The notes beneath the pieces are model-generated. The model did not search any database, was not told the origin of the DNA, and worked only from the letters and a program-made list of their open reading frames with translations. A DNA stretch of 64,000 nucleotides, from NCBI GenBank assembly GCA_963827685.1, contig CAWHBU010000005.1, forward strand, positions 96,001-160,000. Direction: 5' to 3'. Source of the stretch: an uncultured delta proteobacterium (GTDB lineage: Bacteria; Desulfobacterota; BSN033; UBA1163). Each line of letters opens with the position of its first letter. Position 1 is the stretch's first letter. Of this stretch, positions 1-64,000 are shown piece after piece. The position numbers and the translations under genes were made by a program.

Positions 1-1
1 G

Positions 2-361
2 AGAGATTCCTTTGTTCCTTATAAACTGGCATCAAGCCTTCCGACAGGGTATCTGAAACGTCTTGAACTTGCAAGATGTCTCGCCCTAAGGCCTGATGTC
101 ATTCTGTGTGACGAAGTCTTCTCCGGACTCAGCATGAGCGAAATCGCCAGCATGGTTCCTTTGATAGAAAAATTGCAGATGGATAGGATTACCTTGGTGA
201 TGATTGAGCACCGCTTGAGGGAACTCTTTCGGGTGGCCAGTCGTGTGATGGTGCTAAACTTTGGACAAAAACTGACCGAAGGCATCCCGGAAGAAGTGAT
301 GCAGGATGAGAGGGTCAAAGAGGCTTATCTGGGTTCGGAAAAGGCTTCAGACTATATCTGA
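2..361 (+). CDS. Branched-chain amino acid-type ABC transporter ATP-binding protein (LivG-like), 5' partial
   Basis: The frame is open from the window start: LKRLELARCLALRPDVILCDE (Walker B), IEH H-loop, C-terminal VKEAYLG typical of LivG. Confidence 0.85.
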   Translation, partial: RDSFVPYKLASSLPTGYLKRLELARCLALRPDVILCDEVFSGLSMSEIASMVPLIEKLQMDRITLVMIEHRLRELFRVASRVMVLNFGQKLTEGIPEEVMQDERVKEAYLGSEKASDYI

Positions 362-377
362 AGCCTTTATAGTGGAT

Positions 378-446
378 GAGTTCGGAGTTCAGGGTTCGGA
401 GATCTTAAATAATACACTCCGAACTCCGAACTAATTACTCCGAACT
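378..446. repeat. Heptamer tandem repeats in inverted arrangement (GAGTTCG / CGAACTC)
   Basis: gagttcggagttcagggttcggag ... ctccgaactccgaact...ctccgaact lies between two co-oriented genes. Confidence 0.8.
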
Positions 447-464
447 AACCATTTGGAATTCTCA

Positions 465-2111
465 ATGAACACTTTAGAAACCGAATTAACTTTTACCCGC
501 TTTGATCGGATGGTTGAAAAGTATCCTGATCGGCCGGCCATCATCTATCTGGGCGAGAAGTTTACCTATGCCAGATTGCGAAATCTCATCGATCGATTTG
601 CCACGGCTCTGAATCGCTTGGGAGTGCGAAAAGGTGATAAGGTCATGCTCTATATCACAAACTCTGCCCAATGGGTTATCGCCTTCTTTGGGATTCAAAA
701 GATTGGGGCTGTGGTTGTGCCGGTGGCTCCCATCTACACGTCTTTCGAAATTGAATATATGATCAATGACGCTGGTGTGGAGACGATCATCTGCCTTGAT
801 ACCAATTTTGGATATGTACAGGAGATTTTTTCTAAGACCTGCTTAAAAAGGGTTATTATTACAAACCTCGTCGATCTCCTTCCGCTTTGGAAACGTACGG
901 TTGGCTTCCTTTTTGATAAGATTCCGAACGGCATCGTTAAAAAGGGTGAGAATATCTATTTATTCAAAGATCTAATCAAACAAACGCCTGAGAGATTTGA
1001 TGTAGAAATCGATCCTTGGAATGACTTTTCCTATATTCTCTATACGGGTGGAACGACAGGGTTTCCGAAGGGAGTGCCCGGCAATCATATGGGCATGATC
1101 TCCTATGTCAGGGACGTCATGGAGGATGTGGCGGGAGGATATATCGAGGAGGGAAAAGATACCTATATTGCAATTAATCCTCTTTTCCACATCATGGCTC
1201 TGGGACTCTTTGTTGCCATTGGCCTGAATTATGGCAATAAGACGGTGATCATGCCCGTCCCTCAGGTCGATGCCATCTTACAGGCGGTACAAAAATATAA
1301 AGTGAGGTGGTTTTTGGGTGTCCCCGCTCTGTACCGTATGATGCTTGAAAACGATCGCCTGGATCAATACGACCTGAGCTCTCTAAAATACTGTTACTGC
1401 GGAGGGGATGTTCTCCCCATTGAGGTTTTTAAACGATGGAAAGAGCTTTTTGGACTAAATATCTACCAAGTCTATGGGTCAACGGAAGCAGGTCATGTTA
1501 CCTATTCTCGATTAAATACAGACCCGGAGCTGATGTCGATCGGATTGCCACTTAAGACGAGACAGTGTAAAGTGGTTGACCCGGATAGGTTGGAACCAGT
1601 GCCTGTCGGTGAGATCGGAGAACTTGTGGTGACTTCGGACTATACCGTCAAAAGCTATTTGAACAAGCCAGAGGAGACCAGCCGCTCTTATGTGGAGATA
1701 GATGGGAAGATTTACTACCGCATGGGAGATTACGTAAAGCAAGATGAAAACGGGGAGATCTACTACGTTGAGAGATCTGCCGATATCATAAAGTGTAAAG
1801 CTTATCGGGTTTCTGCCTCTGAGATTGAGGCCGTTCTGCAAGATCACCCCACTGTCATCGGTGCCTGTGTGGTGGGTGTTCCTGATCCAAAAGTCGGTGA
1901 GCGCATCAAAGCCATCGTTGTCCTCAAGGAGGATGCACGAGGGGTGGATGCCTCTGAATTGACCCGATGGTGCCGAGAAAGGCTTGCCCCGTATAAAATC
2001 CCACAATATATTGAATTCAGGGACATGCTGCCCAAATCAAAAGTAGGAAAACTCCTGAGACGCGAAATCAGGGAGGAAGAACGTAGGAGAATATCTAAAG
2101 AAAAAAAATAA
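465..2111 (+). CDS. AMP-binding enzyme, long-chain fatty acid-CoA ligase family
   Basis: YTGGTTGFPKG P-loop, YGSTE, YRMGD and LPKSKVGK motifs. ATG at 465 preferred over TTG at 453. Confidence 0.9.
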   Translation: MNTLETELTFTRFDRMVEKYPDRPAIIYLGEKFTYARLRNLIDRFATALNRLGVRKGDKVMLYITNSAQWVIAFFGIQKIGAVVVPVAPIYTSFEIEYMINDAGVETIICLDTNFGYVQEIFSKTCLKRVIITNLVDLLPLWKRTVGFLFDKIPNGIVKKGENIYLFKDLIKQTPERFDVEIDPWNDFSYILYTGGTTGFPKGVPGNHMGMISYVRDVMEDVAGGYIEEGKDTYIAINPLFHIMALGLFVAIGLNYGNKTVIMPVPQVDAILQAVQKYKVRWFLGVPALYRMMLENDRLDQYDLSSLKYCYCGGDVLPIEVFKRWKELFGLNIYQVYGSTEAGHVTYSRLNTDPELMSIGLPLKTRQCKVVDPDRLEPVPVGEIGELVVTSDYTVKSYLNKPEETSRSYVEIDGKIYYRMGDYVKQDENGEIYYVERSADIIKCKAYRVSASEIEAVLQDHPTVIGACVVGVPDPKVGERIKAIVVLKEDARGVDASELTRWCRERLAPYKIPQYIEFRDMLPKSKVGKLLRREIREEERRRISKEKK

Positions 2112-2195
2112 GGCTCCTCGCAATGACTCACTGGGGCCAATGCAAACGATAGTGTGCTCCCGGTAGTATTTATTGCTAAATGAAGAGGCGGTGAA

Positions 2196-2942
2196 ATGCT
2201 CGAGATCAAAAACCTCATGGTATTTTATGAGAACGCCATCGCCATCAATAACATCAGTATCAAATGCCAGGGTGGAAAAGTCACAGGCATTTTCGGTGCC
2301 AACAGTGCAGGCAAGTCCACGCTGATGTATACCATCTCCGGAATCATATTGGATGTGAAGAAGAAGGAAGAGATGAAAGGGGGAGAGAGGATCATCGTCC
2401 TGGGTCATATCGCATTTGAAGAAATGGATATCACATCCATGAAGCCCAGCGATAGAGCCAGGAGAGGAATCATCCTCTGCCCTGAAAGACGACGGATCTT
2501 CGCGGAAAGCAGCACTTTGGAGAATCTTAAGATCGGGGGTTATTTGGCCACAAAGGCTCAGGCTAAGAAGACCCTGGAATATGTTTTTACCATTTTTCCA
2601 CCCTTGAAAAATCTGAAGAAGAGAGAGGGAGGTTTTCTCAGCGGAGGGGAACAGCAGATGCTGGCCATTGGAAGGGCCTTGATGGCCCAGCCGAAACTGC
2701 TTCTCCTCGACGAGCCGTTACTCGGACTGAGTCCGATGATGGAGGGCATGCTTGCACGATCCGTCCACGATATCAATCTACAGACAGGGATTACCATTCT
2801 CATCTCGGAACAGTATGCCCGTCCCATTTTGCCGATCATTCACCACGGATATATTCTTGAAAATGGAGGCGCCGTTCTGGAAGGTTCCTCCCAGGAATTA
2901 GTGGATAACCCCGATGTAAAATCCGCCTATTTTGGGCTGTGA
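2196..2942 (+). CDS. LivF-like ABC transporter ATP-binding protein
   Basis: GANSAGKST Walker A, LSGGEQQMLAIGRALM, LLLLDEP. Confidence 0.9.
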   Translation: MLEIKNLMVFYENAIAINNISIKCQGGKVTGIFGANSAGKSTLMYTISGIILDVKKKEEMKGGERIIVLGHIAFEEMDITSMKPSDRARRGIILCPERRRIFAESSTLENLKIGGYLATKAQAKKTLEYVFTIFPPLKNLKKREGGFLSGGEQQMLAIGRALMAQPKLLLLDEPLLGLSPMMEGMLARSVHDINLQTGITILISEQYARPILPIIHHGYILENGGAVLEGSSQELVDNPDVKSAYFGL

Positions 2943-2980
2943 GGCTAATTCGATGACGGCGGTTTTTCCGTTGGTCTAAT

Positions 2981-3062
2981 AATCCCCCTTTGGCAAAGGG
3001 GGATTTAGGGGGATTTCCCCGAGGTTCAAATCCCCCCTGACCCCCCTTTTCTAAAGGGGGGG
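2981..3062. repeat. Inverted pair of CCCCCTTT-N-AAAGGGGG REP-like hairpins
   Basis: aatccccctttggcaaagggggatttagggggattt ... aaatcccccctgaccccccttttctaaagggggg. A related single copy lies at ~15691-15723. Confidence 0.75.
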
Positions 3063-3135
3063 AAACGTTAACAGTTAAAGGCGAAGCCATCATTCGAGTG
3101 GAAATTGACTCTTGCTCCACTGAGGAAATATTCCT

Positions 3136-3669
3136 ATGAAGATCTTAGCACTCATTGGAAGCCCAAGAAAAGGAAGTAACACTGACCTATTGGTGGATCA
3201 AATATTGAAAGGGAGTAAAGAAGGGAAGCATACAAGTGAAAAGCTTTACTTGTACGATTTCGAAATTCTCCCTTGCATCGATTGCCGTGCCTGCAAAAGG
3301 GGAAATTTTGTATGTCCCCTGAAAGACGGAATGCGAAAGATTTACCCGAAAATGGAGAAAGCAGATTTGATCCTTTTCGGAACACCGAACTATTGGTATG
3401 GCCCTACCGGAAAGATGAAACTTCTGATAGATCGGATGAGGCCTTTCGTCGCAAACAAAAAAATGAAAGGCAAGAAATGGGCGATTGTCTCGCCATCCGC
3501 CGAAGGACCAAATTCCTGCAGACTCCTGGTCGAAATGCTCCGCCTGTCATGTGATTATTTGGGGATGAAATTTGCGGGAAAGATTTTGGCCAAAGCATAC
3601 GAAAGGGGAGAGATTAAAAAAGATCAAAAGGCATTGAGGAAGGCCTTTGAATTCGGAATGTCATTGTAG
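3136..3669 (+). CDS. Iron-sulfur flavoprotein / flavodoxin family (NADPH-dependent FMN reductase fold)
   Basis: GSPRKGSNT, CIDCRAC...C cysteine motif, GTPNYW. Confidence 0.85.
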   Translation: MKILALIGSPRKGSNTDLLVDQILKGSKEGKHTSEKLYLYDFEILPCIDCRACKRGNFVCPLKDGMRKIYPKMEKADLILFGTPNYWYGPTGKMKLLIDRMRPFVANKKMKGKKWAIVSPSAEGPNSCRLLVEMLRLSCDYLGMKFAGKILAKAYERGEIKKDQKALRKAFEFGMSL

Positions 3670-3961
3670 TCCTACAGCCCAGGTCATACCCACCAATACT
3701 TCCTTTCTGTACTCTTCGAGTGGGAAATCCTTACCCTCATTCAATATTGCAATTGATAATCCTTAAAAAGATAATTTTCACACCCCAATTTTTAGTCTTG
3801 GCGAAGGGACTATTAAGCACATAAATTAATCTTAGCGAGATAACATCTTTCAGAAGGCGGCATTATGGAAGGACTTCACGAGCACGATCATCCGAGGCAC
3901 AAGCCGAAAAAGCATGAGTATGCCCACGAGAAGAACGTGTAATGCGGGGTAAGACCCGAGC

Positions 3962-5215
3962 CTAAAGAAAGGTGTGACTGTACGCCTTTTCGACCGCCCT
4001 TCCGATCCGGTAACCGAGGAAGCCGCCCAGAGCCGAGCCCACAACGCCCTGGCTCGTCTGAATCGTCACAAACCAGGTGGCGTAAAACTTGTGCCATATG
4101 AAGGGTGCTGAGACGAGATAGAAGTAAAGGTAGACAACAAGCCCCCGCAAGGCCCCAGCGGCAGTTGCCCCCCAAGGGGTTCGAACGTAATCGCGGGTTA
4201 TCAGAAAAAAAGTCTCCAAGGACAACGATTCGATTATTATGTACGGCCACCAGAGGGGATTTACGCCCCTCGATATCATCTGGCCAAGGAGACTATTCCC
4301 GATGATGATCAAAGAGGCTGTTCCGGATTTCGGTATCAACCGAATACCGGTGAAAAGAACGCAGGTGAACGGGACCGAGAAAAAGAAAGCCTGGATGAAG
4401 GGAATTCTACTCAGGCCCATCTTAAAGGGCAGTGCCGCAAGATAGAGGAGGCTGATGAAGAAGGCGATCACGACAAGGTCGATGGTCGTGAACTTCTGGA
4501 ACAAGCTCTTGGAACGGGATACAGAGGTGGTTCGGGTTACAGAGAATCCACGCACCTCGGCGGCAAGGGCTAGGAGGCGGGCCTGCCGCAGGGAGTTTAT
4601 GACAAGGGGCTGGAGCAACAGCCGAAGGACCTTGAAGGCGTTGATTATTCCCCTTGTCCTAATCCCCCTCAAACGTAGCCCCAGGAGTATCCTCCTCATC
4701 TCTTCCAGAAGCTGAGGCATGAACCGCAGGCTGACGAGGAGGATCAGACCGAGTTCGCGGGGGATCCTTATCCTTTTGAGAGACAAAAGGATTTCAGAAG
4801 GGTGGGTCGATGCAACGATAGCGGTCGCTACAAGGGTCCCCGAGATAAGGCGCAATGACTGGACGAGACCGTAAGTGAGCCCCTCCTTGTAGAGCTGGAC
4901 GCCCCCCGTAATCCTGCCTATGCAGGGAAACTGCTTCGGCACAATCGTGATGAGGACCGTTCGGGGTTCGAAATAGTAGAAAAAGGCCTGAGAAATCATT
5001 GTTGAGATGACGATGGAGAGTATGACGAGAAAAAGAGCCCTGAACCGATGAACACGGACCCCGGCGAAGAGAAGCACCATCAGGGTTGAGACGACCAGGA
5101 CGAGGAGGTGGGCTGGTCGGTTGAGGATGACGATCAAGGCCGAGACGACAAGGCTGTAGCCGATCTTGGCGAGGGGATGGACCCGGCTGAGTAATGACCT
5201 ACCCACGCTTTTCAT
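3962..5215 (-). CDS. ECF transporter T component (EcfT/CbiQ) fused to a C-terminal membrane domain, probably an S component
   Basis: N-terminal HPLAK, LRFMPQL and the two Arg motifs LRLRG and EVRGF of EcfT, followed by about 170 extra hydrophobic residues with several TM segments. Confidence 0.75.
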   Translation of the reverse strand: MKSVGRSLLSRVHPLAKIGYSLVVSALIVILNRPAHLLVLVVSTLMVLLFAGVRVHRFRALFLVILSIVISTMISQAFFYYFEPRTVLITIVPKQFPCIGRITGGVQLYKEGLTYGLVQSLRLISGTLVATAIVASTHPSEILLSLKRIRIPRELGLILLVSLRFMPQLLEEMRRILLGLRLRGIRTRGIINAFKVLRLLLQPLVINSLRQARLLALAAEVRGFSVTRTTSVSRSKSLFQKFTTIDLVVIAFFISLLYLAALPFKMGLSRIPFIQAFFFSVPFTCVLFTGIRLIPKSGTASLIIIGNSLLGQMISRGVNPLWWPYIIIESLSLETFFLITRDYVRTPWGATAAGALRGLVVYLYFYLVSAPFIWHKFYATWFVTIQTSQGVVGSALGGFLGYRIGRAVEKAYSHTFL

Positions 5216-6617
5216 CAGCGGCTATCCTACCCTTCACTAAGGTGACAATTCTCTTCCCATAGCGCCTGACGGCTCTCATGTTGTTGGAGGAGAAGATGAT
5301 AGTTGTTCCGTGCTTGCTCAGGATTTCCGTAAGGTCCATGAGCTTTGCCCAGTTTCCCTCGTCGAGGCCGGTTGTTGGTTCATCTAACAGGAGGATCTCG
5401 GCCTCGGGCCTTAAAATTGAGAGAAAAGCCACTTTTTTCCGCTCGCCCCGGGAGAGGCAGTGGGGATGGACTGAGCGGTGATGGACAAGCCCCATGTAGC
5501 GTAACAGCGGCTCTATGAGCGTGTTTGGTGACCTCCGTTCCCCTCCGAGGAGCAACTCCGCTTCGACCGTATCGGCGAACATCTGCTCGTCGGGGTTTTG
5601 GAACAGGTAGCCGACCTTGCCTGCAAGGGAATCAAGATAAGGACTCTCGTGCCCCAGGAGGGATACTGAACCCCGTTGCGGCTTCACAAGCCCAAGGATT
5701 ACTCGAAACAGCGTGGTCTTGCCCGATCCATTGTCGCCCACGACCGCTACCATCTCCCCTCTCGTGACGGCGAGAGAAATATCGTGAAGGGCAAAACTCC
5801 GGTCTTTTACCTCGTACGTGACATCATCGAGCTTTAAGACTTGTTGACGTGGTCTGTCATGTCTCTCCAGAATCCCTCCCTCTCGTTCAGTAAGGGTGCG
5901 GGTGGGGGTGGTTTCCATCCAGTCCGCCGGCTCGGGCATCTCCCCATCCTGATCCTCTTGGTGTCCATGCCTTTCCAGGAGCAGGACCTTGTCAGGAGAA
6001 AAGGGAAGATCTTCACCATCATGGTCAGCAATAAGGATAGTATGGCCCTCCTGTTTCAGCTTCCCGATCACGTCGAAGAACTTTCTCCAACCTTTCTCGT
6101 CGAGGTCGGTTGTCGGCTCATCGAAGAGGAATACCTTCGGCCGCATCGCATAGGCGCCAGCGATGGCAAGCCTCTGCTTCTGCCCACCCGAGAGCCTGGA
6201 TGTCTCCCTGTCTTGCAGTTCCGTCAAGTCGAGTTCTCGAAGGGCCCCATCTACCCGCTCTTTTACATGCTGGGAGGGGAGGCCTAGATTTTCGCAGCCG
6301 AAGGCTACATCTTCCCCAACACGGAGCATGAAGATCTGGTTGTCGGGGTTCTGGAAGACCGTGCCGACAGTTCTGGACATCTCACCGACGGTAACATCCA
6401 TGGGTTTCACCCCATCCACTTCAACATCACCCGACAGCGTCCCTTCGATTACATGGGGGATGAGCCCATTGATGCAGAAAAGGAGCGTGGATTTCCCGGT
6501 GCCTGATTCTCCCTTTATAAGGGCTAACTCGCCCTTCCCCACATCGAGGTTCACATTGATGAGGACAGGCTCCGGCGAGCCCGGATACGAATAGGCGAGG
6601 TTGCGGATCTTTAGCAT
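5199..6617 (-). CDS. ECF transporter ATPase with two fused ABC domains (EcfA-A')
   Basis: Two Walker A motifs (GESGTGKST, GDNGSGKTT), VFQNPD twice, LSGGQKQR and LSRGERKK, DEPT twice. Confidence 0.9.
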   Translation of the reverse strand: MLKIRNLAYSYPGSPEPVLINVNLDVGKGELALIKGESGTGKSTLLFCINGLIPHVIEGTLSGDVEVDGVKPMDVTVGEMSRTVGTVFQNPDNQIFMLRVGEDVAFGCENLGLPSQHVKERVDGALRELDLTELQDRETSRLSGGQKQRLAIAGAYAMRPKVFLFDEPTTDLDEKGWRKFFDVIGKLKQEGHTILIADHDGEDLPFSPDKVLLLERHGHQEDQDGEMPEPADWMETTPTRTLTEREGGILERHDRPRQQVLKLDDVTYEVKDRSFALHDISLAVTRGEMVAVVGDNGSGKTTLFRVILGLVKPQRGSVSLLGHESPYLDSLAGKVGYLFQNPDEQMFADTVEAELLLGGERRSPNTLIEPLLRYMGLVHHRSVHPHCLSRGERKKVAFLSILRPEAEILLLDEPTTGLDEGNWAKLMDLTEILSKHGTTIIFSSNNMRAVRRYGKRIVTLVKGRIAADEKRG

Positions 6618-7324
6618 CGTCGTAGGTTATTGGTAAAGAGGTCAATAACCCCGTTGTAGTCCTCACCCGAGGAACGGGAGAAGGTGACATTCCGGAGGTA
6701 CTTGCCCGCAAGGGACGCCACCTGTTCGACTTCTTGATAAGATGGTTCCCTGATGTCGAGTCCGTCCACCTTCATGTAGCCGATGATCCGGTAGGGGATG
6801 TCCTGGTCGACAGAAGCCACGAACCTTGCAATCCCTTCGATCTCTTCGCTGTCGATCATGCTGGGGATGTAGACGGATGAGGCCGAGAGGCCGACACCAG
6901 CCGCGTGAATCTCTCTGAAGTGCTGCAAACACCGCTGGTTCGACTTGCCGGTATACTTCCTGTGGAGCCTGTCATCGAGGGCCTTGATCGACATGGCCAC
7001 GTGGGTGACACCATCAAGGTTAGGGAGTATATAGCCGTTGGTAATCAATCTCACCTCACAGCCGAAGGCGTCTCTCAAGGCTGCGGGCAGGCGGTTGAAG
7101 GCTGGGCTCGGCCTCGCCTCTCCACTGAGGATCGACACACTCCGAGGACGCACAGGCCCGAGGAGCGTGAGGACCTCGTCGAGATCAAGCCGCTTGACCC
7201 TTTTGAGGCTAATTTTTCCGTAAATCTGCTTCCAGTAGCAGCAGAGGCAGCGGAAATTGCAGCCGATGAAATAGAGGGAACAGGAACCGCTCTTCGCATT
7301 GTGGGTGATGCGGTGAATATTCAT
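6611..7324 (-). CDS. Radical SAM protein (PflA/organic-radical activating-enzyme-like)
   Basis: GCNFRCLCC (CX3CX2C), SGE and LITNG motifs; SD GGAGG upstream; overlaps the ECF ATPase start. Confidence 0.85.
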   Translation of the reverse strand: MNIHRITHNAKSGSCSLYFIGCNFRCLCCYWKQIYGKISLKRVKRLDLDEVLTLLGPVRPRSVSILSGEARPSPAFNRLPAALRDAFGCEVRLITNGYILPNLDGVTHVAMSIKALDDRLHRKYTGKSNQRCLQHFREIHAAGVGLSASSVYIPSMIDSEEIEGIARFVASVDQDIPYRIIGYMKVDGLDIREPSYQEVEQVASLAGKYLRNVTFSRSSGEDYNGVIDLFTNNLRRC

Positions 7325-7458
7325 GTTAGAACCTCCATCGGGCGGATATCATAGCAATGCGCGGCGGTGCAAAATAATTGAGATACTCCTCACACTTGCT
7401 GTTCCTGGCCTGGTGGCGTTACGGTTGCAACCACTTTGACTGTTTCGATGTTTGCTCC

Positions 7459-7507
7459 AAAAAAAACCACGAAGGGGAAGGTCTCCGGACCTTTCTGCCT
7501 TCGTGGC
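7459..7507 (-). promoter_or_regulatory. Leader RNA element copy A (terminator stem with two small hairpins) upstream of the radical SAM-ECF operon
   Basis: Minus strand reads GCCACGAAGG-CAGA-AAGGTC-CGGA-GACCTT-CC-CCTTCGTGG-T8. Confidence 0.75.
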
Positions 7508-7514
7508 TGATGTC

Positions 7515-7544
7515 AATATAACTTTTCTTTTTCGGATTTGTCAA
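7515..7544 (-). promoter_or_regulatory. sigma70-type promoter for the leftward operon
   Basis: TTGACA (7544-7539), 18-nt spacer, TATATT (7520-7515). The predicted start site falls just before element A. Confidence 0.6.
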
Positions 7545-7554
7545 AATTTTTTTC

Positions 7555-7583
7555 TTGACAAAGAAAAGTAAATTGTTTATAGA
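7555..7583 (+). promoter_or_regulatory. sigma70-type promoter for the rightward operon
   Basis: TTGACA (7555-7560), 17-nt spacer, TATAGA (7578-7583). Confidence 0.7.
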
Positions 7584-7599
7584 AACATCTGAATTGAAT

Positions 7600-7710
7600 G
7601 CCACGAAGGTTTGGGTCTGAAGACCTGCTCTCGTGGCTTTTTTATTTTGTCGAAATCAAAACCACGAAGGTTTGTGCCTCGCTGAAGCGACACATCTCGT
7701 GGTTTTTTTT
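7600..7710 (+). promoter_or_regulatory. Tandem leader RNA elements B (7600-7643) and C (7661-7710) upstream of the methyltransferase
   Basis: B: GCCACGAAGG-tttg-GGTC-TGAA-GACC-tgctc-TCGTGGC-T6. C: ACCACGAAGG-tttgtgcc-TCGC-TGAA-GCGA-cacatc-TCGTGG-T8. Confidence 0.75.
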
Positions 7711-7862
7711 ATGGGAAAAAAGGAAATGGTGTGCAGTTGGAGAGGGACAACTTACGATATTATTTTCCTTCTCTACGTCGGCGACAATGAAAAAACGACC
7801 AACGAGAAATGGTTTTTACATCTTCCAACGAGAAAAAAGATGGAAGGTTTAAGGAGACGCTT

Positions 7863-8579
7863 ATGGAACAGGCCGTATGTAAAAGAGTGGCAACCGTCAA
7901 ATTCTGGGATGCCTATGCGAAATGGTATAAGCTTTGGATGGAACACACTCACTATCATGAGAGAATTATCGAGGTGCTCATGGCTATGTCCAGACCGGGT
8001 TGGAAGGTCCTGGATATCGGAGCTGGAAACGGTATTCTCTCAATACCTCTCTGCGCCCGGAGGTGTGAAGTGACGACCCTCGAGCCTTCCATTGGAATGA
8101 GAAACCTGCTGTATGAGGAGGCATTCAAGAATAGGGTTGATGGGTTTAACGTCGATGAACGAATTTGGGAAGAGGTCCCCTGTTATGAGTTTTTAGATTA
8201 CGACCTCATCATGGCGTGCAATGCCCTTCACTTGACGCAGATCGGATTTGAAGAAGCCCTTGCAAAAATATTTCGGACAGGGCCGCGAAACGTCTTTCTG
8301 ATTTCAGAACTTGGACCGCCGGAAATCCAGGTGAAATGCCATTATGGCAATTACACGATGGCCCTTATGAAATCCTACGAAACGGATAGCTCTTACGCCT
8401 ACCATCATCTGAATGAAGTAGTGGAACACTGGATCTTTAAAAAGGGGCGATCCCTTCAACCTGACGAAATCCGTGATCTAAAAGAAAGGGTCGTTCTTCA
8501 GAACGGCCATCTCTGGATAAGGGATACGGCGCGAGTGATGATGTGCTGGTGGAAAAAAACATCTATGAATTTTAGCTAA
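7863..8579 (+). CDS. Class I SAM-dependent methyltransferase
   Basis: VLDIGAGNG motif I, LEPS and YDLI motifs; SD AGGAG before ATG 7863. Confidence 0.85.
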   Translation: MEQAVCKRVATVKFWDAYAKWYKLWMEHTHYHERIIEVLMAMSRPGWKVLDIGAGNGILSIPLCARRCEVTTLEPSIGMRNLLYEEAFKNRVDGFNVDERIWEEVPCYEFLDYDLIMACNALHLTQIGFEEALAKIFRTGPRNVFLISELGPPEIQVKCHYGNYTMALMKSYETDSSYAYHHLNEVVEHWIFKKGRSLQPDEIRDLKERVVLQNGHLWIRDTARVMMCWWKKTSMNFS

Positions 8580-8660
8580 GGAAGCAACTATTTTTTTTAG
8601 TCCGGATCAAAATCGTAGGAATTTGTTGAAAGGGGAATCGTTTTCGTTTTGAATAGCAGA

Positions 8661-8765
8661 GCCACGAAGGTGTGAGGTCAGAAGACCTTTTCTCGGTAGC
8701 TTTTTATTGGAACTAAACCACGGAGGTTTGATGTCCCACAGAAGCAAAACCCTTCGTGGTTTTTT
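8661..8765 (+). promoter_or_regulatory. Tandem leader RNA elements D (8661-8705) and E (8717-8765) upstream of the TonB receptor
   Basis: D: GCCACGAAGG-tgtg-AGGTC-AGAA-GACCT-...-CTCGGTAGC-T5. E: ACCACGGAGG-tttg...cAGAAg...CCTTCGTGG-T6. Confidence 0.7.
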
Positions 8766-8821
8766 AGTTTATTTCACCATAAGAAAGCGGGTGATAAAAG
8801 ACTTTGGGGAGGAGGTCTTCT

Positions 8822-11020
8822 ATGAAGGGAGTAACAAGCCAGCTAGTTGTAATCATTTTCAGTTTGATTCTCTGTATCTCTACGGGACTGGCGGAAGAGA
8901 TGCAAAAAGAAATAACGCTCGAAGAGATTGTGGTTACGGCGACCAGGACGGAAAAAGAGGCGGGGATGGCACCCGCTTCCACCAGCGTAGTGACAAAGAA
9001 AGAAATCGAAATGCGCAATACCCAGGCCGTTGACGAGGCGCTAGACGATCTCCCAGGAGTTTTTGATAGGCGGAACAAGGGCCTCATGGATACCCAACCC
9101 GGTGTGACGCTGAGGGGTATTCCGGGACAGCAAAGGACACTCATTTTATTGGACGGCATGGCCCTTAACAGTGCATACGACGGGACTGTTACCTTTACAG
9201 GTTTGGCACCAGAGGGCGTAGAGCGCATCGAGGTTGTCAGGGGTCCTTTTTCGAGCCTCTACGGAAGTTATGCGATGGGTGGGGTTGTGAATATTCTGAC
9301 CAAGATGCCGCAGAAAAGGGAGGTTACCCTGAAGGAAGGCTATGGATCAGACAATTATTGGAGTACCTATGGTTCTTACGGGGATAAACTCAAGGATTTA
9401 AGCTTCTTTGTGAGCGCGGGTTACAGATCGACAGCTGGCTACATAACGAATTTCGACGTCCAAAGCCTCAAGCCACCGGCAGGCATTGGCGGATGGTCGA
9501 CGACGAGCAACAACATGGGCAATCTCCGCTACCTGATCGGTGACTCGGGTAAGAATGGATGGTTTGACTACAACGTGACAGCGAAAATTGAATACGATCT
9601 TACGGAGACATCTAAGCTGAGATTTTCCTATTTGAGAATCGAAAGTGGTTATAAGTATGGTAATCCGGACACCTATCTGCTGAATGCTTCCCACAACCCG
9701 GTATTTAGTTATGGCACCGTAAACGAGTCGAGCTTCCTTTCGGGGAATGGGGGTAAGATACAGAACATCTTCAACCTTGGCTATGAAACCAAGTTCTCAG
9801 ATATCAAGGTAAAACTCCTTCTGAGCTGCAATCAGCTGGAGGATAACTGGTACATCACGCCCGGCTCAACTTCGGCGACTACGCAATTCGGAGGACCCGG
9901 CACCCTAGACTCGACTCCATCCATCAACTACAATGCCGACTTGCAGTTCACGGTGCCCCTTGTGCTGCCCATCGTAGGTAAACACGTCCTCACTTGGGGT
10001 GGCTCGTATCGATACGATTCGGCGAATACACAGGAGCATCAACTTTACAACTGGAAAGATGAAAACTCCCAGACCCGGCTCAGTTATCATGCGGGAGGAA
10101 AGGACATGGACTTTGCACTGTTTGCACAGGACGAGATACCGATCCTCAATAACCTTACAGCTTATATCGGTTTCAGAGAAGACTGGTGGAGGGTATTCGA
10201 CGGTTATGCAAATATTGTTGGATCTCCAGGTTACCCGCAGGATTACAGTTCGAGAACTGCCTCCTCTTTCAGTCCAAAAGGGGCACTGGTCTATAACCTT
10301 TTCGAGGGGACTGTCCTGCGGACTTCCGTGGGAAAAGCCTTCGTGGCCCCGACCCTTTATAATCTCTTCAGGACATGGAGCTATTATGGGGTCACCTACC
10401 ATGGAAATCCCAATCTAAAACCTGAAACAAGTTGGTCGTGGGATATCGGTGGAGAGCAGAGGCTGTGGAAGGGAGCCTTGGTCAAGGCCACCTATTTTGA
10501 AAACTATGTAGACGATCTCGTCTATAGGAAAACCGTTGACGCACAGAATCAGGTGTATATTAACGTAGGCAAGGCAGAAATCAAGGGGGTCGAACTTGCG
10601 GCTGAACAAAAGTTTGATTTCGGTTTACGGTTATTTGCCAACTATACTGATAATATTGCTGCAAAGGTCGTAAAAAACAGCATCAACCCAGGGTCCGAAG
10701 GCAAGCAGTTAACCCTTACGCCGAAGGAGATGTTTAACATCGGAGGGGAGTGGGCCATGGGCCCCTTCAGCGCTAGACTTGTCGGAAGATATGCGAGTAA
10801 GCGATACAATGACGATCTCAACCGAGATACGGTCAATCACGTCTACGGCTCGTATGATCCTTACTTCATCGCAGACGTGAAGCTGTCGTACAAGCTAACT
10901 ATGTTCGGGGTTTCAGGGATCGCTTCGTTTGCAGTCGACAATATATTTAATAGGAATTATTTTTCCTACTACAAGGCGCCTGGCAGACAATGGTTTGGTG
11001 ATCTGACTATAAAATATTAG
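8822..11020 (+). CDS. TonB-dependent outer-membrane receptor
   Basis: Signal peptide, TonB box LEEIVVTATR, plug motif VERIEVVRGPFSSLYG..AMGGVVNI, GNPNLKPE, C-terminal aromatic residue; SD GGAGGAGG. Confidence 0.95.
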   Translation: MKGVTSQLVVIIFSLILCISTGLAEEMQKEITLEEIVVTATRTEKEAGMAPASTSVVTKKEIEMRNTQAVDEALDDLPGVFDRRNKGLMDTQPGVTLRGIPGQQRTLILLDGMALNSAYDGTVTFTGLAPEGVERIEVVRGPFSSLYGSYAMGGVVNILTKMPQKREVTLKEGYGSDNYWSTYGSYGDKLKDLSFFVSAGYRSTAGYITNFDVQSLKPPAGIGGWSTTSNNMGNLRYLIGDSGKNGWFDYNVTAKIEYDLTETSKLRFSYLRIESGYKYGNPDTYLLNASHNPVFSYGTVNESSFLSGNGGKIQNIFNLGYETKFSDIKVKLLLSCNQLEDNWYITPGSTSATTQFGGPGTLDSTPSINYNADLQFTVPLVLPIVGKHVLTWGGSYRYDSANTQEHQLYNWKDENSQTRLSYHAGGKDMDFALFAQDEIPILNNLTAYIGFREDWWRVFDGYANIVGSPGYPQDYSSRTASSFSPKGALVYNLFEGTVLRTSVGKAFVAPTLYNLFRTWSYYGVTYHGNPNLKPETSWSWDIGGEQRLWKGALVKATYFENYVDDLVYRKTVDAQNQVYINVGKAEIKGVELAAEQKFDFGLRLFANYTDNIAAKVVKNSINPGSEGKQLTLTPKEMFNIGGEWAMGPFSARLVGRYASKRYNDDLNRDTVNHVYGSYDPYFIADVKLSYKLTMFGVSGIASFAVDNIFNRNYFSYYKAPGRQWFGDLTIKY

Positions 11021-11078
11021 CTAAAGACCTGGTTGCATGATTGCTCCCTGACCTTCCCCTGAAAAAGTGGACACATGA

Positions 11079-11936
11079 TTAAGTTTCATTAAGGAGCTTT
11101 TCATACTGCTCTGGGCTCCTGTACCCTAATGCCGAATGACTCCTCTGACGATTATAAAACACTTCCACGTACTCAAAAATACTAAGCCTCGCCTCCAGCC
11201 TTGAACGGTACCGCTCACCATGGACCAACTCCGTCTTGAGCGTGCCAAAGAAAGACTCCACATAGGCATTATCATAACAATTGCCACTTCTGCTCATACT
11301 AGGAGTCATGCCGTATTCTCTTAAAAGCTCCTGATAGGCATAGCTTGCATACTGCCTGCCTCGATCAGAATGGTGGATCAACCCTTCAGAGGGGCTTTGC
11401 CTGCCCACCGCGTCCCTGAGCGCAGCAGAAGCTAGCTCCTGAGAGAGCTTATCGCTCATGGACAGCCCAATGATCTTTCTGCTTTTCACATTCATCACTG
11501 CTGCCACATAGAGCCATCCCTCAGAAGTGGGCACAAACGTAATATCAGATGCCCATACCCCCTCTGTCTGCCTCTGGTCAATCAGTAAGTTTGCAGCCAA
11601 GGCATAATGATGCCGTGAATCGGTAGTCCGCCTGAATCTCTTTTTCTTCACTTCTGCCCATATGGAGTGCTCTTTCATGATCCTGGCTACCCGGTTCTTC
11701 CCACATCTAAGACCCTGCTTATTGAGCTCCGCTGCGATCCGCGGACTCCCATAGAGCCTTCTGCTTTGAGTGTGGATCTCCCGTATGTGCCCCAGCAACT
11801 CCTCATCGTCTTTCTGACGTGTGCTCGGTTGACGCGTCTTCCACGCATAATAACCACTTCTGGATACCTTCAACACTTCACTCATACTCCTTATCTTGTA
11901 GGTCTCTCTGTGCTCTTCTATCAACCGATACTTCAT
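11079..11936 (-). CDS. IS3 OrfB (DDE integrase core)
   Basis: WASDIT, HHSDRGRQY, GNCYDNAYVESFF motifs. Confidence 0.95.
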   Translation of the reverse strand: MKYRLIEEHRETYKIRSMSEVLKVSRSGYYAWKTRQPSTRQKDDEELLGHIREIHTQSRRLYGSPRIAAELNKQGLRCGKNRVARIMKEHSIWAEVKKKRFRRTTDSRHHYALAANLLIDQRQTEGVWASDITFVPTSEGWLYVAAVMNVKSRKIIGLSMSDKLSQELASAALRDAVGRQSPSEGLIHHSDRGRQYASYAYQELLREYGMTPSMSRSGNCYDNAYVESFFGTLKTELVHGERYRSRLEARLSIFEYVEVFYNRQRSHSALGYRSPEQYEKLLNET

Positions 11937-12229
11937 CTGTTTCGTTTGGAGAATACGGCCAAGGCTTTTTTTAAAATGTCCCTCTCTTCCTTCACCTTTT
12001 CTAATTCCTTCCGGAGCCCCTTTATTTCCGCTTCCTCTGGCGTTACACGGCCCTTCCCTACGAAGGCTTTATCCCCTTTAGCTAAGAACCTCCTCCTCCA
12101 TAGATGAAGAAGATTGGGATGGATATCAAGCTCTCGGGCCACCTTGCCTACCGGCATCCCTTTCTCTGTGACCAACTGCACTGCATCTCGTTTGAACTCA
12201 CGGCTGAAATGACGATTCTTTTCCCCCAT
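11933..12229 (-). CDS. IS3 OrfA (HTH)
   Basis: FSREFKRDAV...VARELDI HTH, EERDILKKA. An A7G slippery run lies near its end and it overlaps orfB by ATGA. Confidence 0.9.
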   Translation of the reverse strand: MGEKNRHFSREFKRDAVQLVTEKGMPVGKVARELDIHPNLLHLWRRRFLAKGDKAFVGKGRVTPEEAEIKGLRKELEKVKEERDILKKALAVFSKRNR

Positions 12230-12471
12230 ACGCACCTCCTGTCCAATGATACAAATTCTCAGGTGTGTCCATCAACTCGGGGGAAGGTCACCCAGTAATC
12301 TTCATTTGCTAAAGCACCCGTTGACTGAATAGTAGGTAGGTGAAGTCTCCGTCCCCCCCTCTTCTCTAAACTGCTTCAGAAAGAGTGATTTCTATTCTCC
12401 AAGAATGTGAGATCCAAAAAGCACTCCACGGCTTTACAAATCAGGAAAATTGAAATACATAAATAAAATAG

Positions 12472-13626
12472 ATGACGACGCAGAAAATACTGACCCGTGA
12501 TTTTGTCCTTAATTTCCTGGCTCAATTTGCTTTTTCATTCGTTTCCTTCATTCTTATTCCGACTATTCCGGTCTATCTTTCAAGATTCGAAGCGAAGGCA
12601 GGGGAAATTGGTTTCCTGGTCGGGGTTTTGAGTGTCTCCTCTTTGATTCCCCGGCCCTTCATAGGAAGAGCGCTTTCAAGAATCCCCGAGAGAAAATTTA
12701 TGGTGGCGGGAGCGATCCTCTATATCGTCTCTTCGATCGCCTATCTTTTAGCCCCTCCCTTTTGGCCATTTTTGATTGTGAGAATTTTACAGGGGGTTGG
12801 ATTGGCCTTTTTTTCGACGGCCTCGGTCGCATTGATCGCCAATATTACCTCTGAGAATCGCCGCGGCCAAATTATCAGTTACTATTTTTTGTCCTTCAAT
12901 TTCGCTTTTGCTCTGGCCCCCTATTTCGGGATGGTCCTCATCAACCAATTCAGCTTCACCGTCCTCTTTTTGGTCTGCACTGCGTTATCTCTTTCTACTT
13001 TATTCATCACTCTCAAATTGAGGAAGACGCAGGGTGTTCCGATAGAAAATGAATCGATACAAAATCAGCCCTTCTACAGTCGTGAAGTACTTCCATCAGC
13101 CATCGTGGCATTCTTGCTCAATGTTATCTGGGGAGCCTTGGGTGCCTTTTTCCCGCTGTATGCCCTGCGCCATGGTGTTTCGAACCCCGGGATCTTCTTT
13201 GCTTTTGTGGCCATCACTCTCATCCTGGGCCGTTCTTTGGGCGGAAGAATATTGGATATCTACAGGAGAGAGAAAGTGATCACCCCTTGTCTCATCGTTG
13301 TGATCATTTCCATTGTGATTCTTACCTTTTCCACCACCCTTCCAATGTTTATTCTCGTGGCCATCATCTTTGGAACGGGATGGGCATTCCTCTATCCTTC
13401 CCTCGTCGTTTACGCCGTTGAAAATTCAGGATCTGCACGGGGTCCTGCGATGTCCACCTTCACAGCCCTCGCCGACCTGGGAGCAGGGATCGGTCCGATG
13501 ATCATGGGCCTGATCCTTGAATGGACCAATTATCCGATGATGTTTTTCTTTTTAGCTCTTATCGGAGCCATCAATTTTCTTTATTTCTATTATACGATCG
13601 GGAATAAAAGGAAGAAGGTCGGTTGA
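12472..13626 (+). CDS. MFS transporter
   Basis: About 12 hydrophobic segments; RILQGVG and GRILDIYRRE motif-A-like sequences. Confidence 0.9.
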   Translation: MTTQKILTRDFVLNFLAQFAFSFVSFILIPTIPVYLSRFEAKAGEIGFLVGVLSVSSLIPRPFIGRALSRIPERKFMVAGAILYIVSSIAYLLAPPFWPFLIVRILQGVGLAFFSTASVALIANITSENRRGQIISYYFLSFNFAFALAPYFGMVLINQFSFTVLFLVCTALSLSTLFITLKLRKTQGVPIENESIQNQPFYSREVLPSAIVAFLLNVIWGALGAFFPLYALRHGVSNPGIFFAFVAITLILGRSLGGRILDIYRREKVITPCLIVVIISIVILTFSTTLPMFILVAIIFGTGWAFLYPSLVVYAVENSGSARGPAMSTFTALADLGAGIGPMIMGLILEWTNYPMMFFFLALIGAINFLYFYYTIGNKRKKVG

Positions 13627-13870
13627 ATGATGAATGAGAGAATGCAAGAAGGAATGGCTTGAATATTTTTAGCCCTTCTTAAACAAATGTTGTTTATGCT
13701 TACTTTCTTATTCTGAAGTAATCGGATTTGACATCCGGTTTTGAATCGGCTCCTAGTAGTTTCCTTCCCCTTCCCTAACCTAAATAGGTCAAATTTTAAC
13801 TTCAAATCAATAAACTTACCAGGTGCACTTAACCCCTTTAATTAATTGAATTGTTTGAATTGTTTGATAC

Positions 13871-13900
13871 TTGTCAGTCCATGACGTTTCGTCCTATAAT
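13871..13900 (+). promoter_or_regulatory. sigma70-type promoter
   Basis: TTGTCA, 18-nt spacer, TATAAT upstream of the ligase gene. Confidence 0.55.
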
Positions 13901-13947
13901 GAAACCGGATTTGTTTTCCCGCAGTGCCAGCAAAAGGAGACGATGCG

Positions 13948-15672
13948 ATGGCCCAGCACACCGGCGGATGTATATCCGACGTTTCCGAGTTTCGCGCGTG
14001 GTTCAAGCATTATGATCCGGAAGTCCCTCTGCGACTGACCTATCCACACATTCCGCTCTACCGCCTGTTGGACGAGACCGCCGCCAGGTATTCCGCCAGC
14101 CCTTGCACAAACTTTTTCGGCAAACGGCTCACCTACCAGCAGATCAAAGAACTCTCTGACCGCTTTGCCGCGAGCATTCGCAGCCTGGGCATCCGAAAAA
14201 GTGATCGGGTGGTCCTGCTCCTTCCTAATTCACCACAGTTTCTCGTCACCTATTACGGTCTTTTGAAAGCCGGGGCCGTGATCGTCCCTCTAAACCCTCT
14301 CTCTGCTGAGCGTGAACTCGAATTCTACTTGACTGATTCGGGAGCTGAGGCCGCCATCACGATTCCGCTCTTTCTGAAAAAAGTGGCTTCGCTCAGAGGC
14401 AAGACTCCTCTGAAGCACATCGTCTACAGCCGCCTCGCTGACTTTCTCCCGTTCCCGCTGAACCTCGCCCAAGGGTTCCAGGAGCATAGGCTTATGCGCA
14501 AGCTGGATGGGGCGGCCTTGGTGGATTTCAAAGAATTGTTGAAGCCATCGCTCCCGCCTGATTGGCATCCAGAGCCACTTCAGCCAGACGAGATGGCCGT
14601 GCTGATTTACAGCGGCGGCACCACCGGCGTTGCCAAGAGCATCATGCTTTCTCACTTTAACATTGTAGCCAATGCTCACCAGATCATAGCCTGGGGCCAC
14701 CTCACCGACGAGCAAGGGATACTGGCTGTCCTGCCTCTCTTTCACGGCTTTGGCATGAGCGTTACGATGAACGCGGCAGTGCTCACCGGCGGAGAGATCA
14801 CCCTGGTACCCCGATTTAACGCAAAGCAAATCGCCAGGACCATCCAAAAGTATAAACCCTCCTTCTTTATCGGCGTTCCGACAATGTTTGTGCAGTTAAG
14901 CAACTTGCCGGGCATTCACCGCTACGATTTCAGCAGCCTGCGAGGAATCTTTGTCGGCGCAGCGCCGCTGACCCGCGCCATCAAGGAAGGGTTTGAGGCT
15001 AGCCTAAAAGCCGCGGGCAAGACAGGCGGACGGATGATCGAAGGCTACGGTCTCACTGAAGCGGTGACGGCCATCATGGCGAATCCCTACCAGGGAATGC
15101 ACAAGGTCGGCAGCATCGGCATCCCGTTTCCCGATGTGGATGTCAAAATCGTCAGCCTCGACAACGGCCACGATCTTGCGCCGGGCGAGTTGGGTGAGAT
15201 TGTTCTCAGAAGTCCCACCGTGATGCTTGGCTATTACAAAAATGCGGAAGAAACCCAAAAGACAGTTGTGGATGGCTGGCTCCACACGGGAGATATTGGC
15301 TACGTGGACGAGGACGGTTACTTTTACATCACCGACCGCAAGAAGGACCTCATCATCGTTAGCGGGTTCAACGTCTTTCCGCGCGAGATTGACGAACTGA
15401 CCTATCAACACCCCAAGGTCAAGGAGGGCATCTCCGTGGGCATCCCTGATCCGCGTAAAGGAGAGCGCATCAAGGTCTACATCGTCCTCAAGGATGGCGA
15501 GAGGGCGACACCGGAAGAATTCATCGCCTATTTCAAAGAGCGGCTCACGCCGTACAAGGTTCCGTCCGAGATCGAGTTCCGTACGGAATTGCCCAAGAGC
15601 ATGATCGGAAAAATCCTCCGGCGCGCGCTGCGAGAGGAAGAGGATCGCAAGGCGAAAGAAACTCAGCCGTAA
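13948..15672 (+). CDS. Long-chain fatty acid-CoA ligase (FadD-like)
   Basis: YSGGTTGVAK, EGYGLTE, WLHTGDIG and LPKSMIGK motifs; SD AAGGAG. Confidence 0.9.
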   Translation: MAQHTGGCISDVSEFRAWFKHYDPEVPLRLTYPHIPLYRLLDETAARYSASPCTNFFGKRLTYQQIKELSDRFAASIRSLGIRKSDRVVLLLPNSPQFLVTYYGLLKAGAVIVPLNPLSAERELEFYLTDSGAEAAITIPLFLKKVASLRGKTPLKHIVYSRLADFLPFPLNLAQGFQEHRLMRKLDGAALVDFKELLKPSLPPDWHPEPLQPDEMAVLIYSGGTTGVAKSIMLSHFNIVANAHQIIAWGHLTDEQGILAVLPLFHGFGMSVTMNAAVLTGGEITLVPRFNAKQIARTIQKYKPSFFIGVPTMFVQLSNLPGIHRYDFSSLRGIFVGAAPLTRAIKEGFEASLKAAGKTGGRMIEGYGLTEAVTAIMANPYQGMHKVGSIGIPFPDVDVKIVSLDNGHDLAPGELGEIVLRSPTVMLGYYKNAEETQKTVVDGWLHTGDIGYVDEDGYFYITDRKKDLIIVSGFNVFPREIDELTYQHPKVKEGISVGIPDPRKGERIKVYIVLKDGERATPEEFIAYFKERLTPYKVPSEIEFRTELPKSMIGKILRRALREEEDRKAKETQP

Positions 15673-15747
15673 AAGGTTAAGGTTGGGGATAATCCCCCTC
15701 CATCCCCCTTTATGAAAGGGAGGCGCCGCCGTCCAGAGCCTCATTAC

Positions 15748-16821
15748 TCACGCAAGCGAGGCATTGGGACTCTGGCGCCGGACGGTGGGGAGGGATTTAT
15801 GGGTTAAATTACCGATTCTCATTCCAATAAGGCGGACTTTTTTCTTCAGTTCAAACTTTTTCAGGCATTCAAAGGCAGCCCTTCTGATCTCCTCCGGGGA
15901 GTCCGTAGATTCGGCAAGGGTCTTTGCTCTCGTGTAGGTTGTGAAATCGCTGAATCTCACCTTCACGGTGATGGTTCGACCCCGATAGCCTTCCTCCTTC
16001 ATACTGACGACAACCTCTTTTGTGAGTTCGGCAAGAGTCTTTGCGATCACCTGCCAGTTGTCCACATCTCTTTGAAAGGTAGTCTCCCTGCTGATCGACT
16101 TGGGTTCCCAATGGGTAACGAGGGGGCTCTCATCAATTCCTTTTGATGCTCCGTAGAGGTAATTTCCATAGGACTGGCCGAACTCCTCAATCAGTCTATC
16201 CAGGGATAATGACGCAAGATCTCCAATCGTTTGAACGCCCTTCTCCTTAAGATAGGCTTCTGTCTTTGGCCCAACCCCCCAGAGCTTTCTTACCGATAGC
16301 GGCCAGATACGGGTCTGGATGTCATCTTCCACAATGATGGTGAGGCCATCTGGTTTCTGCATATCCGAAGCAATCTTTGCGAGAAGCTTGTTCGGTGCAA
16401 TACCAATAGAACAGGTAAGGTCTGTCTCATCCTTGATTCTCTTTTTAATCTCCTTTGCAATCTCCTCTGAAGGTCTGTCAATGGATGAGATATCAAGAAA
16501 GGCCTCATCAATTCCTACATCTTCAATGTCCGGGTTAAATTCTCTGAGGATAGCCTTGACCTCTTCAGAAACTCTTGAATATTCTTCGTAGTCAACGGGG
16601 AGGAAAATAGCCTCAGGGCAAAGTTTATAGGCTGTCCTCAAAGGCATTGCAGAATGAATTCCGAACTTCCTCGCCTCATAAGAGGCCGTTGATACGACAC
16701 CTCTCTTTGTGGGGTCTCCTCCTCCCCCAACGACCACTGGCTTACCAACCAGTTCAGGATGCCTCTTCTGTTCCACAGAGGAGAAGAAGGCATCCATATC
16801 GATGTGAAGAATCCGCCTCAT
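15748..16821 (-). CDS. dinB: DNA polymerase IV
   Basis: ILHIDMDAFF, STASYEARKFG, GIDEAFLD and NKLLAKIAS Y-family motifs. Confidence 0.95.
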   Translation of the reverse strand: MRRILHIDMDAFFSSVEQKRHPELVGKPVVVGGGGDPTKRGVVSTASYEARKFGIHSAMPLRTAYKLCPEAIFLPVDYEEYSRVSEEVKAILREFNPDIEDVGIDEAFLDISSIDRPSEEIAKEIKKRIKDETDLTCSIGIAPNKLLAKIASDMQKPDGLTIIVEDDIQTRIWPLSVRKLWGVGPKTEAYLKEKGVQTIGDLASLSLDRLIEEFGQSYGNYLYGASKGIDESPLVTHWEPKSISRETTFQRDVDNWQVIAKTLAELTKEVVVSMKEEGYRGRTITVKVRFSDFTTYTRAKTLAESTDSPEEIRRAAFECLKKFELKKKVRLIGMRIGNLTHKSLPTVRRQSPNASLA

Positions 16822-17176
16822 GCCATTCATTCTAACATGCCGTAACAATCATTCATACTCATCGACAACTGAATTTCATAGGTCCCTGAGATCAGATACT
16901 GTATTTCTATCGATAAAATACAGTTTTCACCCCATTTACTTTTTTTACCAATGTTATAGTTTGAATTTAAGGTTCTTCCAGCTTTCGTGTGGGTGGCATC
17001 CCCCTCTTGTAACCCACAAAATACCCGGAAGAGCCGAATTTAATTACCTGGAAAATAGCACCTTGAGAACCTTCCCCCCTGATGGGTGAGGGGAATCGTT
17101 CTATTCTCATCATTCGAGGGTGACGTATCCGTCATGATAAATTGTTTTGATGAGAATCATATTAAAGGAGGGTTTT

Positions 17177-17629
17177 ATGATTTCTCTTGAAATTAATGGA
17201 AAAAAGGTTGAGGTGGATGTCAGTTCCAATGTGCCATTGTTATGGGTGATCAGAGAACACTTAAAACTGCATGGCACCAAGTTTGGTTGTGGGATCGGTA
17301 TGTGTGGGGCATGCACAGTCCATGTGGATGGCAAAGCCCAGAGGTCGTGTATCACACAAGTGGGGAGTGTCCAGGGGAAGAAGATAACGACCATCGAAGG
17401 ACTTCCAGAAGATCATCCAGTAAAAAAGGCCTGGATCGAAGAACAGGTCCCCCAGTGTGGGTACTGCCAAACAGGTCAGATCATGCAGGCTGCTGCTTTG
17501 CTTTTGGAAAACCCGAATCCTACCGACGAGAAAATAATAGAAGCCATGGACGGTAATCTCTGCCGTTGCGGCACTTATCCCTATATCAAACAGGCCATCA
17601 AAAAGGCTGCCCAGGAGGTGAAAAAATGA
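17177..17629 (+). CDS. (2Fe-2S) small subunit, isoquinoline 1-oxidoreductase alpha-like
   Basis: [28 protein letters not shown]. Confidence 0.9.
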
Positions 17630-19803
17630 TGAACAAACACATCACCCGTCGTCAGTTTTTACATAAATCTCTGGCTGGTGCCGGTCTGGCAGTGGCGGCC
17701 TCGATGACACCGTCTGGAATCAAGATTTCGAAAGCAGAAGACCTGAAAAAAAAGACAGAGAGTATGTTCAGCCCGAATGTCTGGATAGACATCACACCCG
17801 ATAATATCATAACCGTTGTGGTCAATAAGTCTGAGATGGGTCAGGGAGTCGCGACCTCACTTCCGATGATTGCAGCCGATGAGCTTGAGGCAGACTGGAA
17901 ACAAATACGATTTAAAGAGGCCCCGGGGGGAGATAAATATAAGGATCCGGCCTGGGGAATGCAACTGACGGGAGGAAGCACAAGCGTCATGCACATGATG
18001 GAGCCTCTGCGTAAAGCAGGCGCAACAGCCCGTGAGATGCTTCTGGCCGCGGCGGCCCAGAAGTGGGAAGTTCCTCAAAGTGAGTGTGAGGCCCGTCGAG
18101 GAATGGTACGACATATACAAAGTGGCCAGACCATGACCTATGGCCAGCTCTGCGAGAAGGCATCTAAACTTCCTATCCCGCAGAACCCTCCTCTGAAGAA
18201 AGAAGACCAGTTCAGGTTCATCGGCACCCCAATGGCGCGCTTGGATGTTCCAGATAAAGTCGATGGATCGGCGATCTTTGGAACAGATGTATTTGTTCCG
18301 GAGATGCTCTATGCGGCCGTTGCCCGCCCACCCACCTACGGAGCGAAGGTGATTTCTTACGATCAAGAAGCTGTCGAGAAAATGCCGGGGGTACACAAAG
18401 TGGTGCGTATCGATCGCGGTATAGCTGTCAGTGCAAGTACTATTGATGCAGCCTGGAAGGGGAAGAAAGCCCTCAACGTGAAGTGGGATAAAGGCTCTCA
18501 TCCTGATCTGAACAATGAAACATTGGAAAAGAGTTTTCTCCAGCACCTTAATAAACAGGGCGTCATCGCTCGAAACGAAGGAAATGTGAAGAATGCTCTG
18601 GGTCGTGTTGCCAAAAAGATTGGGGCAACCTATATGTTACCTTATCTGTCCCATGTCACCATGGAACCCATGAACTGCACGGCCCATGTCTCGGGAGATC
18701 GATGCGATGTCTGGGTGCCTACACAGAATCAGTCAGGAGTTCTTCAGGTGGCTGCGAAGATCACCGGATTAAAACCGGAACAGATCCATGTTCATACAAC
18801 CTATCTGGGTGGGGGGTTTGGCAGAAGGTCTGAAACAGATGTGGTCGAGGAGGCTCTTCAGATATCCAAGTCCATTGGAAGACCTGTGAAGTTGATATGG
18901 ACAAGAGAAGAGGATATCCAATATGACTTCTACCGGCCGGGGAACTGCTGCAGGATTGAAGGTGGAATAGATCGGAACGGGAAATTGATGGCATGGTCTC
19001 ACAAGGTCGTTGTCCCGTCGATTTTTGCCCGCGTCTTTCCTCAGATGATGAAATCCGGAATTGACCCTGCAGCGGTTGAAGGAATTGCCAATATGGAATA
19101 TGAGATCCCGAATCTCTATGTGGAGTATGTAAGAATCGATAACCCTATCCCCGTAGGCTTCTGGCGCTCTGTGGGAAGTTCACATAATGCTTTTACGGTA
19201 GAGAGTTTCGTAGACGAGTTGGCCTATGCTGCTAAGAAAGATCCGTTAGAATTTCGATTAAATCTTCTGAAAAATCATCCGAGGCCCCGCCGCGTGCTGG
19301 AAGCGGTGGCTGAAAAGTCCGCCTGGGGAAAACCTTTGAAGAAAGGGCAAGGTCTCGGCATCGCCTATCACTTCTCCTTCGGAAGCCACGTCGCAGAGGT
19401 TGCCGAAGTTTCTGTAAATAAAAAGGGTGGGACGATAAAGGTACACAGGGTTGTCTGTGCTGTGGACTGCGGACCTGAGGTGAACCCCGCCATTATCACT
19501 GCACAGATGACGGGTGGAATCATCATGGGATTGAGTGCGGCATTAAAAGAGAAGGTTGATTTTGACCAGGGAGGCGTGAAAACGGCCAATTTCTACAACT
19601 ATAATGAACTCCGTATGAATGAAGTCCCTGAAATTGAGGTCCATCTTGTAAAGAGCAAAGAAGAGATGGGAGGGATTGGAGAACCGGGTCTTCCTCCGAT
19701 TGCTCCTGCTGTGGCCAATGCGGTTTTCAAGGCTGCGGGTATCCGGTTGCGGAACCTGCCAATGACTCCTGAAACAGTCCTTAAGGCAATGAAGAAGGTG
19801 TAA
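17626..19803 (+). CDS. Molybdopterin-binding subunit, isoquinoline 1-oxidoreductase beta-like, with twin-Arg leader
   Basis: TRRQFL Tat motif; SEMGQG, GGGFGRR, GFWRSVG and GGIGEPG motifs; ATGA coupling to the small subunit. Confidence 0.9.
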
Positions 19804-20027
19804 CACTCATTTTGAATTACGGATTGTGGAATTTAGGGATTGATTTAAGGCACTTCTTTACAAAATCTAACTCCTTTACGACTCGATGGAAGGTTGACTG
19901 GGTCTTAGGAGAAGACCATTTGGTCACTTAGACCTCTCTATCCACACTTTTATCTGCTCCTATTAGGACCACGGCAGAGCCTTCTAATCTCATCCGTAGA
20001 ATAGACATTGAACAAGACAAACCAGAA

Positions 20028-20173
20028 ATCCCCCCTCCACTGGCGGGAGGGGATTAAGGGGAGGGGGATAAAAACGGTGATAATGCACCCTCTCCCCCTG
20101 CCTACCGGCAGGCAGCCCTCTCCCCTGCCTTCGCCGAAGCGGCTTCGCGCAGGCAGACATCAAGGGAGAGGGA
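20028..20173. repeat. CCCTCTCCC/GGGAGAGGG hairpin repeat pair carrying two inserted CCTGC..GCAG mini-elements
   Basis: Removing 20124-20157 restores CCCTCTCCC-ATCAA-GGGAGAGGG. A second insert lies at 20097-20115. Confidence 0.75.
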
Positions 20174-20280
20174 GAATTGGATCGGGTCAATGTCTATTTT
20201 TGGGCTCATGCCTACTCTTTGAAAGAATACCATCCTATGGTAGACTGTGGAATCATCCCGCACGGGAACGGTCTGAGGAA

Positions 20281-20649
20281 ATGCTCTACAAGATTCTTGC
20301 GGATAGTGTGGTGTTGATCCACTTTCTCTGGATCGTCTTTCTCTTTTTCGGTGCCTTTTTGGGAGTCAAGAATAAGATTGTAAAGATCTTCCATCTCTCC
20401 GGCCTTGTCTTTGCTTTCGTCATTCAGGTATTTGATTGGTACTGTCCTCTCACCCATCTCGAGGTCTGGTTGAGATCGAAACACGATTTCACGCTGACTT
20501 ATGCTGGTTCGTTCATCATTCATTATGTAGAAAGAATAGTGTATATTGAACTTTCTCGTACCCTTATTCTTTTCCTCACGCTCTTGCTATGCGGCTTCAA
20601 TGCATGGTTTTATCTTAGGAAGAGAAAGAGACTTCAGCTCAGCAACTAA
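20281..20649 (+). CDS. DUF2784-like membrane protein
   Basis: LADSVVLIHFLW...CPLTHLEVWLR...FIIHY pattern. The upstream ORF extension is repeat-derived. Confidence 0.75.
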   Translation: MLYKILADSVVLIHFLWIVFLFFGAFLGVKNKIVKIFHLSGLVFAFVIQVFDWYCPLTHLEVWLRSKHDFTLTYAGSFIIHYVERIVYIELSRTLILFLTLLLCGFNAWFYLRKRKRLQLSN

Positions 20650-20661
20650 CACGGAGGTTTT

Positions 20662-21177
20662 ATGCCGACGGCAGATGAAATAATGACTTTATTTAATTTA
20701 AAACCCCATCCAGAAGAAGGAGGTTACTTTGTGGAGACTTATCGGTCTTCGGAAACCCTCTCAGAGAAGGTTTTGCCAAGTCGATATAAAGGTATTAGGT
20801 CTTTTGGAACAGCAATCTATTATTTACTAACGCCTGAAACCTTTTCTGCTGTGCACCGACTTCAGTCAGATGAGGTTTTTCATTTCTATTTGGGTGACCC
20901 AGTCGAAATGCTTCAACTCTGGCCTGACGGATCGGGTAAGGTTATTACGGTTGGCTCTGATATTCTTAATGGAATGCAACCACAGGTCATCGTCCCAAGA
21001 GGGGTTTGGCAGGGAGCAAGGCTTCTTAAAAATGGAAGATTCGCTCTATTAGGCACGACCGTCTCGCCTGGATTTGAATTGGCAGATTATGAATCCGGCC
21101 GCAGAGAGGAATTGGCTAATTCCCATCCCCAATTCCGAGATTTGATTATTGCATTAACTAAGGATAGCAGCAGGTGA
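20662..21177 (+). CDS. Cupin_5 (DUF985) family protein
   Basis: LKPHPEEGGYF, TAIYYLL, HRLQSDEVFHFYLG, VSPGF. Confidence 0.85.
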   Translation: MPTADEIMTLFNLKPHPEEGGYFVETYRSSETLSEKVLPSRYKGIRSFGTAIYYLLTPETFSAVHRLQSDEVFHFYLGDPVEMLQLWPDGSGKVITVGSDILNGMQPQVIVPRGVWQGARLLKNGRFALLGTTVSPGFELADYESGRREELANSHPQFRDLIIALTKDSSR

Positions 21178-21190
21178 TGAATAGATGAGT

Positions 21191-21716
21191 AAAGAACCCC
21201 GCAGCAGAGCTGCGGGGCATTAAAATTCAAAACTTAATTGCTCCTGTTGCTGATACTTTATATAGCGACGTATGACTTCAGAGGTAACTTTGTCTCCAAC
21301 AGACCGAACAAAATACCCATCACTCCAAAACTCTCCACCCCAAAGCTCTTTCTTCACCTCTGGAAACTGCTTGAACACCATTTTCGCCGAGATACTCTTT
21401 ATGATCTGCACAATCTCTGCCGGACAATACCGAGGAGGGGCAGACAAAAATAAATGAACATGATCATCCTTTACCTCCATCGTATCTATCTCAAACTCGT
21501 ACCTCTCCGATATTTGCTCAAAACTCATCTTAAGCCTTTTTGCCAACTCACCTCCCAATATCATCTTCCGATATTTGGGAACCCATACCATATGATATTT
21601 CAAATCGTAGACCGCATGGCTTGTTCTTTTTATCGAGCTCATGCAGTACTTATACCATGTCTTATCGCTTCGCGAACCTGTTTTCATCCGCCCAGCAGAG
21701 CTGGGCGGTATTCAAC
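21191..21716 (-). mobile_element. IS200-type element (tnpA only) bounded by subterminal hairpins
   Basis: Hairpins CCCCGCAGC-AGA-GCTGCGGGG (21197-21217) and CCGCCCAGC-AGA-GCTGGGCGG (21688-21708) flank tnpA. Exact ends are uncertain. Confidence 0.8.
21220..21642 (-). CDS. tnpA: IS200/IS605 family Y1 transposase TnpA
   Basis: YHMVWVPKYR, DHVHL (HUH), LWGGEFWSDGYF, RYIKYQ. Alternative start at 21687. Confidence 0.92.
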   Translation of the reverse strand: MSSIKRTSHAVYDLKYHMVWVPKYRKMILGGELAKRLKMSFEQISERYEFEIDTMEVKDDHVHLFLSAPPRYCPAEIVQIIKSISAKMVFKQFPEVKKELWGGEFWSDGYFVRSVGDKVTSEVIRRYIKYQQQEQLSFEF

Positions 21717-21866
21717 AGGTATTTTTTATAAAGGAGTGATGGGACGTATGAATTATTTAAAAGATTGGTGGAAATTCCAGGAGGGAGTGGATTTGAAGAA
21801 AAAGTCATCGAATTTATGGGCCCAACTCAGGCGACATGAGTGATTTGATTCGTAAGGTCTGAATCC

Positions 21867-22445
21867 TTATTTCAAGCCATCTTCTTTTTTAGCTTCTTCC
21901 TTCTTCAAGCCACCAATCCGAGGATGAGGTCTGCCGGAGGAAGTGACAACGATGGCAACCAGGATTTCATCGGATCTGGGCGCATCCGGAACTCTCACAG
22001 ACATTGCATCAAAGTGAGAGCGAACAAAGGCTGCATCCTTGTAATGGAGAGGAACGTCAATCTCTGTTCCTGGACCTCCCATTTTCTTGGCTGAAGGAAT
22101 AATGGCTTTTCCTCCGCCCACTGCTTCTCTCAAAGGTGTTCCCAATTTGGGATGCAAGATGGCTGCGGCGTGCTCCAGTTCGCCATCCACTCCCACGATG
22201 GCTGCCTTTCCATAACTCTCAGCATTTTTAGGAGGTATTTTCAGTGCCTCAACTGCCTTCTTTCCCAAGATCCCTCCCAACTCTTCCCCGATATCGATGA
22301 GTTCATCCAATTTCTCTACATACTTTCCCGCAAAGGGATTCTTAATCACTGCCACAGCAGCGGCCTTTCGAGTGGGAGGATCAACCTTCTTTCCTCCCTC
22401 TACTACTGTTTCTTCCACAATGGTGACATATTTTCTAACTTCCAT
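21867..22445 (-). CDS. Amino acid synthesis family protein (DUF1185)
   Basis: NPFAG, SYGKAAIVGVDGELEH, RSHFD, GRPHPRIGGL. Confidence 0.85.
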   Translation of the reverse strand: MEVRKYVTIVEETVVEGGKKVDPPTRKAAAVAVIKNPFAGKYVEKLDELIDIGEELGGILGKKAVEALKIPPKNAESYGKAAIVGVDGELEHAAAILHPKLGTPLREAVGGGKAIIPSAKKMGGPGTEIDVPLHYKDAAFVRSHFDAMSVRVPDAPRSDEILVAIVVTSSGRPHPRIGGLKKEEAKKEDGLK

Positions 22446-22470
22446 GTCTTCACCTCCCATGAATTAAAAT

Positions 22471-22570
22471 CGCATAGAGCAAAGCGCATAGCGCATAGCG
22501 TAAAGAATGTAGCGTCGGCATTTATTGCCGATGGCATCTTCTATCGCCCCCAGTAAATGGGGGCGCTACA
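22471..22570. repeat. GCGCATA heptamer run followed by a GTAG-type REP doublet (TGTAGCG...CGCTACA)
   Basis: Similar doublets lie at 26808-26867 and 48534-48597; a similar heptamer run lies at 26742-26772. Confidence 0.75.
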
Positions 22571-22596
22571 ATTATTAAACCCCTAATCCCAGAACG

Positions 22597-23472
22597 CTAC
22601 AACTTCGTCAACCAAGAATCTAAAGAACCCGTCCGGGCCACTCTTCCTTGTAATGCGATCAAAGCTCCGTAGATCAATCCCTTCTGACAGATCGAGTAGG
22701 CTTTTGACAGCCCATTGTTTAATGCTTCTTCAATCTTTTCCTGAGATAATTTTCCCACTTTGATGGTGACCCATTCTCCAGCGATATCCGTATCAGGGTA
22801 GATCTTTTCTGCCAGAGACCTCATGATATTCGGATCTTCAACATTGGTAAAGTTTCCAATGACGGTCGCTGCCGCATCGGAGAAGGCCGCCGTCTGAGAG
22901 AGGACCGTTGCAGCCGAAGCGATCCCTTTTGTAAAACTCCTTCCTCCGAGTCCACTGGTTGCCACTCCACCAATCCCCATGGTGGAATCGATTGAAATGA
23001 GATAGGTAGGTTGTTTTGCATCAATCTCTGTTTTTACTCCTACTCTTGCCACTTCCCCTTCTCTCAACCGGATGGCGATATCTCCTCCATTATCTACGAT
23101 AATTTTTGTTCCCCCTCGGCTGAAAATAAAATCGGCAACCACATCAGAGGCTGCTCCTGCAACAGCAGCAAGAGGAGTTAAATCTGGCTCACCCATCTTC
23201 TTTGTTGCTTCGATCATTCTTTGAACCACATCGGGAAAGGTCCCTTCGATTTCCAATTCCTTTGATCTCTTTTTCATTATAGGAAGAAATTTTGCTAAGT
23301 CCTCAAGAACCCGCATCGCCAGATGAGCCCCCTCTTTCGCCAATGGTACAAGAGGTTTTCTATTCTCAAAGGCACTAATGAACATCCGCATGGGACCATA
23401 GTCCACGAGAACGGTTCCATCAGGTAAAGCCTGCACAGGATCATGTCTGGTTATCTTCTCGGTCAATTGCAT
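22597..23472 (-). CDS. UPF0280 / ApbE-like family protein
   Basis: TPLAAVAGA, VDNGGDIA, GVATSGLGGRSF, DAAAT. Confidence 0.85.
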   Translation of the reverse strand: MQLTEKITRHDPVQALPDGTVLVDYGPMRMFISAFENRKPLVPLAKEGAHLAMRVLEDLAKFLPIMKKRSKELEIEGTFPDVVQRMIEATKKMGEPDLTPLAAVAGAASDVVADFIFSRGGTKIIVDNGGDIAIRLREGEVARVGVKTEIDAKQPTYLISIDSTMGIGGVATSGLGGRSFTKGIASAATVLSQTAAFSDAAATVIGNFTNVEDPNIMRSLAEKIYPDTDIAGEWVTIKVGKLSQEKIEEALNNGLSKAYSICQKGLIYGALIALQGRVARTGSLDSWLTKL

Positions 23473-23486
23473 CCTTGTACCCACTA

Positions 23487-23625
23487 AATTCCAACAACCA
23501 AATCCCAAGTTCCAAATAATTACCAAATTTCAATTTCCAAAATCAATAAATCGAGTATAAGCTTTGGATTTTGGTCATTGACGATTGGAATTTATTTGGG
23601 TATTGGTGCTGGGATTTTGGAATTT
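23487..23625. repeat. TTGGAAT/ATTCCAA-type heptamer inverted repeat array
   Basis: aaattccaacaaccaaatcccaagttccaaat... followed by ...ttggaatttatttgggtattggtgctgggattttggaattt. Confidence 0.75.
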
Positions 23626-25150
23626 ATCTGATCTTCTTTATCTCCTTCAATACATCTTTCAGTTTTCGGATTTTCTCTTTATGGCCACCCATTTCCAAAT
23701 ATTCTTTCAAACGCATCGTATATTCAAGAGGAACAACCGTCGCTGGAGTGGGAACATAAGTAAATGCTCTGACCATCACCTTCTCGACATCCACTAAGAA
23801 AGTGATCCCACCTCCTGGAAGGATATAGGTTGGCGCTCCACCCACGGTCAGCTTTGCCCGATTTTGATGAATGGCTTGGTTGAGTTTAACAGGTACCTTC
23901 GTGACCCCTGCCCTTGCACTTCCACCAGACCCACCTGCAAAGACGGCGGAAACTCTTGATGGTTGACAGTTGGAAGCAATTATATCCACCGCCATTTTTG
24001 CCTTCGGGGTCAATTCAATCTGAGTAAACTTACCATCCTTCCCCAGACGAAACATCGCTGCTCTCTCAGCTGTCGTCTCGGTGATCAAGACGGTCATCCC
24101 AGGTTTGGCAACCTTTGGATCGAAACCTTCGATGATCTTAAGGGGGTCTTCAATGGGTGTGCCTCCCCAACCCCGACCATGCTCTCCAAAATATCTGCCG
24201 GGGGTAGATTGCCTTGCCTTTAAGCGTATACCGCTATATTTTGCACCCAGCTCCCTTCCTGCAGCATGCTCTGTGAATTGACCGATCAGGTGAGCATCGA
24301 GAACGATCACTTCATCCGCAGCATCTAAAAAACATCTACCGAAGAGACCCATTGAGGCACTGCCACAACCTACCCTCATCCTCGTCCCTGTTTCCCCATC
24401 AATGACAGGGGCTTTGCCCACCTGAAGAACCAGTTCGGCTCCATCTTCTACTTTAAGATGGACTTCTCTCCGGTTGGCGATGTCAACAATGAGCTTCGCC
24501 ACAGCGATGCCATCTTTCCCGGTTAAGAGGTTGACTCCCCCCAAGGAAAGAATTTTAGAACCATATTCTTCTGTACAGAGATGTCCTACTTTCTTTTTTC
24601 CTATCAGGACAGGCGCACCCTCATTGCCCATATGTAAATCTGTATCTACCTTCACCTTGATCCCACTGTAACTCAAAGGCGCTTCTGTGACGACCGTGAC
24701 AACATCGATCCCTTTCAATCGAGATTGAACAATATACGGGGCAGGTTTGGTATCGGGGTAAGTGGTGCCAGCTCCGATGCCTGTAATCAATGGTCTCCGA
24801 ATGGCTTCCTCATGATCTTCGCCAACGATCTCTTTCACATCTTCATAACGCTGTAGCGGGATGTTACGGACGAGTTCTCCATCCTGATTGATGAACCGTT
24901 GGCAGGCCCCTGTATTGCCAACCTGGATAGTGCAGGAGATCGGGCACGATGGACATTGAACGCCCCCCTCTCTCGGCTCTGGCTCAGGCCCGATTGCCTC
25001 TTTCGGGCAAACTTTAGTGCACGCCTCACAATCCACACAGATATTAGAGATTGAGGCTTTCTTCTTATCTTTCATTAAAGAGATAGCTCCTAAAGGACAC
25101 ACCTCCACGCACAATCCGCAACCAATACAAGTTTCCCAATCAACAATCAT
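23624..25150 (-). CDS. 6-hydroxynicotinate reductase-like Fe-S protein
   Basis: N-terminal 2x[4Fe-4S] ferredoxin motifs, CPSCPISC...GAC, TGIGAGTTYPD.KPAP, MRVGCGSA, GGSARAGVT; adjacent to the enamidase-like gene. Confidence 0.75.
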   Translation of the reverse strand: MIVDWETCIGCGLCVEVCPLGAISLMKDKKKASISNICVDCEACTKVCPKEAIGPEPEPREGGVQCPSCPISCTIQVGNTGACQRFINQDGELVRNIPLQRYEDVKEIVGEDHEEAIRRPLITGIGAGTTYPDTKPAPYIVQSRLKGIDVVTVVTEAPLSYSGIKVKVDTDLHMGNEGAPVLIGKKKVGHLCTEEYGSKILSLGGVNLLTGKDGIAVAKLIVDIANRREVHLKVEDGAELVLQVGKAPVIDGETGTRMRVGCGSASMGLFGRCFLDAADEVIVLDAHLIGQFTEHAAGRELGAKYSGIRLKARQSTPGRYFGEHGRGWGGTPIEDPLKIIEGFDPKVAKPGMTVLITETTAERAAMFRLGKDGKFTQIELTPKAKMAVDIIASNCQPSRVSAVFAGGSGGSARAGVTKVPVKLNQAIHQNRAKLTVGGAPTYILPGGGITFLVDVEKVMVRAFTYVPTPATVVPLEYTMRLKEYLEMGGHKEKIRKLKDVLKEIKKIR

Positions 25151-25170
25151 GGTTCAGGTCCTTCTTTGCT

Positions 25171-25533
25171 TGTCATTCCTGCAAAAGCAGGAATCTATAT
25201 CAACTCAAAATAGAGGTCTCTCCATCCAGGATTGTTCTTTTCAATAAGCTCCATTTTCCAAGTTCTCTTCCATTTCTTCAGGTGCTTTTCTCTTGCAATG
25301 GCGCTGTTAATATCCTCCGTTGTTTCATAATAAACTAAATGATGAACTTTATATTTTTGAGTAAAACCACTAACCAAATTATTTTTATGTTCATAAACCC
25401 TTTTAATCAGATTTGAAGTGACGCCCACATACAATGTCCCATTTCTTTTACTTGCTAACAGATAGACGTAATATTGACGGCTACCCATTGTATTACTATA
25501 TACTTCTGGATTCCCGCTTCTGCGGGAATGACA
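25171..25533. mobile_element. GIY-YIG gene flanked by inverted TGTCATTCC-N-GGAATC hairpin repeats
   Basis: TGTCATTCCTGCAAAAGCAGGAATCT (25171-25196) and GGATTCCCGCTTCTGCGGGAATGACA (25508-25533). Confidence 0.7.
25195..25488 (-). CDS. GIY-YIG nuclease family protein (YhbQ-like)
   Basis: YYVYLLAS..NGTLYVGVT..L..RVYEH, AIAREK.LKKWKR.WK. Confidence 0.9.
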   Translation of the reverse strand: MGSRQYYVYLLASKRNGTLYVGVTSNLIKRVYEHKNNLVSGFTQKYKVHHLVYYETTEDINSAIAREKHLKKWKRTWKMELIEKNNPGWRDLYFELI

Positions 25534-25553
25534 CAGTGACTACTTCCTATTTC

Positions 25554-26717
25554 CTATTTCGCGGTTACTATCTTTCCATTCGGTGGCGGAGTATTTCTAC
25601 TCACTCCAATCTTCATTACACCATCAATCATCACTCCTGCAATTCCTGGGATGTCACCTGCTTCAATAGCAGAGAGGGCATCTTTGCCAACCGATCCCAT
25701 GGGTGCATCCATAATGACCAGATCAGCTTCCTTTCCAACCTCAACCACTCCTCTGTTCAATTTGTAAACTTTTGCCGTATTCCCGGTAGCCATGGCAATG
25801 GCTTCTTCTGCTTTCACACCGCAGAGGGATGCCAAGAAGTTGATTACCCTGAGAATCCCAAGAGGGATTACACCCGTTCCAGACGGAGCATCATTCCCAA
25901 TGATGATTCTGGGGTATGCCTTTACCTCTTTCACAATTTTCATCACATCCACAATCATCTTCGAATTTCCACAATGGACGATCTCCAAAGTAAGAGAGGT
26001 TTTTCGAATCAATTTTTCCGCTTCAGTAATGGAAATGGCCGTGGGACCTCCGTTAATATGGGAGACAATATCTGGATCCGCAGCAATCACATCATCAGCA
26101 GGAACAGTGGTGCTTCCAGGGATTGAAGTCCCTCCAGTATGCATCATCACAACCATCCCGTATTTCTTCGCCCATTTGACCATAGGGGCTGCATCTTTTG
26201 GGCTCTTCACTCCTCCCAAACCAATTTCCCCTACCACCTTAACGCCTTCTTTAGCCAATTCTTCAAAATCCTTCTCCTGCAAGCCAGGCTCAAGAATGAG
26301 ACCTCCCCCCAATACCTTCACCCCTGCAGGTCTGGCACTAGCAAAAGATTTAGCAGCAAGAATGGCCAGAGCCTTCGTTCCTGCAACATCCTTCGGCCTC
26401 CCGGCAAGATGAACCTCTCCTGCTGAGATAAGGGTTGTGACTCCTCCATGGAGTGAGGATTCGATAAAGTCCAACATCTTCTGCCGGGGTGTAAAATCTC
26501 CGAGAACAGGATGGCAATGAGAATCGATAAGCCCGGGGGTGATGATCATCCCCCCGATATCCATCACCTGATCCACTCCTTTGGTGTCAAGGTTCTTCTC
26601 CCTGCCGATGGCTTGAATCAGTCCTCCCTCTATCATGAGGGTGTCGGCATTCAAAATAGGATTAGAAATATTCCCCGAAACCAAGGCGCCGATATTCTTG
26701 ATCATCAGTTTAGCCAT
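25554..26717 (-). CDS. Enamidase-like amidohydrolase
   Basis: PGLIDSHCH, GDFTPRQ, MHTGGTSIPG, SHINGG, GNDAPSGTG; 387 aa; nicotinate-cluster context. Confidence 0.85.
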   Translation of the reverse strand: MAKLMIKNIGALVSGNISNPILNADTLMIEGGLIQAIGREKNLDTKGVDQVMDIGGMIITPGLIDSHCHPVLGDFTPRQKMLDFIESSLHGGVTTLISAGEVHLAGRPKDVAGTKALAILAAKSFASARPAGVKVLGGGLILEPGLQEKDFEELAKEGVKVVGEIGLGGVKSPKDAAPMVKWAKKYGMVVMMHTGGTSIPGSTTVPADDVIAADPDIVSHINGGPTAISITEAEKLIRKTSLTLEIVHCGNSKMIVDVMKIVKEVKAYPRIIIGNDAPSGTGVIPLGILRVINFLASLCGVKAEEAIAMATGNTAKVYKLNRGVVEVGKEADLVIMDAPMGSVGKDALSAIEAGDIPGIAGVMIDGVMKIGVSRNTPPPNGKIVTAK

Positions 26718-26871
26718 GTGGATCCTCCCCTTAATTTAAAATCGCAAAGAGCATAGCGCATGGAGCATAGCGAAAAAATACAATGGTCAATAATCAATCA
26801 TCATACATGTAGCGCCCTCATTTAATGAGGGCGAACTAAGCCGTCGGGAGTAAATGCCGACGCTACATTCC

Positions 26872-29115
26872 TTATGACTTATCCTTACTTTTTTGTATTG
26901 CCTCCAACACCCGTTCCAAGTTTGCTGGCAGATGATAAATTCTCTGCCCAATGGCATCTGCAATCGCATTCAAAATCGCAGGAGCAGACGGGATGAGGGC
27001 TGGTTCTCCAACTCCTTTCGCTCCAAAGGGCCCTGTCGGCTCCTCCTCTTCAACAATAATGGGAATCACTTCTGGAACGTCCTTCGATGTCGGGATGAGG
27101 TAATTGACAAAAGAGGTTGTCTCACCTGAAACGAATTCCTCCATCAATGCAAACCCCGTCCCCATGGCTACACCACCCATGATTTGGCCGATCACATTCT
27201 TAAGATGGATGGCCTTCCCGACATCGTGGCTGGCGATCACCCGTTGGACCTTCACCTTACCCGTTTCTGTATCCACCTCTACTTCAGCTAAATGAGTCGC
27301 AAAGGCATAAGTGCCATAAGGAGCCCCTTGCCCAGTTTCAGGATCGAGCCGGGTTGTCTCTGGATCAAAGTTCCCTTCTCCCCTCAATATCCTTCCACAT
27401 TTTTTAGCCACTTCTTTTATAGAAATGGAGACTGAAGGATTTGACTTCTGTCTGATCTCTCCCTCTTCGAAGTAAAGGTCTTTTCCATCGACTCCTGAAA
27501 TTCGACTCGTTTCTTTAATTACATCCTCTTTTAAATTTTTAACGGCATTGAGAATGGCGTTTCCAGAAATATAAGTCTGGCGACTCGCTGAAGTGGCCCC
27601 TGCATCAGTGGTCACGGCTGTATCTGCACGAATCAGACGAATCTCTTTTAAAGGAACTCCTATCGCTTCAGAGGCGATCTGGAGAAGGACGGTATCAGAA
27701 CCCTGCCCAATATCCGCTACCCCTGTAAATAGTCGAATCTCTCCATTTAGATCAATCTCCATCTGGGCGGTCGAAGGGTTGGCAATCCCTGTATTACCAA
27801 TCCCATACCACATCGAACCAATTCCAATTCCTTTCTTGATGAACGGCTTTTTCGAATCGTTTTTGGAGATGGCAGAACAATCCATCCATTCTTTCACTTT
27901 TCTAAGCGTCTCCTCTATTCCAACACTGTCCATTAAGGTTTGACCGGTCGCTGTCTCAGAACCTACGCGAAGAGAATTTTTAAGGCGAATTTCAATGGGG
28001 TTCATCTTCAGGGCTTGGGCAAGAAGATCCATCTGAGATTCGTGAGCAAAAGCCATTTGAGGAACTCCAAACCCCCGCATTGCACCAGACCATGAGTTGT
28101 TGGTATAGGCCATCCGGCTCCTCACCTTCACATTTGGAACTTGATAGGGCCCTGTGGCATGAACAGCAGATCGTATGGCTACTGTAGATCCATAAGAGGC
28201 ATAGGCGCCAGTATCTCCCAGGATGTCTACTTCCACGGCTGTGAGCGTTCCGTCTTTCCTCACACCACTTTTATATCGAATCTTTAAGGGATGGCGCTTG
28301 GAGGTAACTTGAAAAACTTCCTCCCGCGAGTAAACCATTTTCACTGGCTTTTTCAGATGAAAAACAGCCAGAGCTAACAAGCACTGGACAGTGATATCCA
28401 ATCTTCCCCCAAATCCTCCTCCGGTTGCACATTGGATGATCCTTACCTGTTCCAATGGCAAGGAGAGAACAGAGGCTACCTCTTTCTGATCGTAATGGAC
28501 ATTTTGAGTCGGGCAGACGACTGTGATTCTTCCTTCTTCATCCAGGTAGGAAATCCCGGCATCGGGTTCTAAATAGGCGTGGTCAACCCATGTGGTCGTG
28601 TAGGTTTCTTCAATGGTTACTTCTGCCTCTTTAAATCCTCTCTGGCTATCCCCTTTAATCACATGAAATTCCAGAAGCAAGTTTCCTTTTTCGTGAATCA
28701 AAGGCGCATGCGGTTGAAGGGCTTCTTCTGGATGGGTAATGGAAGGAAGATCTTCATAGACCACCGCCAGCTTTTTTGAAGCCTCTTCCGCAACCTCTTC
28801 TGTTTTAGCAGCCACCAACGCAACTGGATCGCCGACGTACCTCACGCGATCCGAAGCCAGAATGGGTTGATCTTTATTAATTGTCCCAATCAAATTCTTT
28901 CCAGGAATATCTTTCGATGTGAAGACCTTCTCCACGCCTGGAACCCTGAGAGCTTCATCTATTTCGATTCTCAGAATTTTGGCATGAGGTTTTGGACTGC
29001 GAATGACTTTGAGGTAAAGGGGATCGCTAATAGGTAAATCTGCTCCATACTTCGCTTCCCCCAGAGTTTTGTCCAGAACACCCACCTTTGGAATCTCAAT
29101 TCCAACCTGTCTCAT
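26872..29115 (-). CDS. Xanthine dehydrogenase-family Mo subunit (nicotinate dehydrogenase large-subunit-like)
   Basis: HAYLEP, GGGFGGR, GAMRGFG, GQGSDT, GAKGVGE. Confidence 0.9.
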   Translation of the reverse strand: MRQVGIEIPKVGVLDKTLGEAKYGADLPISDPLYLKVIRSPKPHAKILRIEIDEALRVPGVEKVFTSKDIPGKNLIGTINKDQPILASDRVRYVGDPVALVAAKTEEVAEEASKKLAVVYEDLPSITHPEEALQPHAPLIHEKGNLLLEFHVIKGDSQRGFKEAEVTIEETYTTTWVDHAYLEPDAGISYLDEEGRITVVCPTQNVHYDQKEVASVLSLPLEQVRIIQCATGGGFGGRLDITVQCLLALAVFHLKKPVKMVYSREEVFQVTSKRHPLKIRYKSGVRKDGTLTAVEVDILGDTGAYASYGSTVAIRSAVHATGPYQVPNVKVRSRMAYTNNSWSGAMRGFGVPQMAFAHESQMDLLAQALKMNPIEIRLKNSLRVGSETATGQTLMDSVGIEETLRKVKEWMDCSAISKNDSKKPFIKKGIGIGSMWYGIGNTGIANPSTAQMEIDLNGEIRLFTGVADIGQGSDTVLLQIASEAIGVPLKEIRLIRADTAVTTDAGATSASRQTYISGNAILNAVKNLKEDVIKETSRISGVDGKDLYFEEGEIRQKSNPSVSISIKEVAKKCGRILRGEGNFDPETTRLDPETGQGAPYGTYAFATHLAEVEVDTETGKVKVQRVIASHDVGKAIHLKNVIGQIMGGVAMGTGFALMEEFVSGETTSFVNYLIPTSKDVPEVIPIIVEEEEPTGPFGAKGVGEPALIPSAPAILNAIADAIGQRIYHLPANLERVLEAIQKSKDKS

Positions 29116-29120
29116 TTTTA

Positions 29121-29975
29121 TTATTCCAGCGCCTTTTTTACGGCCCTCATTAACAAAGCCTCTACCACTGGTTTTTTATAAGGGGTCGATGTCCGAATCC
29201 CGCTTCGCTGGATCATTGCCTCAGAAACCTTGAGGGAAGCTTTTTGCAAAGACCTTTGATCAGGCAACTTTCCTTTTAAAAAGGTCTCTGCCTCTGACAT
29301 CCTTTGAGGGATCGGCGTTACAGATCCCACAGCGATGCGAACATCTTCTATTCTGTTTTTTCCAATCTGAAGAATTATGGCCACATTCATCCTGGCTATC
29401 GCCATAGCATCCCTTCTGGCCAGCCGGACAAAACTGCTTTTGGTTTCAGGAGGAAGTTTTTGAAATGTAATTTGAACCAGAAGTTCATGGGGCTTTAAGT
29501 TGGTTTCATAGGGACCTTTAAAAAGTTGAGAAAGTGGCACTTCCTTTTCTCCCCCCCGGGACACTACCCTTCCCAGGGCATTCAAGACCATCAGAGGAGG
29601 AATGGTATCTGCTGCCGGAGAGGCATTGACGATATTCCCTCCGATTGTCCCGAGATTTCTGATCTGTGGAGAACCAATCTCAGAAGCCGCATCGGATAAA
29701 ACTTTTGCATATTTCTTTACCAAATTAGAGGAAGAAATTTCAGAATGGGTGGCTGCAGCACCAATCGAAATCGTCCCATTCTTTTCTCCAATCCTCCGAA
29801 GTTCTTCAATTCTCGTGATATCGATGATGGACTGGGGAGTGTGATCTCCATTCCGGAGGCCGATTACAAGATCTGTCCCGCCTGCAACAATCTTTGCCTT
29901 TCCCTCGGCCTTCCACAAAAGCTCGCAGGCTTCTTCAATCGTCTTTGGAATTTTATAGTCAAAAGAAGGTATCAT
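29121..29975 (-). CDS. XDH-family FAD-binding subunit
   Basis: AGGTDL, GSPQIRNLGTIGGNIVNASPAAD. Confidence 0.92.
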   Translation of the reverse strand: MIPSFDYKIPKTIEEACELLWKAEGKAKIVAGGTDLVIGLRNGDHTPQSIIDITRIEELRRIGEKNGTISIGAAATHSEISSSNLVKKYAKVLSDAASEIGSPQIRNLGTIGGNIVNASPAADTIPPLMVLNALGRVVSRGGEKEVPLSQLFKGPYETNLKPHELLVQITFQKLPPETKSSFVRLARRDAMAIARMNVAIILQIGKNRIEDVRIAVGSVTPIPQRMSEAETFLKGKLPDQRSLQKASLKVSEAMIQRSGIRTSTPYKKPVVEALLMRAVKKALE

Positions 29976-30054
29976 AGCTTTTCGTTTGAGGTTTAAGGTT
30001 TGGGGACCACTCCGCCTTCAATTATTTTGTTCAGGGCTTCGTTCGAGGCAAAAC

Positions 30055-30561
30055 CTAACTTCCCTTTAGCCTCAAGTCCCTCCGAAGGGGGGACGATCCT
30101 CTAACCTCTATCGTACTCTCTATCGCTTCGATGATTTGATGATAACCCGTGCATCGGCAGAGATGGCCTGAGATCGCCTCCTTGATCTCCTCTCTGGTAG
30201 GATTTGAATTTTTCTCCAATAAAGCTTTAGAGGACATCAATATACCGGGGGTGCAAAAACCACATTGGATCGCTCCATGGTCAATAAAAGATTTTTGCAA
30301 TGGATGAAGGGACTCTCGACTTCCAAGACCCTCTACGGTTTCGACCTTTCTTCCTTCCACTTTTGGAGCCATAACCAGACAGGCGTTGACAGGCATTCCA
30401 TCCAATAATACGGTACAGGCTCCACATTCGCCAATCCCGCAACCCTCTTTCGTGCCTGTGAAACCAAGTTTCTCCCGAAGGAGCCGCAGTAAAGTCCAGT
30501 GAGGAGGAATCTCCACCTCAACTATCTTTCCGTTTACTGTGAACTTAATTGTTATCTCCAT
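30055..30561 (-). CDS. XDH-family 2Fe-2S subunit
   Basis: GTKEGCGIGECGAC, QCGFCTPG, LCRCTGY. The C-terminus runs into a repeat. Confidence 0.92.
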   Translation of the reverse strand: MEITIKFTVNGKIVEVEIPPHWTLLRLLREKLGFTGTKEGCGIGECGACTVLLDGMPVNACLVMAPKVEGRKVETVEGLGSRESLHPLQKSFIDHGAIQCGFCTPGILMSSKALLEKNSNPTREEIKEAISGHLCRCTGYHQIIEAIESTIEVRGSSPLRRDLRLKGS

Positions 30562-30590
30562 CGTTTCTATCAAACTCAGCATCGAAAATG

Positions 30591-30666
30591 TTCGAGGTTT
30601 GAGGCATTAGGTTAGAGGCAAAAAATCGCAAGCTTTTCGCCTCCAGCCTTTCACCTCTAACCTCCA
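30591..30666. repeat. GAGGTTT/AACCTC-type heptamer inverted array (related array at ~29983-30119)
   Basis: gaggtttgaggcattaggttagagg ... gcctccagcctttcacctctaacctc. Confidence 0.7.
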
Positions 30667-30674
30667 ACAGAATT

Positions 30675-32189
30675 TTATTTTTTTGCGTATTTCATGGCAA
30701 AGCCATCATCCAGACTCTTGGCCACCCCATGAAAGGAAGAATGCCAACGGCTGATAATCACCTTCTTGTCGGTATAGAAATCAATCGCTTCATTGGCTCG
30801 CCCTCGAATGTCTCCAAACATGGAGATCTTTTTCCCTCCCACAGGAAAGTAGGCAATGGGAGCAGGTGTGCCAATATTGATTCCTACCTGACCTACATGA
30901 ACGAGGCGAGCAAATTCCCGTGCCCAACCACCGTTCTCCGTATAGAGATTGGCCGTGTGACCATAAGGGCTTTGATTAATGACTTCAACTCCTTCTGCCA
31001 GGTCCTTTACTTTCTTAAGGCAGCGAACCGGACCGAAGACCTCTTCCTGAAAGATCCTCATCTCGGGTTCGGCTTCAAAAACTGTTGGGCCAAGGAAGTA
31101 ACCCTTTGGATACTTCTCAACCTTAGGGTTTCTTCCATCGAGAACCAGTTTTGCCCCATCCTGGATTCCACGATCCACTTCCTTAAGAATCTTATCCAGG
31201 GCATCCCTTGAGACAACGGGCCCCAGGGTCACGCTTTTATCCATGCCATAACCCAAAACCAGTTTCTTGGAGAGCTCAATGAATTTTTGTTTCACTTTGT
31301 CATAAATTTTTTCCACAGCCAACACATTCGATACGGCGAAGCACCGCTCCCCTACATGGCCAAAACAGGAATCGACCACATTCTGCATCACTTCATCGAT
31401 CACTGCGTCCTCGGCAATCAGGACATGGTTCTTTGCGCCTCCCTGACACTGAGCCCTCTTATCATGGTTGATCGCCGTCTTATAGACATGCTCTCCCACT
31501 TTTGAGGAACCCACAAATGTCACCCCCACAGTGCCAGGATGGGTAATCAGAGCATCTCCCACTCCACTCCCAGAACCATGCAAAAGATTGATCACTCCCT
31601 TGGGAAAACCACATTCCTCAGCAATCTCAATGATCCGTGTAATCGTCATCGGGCAGAGGCGACTTGACTTGATGATGGCTGTGTCTCCTGCAGCAGTAGC
31701 CCATACAAAATAAAGAGCAATCATCGCTGGGAAATTAAACGGAGGGAGGATGACAAAGGGTCCGAGAGGCTCCCGGATGTACATCGTGTCCACACCCGTC
31801 CCGACATCCTCTGCGTGGCTGCCTTTCATGAGCTCCGGCCCTGCACAGGCGTGTTCCACATACTCCATGGCTCTTGTTATTTCACCCATGGCATCGGGTA
31901 AGGTTTTGCCGTTTTCGTTCACAATCAATTCAGCCACCTCAGCTTGATGCTTCTGAAGTTTTTCATGAAAATCGAACAAAAATTTTGCGCGTCTCGGAGG
32001 TGGTGTTATTCTCCAATTCCAGAAGGCTTCTTGAGCTGCTCTGACTGTTCGATCAATTTCTTCCTTGGTTGTCTCAGGGATGAGGGCAATCACTTCATCC
32101 TTCGCCGGGTTTCTCACCTCCAGCCATTGATTCGTTTTCGACTCCACCCATTGTCCATTGATGTAATTTTTTAGCTTTTTTACTTCCAT
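30675..32189 (-). CDS. CoA-acylating aldehyde dehydrogenase (methylmalonate-semialdehyde dehydrogenase-like)
   Basis: PFNFPAMI, FVGSS, GGAKNH, GERC, EEVFGPV and VGINI motifs of the MmsA/IolA type. Confidence 0.85.
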   Translation of the reverse strand: MEVKKLKNYINGQWVESKTNQWLEVRNPAKDEVIALIPETTKEEIDRTVRAAQEAFWNWRITPPPRRAKFLFDFHEKLQKHQAEVAELIVNENGKTLPDAMGEITRAMEYVEHACAGPELMKGSHAEDVGTGVDTMYIREPLGPFVILPPFNFPAMIALYFVWATAAGDTAIIKSSRLCPMTITRIIEIAEECGFPKGVINLLHGSGSGVGDALITHPGTVGVTFVGSSKVGEHVYKTAINHDKRAQCQGGAKNHVLIAEDAVIDEVMQNVVDSCFGHVGERCFAVSNVLAVEKIYDKVKQKFIELSKKLVLGYGMDKSVTLGPVVSRDALDKILKEVDRGIQDGAKLVLDGRNPKVEKYPKGYFLGPTVFEAEPEMRIFQEEVFGPVRCLKKVKDLAEGVEVINQSPYGHTANLYTENGGWAREFARLVHVGQVGINIGTPAPIAYFPVGGKKISMFGDIRGRANEAIDFYTDKKVIISRWHSSFHGVAKSLDDGFAMKYAKK

Positions 32190-32227
32190 CTCCAATCCTT
32201 TCTAAATTTATTGGATGTATAACCCAT

Positions 32228-32947
32228 TTACATAGCTAGATACGCTTTTTTCACATGCTGGTTATTAAGAAGTTCGCTCCCTCTCCCCTCCAATACGATC
32301 CTCCCGTTTTCAAGGACATAGGCTCGGTGGCTGATCTCAAGGGAGTAGTTGACATTCTGCTCCACCAAAAGAATAGTAACTCCTTTCCGGTTAATCTCTC
32401 GAATGGCTTCGAAGGTCCGGGTGACCAACATGGGTTGAAGCCCTAAAGAAGGTTCATCCAGAAGAAGAAGGTCTGGTTTTGACATGAGCGCCCTTCCTAC
32501 GGCCAACATCTGCCGTTCTCCTCCACTTAATGTCTTTGCCTTCTGAGATTCTCTCTCTTTCAGCCTTGGGAAAAGGGTATAGACCTCTTCTATGGTTTTT
32601 TCTCGAACTTCCCTTGCCTTCTTGATATAAGATCCCATCTTCAAGTTATCGAGCACACTCATTTCGGGGAAAACCCTCGCCCCTTCCGGAACAATGGCAA
32701 TTCCAAACTTTACCGTTTCCTCAGGGGAAAAACCATCCATCCTATTACCTCGATAAAAAATACCTGAATCCATTTGATCGGTTTTTTGGGGATGATTCAA
32801 GTTGACAATCGTGTGGAGGAGGGTTGACTTGCCGGAACCATTGGGTCCTACTACAGTGACAATTTCCCCTTCATCGACTTTTAAAGAGACATCCCATAAA
32901 ACTTGAACATCTCCATAAAACACTTTGATTTTATCTACACGAAGCAT
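32228..32947 (-). CDS. LivF-like ABC ATP-binding protein
   Basis: GPNGSGKST, LSGGERQM, LDEPSLGL. Confidence 0.9.
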   Translation of the reverse strand: MLRVDKIKVFYGDVQVLWDVSLKVDEGEIVTVVGPNGSGKSTLLHTIVNLNHPQKTDQMDSGIFYRGNRMDGFSPEETVKFGIAIVPEGARVFPEMSVLDNLKMGSYIKKAREVREKTIEEVYTLFPRLKERESQKAKTLSGGERQMLAVGRALMSKPDLLLLDEPSLGLQPMLVTRTFEAIREINRKGVTILLVEQNVNYSLEISHRAYVLENGRIVLEGRGSELLNNQHVKKAYLAM

Positions 32948-33663
32948 ACTTTTTCACCTAAATAGGCCTCGATAACCTTTTCATTATTCGCTACCTCAGA
33001 AGGGGTCCCTTCGGCGATCTTTTCTCCGTAATTAAGAACAATGATCCGGTCTGATATCCCCATGACGACGCGCATAATATGTTCCACCACAATCAGGGTC
33101 TTGCCCTGATTTCGAATTTCTCTTAAAAGTTTCAGAACCTCTTCGATCTCCGTTGGATTCAGTCCTGCCATATTCTCGTCTAGGAGAATGATCTCTGCAC
33201 CTGTTGCGATGGCTCTCGCTAGTTCCAGCCGTCTTCGATCTGGTACAGTGATGGAACCGGAAGCCATCCCTTTCAAACCTCCAAGGCCAATGAACTCTAA
33301 AATCTCTTCTGCCTCCAGAGTTGCATGGCTAAAGGAAAGGTTCTTTCCATGAAGCCCGCCCACTAAGACATTTTCAAGAACACTCATCTGAGTAAAAGGC
33401 TGAACAATCTGCGAGGTCTTAGCTATTCCCATCCTGCAAATCCTGTGGGGTTTTAACCCTGAAATTGTTCTTCCTTTGAAAACCACTTCGCCTTTATCAG
33501 GTTTATAGACTCCCATGATCACATTGAAGAGAGTTGATTTCCCGGCTCCGTTTGGACCAATCATCCCTAAGATCTCTTCCTTTTCCACTGAGAAATCTAC
33601 GGAGTTGATGGCGGCGAGAGCCCCATAATATTTCGTTAAATTCCTTCCTTCAAGTATCGCCAT
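32935..33663 (-). CDS. LivG-like ABC ATP-binding protein
   Basis: GPNGAGKST, RRLELARA, VEH, EAYLG. Confidence 0.9.
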   Translation of the reverse strand: MAILEGRNLTKYYGALAAINSVDFSVEKEEILGMIGPNGAGKSTLFNVIMGVYKPDKGEVVFKGRTISGLKPHRICRMGIAKTSQIVQPFTQMSVLENVLVGGLHGKNLSFSHATLEAEEILEFIGLGGLKGMASGSITVPDRRRLELARAIATGAEIILLDENMAGLNPTEIEEVLKLLREIRNQGKTLIVVEHIMRVVMGISDRIIVLNYGEKIAEGTPSEVANNEKVIEAYLGEKVCFV

Positions 33664-33680
33664 ATGAGTTTATAGAGAGT

Positions 33681-34646
33681 TTATTGCGTTAGTCGAGTTT
33701 TCTGAGTTACCAGTTTTGTCTGTAAGGTTCCTACAATCCCCTTTGGCATAAGAAGAACCACCACGACTACAATAAACCCGACAATGATTGCATAGGTGTA
33801 TGGAAAGTCCCTGTGTAGTAGTTCATAAATAATGGTCAGGAAGGAGGCTCCGACTACAGGACCGAACACAGTTCCAATTCCTCCCAACAGGGACATCACA
33901 ACCATCTGAATCGTGATGAGGACGTCAAAGACCATATGGGGTGTAATGTAAGTGAGCCAATAAGCCTCCACCCCTCCGATTAGACCCAAAAAGAACGCAC
34001 TGATCATATAGGCTTTGATTTTTGCCCTTAACGTATCTACACCCGAAAGTTCTGCGGCATGCTCTGCTTCATGAATGGCTCGAAGGGCATAGCCGAATTT
34101 GGATCGTCTAATCCAATAGGTGATTCCAATCACAGCAACCATGACCACAAAACCAATATAATAAAAGAATTCGTTTTTGGGACCGATCGGCAAGGTAATT
34201 CCATGGGGACCTTCAAAAAAATTAATTCCAACAGTCTTGTCGAATTCGAGGATGATCTGCTTCATCGCCTCGGCAAAGGCGAGAGTTGCAATCCCGAAAT
34301 AAGCTCCTCTTAATCGAAGAGTAGGCAAGCCGATGGGTAAGGCGATCAAGCCTGAAACGACGCCACTGATCAAAATCGAAAGCAAGAACGGGACATGTCC
34401 CTTCGACATGAGTATGGCCGTGACATAAGAACCGATTCCATAGTATCCCACTGCGCCAAAATCGATATAGCCCGTATATCCAGAGATGATGTTCCAACAA
34501 CCTGTCTTTCCAATCCAGAAAAAGATCATGGCGAGAAGCCGGATGAGATATCCTGAAACTCCAGCGAAGGGGACAAAGAGAAGTCCGATCGCAATCGCAA
34601 TAACAAGAGTGGTTGAGAATCTCTTTAACATCCCTTTATTCGACAA
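33681..34646 (-). CDS. LivM-like ABC permease
   Basis: LRLRGAYF, GYALRAI, GGIGTVFGP. Confidence 0.9.
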   Translation of the reverse strand: MSNKGMLKRFSTTLVIAIAIGLLFVPFAGVSGYLIRLLAMIFFWIGKTGCWNIISGYTGYIDFGAVGYYGIGSYVTAILMSKGHVPFLLSILISGVVSGLIALPIGLPTLRLRGAYFGIATLAFAEAMKQIILEFDKTVGINFFEGPHGITLPIGPKNEFFYYIGFVVMVAVIGITYWIRRSKFGYALRAIHEAEHAAELSGVDTLRAKIKAYMISAFFLGLIGGVEAYWLTYITPHMVFDVLITIQMVVMSLLGGIGTVFGPVVGASFLTIIYELLHRDFPYTYAIIVGFIVVVVVLLMPKGIVGTLQTKLVTQKTRLTQ

Positions 34647-35505
34647 TCCCTTTTCCTACAATGCCGGTAGGCCGCACAATCAACATAATAAACAGAAGAA
34701 TGAATGTGAAGGCTCCGGAGATTCCAGCATTGAGATACGTGGCCGTAAGGGATTGGACCACCCCCAGAATCAATCCTCCCCAGAGGGCGCCTGGGATATA
34801 TCCCATTCCTCCTAAAACGACCACACAGAAGGCAATGATGGTGTAGGGAAGTCCCATCTGGGGAAAGATGATGAAGTAAGTAGAGATGAGAGATCCCGCG
34901 ACCCCCGTAATCGCCGCACCAATTCCAAAAGTGACCGCATAAATTCGATAGATGTTGACCCCCATCAGGCGGGCCACTTCCTTATCCTGGGCTGTCGCCT
35001 GAATAGCCCTTCCCACTTCGCTCTTATACAGAAGAATGTAGAGCCCGACCACTACAAAGAGGGCTAATCCGAAGGTCGCTAACCTGGCGTAAGGGACGAT
35101 TATTCCACCAATGTTCGCATTAAATCCTGAGTAGCTGGTCGTCACCGTTCTGAAATCGGCAGTCCAGACCCATAGGGCTGTATAGGAAATAATTAAATGG
35201 ATACCAAACGTGAGGATGTAGGAAATCATGGGAGGTGCCTCAACCACCCTGTTGATTACGAATCTCTGAACCAGATAACCGAAGATGAAAAGTGAGACAA
35301 TCGAGAAAGGGATGGTCAAAAATGGATCGATATGGAATAAAGTAAAAATCCAGTAGGTGAGGAAGGCTCCTAACATCACCATTTCACCATGGAAGATGTT
35401 GATCACCCCCATCACCCCGAAGATTAGTGAGAACCCGGCTGAATAGGAGGCATAGATTCCTCCGAGGAGGATTCCGTTAAGCAAAGATTGTAAAAATAGA
35501 AGCAT
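34636..35505 (-). CDS. LivH-like ABC permease
   Basis: LIFGVMGVINIFHGE, GRAIQATAQD..ARLMG. Confidence 0.9.
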   Translation of the reverse strand: MLLFLQSLLNGILLGGIYASYSAGFSLIFGVMGVINIFHGEMVMLGAFLTYWIFTLFHIDPFLTIPFSIVSLFIFGYLVQRFVINRVVEAPPMISYILTFGIHLIISYTALWVWTADFRTVTTSYSGFNANIGGIIVPYARLATFGLALFVVVGLYILLYKSEVGRAIQATAQDKEVARLMGVNIYRIYAVTFGIGAAITGVAGSLISTYFIIFPQMGLPYTIIAFCVVVLGGMGYIPGALWGGLILGVVQSLTATYLNAGISGAFTFILLFIMLIVRPTGIVGKGIVE

Positions 35506-35599
35506 CTCTTCTAAAACTTTCGTGTGCGATATTTAAACCCAAAAACGATTGTAGGGGCAGGTTAAGAGAACCCACCCCTACTTCGTTCCTCACGATCCT

Positions 35600-36826
35600 T
35601 TATCTCTCTTTCCACGGCTTCATGGGATACCATGGAGCTGCCTCTGCTGCGTTTTTAGGAAAGACATTGACCAGCTTCCCATTTTGAATTTGAACTACAA
35701 CAGGAGGATGCGCCTCATTGGCACCGTCGGGACCAAATTTGACGACTCCGTAGAAGGTCATCAAACTCTGCTTATGAAGTTCCTCCATCAACCTAACCCG
35801 ATCCTCTTCTTTCACGGGAGGCGTAATCCCCAATTTTTCAATAGCTATCTGCATCGCATAGGCGCCTGCTGCTGAGGCGGCTTCGACATAGTCAGGGTAA
35901 CGTCCACACTTTTTGAAGTAGTTTTCATTAAATTGTCTGGCTGTGCCAAAAAGCGAATCCTTATAGGGCAAGTTGGGAGCCCATTCAGATGCGGCGAGAA
36001 CAAACTCCGCATCTCTTCCTAAATTCTTGACAAAGTCGGGGACCGTTGGACCATAGCTGAAAGTCACCATCTTGGGCGTAAAATCAATCTCCTTCATCGC
36101 CTTAATCGTCTTCATAGCCACCATCAGGTGAGATCCAACAAACAGAATATCCGGGTTTTTCTGCTTTACCTTAAGAAGCATGGAATTGTAATCTTGAAGG
36201 GTTATTGGAAAAAGTTCGTTGAGAACGATCTCAATTCCGTTTTGAGCAGCATATTTTTTATATCCTTCGCAAGCCAAGGAGGTAAAAAGAATATCCGATC
36301 CAATGATGGCCCCCGTCTTGGGTTTAGGGGAGAGAATCTGAACGAGGTCCACACATCCTCGGACCTCCTCCGTTGCTTTTCCTATAGTAGAAAAATAGTA
36401 TTTAAACCCTCGCTCGAAGAGTTTGTTCGAACTGGCCGCACCGCTGATTAAAGGATACTTATATTTCTCTGCCACAGCGCTGCCTGCAAAGACGGAATCG
36501 CTTCCGAACCCACCCAGGATCAAATCGACTTTATCTTCCGTGATCAGCTTTTCCGTAAACTTGGCATTTTCTGCTGCAGTCGATTTGTCATCGATGACGG
36601 TCAGTTCAACAGGATATTTTTTCCCTTTGACCTCGATTCCCCCTTTTGAATTGACAAGCTCAGCCCAGAAATTGTAGGCATCTTTCACCAAGTTTCCATC
36701 TCTTCCAAACGTTCCTGTCAGCGGGTCAGCATATCCAATCCTAAATTTCTGTTGGGCTGAACCGATTCCAGAACTCAAAACGATTACCAGGCCTACGATG
36801 ATAACTCCGAGACATAACTTCCGCAT
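35600..36826 (-). CDS. LivK-like ABC substrate-binding protein
   Basis: Signal peptide, PLTG, VNSKGGI, DDKS and KLITEDKVD type I PBP pattern. Confidence 0.9.
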   Translation of the reverse strand: MRKLCLGVIIVGLVIVLSSGIGSAQQKFRIGYADPLTGTFGRDGNLVKDAYNFWAELVNSKGGIEVKGKKYPVELTVIDDKSTAAENAKFTEKLITEDKVDLILGGFGSDSVFAGSAVAEKYKYPLISGAASSNKLFERGFKYYFSTIGKATEEVRGCVDLVQILSPKPKTGAIIGSDILFTSLACEGYKKYAAQNGIEIVLNELFPITLQDYNSMLLKVKQKNPDILFVGSHLMVAMKTIKAMKEIDFTPKMVTFSYGPTVPDFVKNLGRDAEFVLAASEWAPNLPYKDSLFGTARQFNENYFKKCGRYPDYVEAASAAGAYAMQIAIEKLGITPPVKEEDRVRLMEELHKQSLMTFYGVVKFGPDGANEAHPPVVVQIQNGKLVNVFPKNAAEAAPWYPMKPWKER

Positions 36827-36917
36827 AAAATCCCTCCTTTCTAAAGAATCATGATATGGTTTGATTCAGTTGGATTTGTTGATTCTTCACCTCCCTTCAC
36901 TGTTTTTTTCCCTTTTT

Positions 36918-37466
36918 TCAAAAAGTAGGTGGACTCACCACCCATATCACGACCGCCCTCTTTTTGCCAGAGTTCGACCAGCTATGAGGCTCTTGGGATG
37001 AAAAATAAAAACTTTCGTTCTTTTTCACTCGATAGGGTTTCCCATTCAAATTGATCTCCAGTTCTCCCTGCAGGACAATCCCAAATTCTTCTCCGATATG
37101 GGAATAAGGCCCTTTTGATCCACCCCTGGGCTCAATCGTGGTATAAAAGGGCTGCATCCGTTTATTCTGGATACTCCGGACAAGCATCTGAATCTTTGCA
37201 TCCCCACGTTTAAAGCGAATGTTTACCCTCTCCCCTTCTTTGCAGACCACATCGTTCTCCTCGGTCTCTGGCTCGAGGAAAAAATCAACCACCTTCACCT
37301 GAAGGGCGGAGGCAATCTTTTTTAGAATCATGATAGAAGGGTTTGCGCGCCCCCGTTCCAGTTGGGAGAGGAAGGCGTCTGTGCAACCAGCCTTGCTGGC
37401 CAGTTGTTTGAGGGTCATTCGGTTTGCCAAGCGGAAGACTTTGAGTTTTTCGGCAATCTCTTTCAT
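36918..37466 (-). CDS. XRE-family HTH + cupin transcriptional regulator (copy 1)
   Basis: MTLKQLA...FLSQLERGRANPS HTH; HIGEEFGIVLQG...PHSW cupin. Confidence 0.92.
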   Translation of the reverse strand: MKEIAEKLKVFRLANRMTLKQLASKAGCTDAFLSQLERGRANPSIMILKKIASALQVKVVDFFLEPETEENDVVCKEGERVNIRFKRGDAKIQMLVRSIQNKRMQPFYTTIEPRGGSKGPYSHIGEEFGIVLQGELEINLNGKPYRVKKNESFYFSSQEPHSWSNSGKKRAVVIWVVSPPTF

Positions 37467-37476
37467 CGGCGAGAAA

Positions 37477-37529
37477 TTAAATATAATTTAACCTAATTAA
37501 CAAATACTTAATACCCAAAAATTTGTCAA
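37477..37529 (-). promoter_or_regulatory. Regulator promoter region: TTGACA and palindrome TTAAAT-N3-ATTTAA (candidate operator)
   Basis: TTGACA at 37529-37524 and palindrome at 37477-37491; both are conserved in copy 2. Confidence 0.45.
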
Positions 37530-37549
37530 GAAAAAACTTCAAGAGTTTT

Positions 37550-37624
37550 TCAAACCAACCATTGTTTCGTTCTCGATTCCACCAACTCTCCACTGATGTA
37601 ATTTGTGAGCTTCTCAATACCCAT
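37550..37624 (-). pseudogene. 5' remnant of an aldehyde dehydrogenase gene
   Basis: SD GAAAGGAG, then MGIEKLTNYISGELVESRTKQWLV*, which resembles MEVKKLKNYINGQWVESKTNQWLEV of the ALDH at 30675-32189. Confidence 0.8.
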
Positions 37625-37700
37625 TGCAAACTCCTTTCTCGAATATATGTTTAACCGTCTTACTTCTTTTCATTTAGATGATCCAAGAACCGTAATGATG

Positions 37701-39050
37701 TTATCCGTTGCAAACAATATTCCGGCATCTTGTCTCTTTGATTAGCAAAGCCGCTCCGAGGCCGATCAATGTGGTAAAAAAACAAACCAAAAAAGCGGTG
37801 CGGTAGGCGTCCAAAGAATAGAATCGGACACCGTTAACCAAGGTGTTGTCCCATTTCAAATCAAGAATCTTGCCCAACAGAACCTGTAGGATGGCACTTC
37901 CAAGAAAACCACCTGTATTCACGGTTCCCATGGCAATTCCTGATACACTTGGTGGATTGATCTCTTTCGAACAGACCATGGTTAAAATAAAGCCAGAGCT
38001 TGAAAAACCCATCAAAAAACAGAGTGGGTACATAAGGGAGAGAGGAGGCTTACCGTGATTAACGAAACAGAGCATTCCCCAAATCATAGAATAAACCAGC
38101 ATGCAAAGGACATACGGTAATTTTCTTCTCACAAGAATTTTATCAGACAATTGTCCTGTAAATGGACAACCCAAAATCAATCCCAATGAAACAGCGATCA
38201 TGTAATTCGCGGCTCCGGGGGCTGACAAGCCATAGATTTGAGTTAGAAAAGGAATCCCCCAGAGGCCCGAAAAGGCCATCAAAGTCGAGTAGAAAGAGAA
38301 AAACCCAAAGAAGGGGGGCCAGGTATAGGGATTTTTTATTACAGATTTAACCCCTAACCAAATTCTCGGTTCCAGGAGCTCTCGATTCGTATCGTGATAT
38401 GCACCCTCGCTTTTATTCTCCAATGCTGGAAGTCCGCAATCTGCGGGGCGGTTTCTAACAACCCACCAACAATTCAAGGTCATAAGGATCGAAACTAGGC
38501 CGATCATCTCAAAACTGACACGCCAGCTTAATGCCTCCGACAGCAGGGCAAGTGGTGTGGCGGCCAAAAGCCCGCCAATCCCGCCAATGGTAGTAGTTAA
38601 CCCAGTGATGAAACCTAATTCATTAGGCCGAAACCATTCCACACATGTGCGCACGATATTCACCATGATAACAGAAACACCTAGCCCTACAAGAAATCGC
38701 CCTACATAACAGACAATCAACGAGGGTGCCGCACCGAAAATAATGGTACCGATTCCCATAATGATACCACCAATGGTGATGGTCAGCCTGGGTCCTATGG
38801 TGTCGGATAGGATCCCTGCTGGAATTTGCATCGCTGCATAGGTATAAAAATAAACGGAAGATAGGACACCCAATAGAACACCACTTGTTTGAAATGCACG
38901 CATCAAGTCCTCAGCGATGACTGCTGGCGCGACACGATGAAAATACCCCACGATATAGACTAAGATCAGGGAGACCCAGATGAACCATCTTTTTCTCAAA
39001 GTTTTTTCTATTCCAGTGATGTTCATATGTAAGGTGAGGAGGGTCTGCAT
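37701..39050 (-). CDS. MFS transporter
   Basis: GILSDTIGPR motif A; about 12 TM segments. The start may be 39026. Confidence 0.9.
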   Translation of the reverse strand: MQTLLTLHMNITGIEKTLRKRWFIWVSLILVYIVGYFHRVAPAVIAEDLMRAFQTSGVLLGVLSSVYFYTYAAMQIPAGILSDTIGPRLTITIGGIIMGIGTIIFGAAPSLIVCYVGRFLVGLGVSVIMVNIVRTCVEWFRPNELGFITGLTTTIGGIGGLLAATPLALLSEALSWRVSFEMIGLVSILMTLNCWWVVRNRPADCGLPALENKSEGAYHDTNRELLEPRIWLGVKSVIKNPYTWPPFFGFFSFYSTLMAFSGLWGIPFLTQIYGLSAPGAANYMIAVSLGLILGCPFTGQLSDKILVRRKLPYVLCMLVYSMIWGMLCFVNHGKPPLSLMYPLCFLMGFSSSGFILTMVCSKEINPPSVSGIAMGTVNTGGFLGSAILQVLLGKILDLKWDNTLVNGVRFYSLDAYRTAFLVCFFTTLIGLGAALLIKETRCRNIVCNG

Positions 39051-39135
39051 TTCTAATAAGAGAATCGGTTTGAAATGAAAACGGTGTCTCTGGGGTCAGA
39101 ACTGTCGAAGGGGCAAGGGCAAGCCCCCCTTATAA

Positions 39136-39921
39136 CTACGGGTTTGTTTTCTTTGAGCCTTTAGTTTTCTTAATGAACATCCTCATCTTTTCATGAAAAT
39201 CAATGAACGTTGAGCTGTAAGCATTACTCAAGGATTCGAGGTAGGTAAAAGGGATTCCTGGCATATCTAAGCTGTGGTTTGTAAGAAATTTTGCCAGTTC
39301 CATAGCCACTGGATTTTTTTCAGCCAGTTCCTTGGCCATGTTTTTCGCCTCATCCAACAGCTGGTTCCTCGGAACCACTTTAGTCAATAATCCCATCTGA
39401 AAGGCTGCCTTGGCATCGATGATCCTACCAAGAAGGGTAAGTTCTTTAGTTTTTGCAAGACCGATCAGCCTCGGAAGTCGCCAGGCACTACCCCACCCTC
39501 CAGGGAAATTCAAATTGACTTCAGGAAGTCCTACCTTAATATCATCAGCAGCAATTCTAAAATCACAGGCCAGGGCTAAATCGAGTCCACCACCAATCGC
39601 GTGGCCATTGATCACAGCGACCACCGGCTGACGGAGCCTCTCGATGGCCTCCATGACATGGTGTCCGAGCAGGGAATGGATGCGGAAGAATGATGGTTCC
39701 TTATCCAGCATCTCATCGATGTCAGACCCTGCACAAAAAGCCTTCTGGCCAATTCCGGTGATGATCAGGGACCTCATATCCTTTAAATTTCCTACGTCAT
39801 TGATGACCTGCCTAAATTCCACCAATGAATCATCATTCAACGCATTGGTCAGTTCGGGACGGTTTATAGTAATGTTTCCCACCGAGTCGTCTTGTTCGAA
39901 AAGAAAATATTTGTATTGCAT
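39136..39921 (-). CDS. Enoyl-CoA hydratase/isomerase family protein
   Basis: INRP..NAL, AFCAGSDI, GHAIGGG, LACDFRIA, GLPEV. Confidence 0.9.
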   Translation of the reverse strand: MQYKYFLFEQDDSVGNITINRPELTNALNDDSLVEFRQVINDVGNLKDMRSLIITGIGQKAFCAGSDIDEMLDKEPSFFRIHSLLGHHVMEAIERLRQPVVAVINGHAIGGGLDLALACDFRIAADDIKVGLPEVNLNFPGGWGSAWRLPRLIGLAKTKELTLLGRIIDAKAAFQMGLLTKVVPRNQLLDEAKNMAKELAEKNPVAMELAKFLTNHSLDMPGIPFTYLESLSNAYSSTFIDFHEKMRMFIKKTKGSKKTNP

Positions 39922-39941
39922 CTTTCTCCCCCAGAGGAGCA

Positions 39942-41100
39942 TCACCAAGCTTTTAAATCCAACAGGTGGAGCGCAATGAGCCCTCTTTGAATTTCATTGG
40001 TACCATCAAAAATCTGCAATATCTTTACGTCTCTAAAGATCCGTTCTACGGCATAGCCTCTGATATATCCGTACCCTCCAAAAATTTGCACCGCATTGGT
40101 GGCATGCTTCATGGCCACATCAGTAGCAAACAGTTTAGCCATCGAAGCTTCAAAGGTGCACCTCCTACCCGTTTTGAGGGATTCGTCTCGTAGATTGGCT
40201 GCCCAATAGACCAATAAACGGGCTGCCTCCAATTCAGTCGCCATGTCGGCAATCATGGCTTGGATCATTTGATAGGCACCAATCGGTTTTCCAAAAGCGT
40301 ATCTTTCCCTTGAATAGGAAACCGAATTTTCCAAGGCTCCCCTAGAGCCTCCTAAGGCCATCCCTGCGCACTCCAATCGCGTCCCATCTAATGCACTCAT
40401 TGCAATCTTGAAACCACCTCCTTCCCTCCCAAGGAGACAAGAGGCGGAAACAATGCAATTTTCAAAAATGACATCGGATACAGGCACCCCCTTCTGTCCC
40501 ATCTTTTTCTCTTTGGCTCCGATAGTGATCCCAGGCGTGTCAACATCCATCACAAAGGTGCTGATGCCTTTGGCACCCGCAGTCTTCTCAGTTTTGAAAA
40601 AAACGATAAGGTTTCGAAGCAACTGGAGCCATGGTACCGAATGTCTTAATCCCATTCAGAACATATTTGTCTCCCTCTTTGACCGCACTGGCCTTGATCG
40701 CAGCTGCATCCGAACCCGCATGAGATTCCGAGAGACAGAAAGCGCTGACTTTTCCCTCAACCAAAGGACGTAAATACTTTTCTTTTTGGTATTCTGTACC
40801 AAAGAGATCGAGTGTTTTCAAACAGAGGCGCTGATCACTGATGATGTCCGCAACACCAATCGAAACCCTTCCCACTTCCTCCGTAGCAATGAGTTGGGAA
40901 ATGGTATCCAACTCTCCCCCCCCATATTTCTCTGTCACACCGGCAGCGATCAAACCCATTCCAGCCATCTGACGGTGGAGGTCCCATGGAAACTCATCTT
41001 GTTCATCAATTTCAACCGCTCGAGGAACCACCTGCTGATCAGTAAACCTTTTAACCGTCTCTTTGATCTGCTTCTGTTCCTCTGTGTAATTAAAATCCAT
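39942..41100 (-). pseudogene. Acyl-CoA dehydrogenase split by a frameshift (real or sequencing error)
   Basis: The N-half (FCLSESHAGSD, LNGIKTF) and C-half (KMGQKG, FGGYGY, IFDGTNEIQR) are in different frames. Removing one A at ~40612-40614 joins them. Confidence 0.8.
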
Positions 41101-41124
41101 CTTCCAGCCCCTTTCTCCTACGGA

Positions 41125-42312
41125 TCAAACAACTCCCTCTTTTTCGAGTGCTCGAATCTCCTCCTTTGGATAACCAAGTAAGCTTCCGAAGATCTCCTCA
41201 TTGTGCTGACCCAACTTCGGCGGATTGGAATGAATTTGCCCTGGACTCAACGATAATTTGGGGAGAATCCCGATGACATTGAAGGAACCCAGCCCTTCAT
41301 AGGACACCTTCTGGGTCAGGTTCCGTTCCGTGAATTGAGGGTCTTTGACCATCTGATCAATGGAATAAACGGGAGCACAGGGAACATCCGATTTCCTTAA
41401 AATCTGAATTGACTCTTCAACAGTTCTGCTATCTAACCAAGCCTGAAGAATTTTATCCACTTCATCCTCGTTCTCAACCCTTTTCAGATTCGTTCCAAAC
41501 TGAGGAGATTCGGCAAGCTCTTTTCTGCCGATGGCGCTCGCCAGCCTCTTCCATTGTTCGTCATTTCCTACCGCAATGACAAGATAACCATCCTTCACCT
41601 GGTAACAATTGTACGGCGTAATGGTTCGGACGCGGCTCCCAACCCTTTTTGCAACGATTCCCAGCAAATCAAAATTAGTGATGACATTTTCGAGGCTTGC
41701 AGCCACGCTGTCAAAGATAGAAGCATCCACATACTGTCCCTCTCCGGTTTTTTCGCGGTAATAAAGGGCAACCATGGTTCCATAAAGGGCGTATAATGCC
41801 GCAAGAATATCACCCAATCCGGGACCTGTTCTCACTGGAGGGCCATCTGGAAAACCGGTCAGATCCATCATCCCCCCCATGGCCTGGGCAATAATCTCAT
41901 AGGCCGGCAAGGGCGCATAGGGGCCGGTCTGCCCGAACCCCGCGACCGAGGTAAATATAATATCTGGTTTGATTTTCTTTAGAGTGGAATACCCTATCCC
42001 CAATTTGTCCATCATGCCGACTCTATTGTTCTCAATCACGACATCTGATTTCTTAGCGAGGTCGTAAAAGATTTCAACCCCCTTTCTTGATTTTAGATTA
42101 AGGGTAATGCTCTTTTTGTTACGATTGAAAGCCAAAAAGAAGGTGCCTATTCCTTTGAGTTGAGGCGACCAATACCGACACTCATCACCGATCCGAGGGA
42201 CCTCGATCTTAATCACCTCGGCTCCCATATCTGCTAAAAGCATTCCGACTTGGGGACCGGCTAAAGCTTTTGCCACTTCAAGTACTCTAATATTTTTCAG
42301 TGGTTCAGCCAT
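41125..42312 (-). CDS. CaiB/BaiF family III CoA-transferase
   Basis: LAGP...LADMGAEVIKIE, NRNKKSITLNL, GFGQTGPY, PKLGQHN. Confidence 0.92.
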   Translation of the reverse strand: MAEPLKNIRVLEVAKALAGPQVGMLLADMGAEVIKIEVPRIGDECRYWSPQLKGIGTFFLAFNRNKKSITLNLKSRKGVEIFYDLAKKSDVVIENNRVGMMDKLGIGYSTLKKIKPDIIFTSVAGFGQTGPYAPLPAYEIIAQAMGGMMDLTGFPDGPPVRTGPGLGDILAALYALYGTMVALYYREKTGEGQYVDASIFDSVAASLENVITNFDLLGIVAKRVGSRVRTITPYNCYQVKDGYLVIAVGNDEQWKRLASAIGRKELAESPQFGTNLKRVENEDEVDKILQAWLDSRTVEESIQILRKSDVPCAPVYSIDQMVKDPQFTERNLTQKVSYEGLGSFNVIGILPKLSLSPGQIHSNPPKLGQHNEEIFGSLLGYPKEEIRALEKEGVV

Positions 42313-42387
42313 CTCCCTCTTTTGGTTCCTCCTCACCTGTTCTCTATTCGTTTTCTATCTCTAAATATGAAACCTTTCTCTTCAAGG

Positions 42388-43092
42388 CTAACCTCCAAGG
42401 TAGGTCTTCTTAACTCGTTCATCACTCAGAAACTCCTTTGCAGAACCCTCCAAAACAATTTTACCCGTCTCCATCACATAGGCACGATTCGCAATGCTTA
42501 GTGCCATATTCGCATTTTGTTCTATGAGTAAGACCGTGATTCCTTCTTTTTGGATTCTCTCAATAATATTCAGTATTTCCTTGACAAGCAATGGGGCAAG
42601 GCCAGCGGACGGCTCATCGAGCAAAAGCAGTTTCGGCCGTGACATGAGAGCACGACCCATTGCTAACATCTGTTGTTCGCCACCGCTGAGCGTGCCAGCC
42701 AGCTGTTGTCTCCTTTCTTTGAGTAAGGGAAAACTTCGATAAACTACCTCGAAATCTTCGTCGATGGTTTTTTGGCCTTTGACCGTGTAGGCCCCCATTT
42801 CGAGATTCTCTCGAACGGTCATTCGGGCAAAAATTTGACGGCCCTCTGGGCATTGCGAGATGCCATATCGAACGATGATATCAGGAGAAAGTCCACCGAT
42901 CTGATTTTCCATGAAGGTGATTTTGCCTGAGGAAGGAGCAAGCAAACCCGAAATGGTCCTCAGGGTGGTCGTTTTGCCCGCTCCGTTGGCACCCAGAAGG
43001 GTAACGATTTCCCCCTCCCTCACATCCATGGAAATATCAAAAAGGGCCTGCGTACGTTTATAAAACGTGCTGATCTTATCTATATCCAACAT
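42388..43092 (-). CDS. LivF-like ABC ATP-binding protein
   Basis: GANGAGKTT, LSGGEQQML. Confidence 0.9.
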   Translation of the reverse strand: MLDIDKISTFYKRTQALFDISMDVREGEIVTLLGANGAGKTTTLRTISGLLAPSSGKITFMENQIGGLSPDIIVRYGISQCPEGRQIFARMTVRENLEMGAYTVKGQKTIDEDFEVVYRSFPLLKERRQQLAGTLSGGEQQMLAMGRALMSRPKLLLLDEPSAGLAPLLVKEILNIIERIQKEGITVLLIEQNANMALSIANRAYVMETGKIVLEGSAKEFLSDERVKKTYLGG

Positions 43093-43095
43093 CTC

Positions 43096-43860
43096 TTACC
43101 AACCCGCGCCACCCAGATAGGCCCGGATGACCTCTTCGTTTTCTTGAATCTCCCTCGGCTTGCCCTCCGCGATCTTCTTCCCGTAATTCAAAACGACAAT
43201 CCGGTCGGAAATACCCATGACCATGCCCATGTCATGCTCGACGAGAAGGATTGTGATCCCGTTGGATCGGATCTTTTTGATGAGTTCCATCACACGATCT
43301 TTTTCGGAAGGATTCATCCCCGTGGCAGGTTCGTCCAAGAGAAGAAGATTCGGCTCCCCTGCCAGGGCGACAGCGATTTCTAATAATCTTTGCTCGCCGG
43401 AGGGAAGGTTTCGAGCCATTTCAGCCTTTCGATGGGCAAGGCCGACAAAATCAAGAATGGCTTCTACTTTCTCCTTACTCTTTTTCTCTTCCATCCGAAC
43501 ATCATTCGTATTGAAAATAATCTTCAAGAATCCGCCTTTTGTTCGGGAGTGTCTGCCCATCATCACTCCGTCAAAAACGGAGACTGAGGAGAAAATGTTG
43601 GTCTTCTGAAAAGTTCGAATGAGTCCTTTAGAAGCAATTTGGTGAGGTGGGAGCCTGACAATATCTTCCCTGCTGTATATGACTTGACCATGGGTCGGAG
43701 AGAGGAATCCTGTGATGATATTGAAGGCTGTCGTCTTCCCTGCACCATTTGGACCTATGAGAGCGACGATCTCTTCTTCGGCCACATGGAAACTAAGGTC
43801 ATAGAGGGCCACTAAACCTCCAAACTGAATCGTTAGTTGTTTGAGCTCAAGGTCCGCCAT
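43096..43860 (-). CDS. LivG-like ABC ATP-binding protein
   Basis: GPNGAGKTT, LLDEPATG, VEHDM. Confidence 0.9.
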   Translation of the reverse strand: MADLELKQLTIQFGGLVALYDLSFHVAEEEIVALIGPNGAGKTTAFNIITGFLSPTHGQVIYSREDIVRLPPHQIASKGLIRTFQKTNIFSSVSVFDGVMMGRHSRTKGGFLKIIFNTNDVRMEEKKSKEKVEAILDFVGLAHRKAEMARNLPSGEQRLLEIAVALAGEPNLLLLDEPATGMNPSEKDRVMELIKKIRSNGITILLVEHDMGMVMGISDRIVVLNYGKKIAEGKPREIQENEEVIRAYLGGAGW

Positions 43861-44843
43861 AATCTCATCTTCCAGCTTTCAAGAGCATTGGAAATAGGCA
43901 TCAATTTGTAGATAATCCCATCAGGGATGTAGAGAGTGACAATGACCAGAAGAAACCCGAAGATAGGTAACCGGTACATCGCCGCCATCCGGAGAAACTC
44001 TGGCAATATAGAGATAATGATCGCACCCAGAATGGGACCACTAATGGTGCCCTTGCCTCCGATGGCGATCATTAACAACATCGTGATCATACTATAAAAA
44101 CCAAACATATCAGGGGTCACCAGGTTGAGATAGTGCGCTTGGAAACTTCCGGCCACCCCGGCATAGATGCTCGAGATGACAAAGGCAAAGAGGCTATAGC
44201 CAAAAGTGTTGACCCCCATCGATTTTGCCAGTTCTTCATTCTCGCGGATCGCGATGAAAGCTCTCCCGATGCGAGAGTGAATCAGCCGGTATTCCACATA
44301 GAGACCAACAAAAACCATTACTAAAACAAGATAGTAATATTGCATCTTAGTCTGAAATGTAAAATTCCATAATCCAGGAATATAAAGTGTGGGAGAGGGA
44401 ATGCCTGGCATCCCCATGGGACCTCCAGTGAGGTCCACCCAATTGATGCAGACGAGCTCCATGATCAGAGCGAAAGCAAGGGTCACGATTACGAAATAAT
44501 GACTCCGCAGTCTCAAGCAGACTGCCCCTATGAGAAAACCTGCTATCCCGGCTAAAAGAGCGGCTGCTGTCAAGCAGGGAAGATAGGAAAGATGATAGTT
44601 CTTCATTAAGAAGGCTGAGGTATACCCCCCGATGCCCAAGAATGCCTGCTGCCCAAGGCTCAGGGCTCCTGTATAGCCAATGATGATATTTAATCCTGTT
44701 ACTAAAATGATGAAAAACCCTGTATCGATAAGGATATGCATCAGATAACCGCTTTCTACAAAAAGCGGCGCTGTGAAGGCTAAGAAAATTCCAACCCAGT
44801 GAACGAGCTTAAGCTGTTTTAGGCAACCCACGTTACTCTCCAA
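43833..44843 (-). CDS. LivM-like ABC permease
   Basis: LRLRSHYF, TGGPMG, GRAFIAIRENE. Confidence 0.9.
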   Translation of the reverse strand: MESNVGCLKQLKLVHWVGIFLAFTAPLFVESGYLMHILIDTGFFIILVTGLNIIIGYTGALSLGQQAFLGIGGYTSAFLMKNYHLSYLPCLTAAALLAGIAGFLIGAVCLRLRSHYFVIVTLAFALIMELVCINWVDLTGGPMGMPGIPSPTLYIPGLWNFTFQTKMQYYYLVLVMVFVGLYVEYRLIHSRIGRAFIAIRENEELAKSMGVNTFGYSLFAFVISSIYAGVAGSFQAHYLNLVTPDMFGFYSMITMLLMIAIGGKGTISGPILGAIIISILPEFLRMAAMYRLPIFGFLLVIVTLYIPDGIIYKLMPISNALESWKMRLWRTLSSNN

Positions 44844-45693
44844 AAAGTCCTTGCGGCCTAAAGAGGAGGACTAAGATGACAATGACGAAGCCTACTGCAT
44901 CCTTATAACCGGTTGAGATAAAACCAGCCCCTAAACTTTCGGAGATCCCGAGAATGATGCCACTGAAAAATGCTCCGACAAAGTTGCCCATCCCTCCCAT
45001 GATTACTATGATGAATGCCTTCAAGACAGCCAATTCACCCATAGTCGGATAGACAAGATAAATCGTTCCCAATAGAATGCCGGCCATGCCTGCCACGACT
45101 GAACCGATGGCAAAGGTATAGAGGTAGATGCGGTCAATCCGAATCCCCATCAGGGCAGCTGCATCCTTATTTTCAAAGGTAGCTCGCATTGCTTTCCCGA
45201 GTTTAGTCTTTCTAATAAGGTAGTGAAGAAGGATGATGACGCCGATGGTAAGCAAAAGAGCAAATATTCTGGGTTGGGTGACATAGACGTATCCTAATTT
45301 TAACGAGGCAGGGGGGAAGGGATTAGGTATTTTTTTGGGCACACCGCCCCATATGACTAACGCCGTATTTTTAAGGAAGATAGAAAGACCAATGGTCACG
45401 AGGGCTGTCATGAGAATCGGAGCATTACGTATGGGCTTGATGGTGAGACGCTCGATGATCCCTCCAAAAACCAGAACTCCACCCATCCCCAATAAGATCG
45501 AGAGGAAATAGTTCACTTGAAGAATTGCAACGAGGCTATAAACAAAAAAGGCTCCTAACATGTATAGTTCACCATGGGCAAAATTCACTACATTCATGAG
45601 GCCGAAGATCAGGGTTAGTCCTACCCCCATCAATCCATAGGCCGATCCAATGATCGCGCCATTAAACATGTGGGTGACAAACTGTTCAAACAT
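44833..45693 (-). CDS. LivH-like ABC permease
   Basis: LIFGLMNVVNFAHGE, RPQGLFG. Confidence 0.9.
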   Translation of the reverse strand: MFEQFVTHMFNGAIIGSAYGLMGVGLTLIFGLMNVVNFAHGELYMLGAFFVYSLVAILQVNYFLSILLGMGGVLVFGGIIERLTIKPIRNAPILMTALVTIGLSIFLKNTALVIWGGVPKKIPNPFPPASLKLGYVYVTQPRIFALLLTIGVIILLHYLIRKTKLGKAMRATFENKDAAALMGIRIDRIYLYTFAIGSVVAGMAGILLGTIYLVYPTMGELAVLKAFIIVIMGGMGNFVGAFFSGIILGISESLGAGFISTGYKDAVGFVIVILVLLFRPQGLFGE

Positions 45694-45707
45694 AAGATCT
45701 CCTACTT

Positions 45708-45740
45708 AAAGAGGCTATGGCAGGGGGCCATAGCCTCTTT
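45708..45740 (-). terminator. Perfect 13-bp hairpin after the substrate-binding protein gene (mRNA stabiliser or partial terminator)
   Basis: AAAGAGGCTATGG-cagggg(g)-CCATAGCCTCTTT. Confidence 0.6.
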
Positions 45741-45743
45741 GCT

Positions 45744-46874
45744 CTAATCAGCAGGGACATGTCTCAAGACTTGTACTTTCCCCTCCTTGATCTGAGTAAC
45801 TACAACATAAGCAATTCCGCGGTGCCGCTCATCAAAGCGGAAATTCACGCCATGGAGAGTATCCATCCTAGTCTTTTCAATAGCACTCGTTAGCTTTTCT
45901 GGATCAGTTCCTCCGGCCCGCTTCACCGCATCAGCGATAATAATCACAGCGTCATAGCCAGCGGCTGGATATTTACCTGGGGTTCCAAGCTGTGGATACC
46001 GAGCCATATAGTCTTTTACAAAAGCGACATTTAGAGTGTCCTGAATCCCTGGAGCCCATTCAGCGCCTCCATAGATCCCTTCGCTATCCGCTCCGGCCAG
46101 TTTAATGAAGTGCGACTCCACAATGGCCCCCGTCGCAAGGGTGGGCTTTTTCAGTCCCTGCTCCCTCATCTGTTTAATGAGCAAGGCTCCATCTTGTGCT
46201 TCAGCGACAATGAACATAGCATCAGGCTTGACCCCCTTCACTTTTGTAATGAAAGGTAAGTAATCGGTTTCGCCATGGGAAAATAGATCTTTACTCAGAA
46301 TCTTCACCCCAGACCCTTCAAAAAGGTCGCCAAAGTCTTTAGTGGCATTCCGTCCCCAGTCATCGTTTACTGCAAGGATGCATACAGTTTTCACTTTGTT
46401 TGTATCGACGAAGAATTTCACTGAGGCCTTGGCAAGAGCTCTTTCTCCCGGGGGCATCCGGAAGTAATACTTAATTGGATCTTCTAAAAGCTTAGGAGAG
46501 GTGGAGATGGCATTGACCATGGGAATTCCATATTTCATGGCAACCGGTTTTGCAGCCAAACTCGCTGTGCTGCAAAAAGCACCAATGAAGACAGGAACTT
46601 TATCCTTAGCAATCAGTTTCTCCGCCGCCGCTCTTGTTTCGTTGGGTTTACACATCCCATCCTCAACAACTAATTCAATCTTTCTTCCAAGAATACCGCC
46701 CTTTGCATTGATTTGCTCTACAGCCAGCTTAGCCCCATTAACCGCCGCTTGTCCATCGAGGGCAATAGAACCTGTCAGCGGCTGGATGATCCCTATTCGA
46801 ATTGGCTCCTGGGCAAAACTGGTTTGAATAACGAAAAGAAATGCGATAGATGAAAGAACAATAAGTTTTTTCAT
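45744..46874 (-). CDS. LivK-like ABC substrate-binding protein
   Basis: Signal peptide, IGIIQPLTG, INAKGGILGRKIEL. Confidence 0.9.
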   Translation of the reverse strand: MKKLIVLSSIAFLFVIQTSFAQEPIRIGIIQPLTGSIALDGQAAVNGAKLAVEQINAKGGILGRKIELVVEDGMCKPNETRAAAEKLIAKDKVPVFIGAFCSTASLAAKPVAMKYGIPMVNAISTSPKLLEDPIKYYFRMPPGERALAKASVKFFVDTNKVKTVCILAVNDDWGRNATKDFGDLFEGSGVKILSKDLFSHGETDYLPFITKVKGVKPDAMFIVAEAQDGALLIKQMREQGLKKPTLATGAIVESHFIKLAGADSEGIYGGAEWAPGIQDTLNVAFVKDYMARYPQLGTPGKYPAAGYDAVIIIADAVKRAGGTDPEKLTSAIEKTRMDTLHGVNFRFDERHRGIAYVVVTQIKEGKVQVLRHVPAD

Positions 46875-47024
46875 TGGCAGACCCCCTTCCTTTTTAATGG
46901 AATCAATAACATTTAAAGAGATAAATAAAGATTCAGAGTGTGTTTTCCCTCCTCTTCATCTCCGTCTAACCAAAAAGGAGTTGATTGATATCGAACAGGC
47001 TAAACCCTTGCTCACCTCCCTTCC

Positions 47025-47573
47025 TTAAAAAGTGGGTGGACTCACCACCCATATCACGACCGCCCTCTTTTTGCCAGAGTTCGACCAGCTATGAGGCTCT
47101 TGGGATGAAAAATAAAAACTTTCGTTCTTTTTCACTCGATAGGGTTTCCCATTCAAATTGATCTCCAGTTCTCCCTGCAGGACAATCCCAAATTCTTCTC
47201 CGATATGGGAATAAGGCCCTTTTGATCCACCCCTGGGCTCAATCGTGGTATAAAAGGGCTGCATCCGTTTATTCTGGATACTCCGGACAAGCATCTGAAT
47301 CTTTGCATCCCCACGTTTAAAGCGAATGTTTACCCTCTCCCCTTCTTTGCAGACCACATCGTTCTCCTCGGTCTCTGGCTCGAGGAAAAAATCAACCACC
47401 TTCACCTGAAGGGCGGAGGCAATCTTTTTTAGAATCATGATAGAAGGGTTTGCGCGCCCCCGTTCCAGTTGGGAGAGGAAGGCGTCTGTGCAACCAGCCT
47501 TGCTGGCCAGTTGTTTGAGGGTCATTCGGTTTGCCAAGCGGAAGACTTTGAGTTTTTCGGCAATCTCTTTCAT
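47025..47573 (-). CDS. XRE-family HTH + cupin transcriptional regulator (copy 2, same protein sequence as copy 1)
   Basis: The translation is identical to 36918-37466 in the ORF track. Confidence 0.92.
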   Translation of the reverse strand: MKEIAEKLKVFRLANRMTLKQLASKAGCTDAFLSQLERGRANPSIMILKKIASALQVKVVDFFLEPETEENDVVCKEGERVNIRFKRGDAKIQMLVRSIQNKRMQPFYTTIEPRGGSKGPYSHIGEEFGIVLQGELEINLNGKPYRVKKNESFYFSSQEPHSWSNSGKKRAVVIWVVSPPTF

Positions 47574-47637
47574 CGGAGAGAAGTTAAATATAATTTAACC
47601 TAATTAACAAATACTTAATATCTAAAAATTTGTCAAG
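47025..47637. repeat. ~610-bp direct repeat, copy 2
   Basis: Matches 36918-37530. Confidence 0.95.
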
Positions 47638-47669
47638 CAGAAAATTCATCGAAGTTGGATGAAGGAAAT

Positions 47670-48401
47670 CTATTTTTTTGACAGCGTATAATCCAATTTA
47701 ATATTGGAAAGAGCACGGAAGATATTTCCTTTGACACGACGTTCTTTCTTGCTCAAAGTCTCAATCAAGTCTTTTACCACTTTTCTTTTCGTCTTTCCGG
47801 AGCTCGGACAACCGCTCGGGGCAAAAGGCAATCCCATTTCCCGGGCAAATCTCTCAATTTTCTTTTCCTCCAAAAGAGCTAAAGGCCGAATAAGGGCGAG
47901 CTTCCCTTTAAACAAGCTCTGAAGAGGAAGCATCGTGCTGATCTCAGCGCTGTAAAAAATATTAAGAAGAAGGGTCTCGATGATATCGTCCTGGTGATGG
48001 CCAAGGGCAATCTTGTTACATTTGAAACGATGAGCAAGGTGGAAGAGGCGCTTTCTCCTCTCCCAGGAGCAGAGGAAACAGGGGTTTTCTCGATTCTCTG
48101 CGCTGTTCGCTCTTCTCCCGATATCGGTAACCTCAATGTGGTAAGATAGCCCTTTCGTTTCAAAAAAATTCTCCAGGGTTTCCGTTCGCCCGGAATCAAA
48201 GCCGAGGTCAATGTAAACCGGCATGAGTTCGTAACGGATCGGGACGCGCTTGCTTCGTTCATGGAGAAGGTGGAGCAATGTCAGGCTATCCTTTCCGCCA
48301 GAGACCCCCACCAGAATGCGGTCTCCCTCCTGGATCAAACCATAACGGTGGATGGCCTTTCCCATCAAGCTTCGAATCTCTTTTTGCCAGTAGTCCCCCA
48401 T
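47670..48401 (-). CDS. ttcA: tRNA 2-thiocytidine biosynthesis TtcA-family PP-loop protein
   Basis: VSGGKDS, PCFLC, LGHHQDD, IRPL, CP. Confidence 0.75.
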   Translation of the reverse strand: MGDYWQKEIRSLMGKAIHRYGLIQEGDRILVGVSGGKDSLTLLHLLHERSKRVPIRYELMPVYIDLGFDSGRTETLENFFETKGLSYHIEVTDIGRRANSAENRENPCFLCSWERRKRLFHLAHRFKCNKIALGHHQDDIIETLLLNIFYSAEISTMLPLQSLFKGKLALIRPLALLEEKKIERFAREMGLPFAPSGCPSSGKTKRKVVKDLIETLSKKERRVKGNIFRALSNIKLDYTLSKK

Positions 48402-48427
48402 GTGACCTCACCGCTGAAAACCCAATA

Positions 48428-48597
48428 TATCCCCTCCCCCTTGATGGGGGAGGGGGGGGTGGGGGTGAAAAAGAGTTTATCTCCCCCTCCCCTCCATCCC
48501 CTCCCGCCAAGGGAGGGGAAAGTTTTTAGAATCTGTAGCGTCGGTATTTATTGCTGACGAAATCGTTTGTCGCCTCCAGTCAATGGAGGCGCTACAT
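48428..48597. repeat. CCCCTCCC/GGGAGGGG hairpin pair followed by a GTAG-type REP doublet
   Basis: Same repeat families as at 20028 and 22509. Confidence 0.7.
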
Positions 48598-48609
48598 TTC
48601 CATAAGACC

Positions 48610-49272
48610 TCACTCGACCCCTTGACCCCTCGGCCCCTCGAACCCTTTCAACGGACAGATATCACATCTCGGCGTCTTTTTACACACCATTTTTCCCACA
48701 TGAACGATGAGGGCATGATATTCGTTGAACAATTCTTCGTCAAGGGGAAGATGATCCATAAGGAGTTTCTGGATTTCCTCGTAAGAGGCTTCCTCTGAAA
48801 TGACTCCATGTCGAGAAAGGACCCTTTTCGTATAAGCATCGACAACGAAAATAGGTTTCTTCAAGGCATAGAGGAGGATGCTATCCGCTGTTTCGGGTCC
48901 GATTCCCTTGACTCCGAGAAGCTTTTTCCTCAACTCTACCAGCCCCTCTCTCTTCATTCTCTTTAAATCCCCGCCATATTCTTCAAATAAGAAGTCTATA
49001 AACGACTTCAATCGATCGGCTTTGATTCGGTAGTAACCTGACGATTTGATCAGCGAGGCGAGTTGTGAACGTTTAAGGTGATAGATCCCTTCCGGATTTA
49101 ATACCCTTCTCCCTTTTAGCTTCTGAATTGCTTTCTCCACATTTCTCCAGGAGGTATTTTGTGTGAGGATCGCTCCAACCATCACCTCAAAAGAAGTCTC
49201 ACCAGGCCACCAATTTCGGGAACCGTAAGTCCGGTTAAGTTTGCGGTAGATTTTCATTAAAATTTTCTTCAT
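48610..49272 (-). CDS. HhH-GPD / endonuclease III-domain protein
   Basis: GAILTQNT, KGIGPETADSI HhH, VVDAY, C-terminal Cys cluster. Confidence 0.88.
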   Translation of the reverse strand: MKKILMKIYRKLNRTYGSRNWWPGETSFEVMVGAILTQNTSWRNVEKAIQKLKGRRVLNPEGIYHLKRSQLASLIKSSGYYRIKADRLKSFIDFLFEEYGGDLKRMKREGLVELRKKLLGVKGIGPETADSILLYALKKPIFVVDAYTKRVLSRHGVISEEASYEEIQKLLMDHLPLDEELFNEYHALIVHVGKMVCKKTPRCDICPLKGFEGPRGQGVE

Positions 49273-49307
49273 AATGGTTTCTTGACTTCCAATTAGAATT
49301 ATCCAAA

Positions 49308-49420
49308 AGGGTCCAAGGGGTCAAGGATTCAAGGGGTCAAGCGAAAAATATGAGATGGAAAGAAGCATAATTTTTAAATTATAAACCCTTGAACCCATGA
49401 ACCCTCGAATCCTTGAACCC
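49308..49420. repeat. Octamer inverted array (GGGGTCAA / TTGAACCC); related copies at 48612-48646
   Basis: gggtccaaggggtcaaggattcaaggggtcaag ... cccttgaacccatgaaccctcgaatccttgaaccc. Confidence 0.75.
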
Positions 49421-49424
49421 TTTT

Positions 49425-50555
49425 TTATTTTAGTCTTTTCTGGAACCTCAGGGAACTCAAAAGGATCATGAGTGTGCCCAAGATGCCTAATGCCAGCATC
49501 TGGGGCCAGAGGATATCCAAGCCATTCGCCTTTAAAAAGACGCCTCGAATGATGACCAGAAAATAACGCAGCGGGTTAACATAGGTCAGGTATTGGATCC
49601 ATTCTGGCATATTCTCTATCGGAAAAGCAAAACCGGATAGAGTGAAAGCAGGCATGGCGAAAAAGAAGGTGGAAATCTGAGCTTGTTGTTGAGTGGAGCA
49701 GATCGTGGAAATAAAGAGTCCGATGGCCACTGAACTCATCAGAAAAAGCACCGCACCCAATAGAAGGACGAAGGGATTTCCCCGAAGAGGAACCTCAAAC
49801 CAAAAAACTCCGATCAGGGCGATCATCATGACATCAAGAAGACCGAACAGAGCAAAGGGAAGCGTCTTCCCTAACATTAATTCCCAGGAACGGATGGGCG
49901 TGACCATGATCTGTTCAAGGGTCCCGATCTCCCTCTCCCTGACAATAGCCTGGGCGGTCAAAATGATCGGGATGAGAAAGGCAATGGAGGCAATGACCCC
50001 CGGGATATAAAAGACCCTGCTTTCGAAATTCGGGTTGAACCAGATTCGTTGCTGCAGATCTACACCTGCTTCCTCAAAGCCGGTCATGCCGGCTCGATTC
50101 AGCCTTTTTACGAGAAGTTGCGACGAGAATTCAGAAAGGATTTGGTTCGCATAGCCCAGGGCGACCAACGCCGTATTGGAATCGGTTCCATCCAGAACAA
50201 TCTGGACCGTGGCGGTGTCCCCCTTTTTCAGCTTTCTTGAAAAATCGGTTGGGATCTCGATGCTGACCGTCACATTCCCTTGATTAATAAGGTCTTTGAC
50301 TTCTTTCGGGGTATTGGGGAAAGAGACGATATCAAAATATTTTGAACTTCCAAATCTTCCGATAAGGTCCCTCGACTCAACACTCTGGTCCAGATCCCGG
50401 ATGGCTGTGCGGATATGTTTTACATCCAGATTGGCGGCATATCCAAAAATGATCAGTTGAAGAATGGGAGGAACAATCAGGGTAACCCGCATCCGTTTGT
50501 CTCTTAAGGTCTGGATTAATTCCTTGACGAAGAGATATCGGATTTTTTGGAACAT
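49425..50555 (-). CDS. ABC-2 type permease (YbhR-like)
   Basis: IVREREIGTLEQ, LSGFAFPIENMP. Confidence 0.9.
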   Translation of the reverse strand: MFQKIRYLFVKELIQTLRDKRMRVTLIVPPILQLIIFGYAANLDVKHIRTAIRDLDQSVESRDLIGRFGSSKYFDIVSFPNTPKEVKDLINQGNVTVSIEIPTDFSRKLKKGDTATVQIVLDGTDSNTALVALGYANQILSEFSSQLLVKRLNRAGMTGFEEAGVDLQQRIWFNPNFESRVFYIPGVIASIAFLIPIILTAQAIVREREIGTLEQIMVTPIRSWELMLGKTLPFALFGLLDVMMIALIGVFWFEVPLRGNPFVLLLGAVLFLMSSVAIGLFISTICSTQQQAQISTFFFAMPAFTLSGFAFPIENMPEWIQYLTYVNPLRYFLVIIRGVFLKANGLDILWPQMLALGILGTLMILLSSLRFQKRLK

Positions 50556-51689
50556 TTACCTCAACTCCTTCTTAAAACTCCTGGTGGCCACCCAGAGTCC
50601 CGCCATCGCCATCACCATCAATACCAGGGTTTCACGCCAGAGAAAGGAGAAGCCCACCCCTTTCAAGAAGATCTCCTTTAGAATCGTCACATAATACCGA
50701 GGCGCAATCCCATAAGTAATGATCTGGAGCCAGGTGGGCATGTTGGCGATCGCGAAGGTGAACCCGGAGAGGAGAAACGTGGGCAGAAATCCGATGACCA
50801 TCGCCATCTGATTGGCCAGAATCTGCGTCCTGGCAAAGGTGGAGATGGTCAGGCCGAGGCCCAGAGCCACGAAAATGTAGATGCACGAGAGAGCAAAAAG
50901 CAAAGCAACACTTCCTCTCAAGGGCACCTGAAAGACCCATTTGCCCATCAGAACGGCCAATGACAAGTCTAAGAGTCCTAAGAAAAAATAGGGAAATAAC
51001 TTTCCCATCATCAGCTCTCCTTTTCGAACAGGAGTTGAGATGAGGAGTTCCATCGTCCCCTTCTCCCATTCCCGAACAATCACCTGTCCAGTAAGGAGTA
51101 CTCCGATGATCGACATGATCACCGCCACCAGCCCTGGTACGAAATAATTCTTCGACTCCAGATCTTCATTGAACCAGACCCTTGGCCGTGCTTCGATGGG
51201 GAAGTTCACACTCTGTGCTCCCATCCGCGTGACCTTCAGAATGGTCTTCTCCTGAGTGTATTGCCGGGCAATGGCCTGGGCATAACTGAGAATAATGTTG
51301 GCGGTGTTGGCATCGGCCCCGTCGATCAACACCTGAATCGGAACCACCTTCTCTGCCTTAATCGTTTTCGAAAAATCCCAGGGAAGCATCAACCCCATCT
51401 TCACCTCACCCTGGTCGATGAGCTGCTTCATCTCCCTTTCATCTCGAGCCCAAAAGCGAAGATGGAAATAGGGAGAGGCGCTGAATCGTTGGATGAAATC
51501 TAAGCTCTCCTGGGTCCGGTCTCGATCTAAGACAGCCATCGAGACCTTCTTCACATCGAGGGTAACAGCGTATCCGAAGAGGAGCATCAAGAGAGCAGGC
51601 ATAAGGATCACCAGTGCCAAGCTCCTTGGATCCCGGTAGATATGGAAAAACTCTTTTTTCGCAATGGCCCAAGTACGGGAGGAATTCAC
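50556..51689 (-). CDS. ABC-2 type permease (YbhS-like)
   Basis: VREWEKGTMELLISTP, LFGYAVTLD. Confidence 0.9.
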   Translation of the reverse strand: MNSSRTWAIAKKEFFHIYRDPRSLALVILMPALLMLLFGYAVTLDVKKVSMAVLDRDRTQESLDFIQRFSASPYFHLRFWARDEREMKQLIDQGEVKMGLMLPWDFSKTIKAEKVVPIQVLIDGADANTANIILSYAQAIARQYTQEKTILKVTRMGAQSVNFPIEARPRVWFNEDLESKNYFVPGLVAVIMSIIGVLLTGQVIVREWEKGTMELLISTPVRKGELMMGKLFPYFFLGLLDLSLAVLMGKWVFQVPLRGSVALLFALSCIYIFVALGLGLTISTFARTQILANQMAMVIGFLPTFLLSGFTFAIANMPTWLQIITYGIAPRYYVTILKEIFLKGVGFSFLWRETLVLMVMAMAGLWVATRSFKKELR

Positions 51690-52621
51690 TGTTTCTCCTC
51701 TCTTTCGATCAATGAAACAAAAACATCTTCCAAGGAAGGTCTGATTCTTCCCATCCTTTTAAGAAGGATCCCATACTTCTGGAAGAGAGCGCTAATTTCT
51801 CGCTCCACCTCTACGCCTTCCTTACCGATCACATGGAGGCCGTCTCCGAATACGGCTGATTCCGCGGCCCAGGGCTCTTTCTTCAGGAGATCCAGGGCCG
51901 TAACGAGAGGATCGCATTCCACTTCGAATATTCCCTGTGAGAGAGCCCTCACTTTTAATTCGGAAGGAGTCCCCATGGCGGTGATCCTCCCCTGATAGAT
52001 CAGGGCCAGCCGGCCGCAATACTCCGCTTCATCCATGTAGTGGGTGGTCACAAAGGTGGTCACCCCTTTCTCTCCCATCTGCTGGATGAGACTCCAGAAA
52101 TTTCTTCGAGAGATCGGATCGACCCCTGAAGTAGGTTCATCCAAGAATAGGATGGTAGGCTCGTGGAGAATGGCGCACCCTAATGCGAGACGCTGTTTCG
52201 ACCCGACAGCGAGTGTTCGGGTGATTCGATCTCGGGAATCTTGAAGGTCAATCATCTCTAAGACCTCATTTTCTCTCCTTTTCTGCAATGAACCGGAGAG
52301 GCCGTAAATTCCTCCAAAAAAATGGAGATTTTCGACAACGGTTAAGTCATCGTAAAGTGAAAATTTTTGGGACATATACCCAATGGCCCGTTTGATCTTC
52401 TCCGGCTCCTTCATGATATCGAATCCAGCAACCTTCCCCTTCCCAGAAGTAGGCAGTAAGAGTCCGCAGAGCATTCGGATGGTCGTGGACTTGCCGGCAC
52501 CATTTGGACCCAGAAATCCGAAGATTTCTCCCTTCTCCACCTGAAAACGGATATGGTCTACTGCGATAAAGCTATCAAATCTTTTTACTAAGTCTTCTAC
52601 TTCGACAACAAAAGTTGGCAT
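51686..52621 (-). CDS. ABC ATP-binding protein (YbhF C-half-like)
   Basis: GPNGAGKST, DEPTSGVDP, TTHYMDEAE. Confidence 0.9.
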   Translation of the reverse strand: MPTFVVEVEDLVKRFDSFIAVDHIRFQVEKGEIFGFLGPNGAGKSTTIRMLCGLLLPTSGKGKVAGFDIMKEPEKIKRAIGYMSQKFSLYDDLTVVENLHFFGGIYGLSGSLQKRRENEVLEMIDLQDSRDRITRTLAVGSKQRLALGCAILHEPTILFLDEPTSGVDPISRRNFWSLIQQMGEKGVTTFVTTHYMDEAEYCGRLALIYQGRITAMGTPSELKVRALSQGIFEVECDPLVTALDLLKKEPWAAESAVFGDGLHVIGKEGVEVEREISALFQKYGILLKRMGRIRPSLEDVFVSLIEREEKQ

Positions 52622-52624
52622 AGT

Positions 52625-52714
52625 GCTGAGTTATGAGTTTAGAGTTTAGAGTTAAGAGTTTAGAGTTATAAATTAATCCATAATCCTCAATTCACAATTC
52701 TCAATTCATAACTC
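52625..52714. repeat. GAGTTTA-type heptamer inverted array
   Basis: gagttatgagtttagagtttagagttaagagtttagagtt ... caattctcaattcataactc. Confidence 0.75.
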
Positions 52715-53644
52715 TTAATTATTTCTCTTCCTTCCTTGGACAATGGAGACGAAGGCGTCCTCAAGTGAGGGTCGGACCACCAGCAGATCAAGAATTTTCA
52801 TTCCTTGTTCTTTTAGAATATCCCGAATCACTTTTTCGCCCTCCTGGGGATCATCCACGAGAATGTGGATCTTATCCCCGGATAAGACCAGGCTTCGAAT
52901 CAACTTGATGTCTTCAAGCAACTTCATCCCTTTCTGGCGGTTCTCCACCCGCAGTTCCAGGATCGTCCCCCCGATTCGGGCCTTCACAGCAGAAGGAGTA
53001 TCAGCAATGAGCAGGTCTCCCTGATAGATCAGACCAACACGGCTGCAGCGCTCGGCTTCATCCAGATAAGAAGTTGAGAAAAGGATGGTCACCCCCTCTT
53101 TCAACAGATCGTAGAGGATGATCCAGAAATCTCTCCGAGAAAGGGGATCAACCCCTGTGGTCGGTTCATCGAGAAAGAGGATTTGAGGCGTATGGATCAA
53201 AGCACAGATTAGACCCAGCTTCTGTTTCATGCCGCCGGAGAGGTCCTGAGCCTTTCTCTTCCCGAAGGGTTCAAGATTGGCAAATCGGAGGAGCCTTTCT
53301 ATCCGTTCCTTTCTCTTCTGCTTCGGAACTTGATAGAGATCTCCGTAGAAATGGATGTTTTCAAGAACGGTAAGATCCCCGTAGAGTCCAAACCGCTGGG
53401 GAAGATAACCGACCTTTTCTCTTAGAGCCTCTGCCTCTCTGAGGATATCATGCCCTGCCACCTTTGCCTCCCCTCCGTCAGGGGGAAGGATCCCGCACAG
53501 CATCCGGATAGTAGTCGTTTTCCCAGACGCATCCGGCCCCACCAGACCAAAGATCTCCCCTGTTTTCACTTCCAGGTTCAGGTCTTTGACAGCAGTCAAT
53601 GATTCAAAGGATTTGGACAGATGGGTGGTTTGAATGGAGAACAT
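52715..53644 (-). CDS. ABC ATP-binding protein (YbhF N-half-like)
   Basis: GPDASGKTT, LSGGMKQKL, DEPTTGVDP. Confidence 0.9.
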   Translation of the reverse strand: MFSIQTTHLSKSFESLTAVKDLNLEVKTGEIFGLVGPDASGKTTTIRMLCGILPPDGGEAKVAGHDILREAEALREKVGYLPQRFGLYGDLTVLENIHFYGDLYQVPKQKRKERIERLLRFANLEPFGKRKAQDLSGGMKQKLGLICALIHTPQILFLDEPTTGVDPLSRRDFWIILYDLLKEGVTILFSTSYLDEAERCSRVGLIYQGDLLIADTPSAVKARIGGTILELRVENRQKGMKLLEDIKLIRSLVLSGDKIHILVDDPQEGEKVIRDILKEQGMKILDLLVVRPSLEDAFVSIVQGRKRNN

Positions 53645-53650
53645 AGGGGT

Positions 53651-53850
53651 AAGCTCCAAGGCTCAAGCACCTGCCTTCGCCGAAGCGCCTGCCCTCCGCA
53701 AGGCTTCTGGAGGCGGGGCTTCGCGCAGGCAGGCCAAATCACAAATAAATTCCAATATCCAAAATTCAAAATTTCAAACAAAATCGTTTTGGTATTTCGA
53801 AATTGTAATTTGGAACTTGTTTGGCATTTGGAATTTGTAATTTGGAATTT
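53651..53850. repeat. TTGGAAT-type heptamer inverted array interrupted by a nested CCTGC..GCAGG element (53670-53733)
   Basis: Removing the insert restores aagcaccaaatcacaaataaattccaa. Confidence 0.75.
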
Positions 53851-53889
53851 AAGGATACAAGAACTGATTTCATGCAAGAGTTGGCATTA

Positions 53890-54891
53890 TCAATTTTTTG
53901 ATGGTAACGGTGCCAGATGGATCCGTCCGTCGGCTGGCATCCCGGGCTTGAGTTCATGATCCTTATTGGAAATATCCACCTTAATCCGGTAGACCAGGGT
54001 CACCCTCTCCTTTTCCGTCTGAATCTGTTTAGGTGTGAATTCGGCCTGGGAGGAGATGAAAGAAATTTTCCCTTTGTATTCCTTTTTCGGCCGAAGGTCA
54101 GTGGTCACAATCACCTCCTGGCCCCATTTCACCTGACTGAGGTCCGTCTCCGGGATATATGCCTTCAACCAAACATTTTCGATATCGGCCATGGTGAGAA
54201 TGGATGTCCCTGGATTGACGACCTCACCGATTTCTCCAGATTTCACCAGGACGACTCCGGATATGGGAGAATAGAGAGTGGTGTAGCTGAGCTGTGTCTC
54301 ATTCAGTTTCACAGAGGCCCGGCCTTGATCCACTTGAGCTCTCGCATCTTCAATATCCTCTTTCCTCGGCCCCTCCTTCACCAGAAGGTAGTTCTCCGTA
54401 GCCTTTTGAAAAGTGGCCTTGGCGATCTTAAATGCAGCCTCGGCATTGTCCGACGTCTCTTTAGGAACAACCCGCTTCTCGAAGAGGGACTTCATCCTTT
54501 CGTATTGGGTCTCCTTGTTCTCTAGATCGAACTTAGCCTGGTTGAGTTCGGCCTCCGCCTGTCTTATTTCTTCCGGTCTTGACCCCGCAAGCAGTTTGCT
54601 CAATCGAGCTTGCGCCGACATCAACGCGGCCCGTGCCACGTCAAGACGGTTGCGGAGATCTTCATCATCCAATTTGGCCAGAACTTTTCCTTGATCTGCC
54701 CAATCTCCCTCCTCAAAAGAACGACTGACAATCCTTCCAGAGACTTTAAACCCCACATCTACTTCTGTAGCCTCTATGTTTCCAGAAACCTTGATGAAAG
54801 TCCCCTCCGCCTCTTTTTCTCTTGTGAAGAAATAATAGAGAAGACCTCCTATAGCAACAGCCATGATAACAATCAGCAAGATCCGTTTCAT
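53890..54891 (-). CDS. HlyD-family membrane fusion protein (YbhG-like)
   Basis: N-terminal TM, VSGNIEA, coiled coil, AEFTPKQIQT, LKPGMPAD. Confidence 0.9.
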   Translation of the reverse strand: MKRILLIVIMAVAIGGLLYYFFTREKEAEGTFIKVSGNIEATEVDVGFKVSGRIVSRSFEEGDWADQGKVLAKLDDEDLRNRLDVARAALMSAQARLSKLLAGSRPEEIRQAEAELNQAKFDLENKETQYERMKSLFEKRVVPKETSDNAEAAFKIAKATFQKATENYLLVKEGPRKEDIEDARAQVDQGRASVKLNETQLSYTTLYSPISGVVLVKSGEIGEVVNPGTSILTMADIENVWLKAYIPETDLSQVKWGQEVIVTTDLRPKKEYKGKISFISSQAEFTPKQIQTEKERVTLVYRIKVDISNKDHELKPGMPADGRIHLAPLPSKN

Positions 54892-54967
54892 CTTCCAACC
54901 TATCCTAAGTCTTAAGGCACATCATTATAAATTCTATTATGATCACTGTCAAAACTTTTCCCCTCTT

Positions 54968-55170
54968 CCCTTCTCCCCCTGGGGGAGAGGGGAAGTCGCC
55001 GACGCGCCATAGCCTGCCTTTGCCAAAACGCTCTCGCCTGCCGGAGAAATTGCCTGCCTGCGCGAAGCCCCGCCTGCCAAAGCCTTGTGCGGCGGGCAGG
55101 CGCTTCGGCGAAGGCAGGTTCGGCGAGCAGGTCGTGCAGGCATGCTGCTCTGGCAACGGCGCGGGTGAGG
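54968..55170. repeat. Multi-level nested palindromic mini-elements inside a hairpin repeat
   Basis: Four nested CCTG/CCCG...CAGG units at 55013-55144, 55037-55131, 55053-55118 and 55069-55100. Confidence 0.7.
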
Positions 55171-55185
55171 CGTAAGAGAACCCTC

Positions 55186-56615
55186 TGTAATCCCAAAATG
55201 ATAATGTCCTAATTGACCAATTTAGAAATGTCCTCTTTTCGACATGCTAAGATGCCCTTTTTCAGAGGAGGGCATGATGGCAGGAGAGGACATGATCATG
55301 GTACGTCAGGGAGAGTTAAAGCGGTTACATGTCATCCAGAAGGTCCTGGAGAGGGTCATCAAGCGGGTAGAGGCAGCAGAGATTCTTTCCTTGAGTGGTA
55401 GGCAAATTCGGAGGATCGTGAAGCGGATCAGGAATGAAGGGAACAGGGGAGTCATACACAAATCGAGAGGGAGGCCATCAAACCGGAGGATACCCTATAA
55501 GATTAAGGACAGGGTGATCCGACTTTACCGGGCACAGTACAAGGGTTTTGGGCCGACCCTGGCCTCGGAGAAGCTTCTGGAAAGGGGTAGGATAGAGATC
55601 AGTGATGAGACCTTACGGAGGTGGCTCATCGAGGCGGGGGATTGGAAGAAGAGCCGCAAGAGAGGGAGGCATCGTCAGTGGAGGGAGCGGAAGCATCATT
55701 ACGGCGAGATGGTACAGATGGACGGGTCCCATCACGCTTGGTTTGAGGACAGAGGTGGCCCCTGTGTTCTGATGAGCTATATTGACGATGCTACCGGGGA
55801 AGCCTTTGGGAGGTTCTATGAGTATGAGGGGACGATCCCGGCGATGGATAGCTTCAAGCGTTATATCAAGAAAAACGGTTTACCGATGAAGGTGTATTTG
55901 GATAAGCATTCGACCTATAAGTCGACGGCCAAGCCAACGATCGAGGACGAGTTAAATGACGTGGGGCCGTTAAGTGAGTTTGAGAGGGCCTTAAAAGAGT
56001 TGGGGGTAGAGGTCAGTCATGCCCATTCGCCGCAGGCCAAGGGGCGGATTGAACGACTCTTTCGGACCCTTCAGGACAGGCTGGTCAAGGAGATGCGTTT
56101 AAGAGGGATCAGGACGATTGAGGAAGGCAATCAGTTCTTAGAGGAATATCTTCCTCTCTATAACAAGAGGTTCTCTGTTTGGCCCCAGGAGAAAGACGAT
56201 TTCCACAGGCCCTTACCTAAGGGGGTGGATCTGGATGCGATCTTATGCATTAAGACAGAGCGAGCACTGAGAAATGACTTTACGGTGGCTCATAACAGGA
56301 AGCTCTATCAGGTTGAGGATACGATCAAGGCCTCCAAGGTGATGGTTCAGGATCGAATCGACGGATCAATGGTCATGACCCATAAAGGTCGAGCTTTGAG
56401 ATTTAAAGAGATCACTGAGAGACCACTAAGAGAGAAGAAACAGCCGGCTATTGTGAGAAGGAGGAAGACTTACATTCCTCCGGCTGATCATCCTTGGAGG
56501 AAGTTCAAGATTAGGAAACATCCCTATAACAGAGAAAAACTCTTAGAATCTCAAATCTGAAGAATAGGACATTTCTATTTTGGTAAGAAGAGGACATTTC
56601 TATTTTGGCTTGACA
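55186..56615 (+). mobile_element. IS1202-family (ISNCY-type) insertion sequence, 1430 bp, with a 17-bp target duplication
   Basis: TGT...ACA ends, repeated AATGTCCT/AGGACATT subterminal motifs, DR GGCGTAAGAGAACCCTC at 55169-55185 and 56616-56632. Confidence 0.9.
55274..56560 (+). CDS. ISNCY/IS1202-family DDE transposase
   Basis: GEMVQMDGS.H.W, IDDAT, YLDKHS, SPQAKGRIERLF.TLQDRL, C-terminal DHPWR. Confidence 0.92.
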   Translation: MMAGEDMIMVRQGELKRLHVIQKVLERVIKRVEAAEILSLSGRQIRRIVKRIRNEGNRGVIHKSRGRPSNRRIPYKIKDRVIRLYRAQYKGFGPTLASEKLLERGRIEISDETLRRWLIEAGDWKKSRKRGRHRQWRERKHHYGEMVQMDGSHHAWFEDRGGPCVLMSYIDDATGEAFGRFYEYEGTIPAMDSFKRYIKKNGLPMKVYLDKHSTYKSTAKPTIEDELNDVGPLSEFERALKELGVEVSHAHSPQAKGRIERLFRTLQDRLVKEMRLRGIRTIEEGNQFLEEYLPLYNKRFSVWPQEKDDFHRPLPKGVDLDAILCIKTERALRNDFTVAHNRKLYQVEDTIKASKVMVQDRIDGSMVMTHKGRALRFKEITERPLREKKQPAIVRRRKTYIPPADHPWRKFKIRKHPYNREKLLESQI

Positions 56616-56632
56616 GGCGTAAGAGAACCCTC

Positions 56633-56661
56633 TTGAATTTTCTTATAGTTACGAGTAAGAT
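56633..56661 (+). promoter_or_regulatory. sigma70-type promoter of rel
   Basis: TTGAAT, 17-nt spacer, TAAGAT. Confidence 0.55.
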
Positions 56662-56667
56662 GGGTTT

Positions 56668-56777
56668 GTGAAGCCCTCCGGCCAGAGGCCGGGGCTTCCC
56701 GGGAAAGGAATACTGTTTTGATTGTGCCCCTTGACCCCAACCTAGAAGGCGGGGCTTGCGGGGCACTTGCCGGCCAA
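56668..56777. repeat. GC-rich structured element between the rel promoter and its start codon
   Basis: GAAGCCC.CCGGCC-AGA-GGCCGG-GGCTTC hairpin plus a GTGCCCC...GGGGCAC stem. Confidence 0.55.
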
Positions 56778-58949
56778 ATGTTAAGATTCAATGACATCCT
56801 TGAAAGACTAACCTCCTATCATCCCAATGCGGATATAGAACTCCTAAAGAAAGCCTATGTTTTCTCTGCCAAAGTTCATTTAGGGCAGGTCCGCCTCTCC
56901 GGAGAACCCTACCTGAATCATCCCTTGGAAGTCGCTGGAATCTTGACTCAACTGAAACTCGACGTCGCGAGCGTGGCAACCGGCCTGCTTCACGATACGG
57001 TGGAGGATACCCTAACCACCCCCAAGGAAATCCAGGAAAATTTCGGGGAAGAAATCGCTCAGTTGGTAGACGGCCTGACCAAGATCAGCCTGATCTCTCT
57101 ACGATCCTCTGAAGAACACCAGGCAGAAAATTTCCGCAAGATGATACTGGCAATGGTGAAGGACATTCGGGTCATCCTGATTAAACTGGCTGACCGCCTC
57201 CATAACATGCGAACTCTTAAATATCAATCTCCTGAAAAACAGGCGGAGATCGCTCAAGAAACCCTTGACATCTATGCTCCTCTGGCCGATCGTCTTGGAA
57301 TAGACTGGATCAAATCGGAGTTGGAAGATCTGGCTTTCCAATACCTCCATCCTGAAATCTACGACGAGATTCGACGCAAGATCGCGAAAAAGGAAAAGGA
57401 GAGAACCCGTTACATCGAAGAGGTGAAGCGTACCTTAATGAAGAAACTCTATGAAAACCATACCCAGGGCGAGGTGACCGGCCGATTAAAACAGATTTAC
57501 AGTATCTACTTGAAAATGAAAGAACAGAACATCGATTTTGATCAGGTCTATGACATTACCGCTTTCCGGGTCATCGTCAATTCCATTAAGGAATGCTATG
57601 ACGTGCTGGGTATCATCCACTCCATCTGGAAGCCCATTCCCGGGAAATTCAAGGATTACATCGGCCTTCCCAAAGAGAATATGTACCAATCCCTTCATAC
57701 CACCGTGATCGGACCCTATGGGGAGCGGATCGAAATCCAGATTCGAACACATGAAATGCATAAGATTGCCGAGGAAGGCATTGCCGCCCATTGGAAATAC
57801 AAAGGGGGAAAAGTGGTTGAAGAGGCGGAGGACAAACGTTTCACCTGGCTGAGACAGCTCTTAGAGTGGCAGCGAGATCTAAAGGATAATCGAGAATTCA
57901 TTGAAAGTGTCAAGGTGGATCTCTTCCCGAATGAAGTCTACATCTTCACCCCAAAAGGCGAGGTCAAACAGTTCCCCATTGGTTCAACCCCTATCGATTT
58001 TGCTTACAGCATCCACTCCGACATCGGGAATCATTGCGTGGGGGCGAAGGTGAACAGTAAGATCGTCCCTCTGAGATATGAACTGCGAAGCGGGGATACC
58101 ATCGAAATCCTCACCTCCCCCAATCAGAAACCGAGCAAGGATTGGCTTAAATTGGTCAAGACCTCACGGGCCAAAGCAAAAATTCGCCAATGGTTTACAG
58201 CAGAAGAGAGGGAAAAATCGATCACCCTTGGAAAAGAAATCCTGGAGAAAGAACTTCAAAAATATGACCTCCAGCAGGCCAAACTGATTAAATCAGGCGA
58301 TTTGGCCAAGGCAGCCAATGAATTCAGTTACCAGGGAGTCGAGGACCTCATCGCGGCAGTAGGTTACGGGAAGGTCACCGCCAATCAGATCATTGGGAAG
58401 ATCCTTCCCCAGGAAAAATTTGAACAACAGAAAGAAGAACTGCAAGAGGGACGCCTCAAGCACCTCCTCCAAAAAATCACTCGCGGACCCAAGGATGCCC
58501 TCCTGATCAAGGGGATTGATAATGTGATGGTGCGCTATGCCAGGTGTTGCAATCCCGTCCCCGGAGATAAAGTGGTGGGATTCATCACTCGAGGCAGAGG
58601 AGTAACCATCCATACTGCAGATTGCCAGAATGCGATGGATGACGATCCTCATCGCAAGGTCGAGGTGGAATGGGATTCAACGAAGGAATACAGTTATCCC
58701 GTACGAATCCGAATCCATTCTGAGGATAAAAAAGGACTGCTGGGTGAGATCAGCAACTCCATATCCTCCAACGGAGCCAACATCAAGAATGCCAGAGTGG
58801 ATACAACAGAGGATAAAAAAGCCGTCAGCAATTTCGAGGTGGAGATACGAGATTTAAACCACCTCAACAAGGTGATCAGAGCGCTCGGGAAGATTAAGGG
58901 GGTCCATCAGGTAGAAAGAATGAGGGTGGAGGCACCGGCCGAATCCTGA
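56778..58949 (+). CDS. rel: Bifunctional (p)ppGpp synthetase/hydrolase (RelA/SpoT homolog)
   Basis: Intact HD motif LLHDTVED, KLADRLHNMRTL, YQSLHT, EIQIRT, TGS and ACT domains. Confidence 0.95.
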   Translation: MLRFNDILERLTSYHPNADIELLKKAYVFSAKVHLGQVRLSGEPYLNHPLEVAGILTQLKLDVASVATGLLHDTVEDTLTTPKEIQENFGEEIAQLVDGLTKISLISLRSSEEHQAENFRKMILAMVKDIRVILIKLADRLHNMRTLKYQSPEKQAEIAQETLDIYAPLADRLGIDWIKSELEDLAFQYLHPEIYDEIRRKIAKKEKERTRYIEEVKRTLMKKLYENHTQGEVTGRLKQIYSIYLKMKEQNIDFDQVYDITAFRVIVNSIKECYDVLGIIHSIWKPIPGKFKDYIGLPKENMYQSLHTTVIGPYGERIEIQIRTHEMHKIAEEGIAAHWKYKGGKVVEEAEDKRFTWLRQLLEWQRDLKDNREFIESVKVDLFPNEVYIFTPKGEVKQFPIGSTPIDFAYSIHSDIGNHCVGAKVNSKIVPLRYELRSGDTIEILTSPNQKPSKDWLKLVKTSRAKAKIRQWFTAEEREKSITLGKEILEKELQKYDLQQAKLIKSGDLAKAANEFSYQGVEDLIAAVGYGKVTANQIIGKILPQEKFEQQKEELQEGRLKHLLQKITRGPKDALLIKGIDNVMVRYARCCNPVPGDKVVGFITRGRGVTIHTADCQNAMDDDPHRKVEVEWDSTKEYSYPVRIRIHSEDKKGLLGEISNSISSNGANIKNARVDTTEDKKAVSNFEVEIRDLNHLNKVIRALGKIKGVHQVERMRVEAPAES

Positions 58950-58960
58950 CGGATTGCATG

Positions 58961-59020
58961 ACGCATAGCGCAAAGGGCAGAGCGCGAGAAGTCTTAACAC
59001 AATGCTCTCTGCTCTATGCT
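58961..59020. repeat. GCGCATA-type heptamer inverted array between convergent rel and rpmB
   Basis: gcatagcgcaaagggcagagcg ... tgctctctgctctatgc. Confidence 0.65.
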
Positions 59021-59027
59021 AATGAAA

Positions 59028-59219
59028 CTATGCGGCTTTGGTAATCAATCCTGAGCGAAGGCATCGGGAACAGACCTTCATATGCACGGTTCTTCCCTCT
59101 TTCAGGGTCTTTACCTTGTGAAGGTTGGGGTGCCAAACTTTTCGGGTCTTGTTATTGGCATGGCTCACATTATGTCCAAAGACAGGCCCTTTCCCACAGA
59201 TGTCGCAGACTTTTGCCAT
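59028..59219 (-). CDS. rpmB: 50S ribosomal protein L28 (Zn-binding C+ type)
   Basis: [27 protein letters not shown]...VCSRCLRSG. Confidence 0.97.
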
Positions 59220-59504
59220 GATTACACCTCAAGATTAATTTAATACAAAATAACATCATCTACAAGAATTTTCAAGCCAAATATTCTCTAAGAAGTTTCT
59301 GGTGTTGATGCCGAGGGGGAAAAAATGGGGGTATAGGGAGGGAGATGCAGTTAAGGAGTTACAATCGAATGCAGGAAGGTTGGCGGGCCAGTGAAGGAGT
59401 GGTAAGTTGAATCCTCTATGGGCTCAGTTGCCACATGCCTGCCGTGGGCAGGAAGGTATAAAGAGTGTGCGGAGAAAGTACTGATTCTTTGGGCAACATG
59501 CTGG

Positions 59505-60983
59505 TTAATATTTGGATTTAAATATTAAATATTTTTCTCGATCTTTAACGGTAAGCCGAGGGCCTTCTTGGACTGAAAAATCCTTCTGAACTAACTCTAT
59601 AAGTTGGGGATAGTCTCTTTTGATATTCTTTTCTTCGGCCACAATATATTTAATCCCATCCGCTCTGGCTTCACGGATATTCTTCTCATAATTCAATTTA
59701 TCCATTATCAAGAGTTCGCCTCCAGCATAATAGGCCACTAAATGGGCGTCAGTCATTATTAATGGTTTCCCGATTTCTTGATGTCTTATCCAAAGGCCGA
59801 TGGCCTTTCTACCAAGTTTTTCCACCCGGTAGGGGTGTAGGAGAACAGGCAAAAACACAATGAAAATAAGAACGAACAGACCTGTGGTCACTCTATTGGG
59901 AGAAAAATGTACCCTTCTCACTACCTTGTCCTGAATCTCCACAGCTCCGGCCCCCGCCCATAGATAAGAGAGAAAAATCGGGAAAAAGAGGTATCTCTGG
60001 GATGAAAACATCATCAAGCCGATAATGATTAGGTAGCCAAAGATAAAAGAAAATAGAAACATTTCCTTGAAAAAGTCTCGTGGTATCGTCTTTCTTCTAA
60101 TGAGGCCTGCCAACAAAAATAGAAATAGAATGGGATGGTACACTTTTATTATTTTCTTGATCAATGGGAAAGGTCCCCTTTCAACTCCAGCAATTTCAAT
60201 CTTCTTATCAAAAAGAATAGACTCTACCAAATCGCCCACGGTTACTATCGACCTACTGATGTCCCACTTTCCTGTAACCGCCTTGACATTTATCATCAGA
60301 GGTATAACAACCGCTGCGCAAAGAGTCAGAACAAGAAAGAGATAGCACAATCTTTTGTAAAGATTCGCGTCGAAATATTTCCTTTTTAGAAATAAGATCC
60401 AGAAGATGAACACCGGAATAAGTATCAGAGATGCAACCCGGGTTAGGACAGCCATAAGTGTTATAAGGATTGAAGCCACAAGCCAGGATATTCTTCTATG
60501 CTTCAGAAAAAGATAGAATAAGAAGATGGCGGAGAATAGCAAAAAAATCAAAAGCCCTTCTTTTAATACGTCTGCTGACCGCTGGAGCATTTCTGGATTC
60601 AAAAAATAGAAAATCCCTGACCAAAATGCTGCGGCTTCTCCAAATATGGATTTTCCCAAAAGAAACAGGGGAATGACTGCTAAGATGCTTGAAATGAAAG
60701 AAATGAGTTGACCGGAAATCTCAAAATTTCCAATCATTTTTGCGAGTATAGAAATTAAATAAGGAAACAATGGCATTTGAGTTTGATGTAAGGCCTCCTG
60801 GTGCTCTCCCCAGGCAAATAATTTTGCTATTGGGATATAGCCGGCTGAATCAAGCGAAATCAGGTAGGTCTGAGAAAGAAAGATCATTCTCGTCAAAAAA
60901 CCAATTCCTAAGAGAACAGAAATACATTGCCAATCACTCCTGGAAATTATTTTGTACTCCTCAGGCCTTTGATTATTACTCAT
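59505..60983 (-). CDS. GT-C fold membrane glycosyltransferase (GT39/ArnT-like)
   Basis: DSAGY loop after TM1, PLFP, multiple TM segments, RYLFF. Confidence 0.7.
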   Translation of the reverse strand: MSNNQRPEEYKIISRSDWQCISVLLGIGFLTRMIFLSQTYLISLDSAGYIPIAKLFAWGEHQEALHQTQMPLFPYLISILAKMIGNFEISGQLISFISSILAVIPLFLLGKSIFGEAAAFWSGIFYFLNPEMLQRSADVLKEGLLIFLLFSAIFLFYLFLKHRRISWLVASILITLMAVLTRVASLILIPVFIFWILFLKRKYFDANLYKRLCYLFLVLTLCAAVVIPLMINVKAVTGKWDISRSIVTVGDLVESILFDKKIEIAGVERGPFPLIKKIIKVYHPILFLFLLAGLIRRKTIPRDFFKEMFLFSFIFGYLIIIGLMMFSSQRYLFFPIFLSYLWAGAGAVEIQDKVVRRVHFSPNRVTTGLFVLIFIVFLPVLLHPYRVEKLGRKAIGLWIRHQEIGKPLIMTDAHLVAYYAGGELLIMDKLNYEKNIREARADGIKYIVAEEKNIKRDYPQLIELVQKDFSVQEGPRLTVKDREKYLIFKSKY

Positions 60984-62820
60984 AGATAATTTGACATCTT
61001 CTTACAAAAAGGTTTCTATCCTCAATGTTTTTTGTTTTTTCATCAACCTTCCAAAAATCATTTGTAAATGAAATGCTTAGACTGTACTTTCCTGGGTTAA
61101 CCGCTTTCCTAAATTCATAATCCTTCAATTTCTCTGATGTGACATCAATCTCACCCATGATTTCATTATCAAGTTTTACTACCATGTGAGGCCAGATGCC
61201 TCTTGCTGGTGTCCCGTGCGCCTGCAAGATAAATTTAGTATTGCCCTCTTTCAAGATAACAGGCACAGATACAGTCCCCTGCCAATACATGTCTCCATTT
61301 TGATAAACGTTTTCCCCTGCTTTACCCTTCCAATCTGCTGCTTCAACAACTTTGCTTGCAACTTTTTCGATTAAATTACCCATCTCAATGGCTTTCTCTT
61401 CCAAACCCATCTTTGCATATAGCTTCTTTAGATGATAAAATCCTCCAATATTTTTCTTGTCCAGTACGCTCAATTTTTCAAAAACCTCAACAGCTTTAAG
61501 GTCTTGGTGAATATTTTCGTATCCTATCCCAAGATAATAATATCCCTCAGCGAAGTTCGGATTTAATCTGACCACCTTCTCTAATGCATGACATCCATCC
61601 AGATATTGCCTGGATTCAAGATATGCCCTACCTAAAAAGAAATAAGCTTCATAATTATGAGGAATAAATTCTGCTGCCTTTAGAAGGTATTTGATAGCCA
61701 ACTGTGTCAGTTCTTCTTTAAACAGTCCTTCCCCTATAATAAGATAATCTTCTGCATGCTCAAAAGACATCGGATGCGTTTCTTGAAGGTTTCTGATAAA
61801 TTCTAAGGCTTTGTCTATCTTCCCATCTTTTATAAATGCGTGGATGTAGGGCGGATAAAGGTTCATTTCTCTTGGTCTTAAGAATATTAACTTTCTATAG
61901 GCCTCATAGGCCTTCTTCCAGTCTTTTTGCTTGTAGAAAATTTCAGCAAGACCCCGATTCGCTTCAAAGTTAAAAGCCTGATTAACCAAAATTTCCCTAT
62001 AGTAATTAGAAGCCTCGTTGAAACTCCCTTTCTCCGTGCTCATTTTTCCAAGCTCATTCATGGCCATAGTATCAACGAATTCTATCTTGGGCATTTTATT
62101 AAGCTTTAATAAATCATGCCACAACTTTTCCTCCGACCTTGTATGAAGAGCCTTATGGTAAGCAGTATAGACTATGTAGGTCTTTAAGGCCCCTATTCCA
62201 ATAAGGAGAATCAGAACCCCTAATGTGGCGGGTTTTAAAAAAATATCCATTTTTCTCGGAGACAGGTATTTTAGAGATAAATTTAGAGAATAGAATAGGA
62301 CGAACCCAGAGGCAATTATAATATAGATAGAGTAATCAGGGATGAGTTTTGCTTGTGGCGATATTTCGTCGATATTCAGAACGAAAAGAAAAAACATTGC
62401 TAAGCTAACCAAAATAATCCCTGGATTGGCTTTATTTATTAAATCATGAAAAGTTTGATTGGAGTCTTGAACCGGCGGAGAATCAACTCTAATTTTTTGA
62501 TATGAAACCAAAGATACGGATCCTACAAAGATAATAAGCAGGGTAAGCCACCCAGGAATTGAGAGGAACCACCAGTTGATGTTTCCAGGATGAAAGTTGT
62601 TGATGTAGAATTGACTGAGGAGGAAAATTAAAAGGAAAATAAGAAAATTATTCCATGCGCCCGGAGTTATTCTCCTGAATTTGAGACCAATCACATATAG
62701 ACAAATCAGAATAAATAGAAATAGATTTTCCTTCCAATTCAAATGGGAATAGGCGAAAATACATATAAACAAAAACAGATACACACTAACCGAAAGGATA
62801 AGGGGGATTCTTTTCATCAT
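60976..62820 (-). CDS. Membrane protein with TPR repeats and a C-terminal carbohydrate-binding (CBM60-like) domain
   Basis: About 7 N-terminal TM segments, TPR repeats (AYFFLG, GYYYLG), C-terminal AHG...WPHMVV...FTND...DRNLFV. Confidence 0.65.
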   Translation of the reverse strand: MMKRIPLILSVSVYLFLFICIFAYSHLNWKENLFLFILICLYVIGLKFRRITPGAWNNFLIFLLIFLLSQFYINNFHPGNINWWFLSIPGWLTLLIIFVGSVSLVSYQKIRVDSPPVQDSNQTFHDLINKANPGIILVSLAMFFLFVLNIDEISPQAKLIPDYSIYIIIASGFVLFYSLNLSLKYLSPRKMDIFLKPATLGVLILLIGIGALKTYIVYTAYHKALHTRSEEKLWHDLLKLNKMPKIEFVDTMAMNELGKMSTEKGSFNEASNYYREILVNQAFNFEANRGLAEIFYKQKDWKKAYEAYRKLIFLRPREMNLYPPYIHAFIKDGKIDKALEFIRNLQETHPMSFEHAEDYLIIGEGLFKEELTQLAIKYLLKAAEFIPHNYEAYFFLGRAYLESRQYLDGCHALEKVVRLNPNFAEGYYYLGIGYENIHQDLKAVEVFEKLSVLDKKNIGGFYHLKKLYAKMGLEEKAIEMGNLIEKVASKVVEAADWKGKAGENVYQNGDMYWQGTVSVPVILKEGNTKFILQAHGTPARGIWPHMVVKLDNEIMGEIDVTSEKLKDYEFRKAVNPGKYSLSISFTNDFWKVDEKTKNIEDRNLFVRRCQIIYE

Positions 62821-62869
62821 CAGGAAATCAGAAGAAAAGCAGTAGAACGGAACCGGGAGTGAGAAGAGA

Positions 62870-63544
62870 TCACTTTTTTAGGTTTTTGAAGGCTTTCTTA
62901 GCGTCGTCCATAAACTGCTTTACGGTCTCGCGGGAATACTTGTGATCAACCCATTTCGTAAGAAATTGGGGGGGAATGGTAATGATATGAGCGCCAGCTA
63001 CAGCTGCATTCTGGATGTCGATCACACTCCGAATACTTCCCACTATAATCTTTGTCTTAAAACCCCAAGATTCGAGCCATTTGACTGACATAGAAATTAA
63101 CTCCCAGGGATCGCCTCCCTCATCTGCAACTCTCCCAGAAAAGATGCTCGAGTAGGTTGCTCCAGATTTGGCTGAGAGTGCCATCTGGCCGAAAGATAGT
63201 GCGGCTGTGGCATTGACCCGAATTCCTTCATCCTCAAGAGTTTTGATTACCTCAAGACATGGTTCCCCGAACTGACTAATTATAGGGATTTTAATCACGA
63301 CGTTTTTAGCCCATGAAGAGAATTCTCGGGCCTGGCTCAACATCTCTTCAGGGTTATCAGTGACAACCTCCACACTTACAGGTTTTCCATCTAAGATAGC
63401 AGCAATATCCTTCGTTCCTTTTTCCATATCACTAACACCATCCTTAAGCATGATAGTTGGATTAGTTGTTACACCGTCGGCGATTCCATACCTAACCCAC
63501 TTCTCGATCTCCCTAATGTTGGCCGAATCAATAAAGATTTGCAT
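62870..63544 (-). CDS. Transaldolase family protein (FSA-like)
   Basis: IFIDSA, GVTTNPT, VIKIP, NAT, GSIR. Confidence 0.88.
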   Translation of the reverse strand: MQIFIDSANIREIEKWVRYGIADGVTTNPTIMLKDGVSDMEKGTKDIAAILDGKPVSVEVVTDNPEEMLSQAREFSSWAKNVVIKIPIISQFGEPCLEVIKTLEDEGIRVNATAALSFGQMALSAKSGATYSSIFSGRVADEGGDPWELISMSVKWLESWGFKTKIIVGSIRSVIDIQNAAVAGAHIITIPPQFLTKWVDHKYSRETVKQFMDDAKKAFKNLKK

Positions 63545-63577
63545 AAGGCCCCCTACTTATAGGTTATAGGTGATTGG

Positions 63578-64000
63578 TTACATGCTAGAGATTTTGATGA
63601 TTTCAACGGCTTCTAAAAGCGAATTTACACGAAAGTCGCATCGGATATCTCGGTTATAAAGGGCATCCAATAAAATAGTTTTACAGCCAGCGGCTTTACC
63701 GGCTTCCATATCTTTCCACGTATCGCCAACAATAAATGACGACGAAAGATCGATTTCCCATCGGGAGGCTGCTTCGAGCAACATCCCGGGTTTGGGTTTT
63801 CGACATGAACATTGATGGATATCATCATGAGGACAGACATAGACATTATCAATAGGGATTTCCCCGCACATTCGTTCCGTCATCAGATCGAGAACGCCTT
63901 GAGTGATTTCACCTCTATCCAAATCGGGCTGGTTGCTTACGACCAAGATCTTATATCCTAATTCCTTCATCTTACAAACAGCTTCTCGAATTCCATCATT
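63578..64000 (-). CDS. gmhB: HAD-IIIA phosphatase, D-glycero-D-manno-heptose 1,7-bisphosphate phosphatase-like, 5' partial
   Basis: VVSNQ, CPH....C.CRKPKPGML, VGD..KD..AG. Confidence 0.8.
   Translation of the reverse strand, partial: NDGIREAVCKMKELGYKILVVSNQPDLDRGEITQGVLDLMTERMCGEIPIDNVYVCPHDDIHQCSCRKPKPGMLLEAASRWEIDLSSSFIVGDTWKDMEAGKAAGCKTILLDALYNRDIRCDFRVNSLLEAVEIIKISSM

Follow-up and report, generated by a model that had tools for sequence, protein, structure and literature searches.

A widespread two-hairpin leader RNA with a predicted role in transcription attenuation of nickel-uptake genes

Organization of the uptake locus

The window analyzed here, a stretch of 64,000 nt, corresponds to positions 96,001-160,000 of contig CAWHBU010000005.1 (assembly GCA_963827685.1) of an uncultured delta proteobacterium. 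It contains a minus-strand operon encoding a radical-SAM protein, a fused double ECF ATPase and a CbiQ-type ECF T component, which lies beside two plus-strand genes predicted to encode, respectively, a SAM-dependent methyltransferase and a TonB-dependent outer-membrane receptor (Table 1). The initial annotation had described five copies (A to E) of one short repeat in the leaders of these genes, and reading of the sequence located all five. Each copy has a 5' arm CCACGRAGG directly preceded by G or A, and is closed by a complementary 3' arm followed by 5 to 8 T. In the decayed copy D the 3' arm is imperfect, as had been noted, and this copy also had the lowest model score of the five. The tandem arrangement of copies B and C is kept in relatives.

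The window contains the 9-mer of the 5' arm eight times, where 0.93 occurrences were expected, and none of 100 shuffled sequences contained eight or more. Five of these matches are the 5' arms themselves, while two represent the opposite-strand reading of the perfect 3' arms of copies A and E. The remaining match (10338-10346, minus strand) lies within the receptor gene and is unrelated. In accordance with the first reading of this locus, the repeats represent a leader element that is specific and conserved, and not chance palindromes.

Two promoter-like sites stand back to back at this locus. Copy A begins approximately 8 nt past the minus-strand site, which ends at 7515, and copy B approximately 17 nt past the second hexamer (TATAGA) of the plus-strand site. 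Promoters had been proposed for both copies: the one before A was recovered by the promoter scan, while the one before B was seen by eye and is rejected by the scan because the final base of its second hexamer is not T.

Table 1. Features of the nickel-uptake locus within the 64,000-nt window. Free energies (kcal/mol) and z scores refer to the predicted folds of the copies.
Feature	Position	Strand	CCACGRAGG arm	Other parts	Free energy	z	Model score (bits)	Remarks
ECF T component, CbiQ type	3962-5215	minus						Operon behind copy A (3962-7324)
Fused double ECF ATPase	5199-6617	minus						Operon behind copy A
Radical-SAM protein	6611-7324	minus						Operon behind copy A
Copy A	7459-7507	minus	7506-7498	5' hairpin 7507-7497; inner hairpin 7491-7480; 3' arm 7475-7467; U tract 7466-7459	-24.5	-3.6	32.4	Leader of the radical-SAM/ECF operon
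Promoter-like site	7515-7544	minus		TTGACA, 18 nt, TATATT				11/12 matches (promoter scan); start at about the first base of copy A
Promoter-like hexamers	7555-7583	plus		TTGACA 7555-7560; 17 nt; TATAGA 7578-7583				Seen by eye only
Copy B	7600-7643	plus	7601-7609	5' hairpin 7600-7610; inner hairpin 7613-7626; 3' arm 7630-7637; U tract 7638-7643	-21.5	-4.7	32.9	
Copy C	7659-7710	plus	7662-7670	5' hairpin 7659-7673; inner hairpin 7674-7693; 3' arm 7696-7704; U tract 7703-7710	-20.1	-2.7	41	Tandem, 16 nt 3' of B
SAM-dependent methyltransferase	7809-8579	plus						First gene behind B and C; likely true start ATG 7863 (comparison with relatives)
Copy D	8661-8705	plus	8662-8670	Intact 5' arm; inner hairpin 8675-8688; imperfect 3' arm 8692-8700; U tract 8701-8705	-15.6	-1.2	18.7	Decayed
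Copy E	8715-8765	plus	8718-8726	5' hairpin 8715-8729; C-AGAA-G 8739-8744; 3' arm 8751-8759; U tract 8760-8765	-18.3	-3.5	49.2	
TonB-dependent outer-membrane receptor	8804-11020	plus						Behind D and E; likely start ATG 8823

Two mutually exclusive folds

All five copies folded as a long hairpin (-15.6 to -24.5 kcal/mol) followed by a tract of 5-8 U; that is, each has the stable, G+C-containing hairpin directly before a U tract from which an intrinsic terminator is predicted. The same sequences contain two smaller hairpins. The 5' hairpin (hp1) consists of two invariant C-G pairs, 2-4 co-varying outer pairs and an A-Y-G-R-A pentaloop, and its stem reads GCC/GGC in copy A and AAACC/GGTTT in copies C and E. 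The inner hairpin (hp2) has a stem of 5-7 pairs of free sequence, topped in about half of the copies by a C-G-closed NGRA tetraloop; copies A, B, and D share the stem GGTC/GACC, copy C has TCGC/GCGA, and the loops of these four are CGGA, TGAA, AGAA, and TGAA. In copy E, hp2 is weak, with just C-AGAA-G left. In the terminator fold the bases of hp1 pair with the complementary 3' arm and hp2 becomes the terminator tip, so that hp1 and the terminator, which use the same bases, are mutually exclusive and hp2 is common to both folds. In the nascent folds of copies A, B, and E, hp1 and hp2 form before the 3' arm emerges.

The pairing of hp1 was analyzed in a gap-free 25-nt alignment of 128 distinct copies from several phyla, and hp2 by folding of each sequence, because MAFFT alignments of whole copies misplaced the inner hairpin and RNAalifold gave the outer stem only. 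The hp1 loop was a pentamer A-Y-G-R-A in 128 of the 128 copies. The pair adjoining the fixed CC/GG formed in 121/128 copies (GC 49, GU 38, AU 34), the next pair in 100/128 (AU 58, GC 30, UA 6, GU 5, CG 1), and the third in 86/128. The covariation score of hp1 was 0.344, compared to 0.203 in shuffles, of which 0/500 reached the observed value, and to at most 0.174 with slid partners; here, as in the co-occurrence counts given below, significance is overstated because related genomes are not independent. The conservation of the terminator arms is partly built into the search patterns; the flanking positions of hp1 are absent from every one of them. The covariation backs the proposal of a small 5' hairpin in competition with the terminator, in which hp1 is a conserved alternative pairing that takes the terminator's 5' arm and whose outer pairs co-vary. 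The stretch between the arms was more stable than its shuffles in 125/131 copies (mean z -2.8), with all pair types present, and hp2 had an NGRA loop in 60/133 copies, a loop of 4 bases in 82/133 and a C-G closure in 84/133. The second hairpin of the initial annotation is accordingly a real structure, with a varying stem and a preferred C-G-closed NGRA loop.

These data also bear on the possibility that the arms are an inverted repeat in DNA, bound as an operator by a nickel-responsive transcription factor. The arms are indeed near-perfect inverted repeats and some lie near promoters, and NikR operators, as described in PMC545781, have spaced half-sites. However, the distance between the arms varies from 16 to 41 nt, the U tract always follows and does so on one strand only, copies C, D, and E are far from promoters, and covariation of the RNA type, G-U pairs included, is seen both in the inner stem and in the hp1 flanks. 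A DNA operator is thus extremely improbable. A NikR operator in particular, defined by a fixed spacing of 13-16 nt and an accompanying NikR gene, disagrees with the spacing observed, and NikR_C was not found in the host genome (94.5% complete). A leader peptide was likewise considered for copy E, in which GGAGG is followed by ATG, and was discarded, since the start codon is absent at this place in the other copies.

Distribution of the element and genes behind it

The element is a widespread leader RNA absent from catalogues (Rfam 15). It had been called unassigned from its sequence, and the Rfam 15 covariance models gave no match at gathering score in the 64-kb window; a sensitive scan of positions 7350-8900 returned only miRNA or sRNA noise (E 0.06 or worse), far below the gathering scores. 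The models of mini-ykkC and NiCo (RF02683) had no match, nor did the cobalamin riboswitch model (RF00174) in the window, and identity with the NiCo or cobalamin riboswitches was rejected. No description of the leader was found in the literature searched; an unnamed entry in the motif lists of large ncRNA-discovery studies (e.g., PMC11109978, PMC8632094, PMC6429828) could be the same element.

An exact pattern of the element matched in 16 of 41 related genomes, while the reversed control matched once, in a genome outside the host's family. An exact pattern was also found in at least 119 stretches of named genomes from several phyla, including Desulfobacterales, Nitrospirota, and Bacillota; a few of these matches (Flavobacteriales, Devosia, Verrucomicrobia) are probably due to chance. 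Model R1, which leans toward NikM-type copies, had matches in 15/151 sampled genomes of the host's phylum and in 45/55 genomes of the host's family, although such loose-threshold counts, the latter among them, contain false matches, since R1 gives 38 bits to an ordinary terminator 3' of a cold-shock gene. In the host genome (5.2 Mb), six canonical copies and one divergent copy were found, all at two nickel loci. The sixth canonical copy (F) is on another contig, where it precedes the genes for NikM and PDGLE, which would depend on the A/T module encoded behind copy A, and a DUF3842-CooT pair is encoded just upstream of it.

The genes behind the leader form a coherent set for metal uptake, which bears out the earlier placement of the copies on the sense strand before genes of an uptake locus. 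Among 118 distinct first downstream proteins, 71 fell into clusters represented by one of the following: CbiM/NikM, TonB receptor, outer-membrane channel, DUF4198/NikK, TonB, OprB, NikB-like permease, family-5 binding protein, or ECF S component. The main downstream genes were NikM/CbiM, TonB receptors, outer-membrane channels, NikK, and DUF3842; TonB-type receptors followed the leader in 15 of the 118 cases and a methyltransferase was the first gene in 16. At 53 of 80 named loci, no match to four nickel reference proteins was present within 8 kb.

The copies could in principle be constitutive terminators or a REP-like palindrome, serving as insulators or mRNA stabilizers with no signal-dependent switching. 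Every copy is a strong hairpin with a U tract, several copies cluster at one locus, and D and E could merely end the methyltransferase transcript. We nevertheless regard this reading as very unlikely: a dispersed repeat of the REP type would be expected in many copies, in either orientation and at gene 3' ends, but the host genome has the few copies given above, confined to its two nickel loci, and a same-strand reading frame starts within 350 nt downstream of 124/137 copies. In addition, a constitutive terminator placed directly behind the promoter-like sites, as are A and B, would silence its operon, the hp1 flanks co-vary although they lie outside the terminator, and the gene set is coherent across phyla.

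Comparison with known leader RNAs

The leaders regulated by ANTAR proteins (EutV, NasR, AmiR) have a similar overall logic, with two small hairpins by a terminator and read-through when the factor holds the hairpins. ANTAR targets have hexanucleotide loops with A1 and G4, and share the 5' half of the terminator with their second hairpin. An ANTAR variant was one of the options put forward in the initial annotation, and the host genome does encode one GAF-ANTAR protein. The loops found here, however, have 5 and 4 bases (hp1 in all copies, hp2 in the majority), it is the first hairpin that overlaps the terminator, and the regulon is nickel uptake. The ANTAR domain was absent in 8 of the 10 leader-bearing genomes examined outside the host's family (95-100% complete) and present in only two. 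The ANTAR reading is largely refuted by this phyletic test, and we consider it scarcely credible.

A compact riboswitch, in which the pair of small hairpins would be the direct binding site of an ion or small molecule, without a protein, is an unlikely reading, though the least so of the alternatives. Its ligand might either signal nickel shortage, stabilizing hp1 and permitting read-through, or be nickel itself, favoring the terminator. In accordance with such a reading, conservation is confined to the loops and closing pairs around a variable linker (0-9 nt), the element has spread over phyla together with its operons, no consistent candidate for an RNA-binding protein emerged, and the start of the hp1 loop, ACGR, recalls the guanidine-II riboswitch. 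On the other hand, the conserved bases are ordinary Watson-Crick pairs in the terminator fold and are exposed only in hp1, the read-through state, and nickel as the ligand would therefore turn import on, which is the wrong sign. Neither a conserved internal loop nor a junction or pseudoknot is present to provide a pocket, and the kissing of guanidine-II type is unavailable because the loop of hp1 does not complement that of hp2.

The guanidine-II riboswitch (mini-ykkC) consists of two hairpins with ACGR tetraloops before guanidine exporter or carboxylase genes. It shares with the leader the two tiny hairpins conserved only in loop and closing C-G pairs, the variable linker, and the ACGR loop start. 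Membership in this class was rejected, since the loops of the leader are a pentaloop in hp1 and an NGRA tetraloop in hp2, the latter lacking a self-complementary kissing pair, its platform is a terminator instead of a ribosome-binding site, its genes are those of nickel uptake, and the Rfam model does not match it. The NiCo riboswitch (czcD motif) forms a four-way junction and turns exporters on at high metal; to our knowledge, no other nickel-related RNA switch is known. It has in common with the proposed function of the leader a role in nickel/cobalt homeostasis at the RNA level, whereas the leader would be a two-hairpin attenuator before importers.

A comparable logic is that of the PyrR-dependent pyr attenuators and of the HutP and LicT-type antiterminators, where a small protein reads the conserved loop of a leader hairpin and decides between the terminator and an alternative fold. 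PyrR stabilizes an anti-antiterminator. Serial attenuators within one operon also occur in these systems, and the DUF3842-CooT genes lie upstream of copy F as the hut regulator gene does upstream of the hut terminator. The binding sites are nonetheless unrelated in sequence, and the hairpin of the present leader would itself be the antiterminator, in contrast to the PyrR system.

Proposed mechanism

Taken together, the five elements are probably members of a single, widespread family of leader RNAs through which transcription attenuation gates nickel-uptake genes, a reading to which we assign a probability slightly better than even (about 0.55). Termination and regulated read-through are what we infer from the two folds. 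Termination would be the default state, since hp1 by itself (-1.6 to -4.6 kcal/mol) is too weak to resist the terminator, and the hp1 loop would also be where pairing with the 3' arm naturally nucleates. Under nickel scarcity, hp1 would be bound and covered by a trans-acting factor, most likely a protein reading the two GRA-containing loops, which would allow RNA polymerase to read through. The serial copies (B with C, and D with E) would multiply the effect and sharpen the response, while the two parts of the split NikM/ECF nickel importer would be kept in step by copies A and F.

Copies A and B start at, or close to, predicted sites of transcription initiation and each finish with a predicted terminator, so that default termination there would yield separate hairpin RNAs of approximately 45-55 nt. 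These short transcripts might act in trans as small RNAs, e.g., as sponges for the factor, and such a function may add to the role in cis. It appears distinctly unlikely, as no target complementarity was found, copies C, D, and E lie within longer leaders, and the conserved feature of the element is its link to the downstream gene.

Candidate partners and relation to NikR

Known control of nickel import is exerted by DNA-binding repressors such as NikR and Nur. Within the host's family, NikR was found in 1 of 55 genomes, and that genome is without the leader; in the phylum sample it was present in 2/15 leader genomes compared to 70/136 others, so that NikR and the leader are largely complementary in distribution. 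As outlined in PMC545781, the NikR regulon comprises nickel uptake genes (nikMNQO, nikKMLQO, and TonB receptors). To that extent the two systems share the kinds of target genes and the presumed signal and sign, with import off when nickel is plentiful, but differ in distribution and in that NikR is a DNA-binding repressor while the leader would be an RNA element acting on elongation.

DUF3842 was encoded in all leader-bearing genomes tested outside the host's family (15/15 in the phylum sample and 5/5 in Bacillota), the gene and the leader copy found being often on different contigs. The protein and NikR were strongly anti-correlated: NikR was present in 9/58 genomes with DUF3842 compared to 63/93 genomes without it. 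It is conceivable, though rather doubtful, that a nickel-status switch stands in for NikR, with the leader as its RNA half and the uncharacterized DUF3842 as its protein half, joined by the nickel-binding CooT where present. The nickel-free protein would then hold the two GRA loops and permit read-through, in a set-up like that of PyrR or IRP/IRE, where a metal-handling protein doubles as RNA-binding regulator. However, two complete genomes have DUF3842 and no detectable leader, and the co-occurrence may reflect core regulon membership and nothing more. The model of DUF3842 is a plain Rossmann-like fold, and the protein has no basic charge (pI 5.1-8.8); a fold search gave generic Rossmann-like matches only (ArsC-type phosphatases, FtsZ N-domain, UbiX, and dehydrogenases; TM 0.4-0.57), and sequence search returned no solved relative. 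CooT is acidic (pI 4.6-5.3), and judging from these properties neither protein looks like an RNA binder. The case for CooT as a universal partner was weakened by its detection in only 2 of 5 Bacillota carriers. In the host genome, the single DUF3842, CooT, and ANTAR genes are all on another contig, which agrees with the initial annotation in that the window encodes no candidate RNA-binding regulator.

If the attenuation reading is correct, importers, outer-membrane receptors, and nickel chaperones would be under the control of a compact element of approximately 50 nt, and nickel homeostasis would have a second route, at the level of RNA, in sulfate reducers, Nitrospirota-type bacteria, and Clostridia that are mostly without NikR. 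The regulon would also give a nickel context to unstudied genes, namely DUF3842, the recurrent SAM methyltransferases, and the radical-SAM/ECF module. Control by B12 is separate from the leader: two cobalamin riboswitches occur elsewhere in the host genome, one of them before another receptor.

Leader copies in the window

The initial annotation had placed five copies of the leader, A to E, in the window, and they were recovered from the sequence at those positions; its reading of the leader as an attenuator is well supported by sequence, structure and gene context. Chance would give 0.93 occurrences of CCACGRAGG in the window; the motif was present eight times, a number reached in none of 100 shuffles. 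Five of these matches were the 5' arms of A to E, two were opposite-strand readings of the 3' arms in A and E, where arm complementarity is perfect, and the remaining one lay within the receptor gene and is unrelated to the leader. Every copy folded into a long hairpin ahead of a run of 5-8 U, with energies of -24.5 (A), -21.5 (B), -20.1 (C), -15.6 (D) and -18.3 (E) kcal/mol and z scores from -1.2 (D) to -4.7 (B). The 3' arm of D, already described as imperfect, has decayed. Regarding the promoters proposed before A and B, the promoter scan recovered that of A (11/12 matches, end 7515), while that of B was seen by eye only. A further TTGAAA/TTGAAT site was seen by eye just upstream of D and was absent from the promoter-scan output; if real, D would begin a transcript, like A.

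The leader had been called unassigned, and no known family matches it: nothing in the window reached the gathering score of an Rfam 15 model, and a permissive scan returned noise only. No description of the leader was found in the literature searched, a search that did not extend to unnamed motif lists in the supplements of ncRNA-discovery studies. Passages in PMC545781 and PMC11247825 treat NikR control and nickel genes, with no RNA element in them.

Structure and predicted switching of the leader

For hp1, the small 5' hairpin that uses the 5' arm of the terminator, 205 raw matches were reduced to 196 and then to 128 distinct copies by removing duplicate rows and palindromes that had been read a second time on the reverse strand, giving a gap-free alignment of 25 nt. 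Both C-G pairs next to the loop were invariant. The next pair outward was formed in 121 of the 128 copies (GC 49, GU 38, AU 34), the second in 100 (AU 58, GC 30, UA 6, GU 5, CG 1) and the third in 86. The covariation score was 0.344 compared to 0.203 in shuffles (0/500 reached it), and slid partners gave at most 0.174. A separate count on 137 copies showed the same pairing picture; the loop is A-Y-G-R-A, with cores ACGAA (110 copies), ACGGA (15), ATGAA (11) and ATGGA (1). The flanking bases were unconstrained by any search pattern. Since these flanks co-vary, are free of the patterns and serve no common function in the terminator, hp1 is, on this comparative evidence, a structure under selection.

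Compared with shuffled sequences, the stretch between the arms, which holds hp2, the inner hairpin at the tip of the terminator, had a more stable fold in 125 of 131 copies (mean z -2.8). The hp2 stems were mostly of 5-7 pairs, with every pair type found at each position; among 133 copies, the loop was an NGRA tetraloop in 60 (AGAA 35, TGAA 12, CGAA 7) and was closed by C-G in 84. The linker between the conserved core of the 5' arm and hp2 varied from 0 to 9 nt and the distance between arms from 16 to 41 nt, thus ruling out a rigid DNA operator.

When nascent transcripts were folded up to the 3' arm, hp1 and hp2 formed in A, B and E. As hp1 (-1.6 to -4.6 kcal/mol) is far weaker than the terminators (-15.6 to -24.5 kcal/mol), the terminator should prevail unaided. 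The single-stranded hp1 loop would be a natural nucleation point for pairing of the 3' arm, and because pairing would start there, a cover on this loop would block termination. We lean towards a protein rather than a ligand as effector, since the conserved bases are exposed in the read-through fold only and the two similar loops suggest a dimer.

Genomic context

Location of leader copies and associated features (L- handles, extracted stretches with local coordinates)
Feature	Location	Strand	Context
Copy A	window 7459-7507	minus	
Copy B	window 7600-7643	plus	
Copy C	window 7659-7710	plus	
Copy D	window 8661-8705	plus	
Copy E	window 8715-8765	plus	
TTGAAA, 17 nt, TTGAAT	window 8626-8660		upstream of D
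Small radical-SAM protein, fused double ECF ATPase, CbiQ-type T component	window 3962-7324	minus	downstream of A
SAM methyltransferase	window 7809-8579		downstream of B and C
TonB-dependent receptor			downstream of D and E; then IS3-type transposase
IS3-family transposase (rve and HTH_21 domains)	window 11079-12235	minus	directly after receptor gene
Seventh, divergent copy	L002:647-702 (another contig, same genome)		about 800 nt upstream of F, before DUF3842-CooT pair
NikM/CbiM and PDGLE-domain genes	L002:1593-2538		downstream of F
GAF-ANTAR protein	contig 2, 139325-139480 (L214:1477-2181)	minus	

The T component has 417 amino acids, including a C-terminal extension of about 190 amino acids without Pfam match. 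One further canonical copy, F, is present in the genome (5.2 Mb, 14 contigs). It lies on another contig, with a DUF3842-CooT gene pair on one side and, on the other, a NikM/CbiM gene and then a PDGLE-domain gene; the 3 kb examined at this locus contained neither an ATPase gene nor a gene for a T component. The nickel ECF importer seems to be encoded in two places, with NikM/CbiM and PDGLE behind F and the ATPase and T component behind A, a module that probably completes the transporter of the F locus. The seventh copy shares the 5' core of the others and combines a short outer stem with a U tract and an inner hairpin, again with ACGAA in the loop; it is kept in six relatives (~17-21 bits). Were the rightward arm transcribed as a single unit, four attenuators, D being weakened, would precede the receptor, and the response would be very steep. 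Insertion of the IS3 transposase, which a second small reading frame accompanies, may have severed the remainder of the uptake operon.

Distribution and regulon

An exact pattern tried on 41 genomes matched 16: the source genome, 15 of 24 others in the family (UBA1163) and none of 16 outside; reversal of the pattern, as a control, gave no match in the family and one outside. Model R1, built from 14 copies, was positive for 45 of the 55 genomes in the family at E <=1e-3, an over-count because an ordinary terminator scores 38 bits with it. At E <=1e-5 it detected the leader in 15 of the 151 genomes sampled from the phylum, 12 of them outside the family, with the core and hp1 present in all; this strict count is an under-estimate, since a looser threshold gave clear copies in three of five additional DUF3842-bearing genomes. 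With one genome per species, the exact pattern matched at least 119 stretches. The 80 titled matches listed were mostly from Desulfobacterales and other Thermodesulfobacteriota, Nitrospirota/Thermodesulfovibrio and Bacillota (Clostridia, Peptococcaceae, Desulforudis), and a few of them are probably chance.

For 124 of 137 copies, a same-strand reading frame with 60 or more codons started within 350 nt downstream, yielding 118 distinct proteins. Pfam analysis of one representative per cluster (20 representatives) identified, with cluster sizes in parentheses, CbiM/NikM (23), TonB receptors (12 and 3), outer-membrane channels of the Phenol_MetA_deg type (11 and 3), SAM methyltransferases (8 and 8), DUF4198/NikK (5), TonB (4), OprB porins and NikB-like permeases (3 each), and family-5 binding proteins, ECF S components, DUF3842, PP-loop LarE-like proteins and FmdE (2 each); the others were singletons or without assignment. 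Among the 80 titled loci listed, 27 had a tblastn match to the CbiM, DUF3842, CooT or receptor reference and 53 had none. As judged from gene content, the theme of the regulon is nickel and not cobalt, because CooT, NikK, LarE-like and PDGLE genes are present and both cobalamin riboswitches of the source genome, L215 (contig 1, 93.8 bits) and L216 (contig 6, 65.3 bits), are located elsewhere. L216 precedes a different TonB-dependent receptor, so that, within one genome, the RNA leader for B12 uptake differs from that for the presumed uptake of nickel.

SAM-dependent methyltransferases came first behind the leader in 16 of the 118 distinct cases, among them the window's gene, L189:4248-5156 and L116:2226-3563; some of these methyltransferases are double-domain. 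In L156, a leader copy was followed by a PFL-like glycyl-radical enzyme, a weak match to the window's radical-SAM protein, and DUF3842.

Candidate sensor proteins

NikR_C was not found in the source genome and occurred in one of 55 family genomes, which has no leader; in the phylum sample it was present in 2/15 leader genomes vs 70/136 others. Of the 55 family genomes, 48 encode DUF3842, and the seven without it also lacked a credible leader; their sole match, in G008, had 44 nt and 33.6 bits, a length equal to that of the source genome's 38-bit ordinary terminator. Across the 151 phylum genomes, DUF3842 and NikR were strongly anti-correlated (both 9, DUF3842 only 49, NikR only 63, neither 30), also family by family, in counts that ignore relatedness and are uncorrected for phylogeny.

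DUF3842 occurred in 58 of the 151 phylum genomes, including all 15 with the leader, and in all five Bacillota carriers, a distribution that would suit an RNA-binding partner of the leader. However, structure prediction gives it a generic Rossmann-like fold (pLDDT 77.7), its pI shows no consistent basicity, and two complete genomes carry it without a detectable leader; such a role is therefore unlikely, and DUF3842 may simply be a core member of the regulon. CooT was found in 90 of the 151 genomes and in all 15 leader genomes, but in only two of the five Bacillota carriers.

The ANTAR variant suggested in the initial annotation did not hold, as ANTAR proteins were present in just 2 of 10 leader carriers, which excludes them as general partner. 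The leader is probably not the RNA target of the GAF-ANTAR protein of the source genome. This protein, the single one of its kind there, has 234 amino acids, and its gene adjoins genes for a glutamate-synthase-like and a LUD-domain protein.

Follow-up and report, generated by a model that had tools for sequence, protein, structure and literature searches.

Short hairpin repeats nested in one another and inserted into other hairpin repeats of an uncultured deltaproteobacterium

How REP-like repeats spread is unsettled, and we know of no enzyme that has been tied to the smallest 'mobile' repeats. The SDR4-6 repeats of Nostocaceae, reportedly described by Elhai et al. in 2008 (Genome Res 18:1484), are said to be hairpin-like sequences of 21-27 nt that are nested and apparently mobile and for which there is no mobilising enzyme. 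They have been cited as possibly mobile repeats of about 20 bp (PMC3116915, PMC2884548). For REPs themselves, movement through single-strand processing by an HUH/Y1 enzyme has been proposed (PMC3116915, PMC6006769), and the tagged REP superfamilies carry a conserved 5' GT[AG]G or CGTC at the foot of the hairpin (PMC6006769, PMC3733652). Palindromes as REP insertion targets are already in print (PMC3733652), and RAYT subclass 2.1 is entered in Table 1 of PMC6006769 as 'REP-less', prevalent in delta-proteobacteria and with no substrate or REP known.

At 55013-55144 of the window analysed here (the whole stretch of 64,000 nt), four short hairpin repeats lie one inside the other: A2 contains B, B contains an inverted A and A contains B' (Table 1; positions elsewhere in this genome, G000, carry contig handles such as C2). 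This four-deep nest, which an earlier note had read from the letters of the window, is real; it was recovered by parsing the sequence and by an automatic peel, which with a library of six units rebuilds H1+[A2+[B+[A-[Bp+]]]] on its own. The layer coordinates given previously were generally correct, except that B starts at 55033 and not at 55037, which is its internal CCTGCC; the final T of the left half of A2 can be assigned to A2 or to B. B' sits at the same internal position of A as the insert at 53688 in the second A copy of the window, as had been claimed. The nest had also been placed within a further palindrome inside a C-rich/G-rich host hairpin, next to an IS1202 target site. The palindrome exists (H1, 54998-55164), but it is not in the loop of that hairpin: it lies just 3' of the G-rich arm of the D hairpin, with only TC between them, and within the longer consensus of the D hairpin family. 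An IS does adjoin the nest and is assigned here to the ISNCY family, under which ISfinder places IS1202.

Table 1 Features of the nest and its surroundings, in window coordinates.
Feature	Coordinates	Strand	Basis or remarks
Second A copy of the window, with a B'-type insert at the same central position	53670-53733	+	CCAAAT-rich host repeat
D-type host hairpin: C-rich arm, 1-nt loop, G-rich arm	54958-54995	.	inverted repeats
H1 palindrome, left part (GCCGACGCGCCATAG)	54998-55012	+	nine copies in the genome, three of them empty; peel depth 5
A2 (33-nt subfamily), left half	55013-55032	+	3 mismatches to an intact A2 copy
B (33 nt), left half	55033-55052	+	alone at C2:1233462; B>A at 3 other places
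A (34 nt), inverted; the + strand shows the complement of the right half	55053-55068	-	0 mismatches once B' is removed
B' (32 nt), innermost	55069-55100	+	letter-identical copies at C5:208169 and in G005, G008 and G010
A, inverted, other half	55101-55118	-	sequence and peel
B, right half	55119-55131	+	sequence and peel
A2, right half	55132-55144	+	sequence and peel
H1, right part	55145-55164	+	34/35 identical to the empty H1 at C3:563741
ISNCY-family IS, outside the nest	55187-56614	+	NF033594, 405 bits

The IS, with a transposase of 438 aa, is bounded by an 18-19-bp direct repeat (55168-55186 and 56615-56633) and splits the intergenic region 4-5 nt past the end of H1, at a point that is uninterrupted in relatives. 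Further copies of the end of this element occur elsewhere in the genome. The 5' neighbour of the region 54955-55190 is an HlyD-type adaptor gene (53890-54891, minus strand); the gene on the other side, as found in relatives, reads as relA/spoT from its translated start. Between a conserved leader and the start of this putative relA/spoT gene, positions 56664-56776 of the window hold an inserted run of small hairpin repeats from the CCGGGAAGCCCCGG... and X families, about 110 nt in all; it is missing in most relatives and present in a shorter version in G012. The 226-nt nest region folds at -66.6 kcal/mol (z = -4.5), a stability equalled by none of 200 shuffles, and its predicted shape is a single rod beside the D hairpin.

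The units of the nest recur throughout the genome. A (CCTGCCTTCGCCGAAGCGGCTTCGCGCAGGCAGG, 34 nt) is found in 57 copies at up to 3 mismatches, against none for a reversed control, and its 12-nt left end occurs 65 times; this count, together with the fold that no shuffle equalled, excludes chance. A2 is a 33-nt subfamily with 8 intact copies, and B (33 nt) and B' (32 nt), two variants of one family, look like A read as its reverse complement. E (CCTGCCTACCGGCAGGCAGG, 20 nt) is the most frequent related unit: 90 copies were counted when up to 2 mismatches were allowed, and the scan of the genome totalled 90 E, 59 A and 8 A2. Ends of the CCTGCC...GGCAGG type are common to E, A/A2 and B/B', and all units are imperfect palindromes with a conserved mismatch in the stem, which in E falls at position 8, as an A-C mismatch on one strand and a G-T mismatch on the other. 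The layout of E is 7-6-7, and A can be read as 13-8-13. At the nest site and in the rpsP-ffh spacers, the unit copies examined are intergenic. We lean slightly towards taking E, A/A2 and B/B' as one superfamily of miniature, gene-less, hairpin-shaped mobile elements, a preference that covers this grouping, the RAYT-like Y1 mechanism and the history of the locus jointly.

A ladder of nesting states is preserved in this genome. H1 is empty in three copies (C2:1002371, C3:634271, C3:563741), holds A2 in one (C4:657688) and A2 with B inside in four (C4:478856, C3:155780, C4:721569, C6:339147); the full nest is found only at the window locus. The genome-wide iterative removal of units that the earlier note had proposed yielded nesting ranks for 181 units: 169 at depth 1, 8 at depth 2, 2 at depth 3 and one each at depths 4 and 5, the last at the window locus, as counted with six typed units and Hamming matching only, a strict matcher that missed 3 of the 4 H1>A2>B copies. 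The three further B>A places represent two host types, and one of these hosts also occurs with B alone; besides its solitary copy in this genome, B stands alone at an orthologous site in G007. The reciprocal arrangement, A>B, is found at C6:514222. B' is present in 15 copies in 6 of 15 genus genomes, 14 of them inside A and the remaining one in the loop of a REP-like hairpin in G006. A>B' constitutes a 66-nt composite, with at least 10 different hosts across 6 species. Since the inner units occur on their own (A alone 57 times, and B and B' alone as well) and intermediate states exist, the finding that the earlier note had itself set against its reading, inner units never independent and no intermediates, was not made.

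The outer layers are more changed than the inner ones, as had been noted (A2 3, B 5 and A 0 mismatches). The peel counted 3 in H1, 3 in A2, 5 in B and none in A or B'; B lacks a firm consensus, so its 'decay' of 4-5 changes is relative to single reference copies only. This gradient (A2 3, B 4-5, A 0, B' 0) fits the order of events proposed here. The nest had been understood as an ordered record of successive insertions, but four insertions on the spot are not required, because H1>A2>B and A>B' both exist ready-made elsewhere. The most economical history, given that the outer three and the inner two layers are each available as composites, is the succession D, H1>A2>B, A>B', IS, and the nest was therefore probably formed in about three events from pre-nested composites, with A>B' moving as a 66-nt unit. 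A D hairpin would have been present to begin with, as it is in G009 and G006; H1>A2>B would then have come into its 3' arm as a composite, A>B', likewise already assembled, would have entered the loop of B, and the ISNCY element would have landed beside the nest.

The same composites could be read without any transposition of single units, as the outcome of copying between paralogous composites by gene conversion, recombination or hairpin template switching, with the nest imported as blocks. The three outer layers are ready-made with conserved flanks in four other places, all nine H1 copies follow a D-type G-rich arm, the two inner layers form a composite found elsewhere, and many D-hosted A copies share long flanks and are therefore copies of one larger repeat. 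Such conversion requires flanking homology, which is absent where E has 42 different flank sets, where inserts of exactly 20 nt stand in unrelated loops, where orthologous sites differ by just one E or B, and where A>B' occupies 10 or more unrelated hosts. We consider block copying improbable as a general account, although conversion from a paralogous D-H1 repeat could also have supplied the outer layers. The preferred reading remains the insertion of units, single or already nested.

Comparison of filled and empty sites defined how the units enter their hosts. The loops of the GTAG REPs, a family that also flanks a RAYT-like gene, are 5 nt long in 29 empty copies and 25 nt long in 5 filled ones (ATA+E+AA or GTA+E+AA), and one more copy has a truncated E in the loop. 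In the X family the empty junction reads TTA (14), TCA (13), GCA (2) or TAA (1), and the filled one TC+E+A (7 identical copies and 3 variants). The entry point of A in B is CTTG^TTCGG and that of B' in A is GAAGCG^GCTTCG, each with an existing paralogous empty form. No target duplication was found at any filled/empty pair examined. These pairs show that the units insert precisely, without target duplication, at unpaired positions of other hairpin-forming repeats. The nesting had been attributed to a system that recognises its own products; this is not borne out, as the same units are also lodged at unpaired sites in hairpin repeats of other, unrelated kinds (GTAG REP loops, the X family, D hairpins and heptamer arrays), and the nesting of units in each other is a special case of hairpin-repeat targeting. 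Each new unit supplies a new apical loop, and so units land in one another, A in B and B in A; since it is the outer ends alone that count, nested composites are copied whole.

The flanks of the units are variable and biased. The 50 exact asymmetric E copies represent 42 different flank sets and the 32 exact A copies 25. Read in the asymmetric 'top' orientation, the base before E is C in 37 of the 42 sets and never G, while the base after it is C in 32 and G in 2. E copies on viral contigs are followed by C in all 14 cases and preceded by C in 7 and A in 7. A has C before it in 18 of 25 flank sets and after it in 19 of 25, and the A>B' composite shows the mirror image of this bias, on the other strand. 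A perfect flank stem of at least 6 bp spans the unit in 24% of A and 17% of E, compared with 1.8% of shifted control junctions, so that about three quarters of the units do not lie across such a stem; the other sites are inter-helix junctions or heptamer arrays. The common denominator is therefore structured, hairpin-prone DNA and not always an apical loop. (An MFE-based classifier for junctions in apical loops missed junctions at stem edges and was set aside.) A positional polarity within loops stands out only among the A copies hosted by D, and these are not independent; for E, 10 copies point one way and 7 the opposite way, with 2 ties. Orientation of the units relative to GC skew showed no association, in a comparison of low power (A, odds ratio 1.7, p = 0.42; E, odds ratio 0.7, p = 0.50).

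Related genomes provide orthologous sites at which the units are absent. The comparison of the locus that had been called for found the nest site without the nest in relatives: among nine genus relatives, three have no hairpin there (G003, G011, G002), two have D only (G009, G006) and four have D with inserts, which sit at the D apex, are quite different from the nest and include a GTAG REPIN. In a wider set, which partly overlaps in species with these nine relatives, 18 of 48 related loci have both anchors; 7 of them are empty, with 38-56 nt between the anchors, 2 have D only and 9 have other inserts. In G004 and G012 (loci L015, L016, L021 and L024) the D apex holds a palindrome that itself contains a GTAG REP doublet (a REPIN), and this apex insert is an independent nest made from other elements. 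RAYT-type repeats thus use the same kind of target.

The rpsP-ffh spacer measures 104 nt in G008, 123 nt in G001, where it contains a 19-nt variant of E, and 137 nt in G007, where it contains the 33-nt B, each unit having entered at an ATG^CGC step. A second spacer holds E in G003 and the uninterrupted host in G002. These filled and empty pairs at orthologous spacers show that E and B move as single units. Across 14 genus genomes (L087-L100), all three spacers of the rpsP-ffh region are almost wholly different, at 11-334 nt, and composed of different small repeats; the genes there are 80-93% identical. Assembled (Logan) contigs of sequencing runs contain 'skips' of 66-133 nt with short sides of 20-46 nt, which match paralogous H1, H1>A2>B or A copies of the same genome, or other organisms. 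In run X2, one loose end passes directly from 55014 to the right part of H1; this is an H1-empty form, which may stem from another locus. Among these assembled contigs, no unit was caught directly during insertion or excision.

A (at up to 3 mismatches) is present in all 14 genus genomes searched, with 3-26 copies each, in the one sister-genus genome (1 copy) and in none of 15 other genomes searched. E is more widespread: it was found in 43 of 54 family genomes, with 1-81 copies, and in none of 13 genomes of two sister families. Across a phylum sample of 301 genomes, E is multicopy only in its own family and has 1-2 copies in 10 of 291 others; it also occurs in 55 stretches of IMG/VR contigs, with up to 6 per contig. 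The gene neighbouring the nest is 74-90% identical within the genus, and letter-perfect units beside such a gene indicate that the units are being renewed or selected.

If selected, the units might be cis-elements such as protein-binding sites, terminators or supercoiling sites, with nesting as an incidental matter. The exact conservation of a 20-mer and a 34-mer across genera and species and their extragenic placement beside divergent promoters agree with this, as do the functions in termination and mRNA stability that have been published for REPs (PMC6006769). It would leave the precise insertion into other repeats unexplained, and it sits poorly with presence and absence that vary at orthologous sites of close species, with copy numbers of 0-81 within one family and with units on viral contigs; Rfam returned no relevant family, the two hits being eukaryotic with E = 0.7-0.8. 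We therefore regard a purely cis-acting role as very unlikely, though function and mobility can coexist.

For units that are mobile, the absence of duplication, the one-strand polarity, the irregular hairpins, the single-stranded targets and the composites defined by their outer ends together fit single-strand processing of the HUH/Y1 kind. From this we infer RAYT-like Y1 trans-mobilisation of single-stranded hairpins as the likeliest mechanism. The units may move as single-stranded hairpins that are cut and rejoined in trans, and the candidate actor would be a RAYT-type (TnpA-REP) tyrosine enzyme of the HUH/Y1 class, in line with the proposal made for REP/REPIN. To our knowledge, no substrate as small as a single 20-nt hairpin has been shown to be moved by a Y1 enzyme.

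Of the 25 Y1_Tnp matches in the genome, 18 are identical IS200 copies, 3 are further IS200 copies and four are RAYT-like genes (157, 174, 283 and 330 aa); three of these four RAYT-like proteins were scanned and all three passed the cut-off of NF047646, the NCBIfam model of REP-associated tyrosine transposases. The correlation of unit abundance with candidate enzymes that had been suggested was found, without singling out an enzyme: over 55 family genomes the copy number of E and the number of RAYT-like matches have a Spearman coefficient of 0.51, uncorrected for phylogeny or genome size. Among the 11 genomes free of E the median number of RAYT-like matches is 1, and among the 37 with at least five E it is 5; only 1 of these 37 E-rich genomes is without a RAYT-like match, a genome that is 83% complete. 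No A, A2 or E lies within 5 kb of the four RAYT-like genes, the nearest being at 5.4-19.8 kb. Two of the genes have flanking repeats of their own (G000:C6:427900-429000 and G000:C4:98000-99400): GTAG REPs (GTAGCGTCGGCATTTA...) stand on both sides of the 174-aa gene, and the 283-aa gene is flanked by GGGTCAGGTC repeats. Inverted GGGGTCAGGTCTTTTAT repeats, related to a 25-copy family, were also seen at the 283-aa gene. The two long RAYT-like proteins carry the NHYH, FQ and Y[IV]xLNP motifs of RAYT subclass 2.1, and, as far as sequence motifs go, these may point to the mobiliser, as a lead and not a finding.

Several other sources were considered and rejected. Orthologues of the 157-aa RAYT with more than 70% identity occur in only 4 other family genomes. 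IS200 has end hairpins (CCGCCCAGC.../GCCCCGCAGC...) that are unrelated to the units, and it inserts at diverse sites; of 55 family genomes, only 13 gave an IS200-type TnpA, which was not found in 27 of the 37 E-rich ones. The distribution of E follows neither the 157-aa RAYT nor this TnpA. The one RT gene of the genome, as a retron-like source, has no unit within about 3 kb. The 18 unit pairs spaced 250-3000 nt apart enclose ordinary genes, and a gene-carrying, full-length A element was not found in the genome, where paired halves are 0-33 nt apart. As a separate observation, 8 of the 18 identical 545-bp IS200-type elements have an A, A2 or E within 1.7 kb, compared with about 2 expected at the density of the units.

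The distance between the RAYT-like genes and the nearest units, together with the lack of a GTAG foot, leaves some room for a different, unrecognised mover, either a structure-specific nuclease or a recombinase. Candidates would be the small Vsr-fold DUF559 and the PD-(D/E)xK nucleases found within cassettes of hairpin repeats, or a tyrosine recombinase with a 7-6-7 core site, for which the layout of E and the 13-8-13 reading of A offer a pattern. The DUF559 gene at C7:124532-124849 is flanked by D-type hairpins, which are hosts of units, and the PDDEXK_3 gene at C1:21551-21895 is followed by ATCTGTGTAATC repeats, which are also E hosts. However, neither gene has A or E within 3 kb, and the repeats beside them are hosts and not CCTGCC units. 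A site-specific recombinase acting on a core site would leave two sites around the insert and not one split unit, and the copy number of E correlates with RAYT-like matches. We thus hold another enzyme to be unlikely, and RAYT-like mobilisation remains the preferred mechanism. The 140-codon DUF559 gene (G000:C7:124200-125200) is framed by CCCTCTCCC TTGAT GGGAGAGGG hairpins and variants of them, with a small insert in one downstream hairpin, and a second DUF559 fragment (C3:786163-786387) is also framed by C-rich/G-rich hairpins; the PDDEXK_3 (PF13366) gene has 124 codons and is located in a ribosomal-protein region.

A bolder proposal, which we put forward only tentatively, is that E, A and B represent a new class of mobile hairpins, untagged and self-nesting, letter-perfect across the family and present on viral contigs, and moved by RAYT subclass 2.1 or by an enzyme family not yet linked to transposition. 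E, at 20 nt, would then be about the smallest mobile DNA unit described, and the order of a nest could be read as molecular stratigraphy. This lineage offers an unusually clean natural experiment, with three related unit types, exact boundaries, a complete nesting ladder in a single genome, filled and empty states of orthologous sites across 15 species of the genus, and family genomes with 0-81 copies. Given such clean variation in units, sites and copy number, both the target rule (unpaired hairpin spots, a C-biased flank, no duplication) and the search for the enzyme are directly testable. The intergenic spacers of the lineage are rebuilt by layered mini-insertions, which is relevant to the reading of promoters and to genome assembly.

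In their behaviour the units work like REPs and like the SDRs reportedly described by Elhai et al., yet they fall outside the tagged REPs, REPtrons, REPINs, MITEs and IS200 derivatives. With SDR4-6, as these are reported, they share the form of very small, nested, apparently mobile hairpins; they differ in phylum (here Thermodesulfobacteriota) and in sequence, and here the full ladder and orthologous empty sites are available. The unit sequences have no match in the literature searched, and the portions of the REP, REPIN, SDR and Syntrophaceae literature available to us contain no description of these units in this lineage; likewise, reciprocal recursive nesting with a full ladder was not found in the REP, REPIN and SDR texts searched.

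The general make-up of REPs, imperfect palindromes of about 20-65 nt in many extragenic copies, is that of the units. Like the REPs, REPINs and BIMEs that accompany RAYTs (PMC3116915, PMC6006769 and PMC3733652), they are short imperfect palindromes, there 20-40 nt long, that cause no target duplication, are extragenic, lineage-specific, vertically persistent and of high copy number, and share their genomes with RAYT-like genes. Unlike those systems, they have no GT[AG]G/CGTC foot but start with CCTGCC, with C or A as the flanking base, and a separate, genuine GTAG REP family is present in the same genome. A REPtron is a tnpA-REP flanked by cognate REPs within about 1 kb, whereas the RAYT-like genes here have no adjacent unit, the distance being several kilobases; a REPIN consists of two inverted REPs and a spacer, folding together into a long hairpin, whereas the units, the smallest of 20 nt, are single (most by far at depth 1) or nested apex in apex and do not form side-by-side inverted doublets. 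MITEs combine TIRs with a target-site duplication over about 70-300 bp, whereas the units are 20-34 nt without duplication, and no gene-carrying partner with their ends was found in this genome. With the 'peel and paste' elements of the IS200/IS605 group (PMC6006769) they share irregular hairpin ends, the absence of target duplication and a flanking-base polarity. In those elements the two end hairpins differ from each other, and there are guide tetranucleotides and a fixed target tetranucleotide, whereas each unit is one hairpin, unrelated to the IS200 ends of this genome, with flanks that are variable apart from the C bias. A parallel for the targets is provided by the REPs in palindromic targets of Di Nocera et al. 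(PMC3733652), where small palindromic repeats also regularly stand in the middle of palindromes and, in T. roseum, free copies of the target are likewise present. There, one repeat type has one dedicated target, whereas here several unit types use many targets, reciprocally and recursively, to a depth of five.
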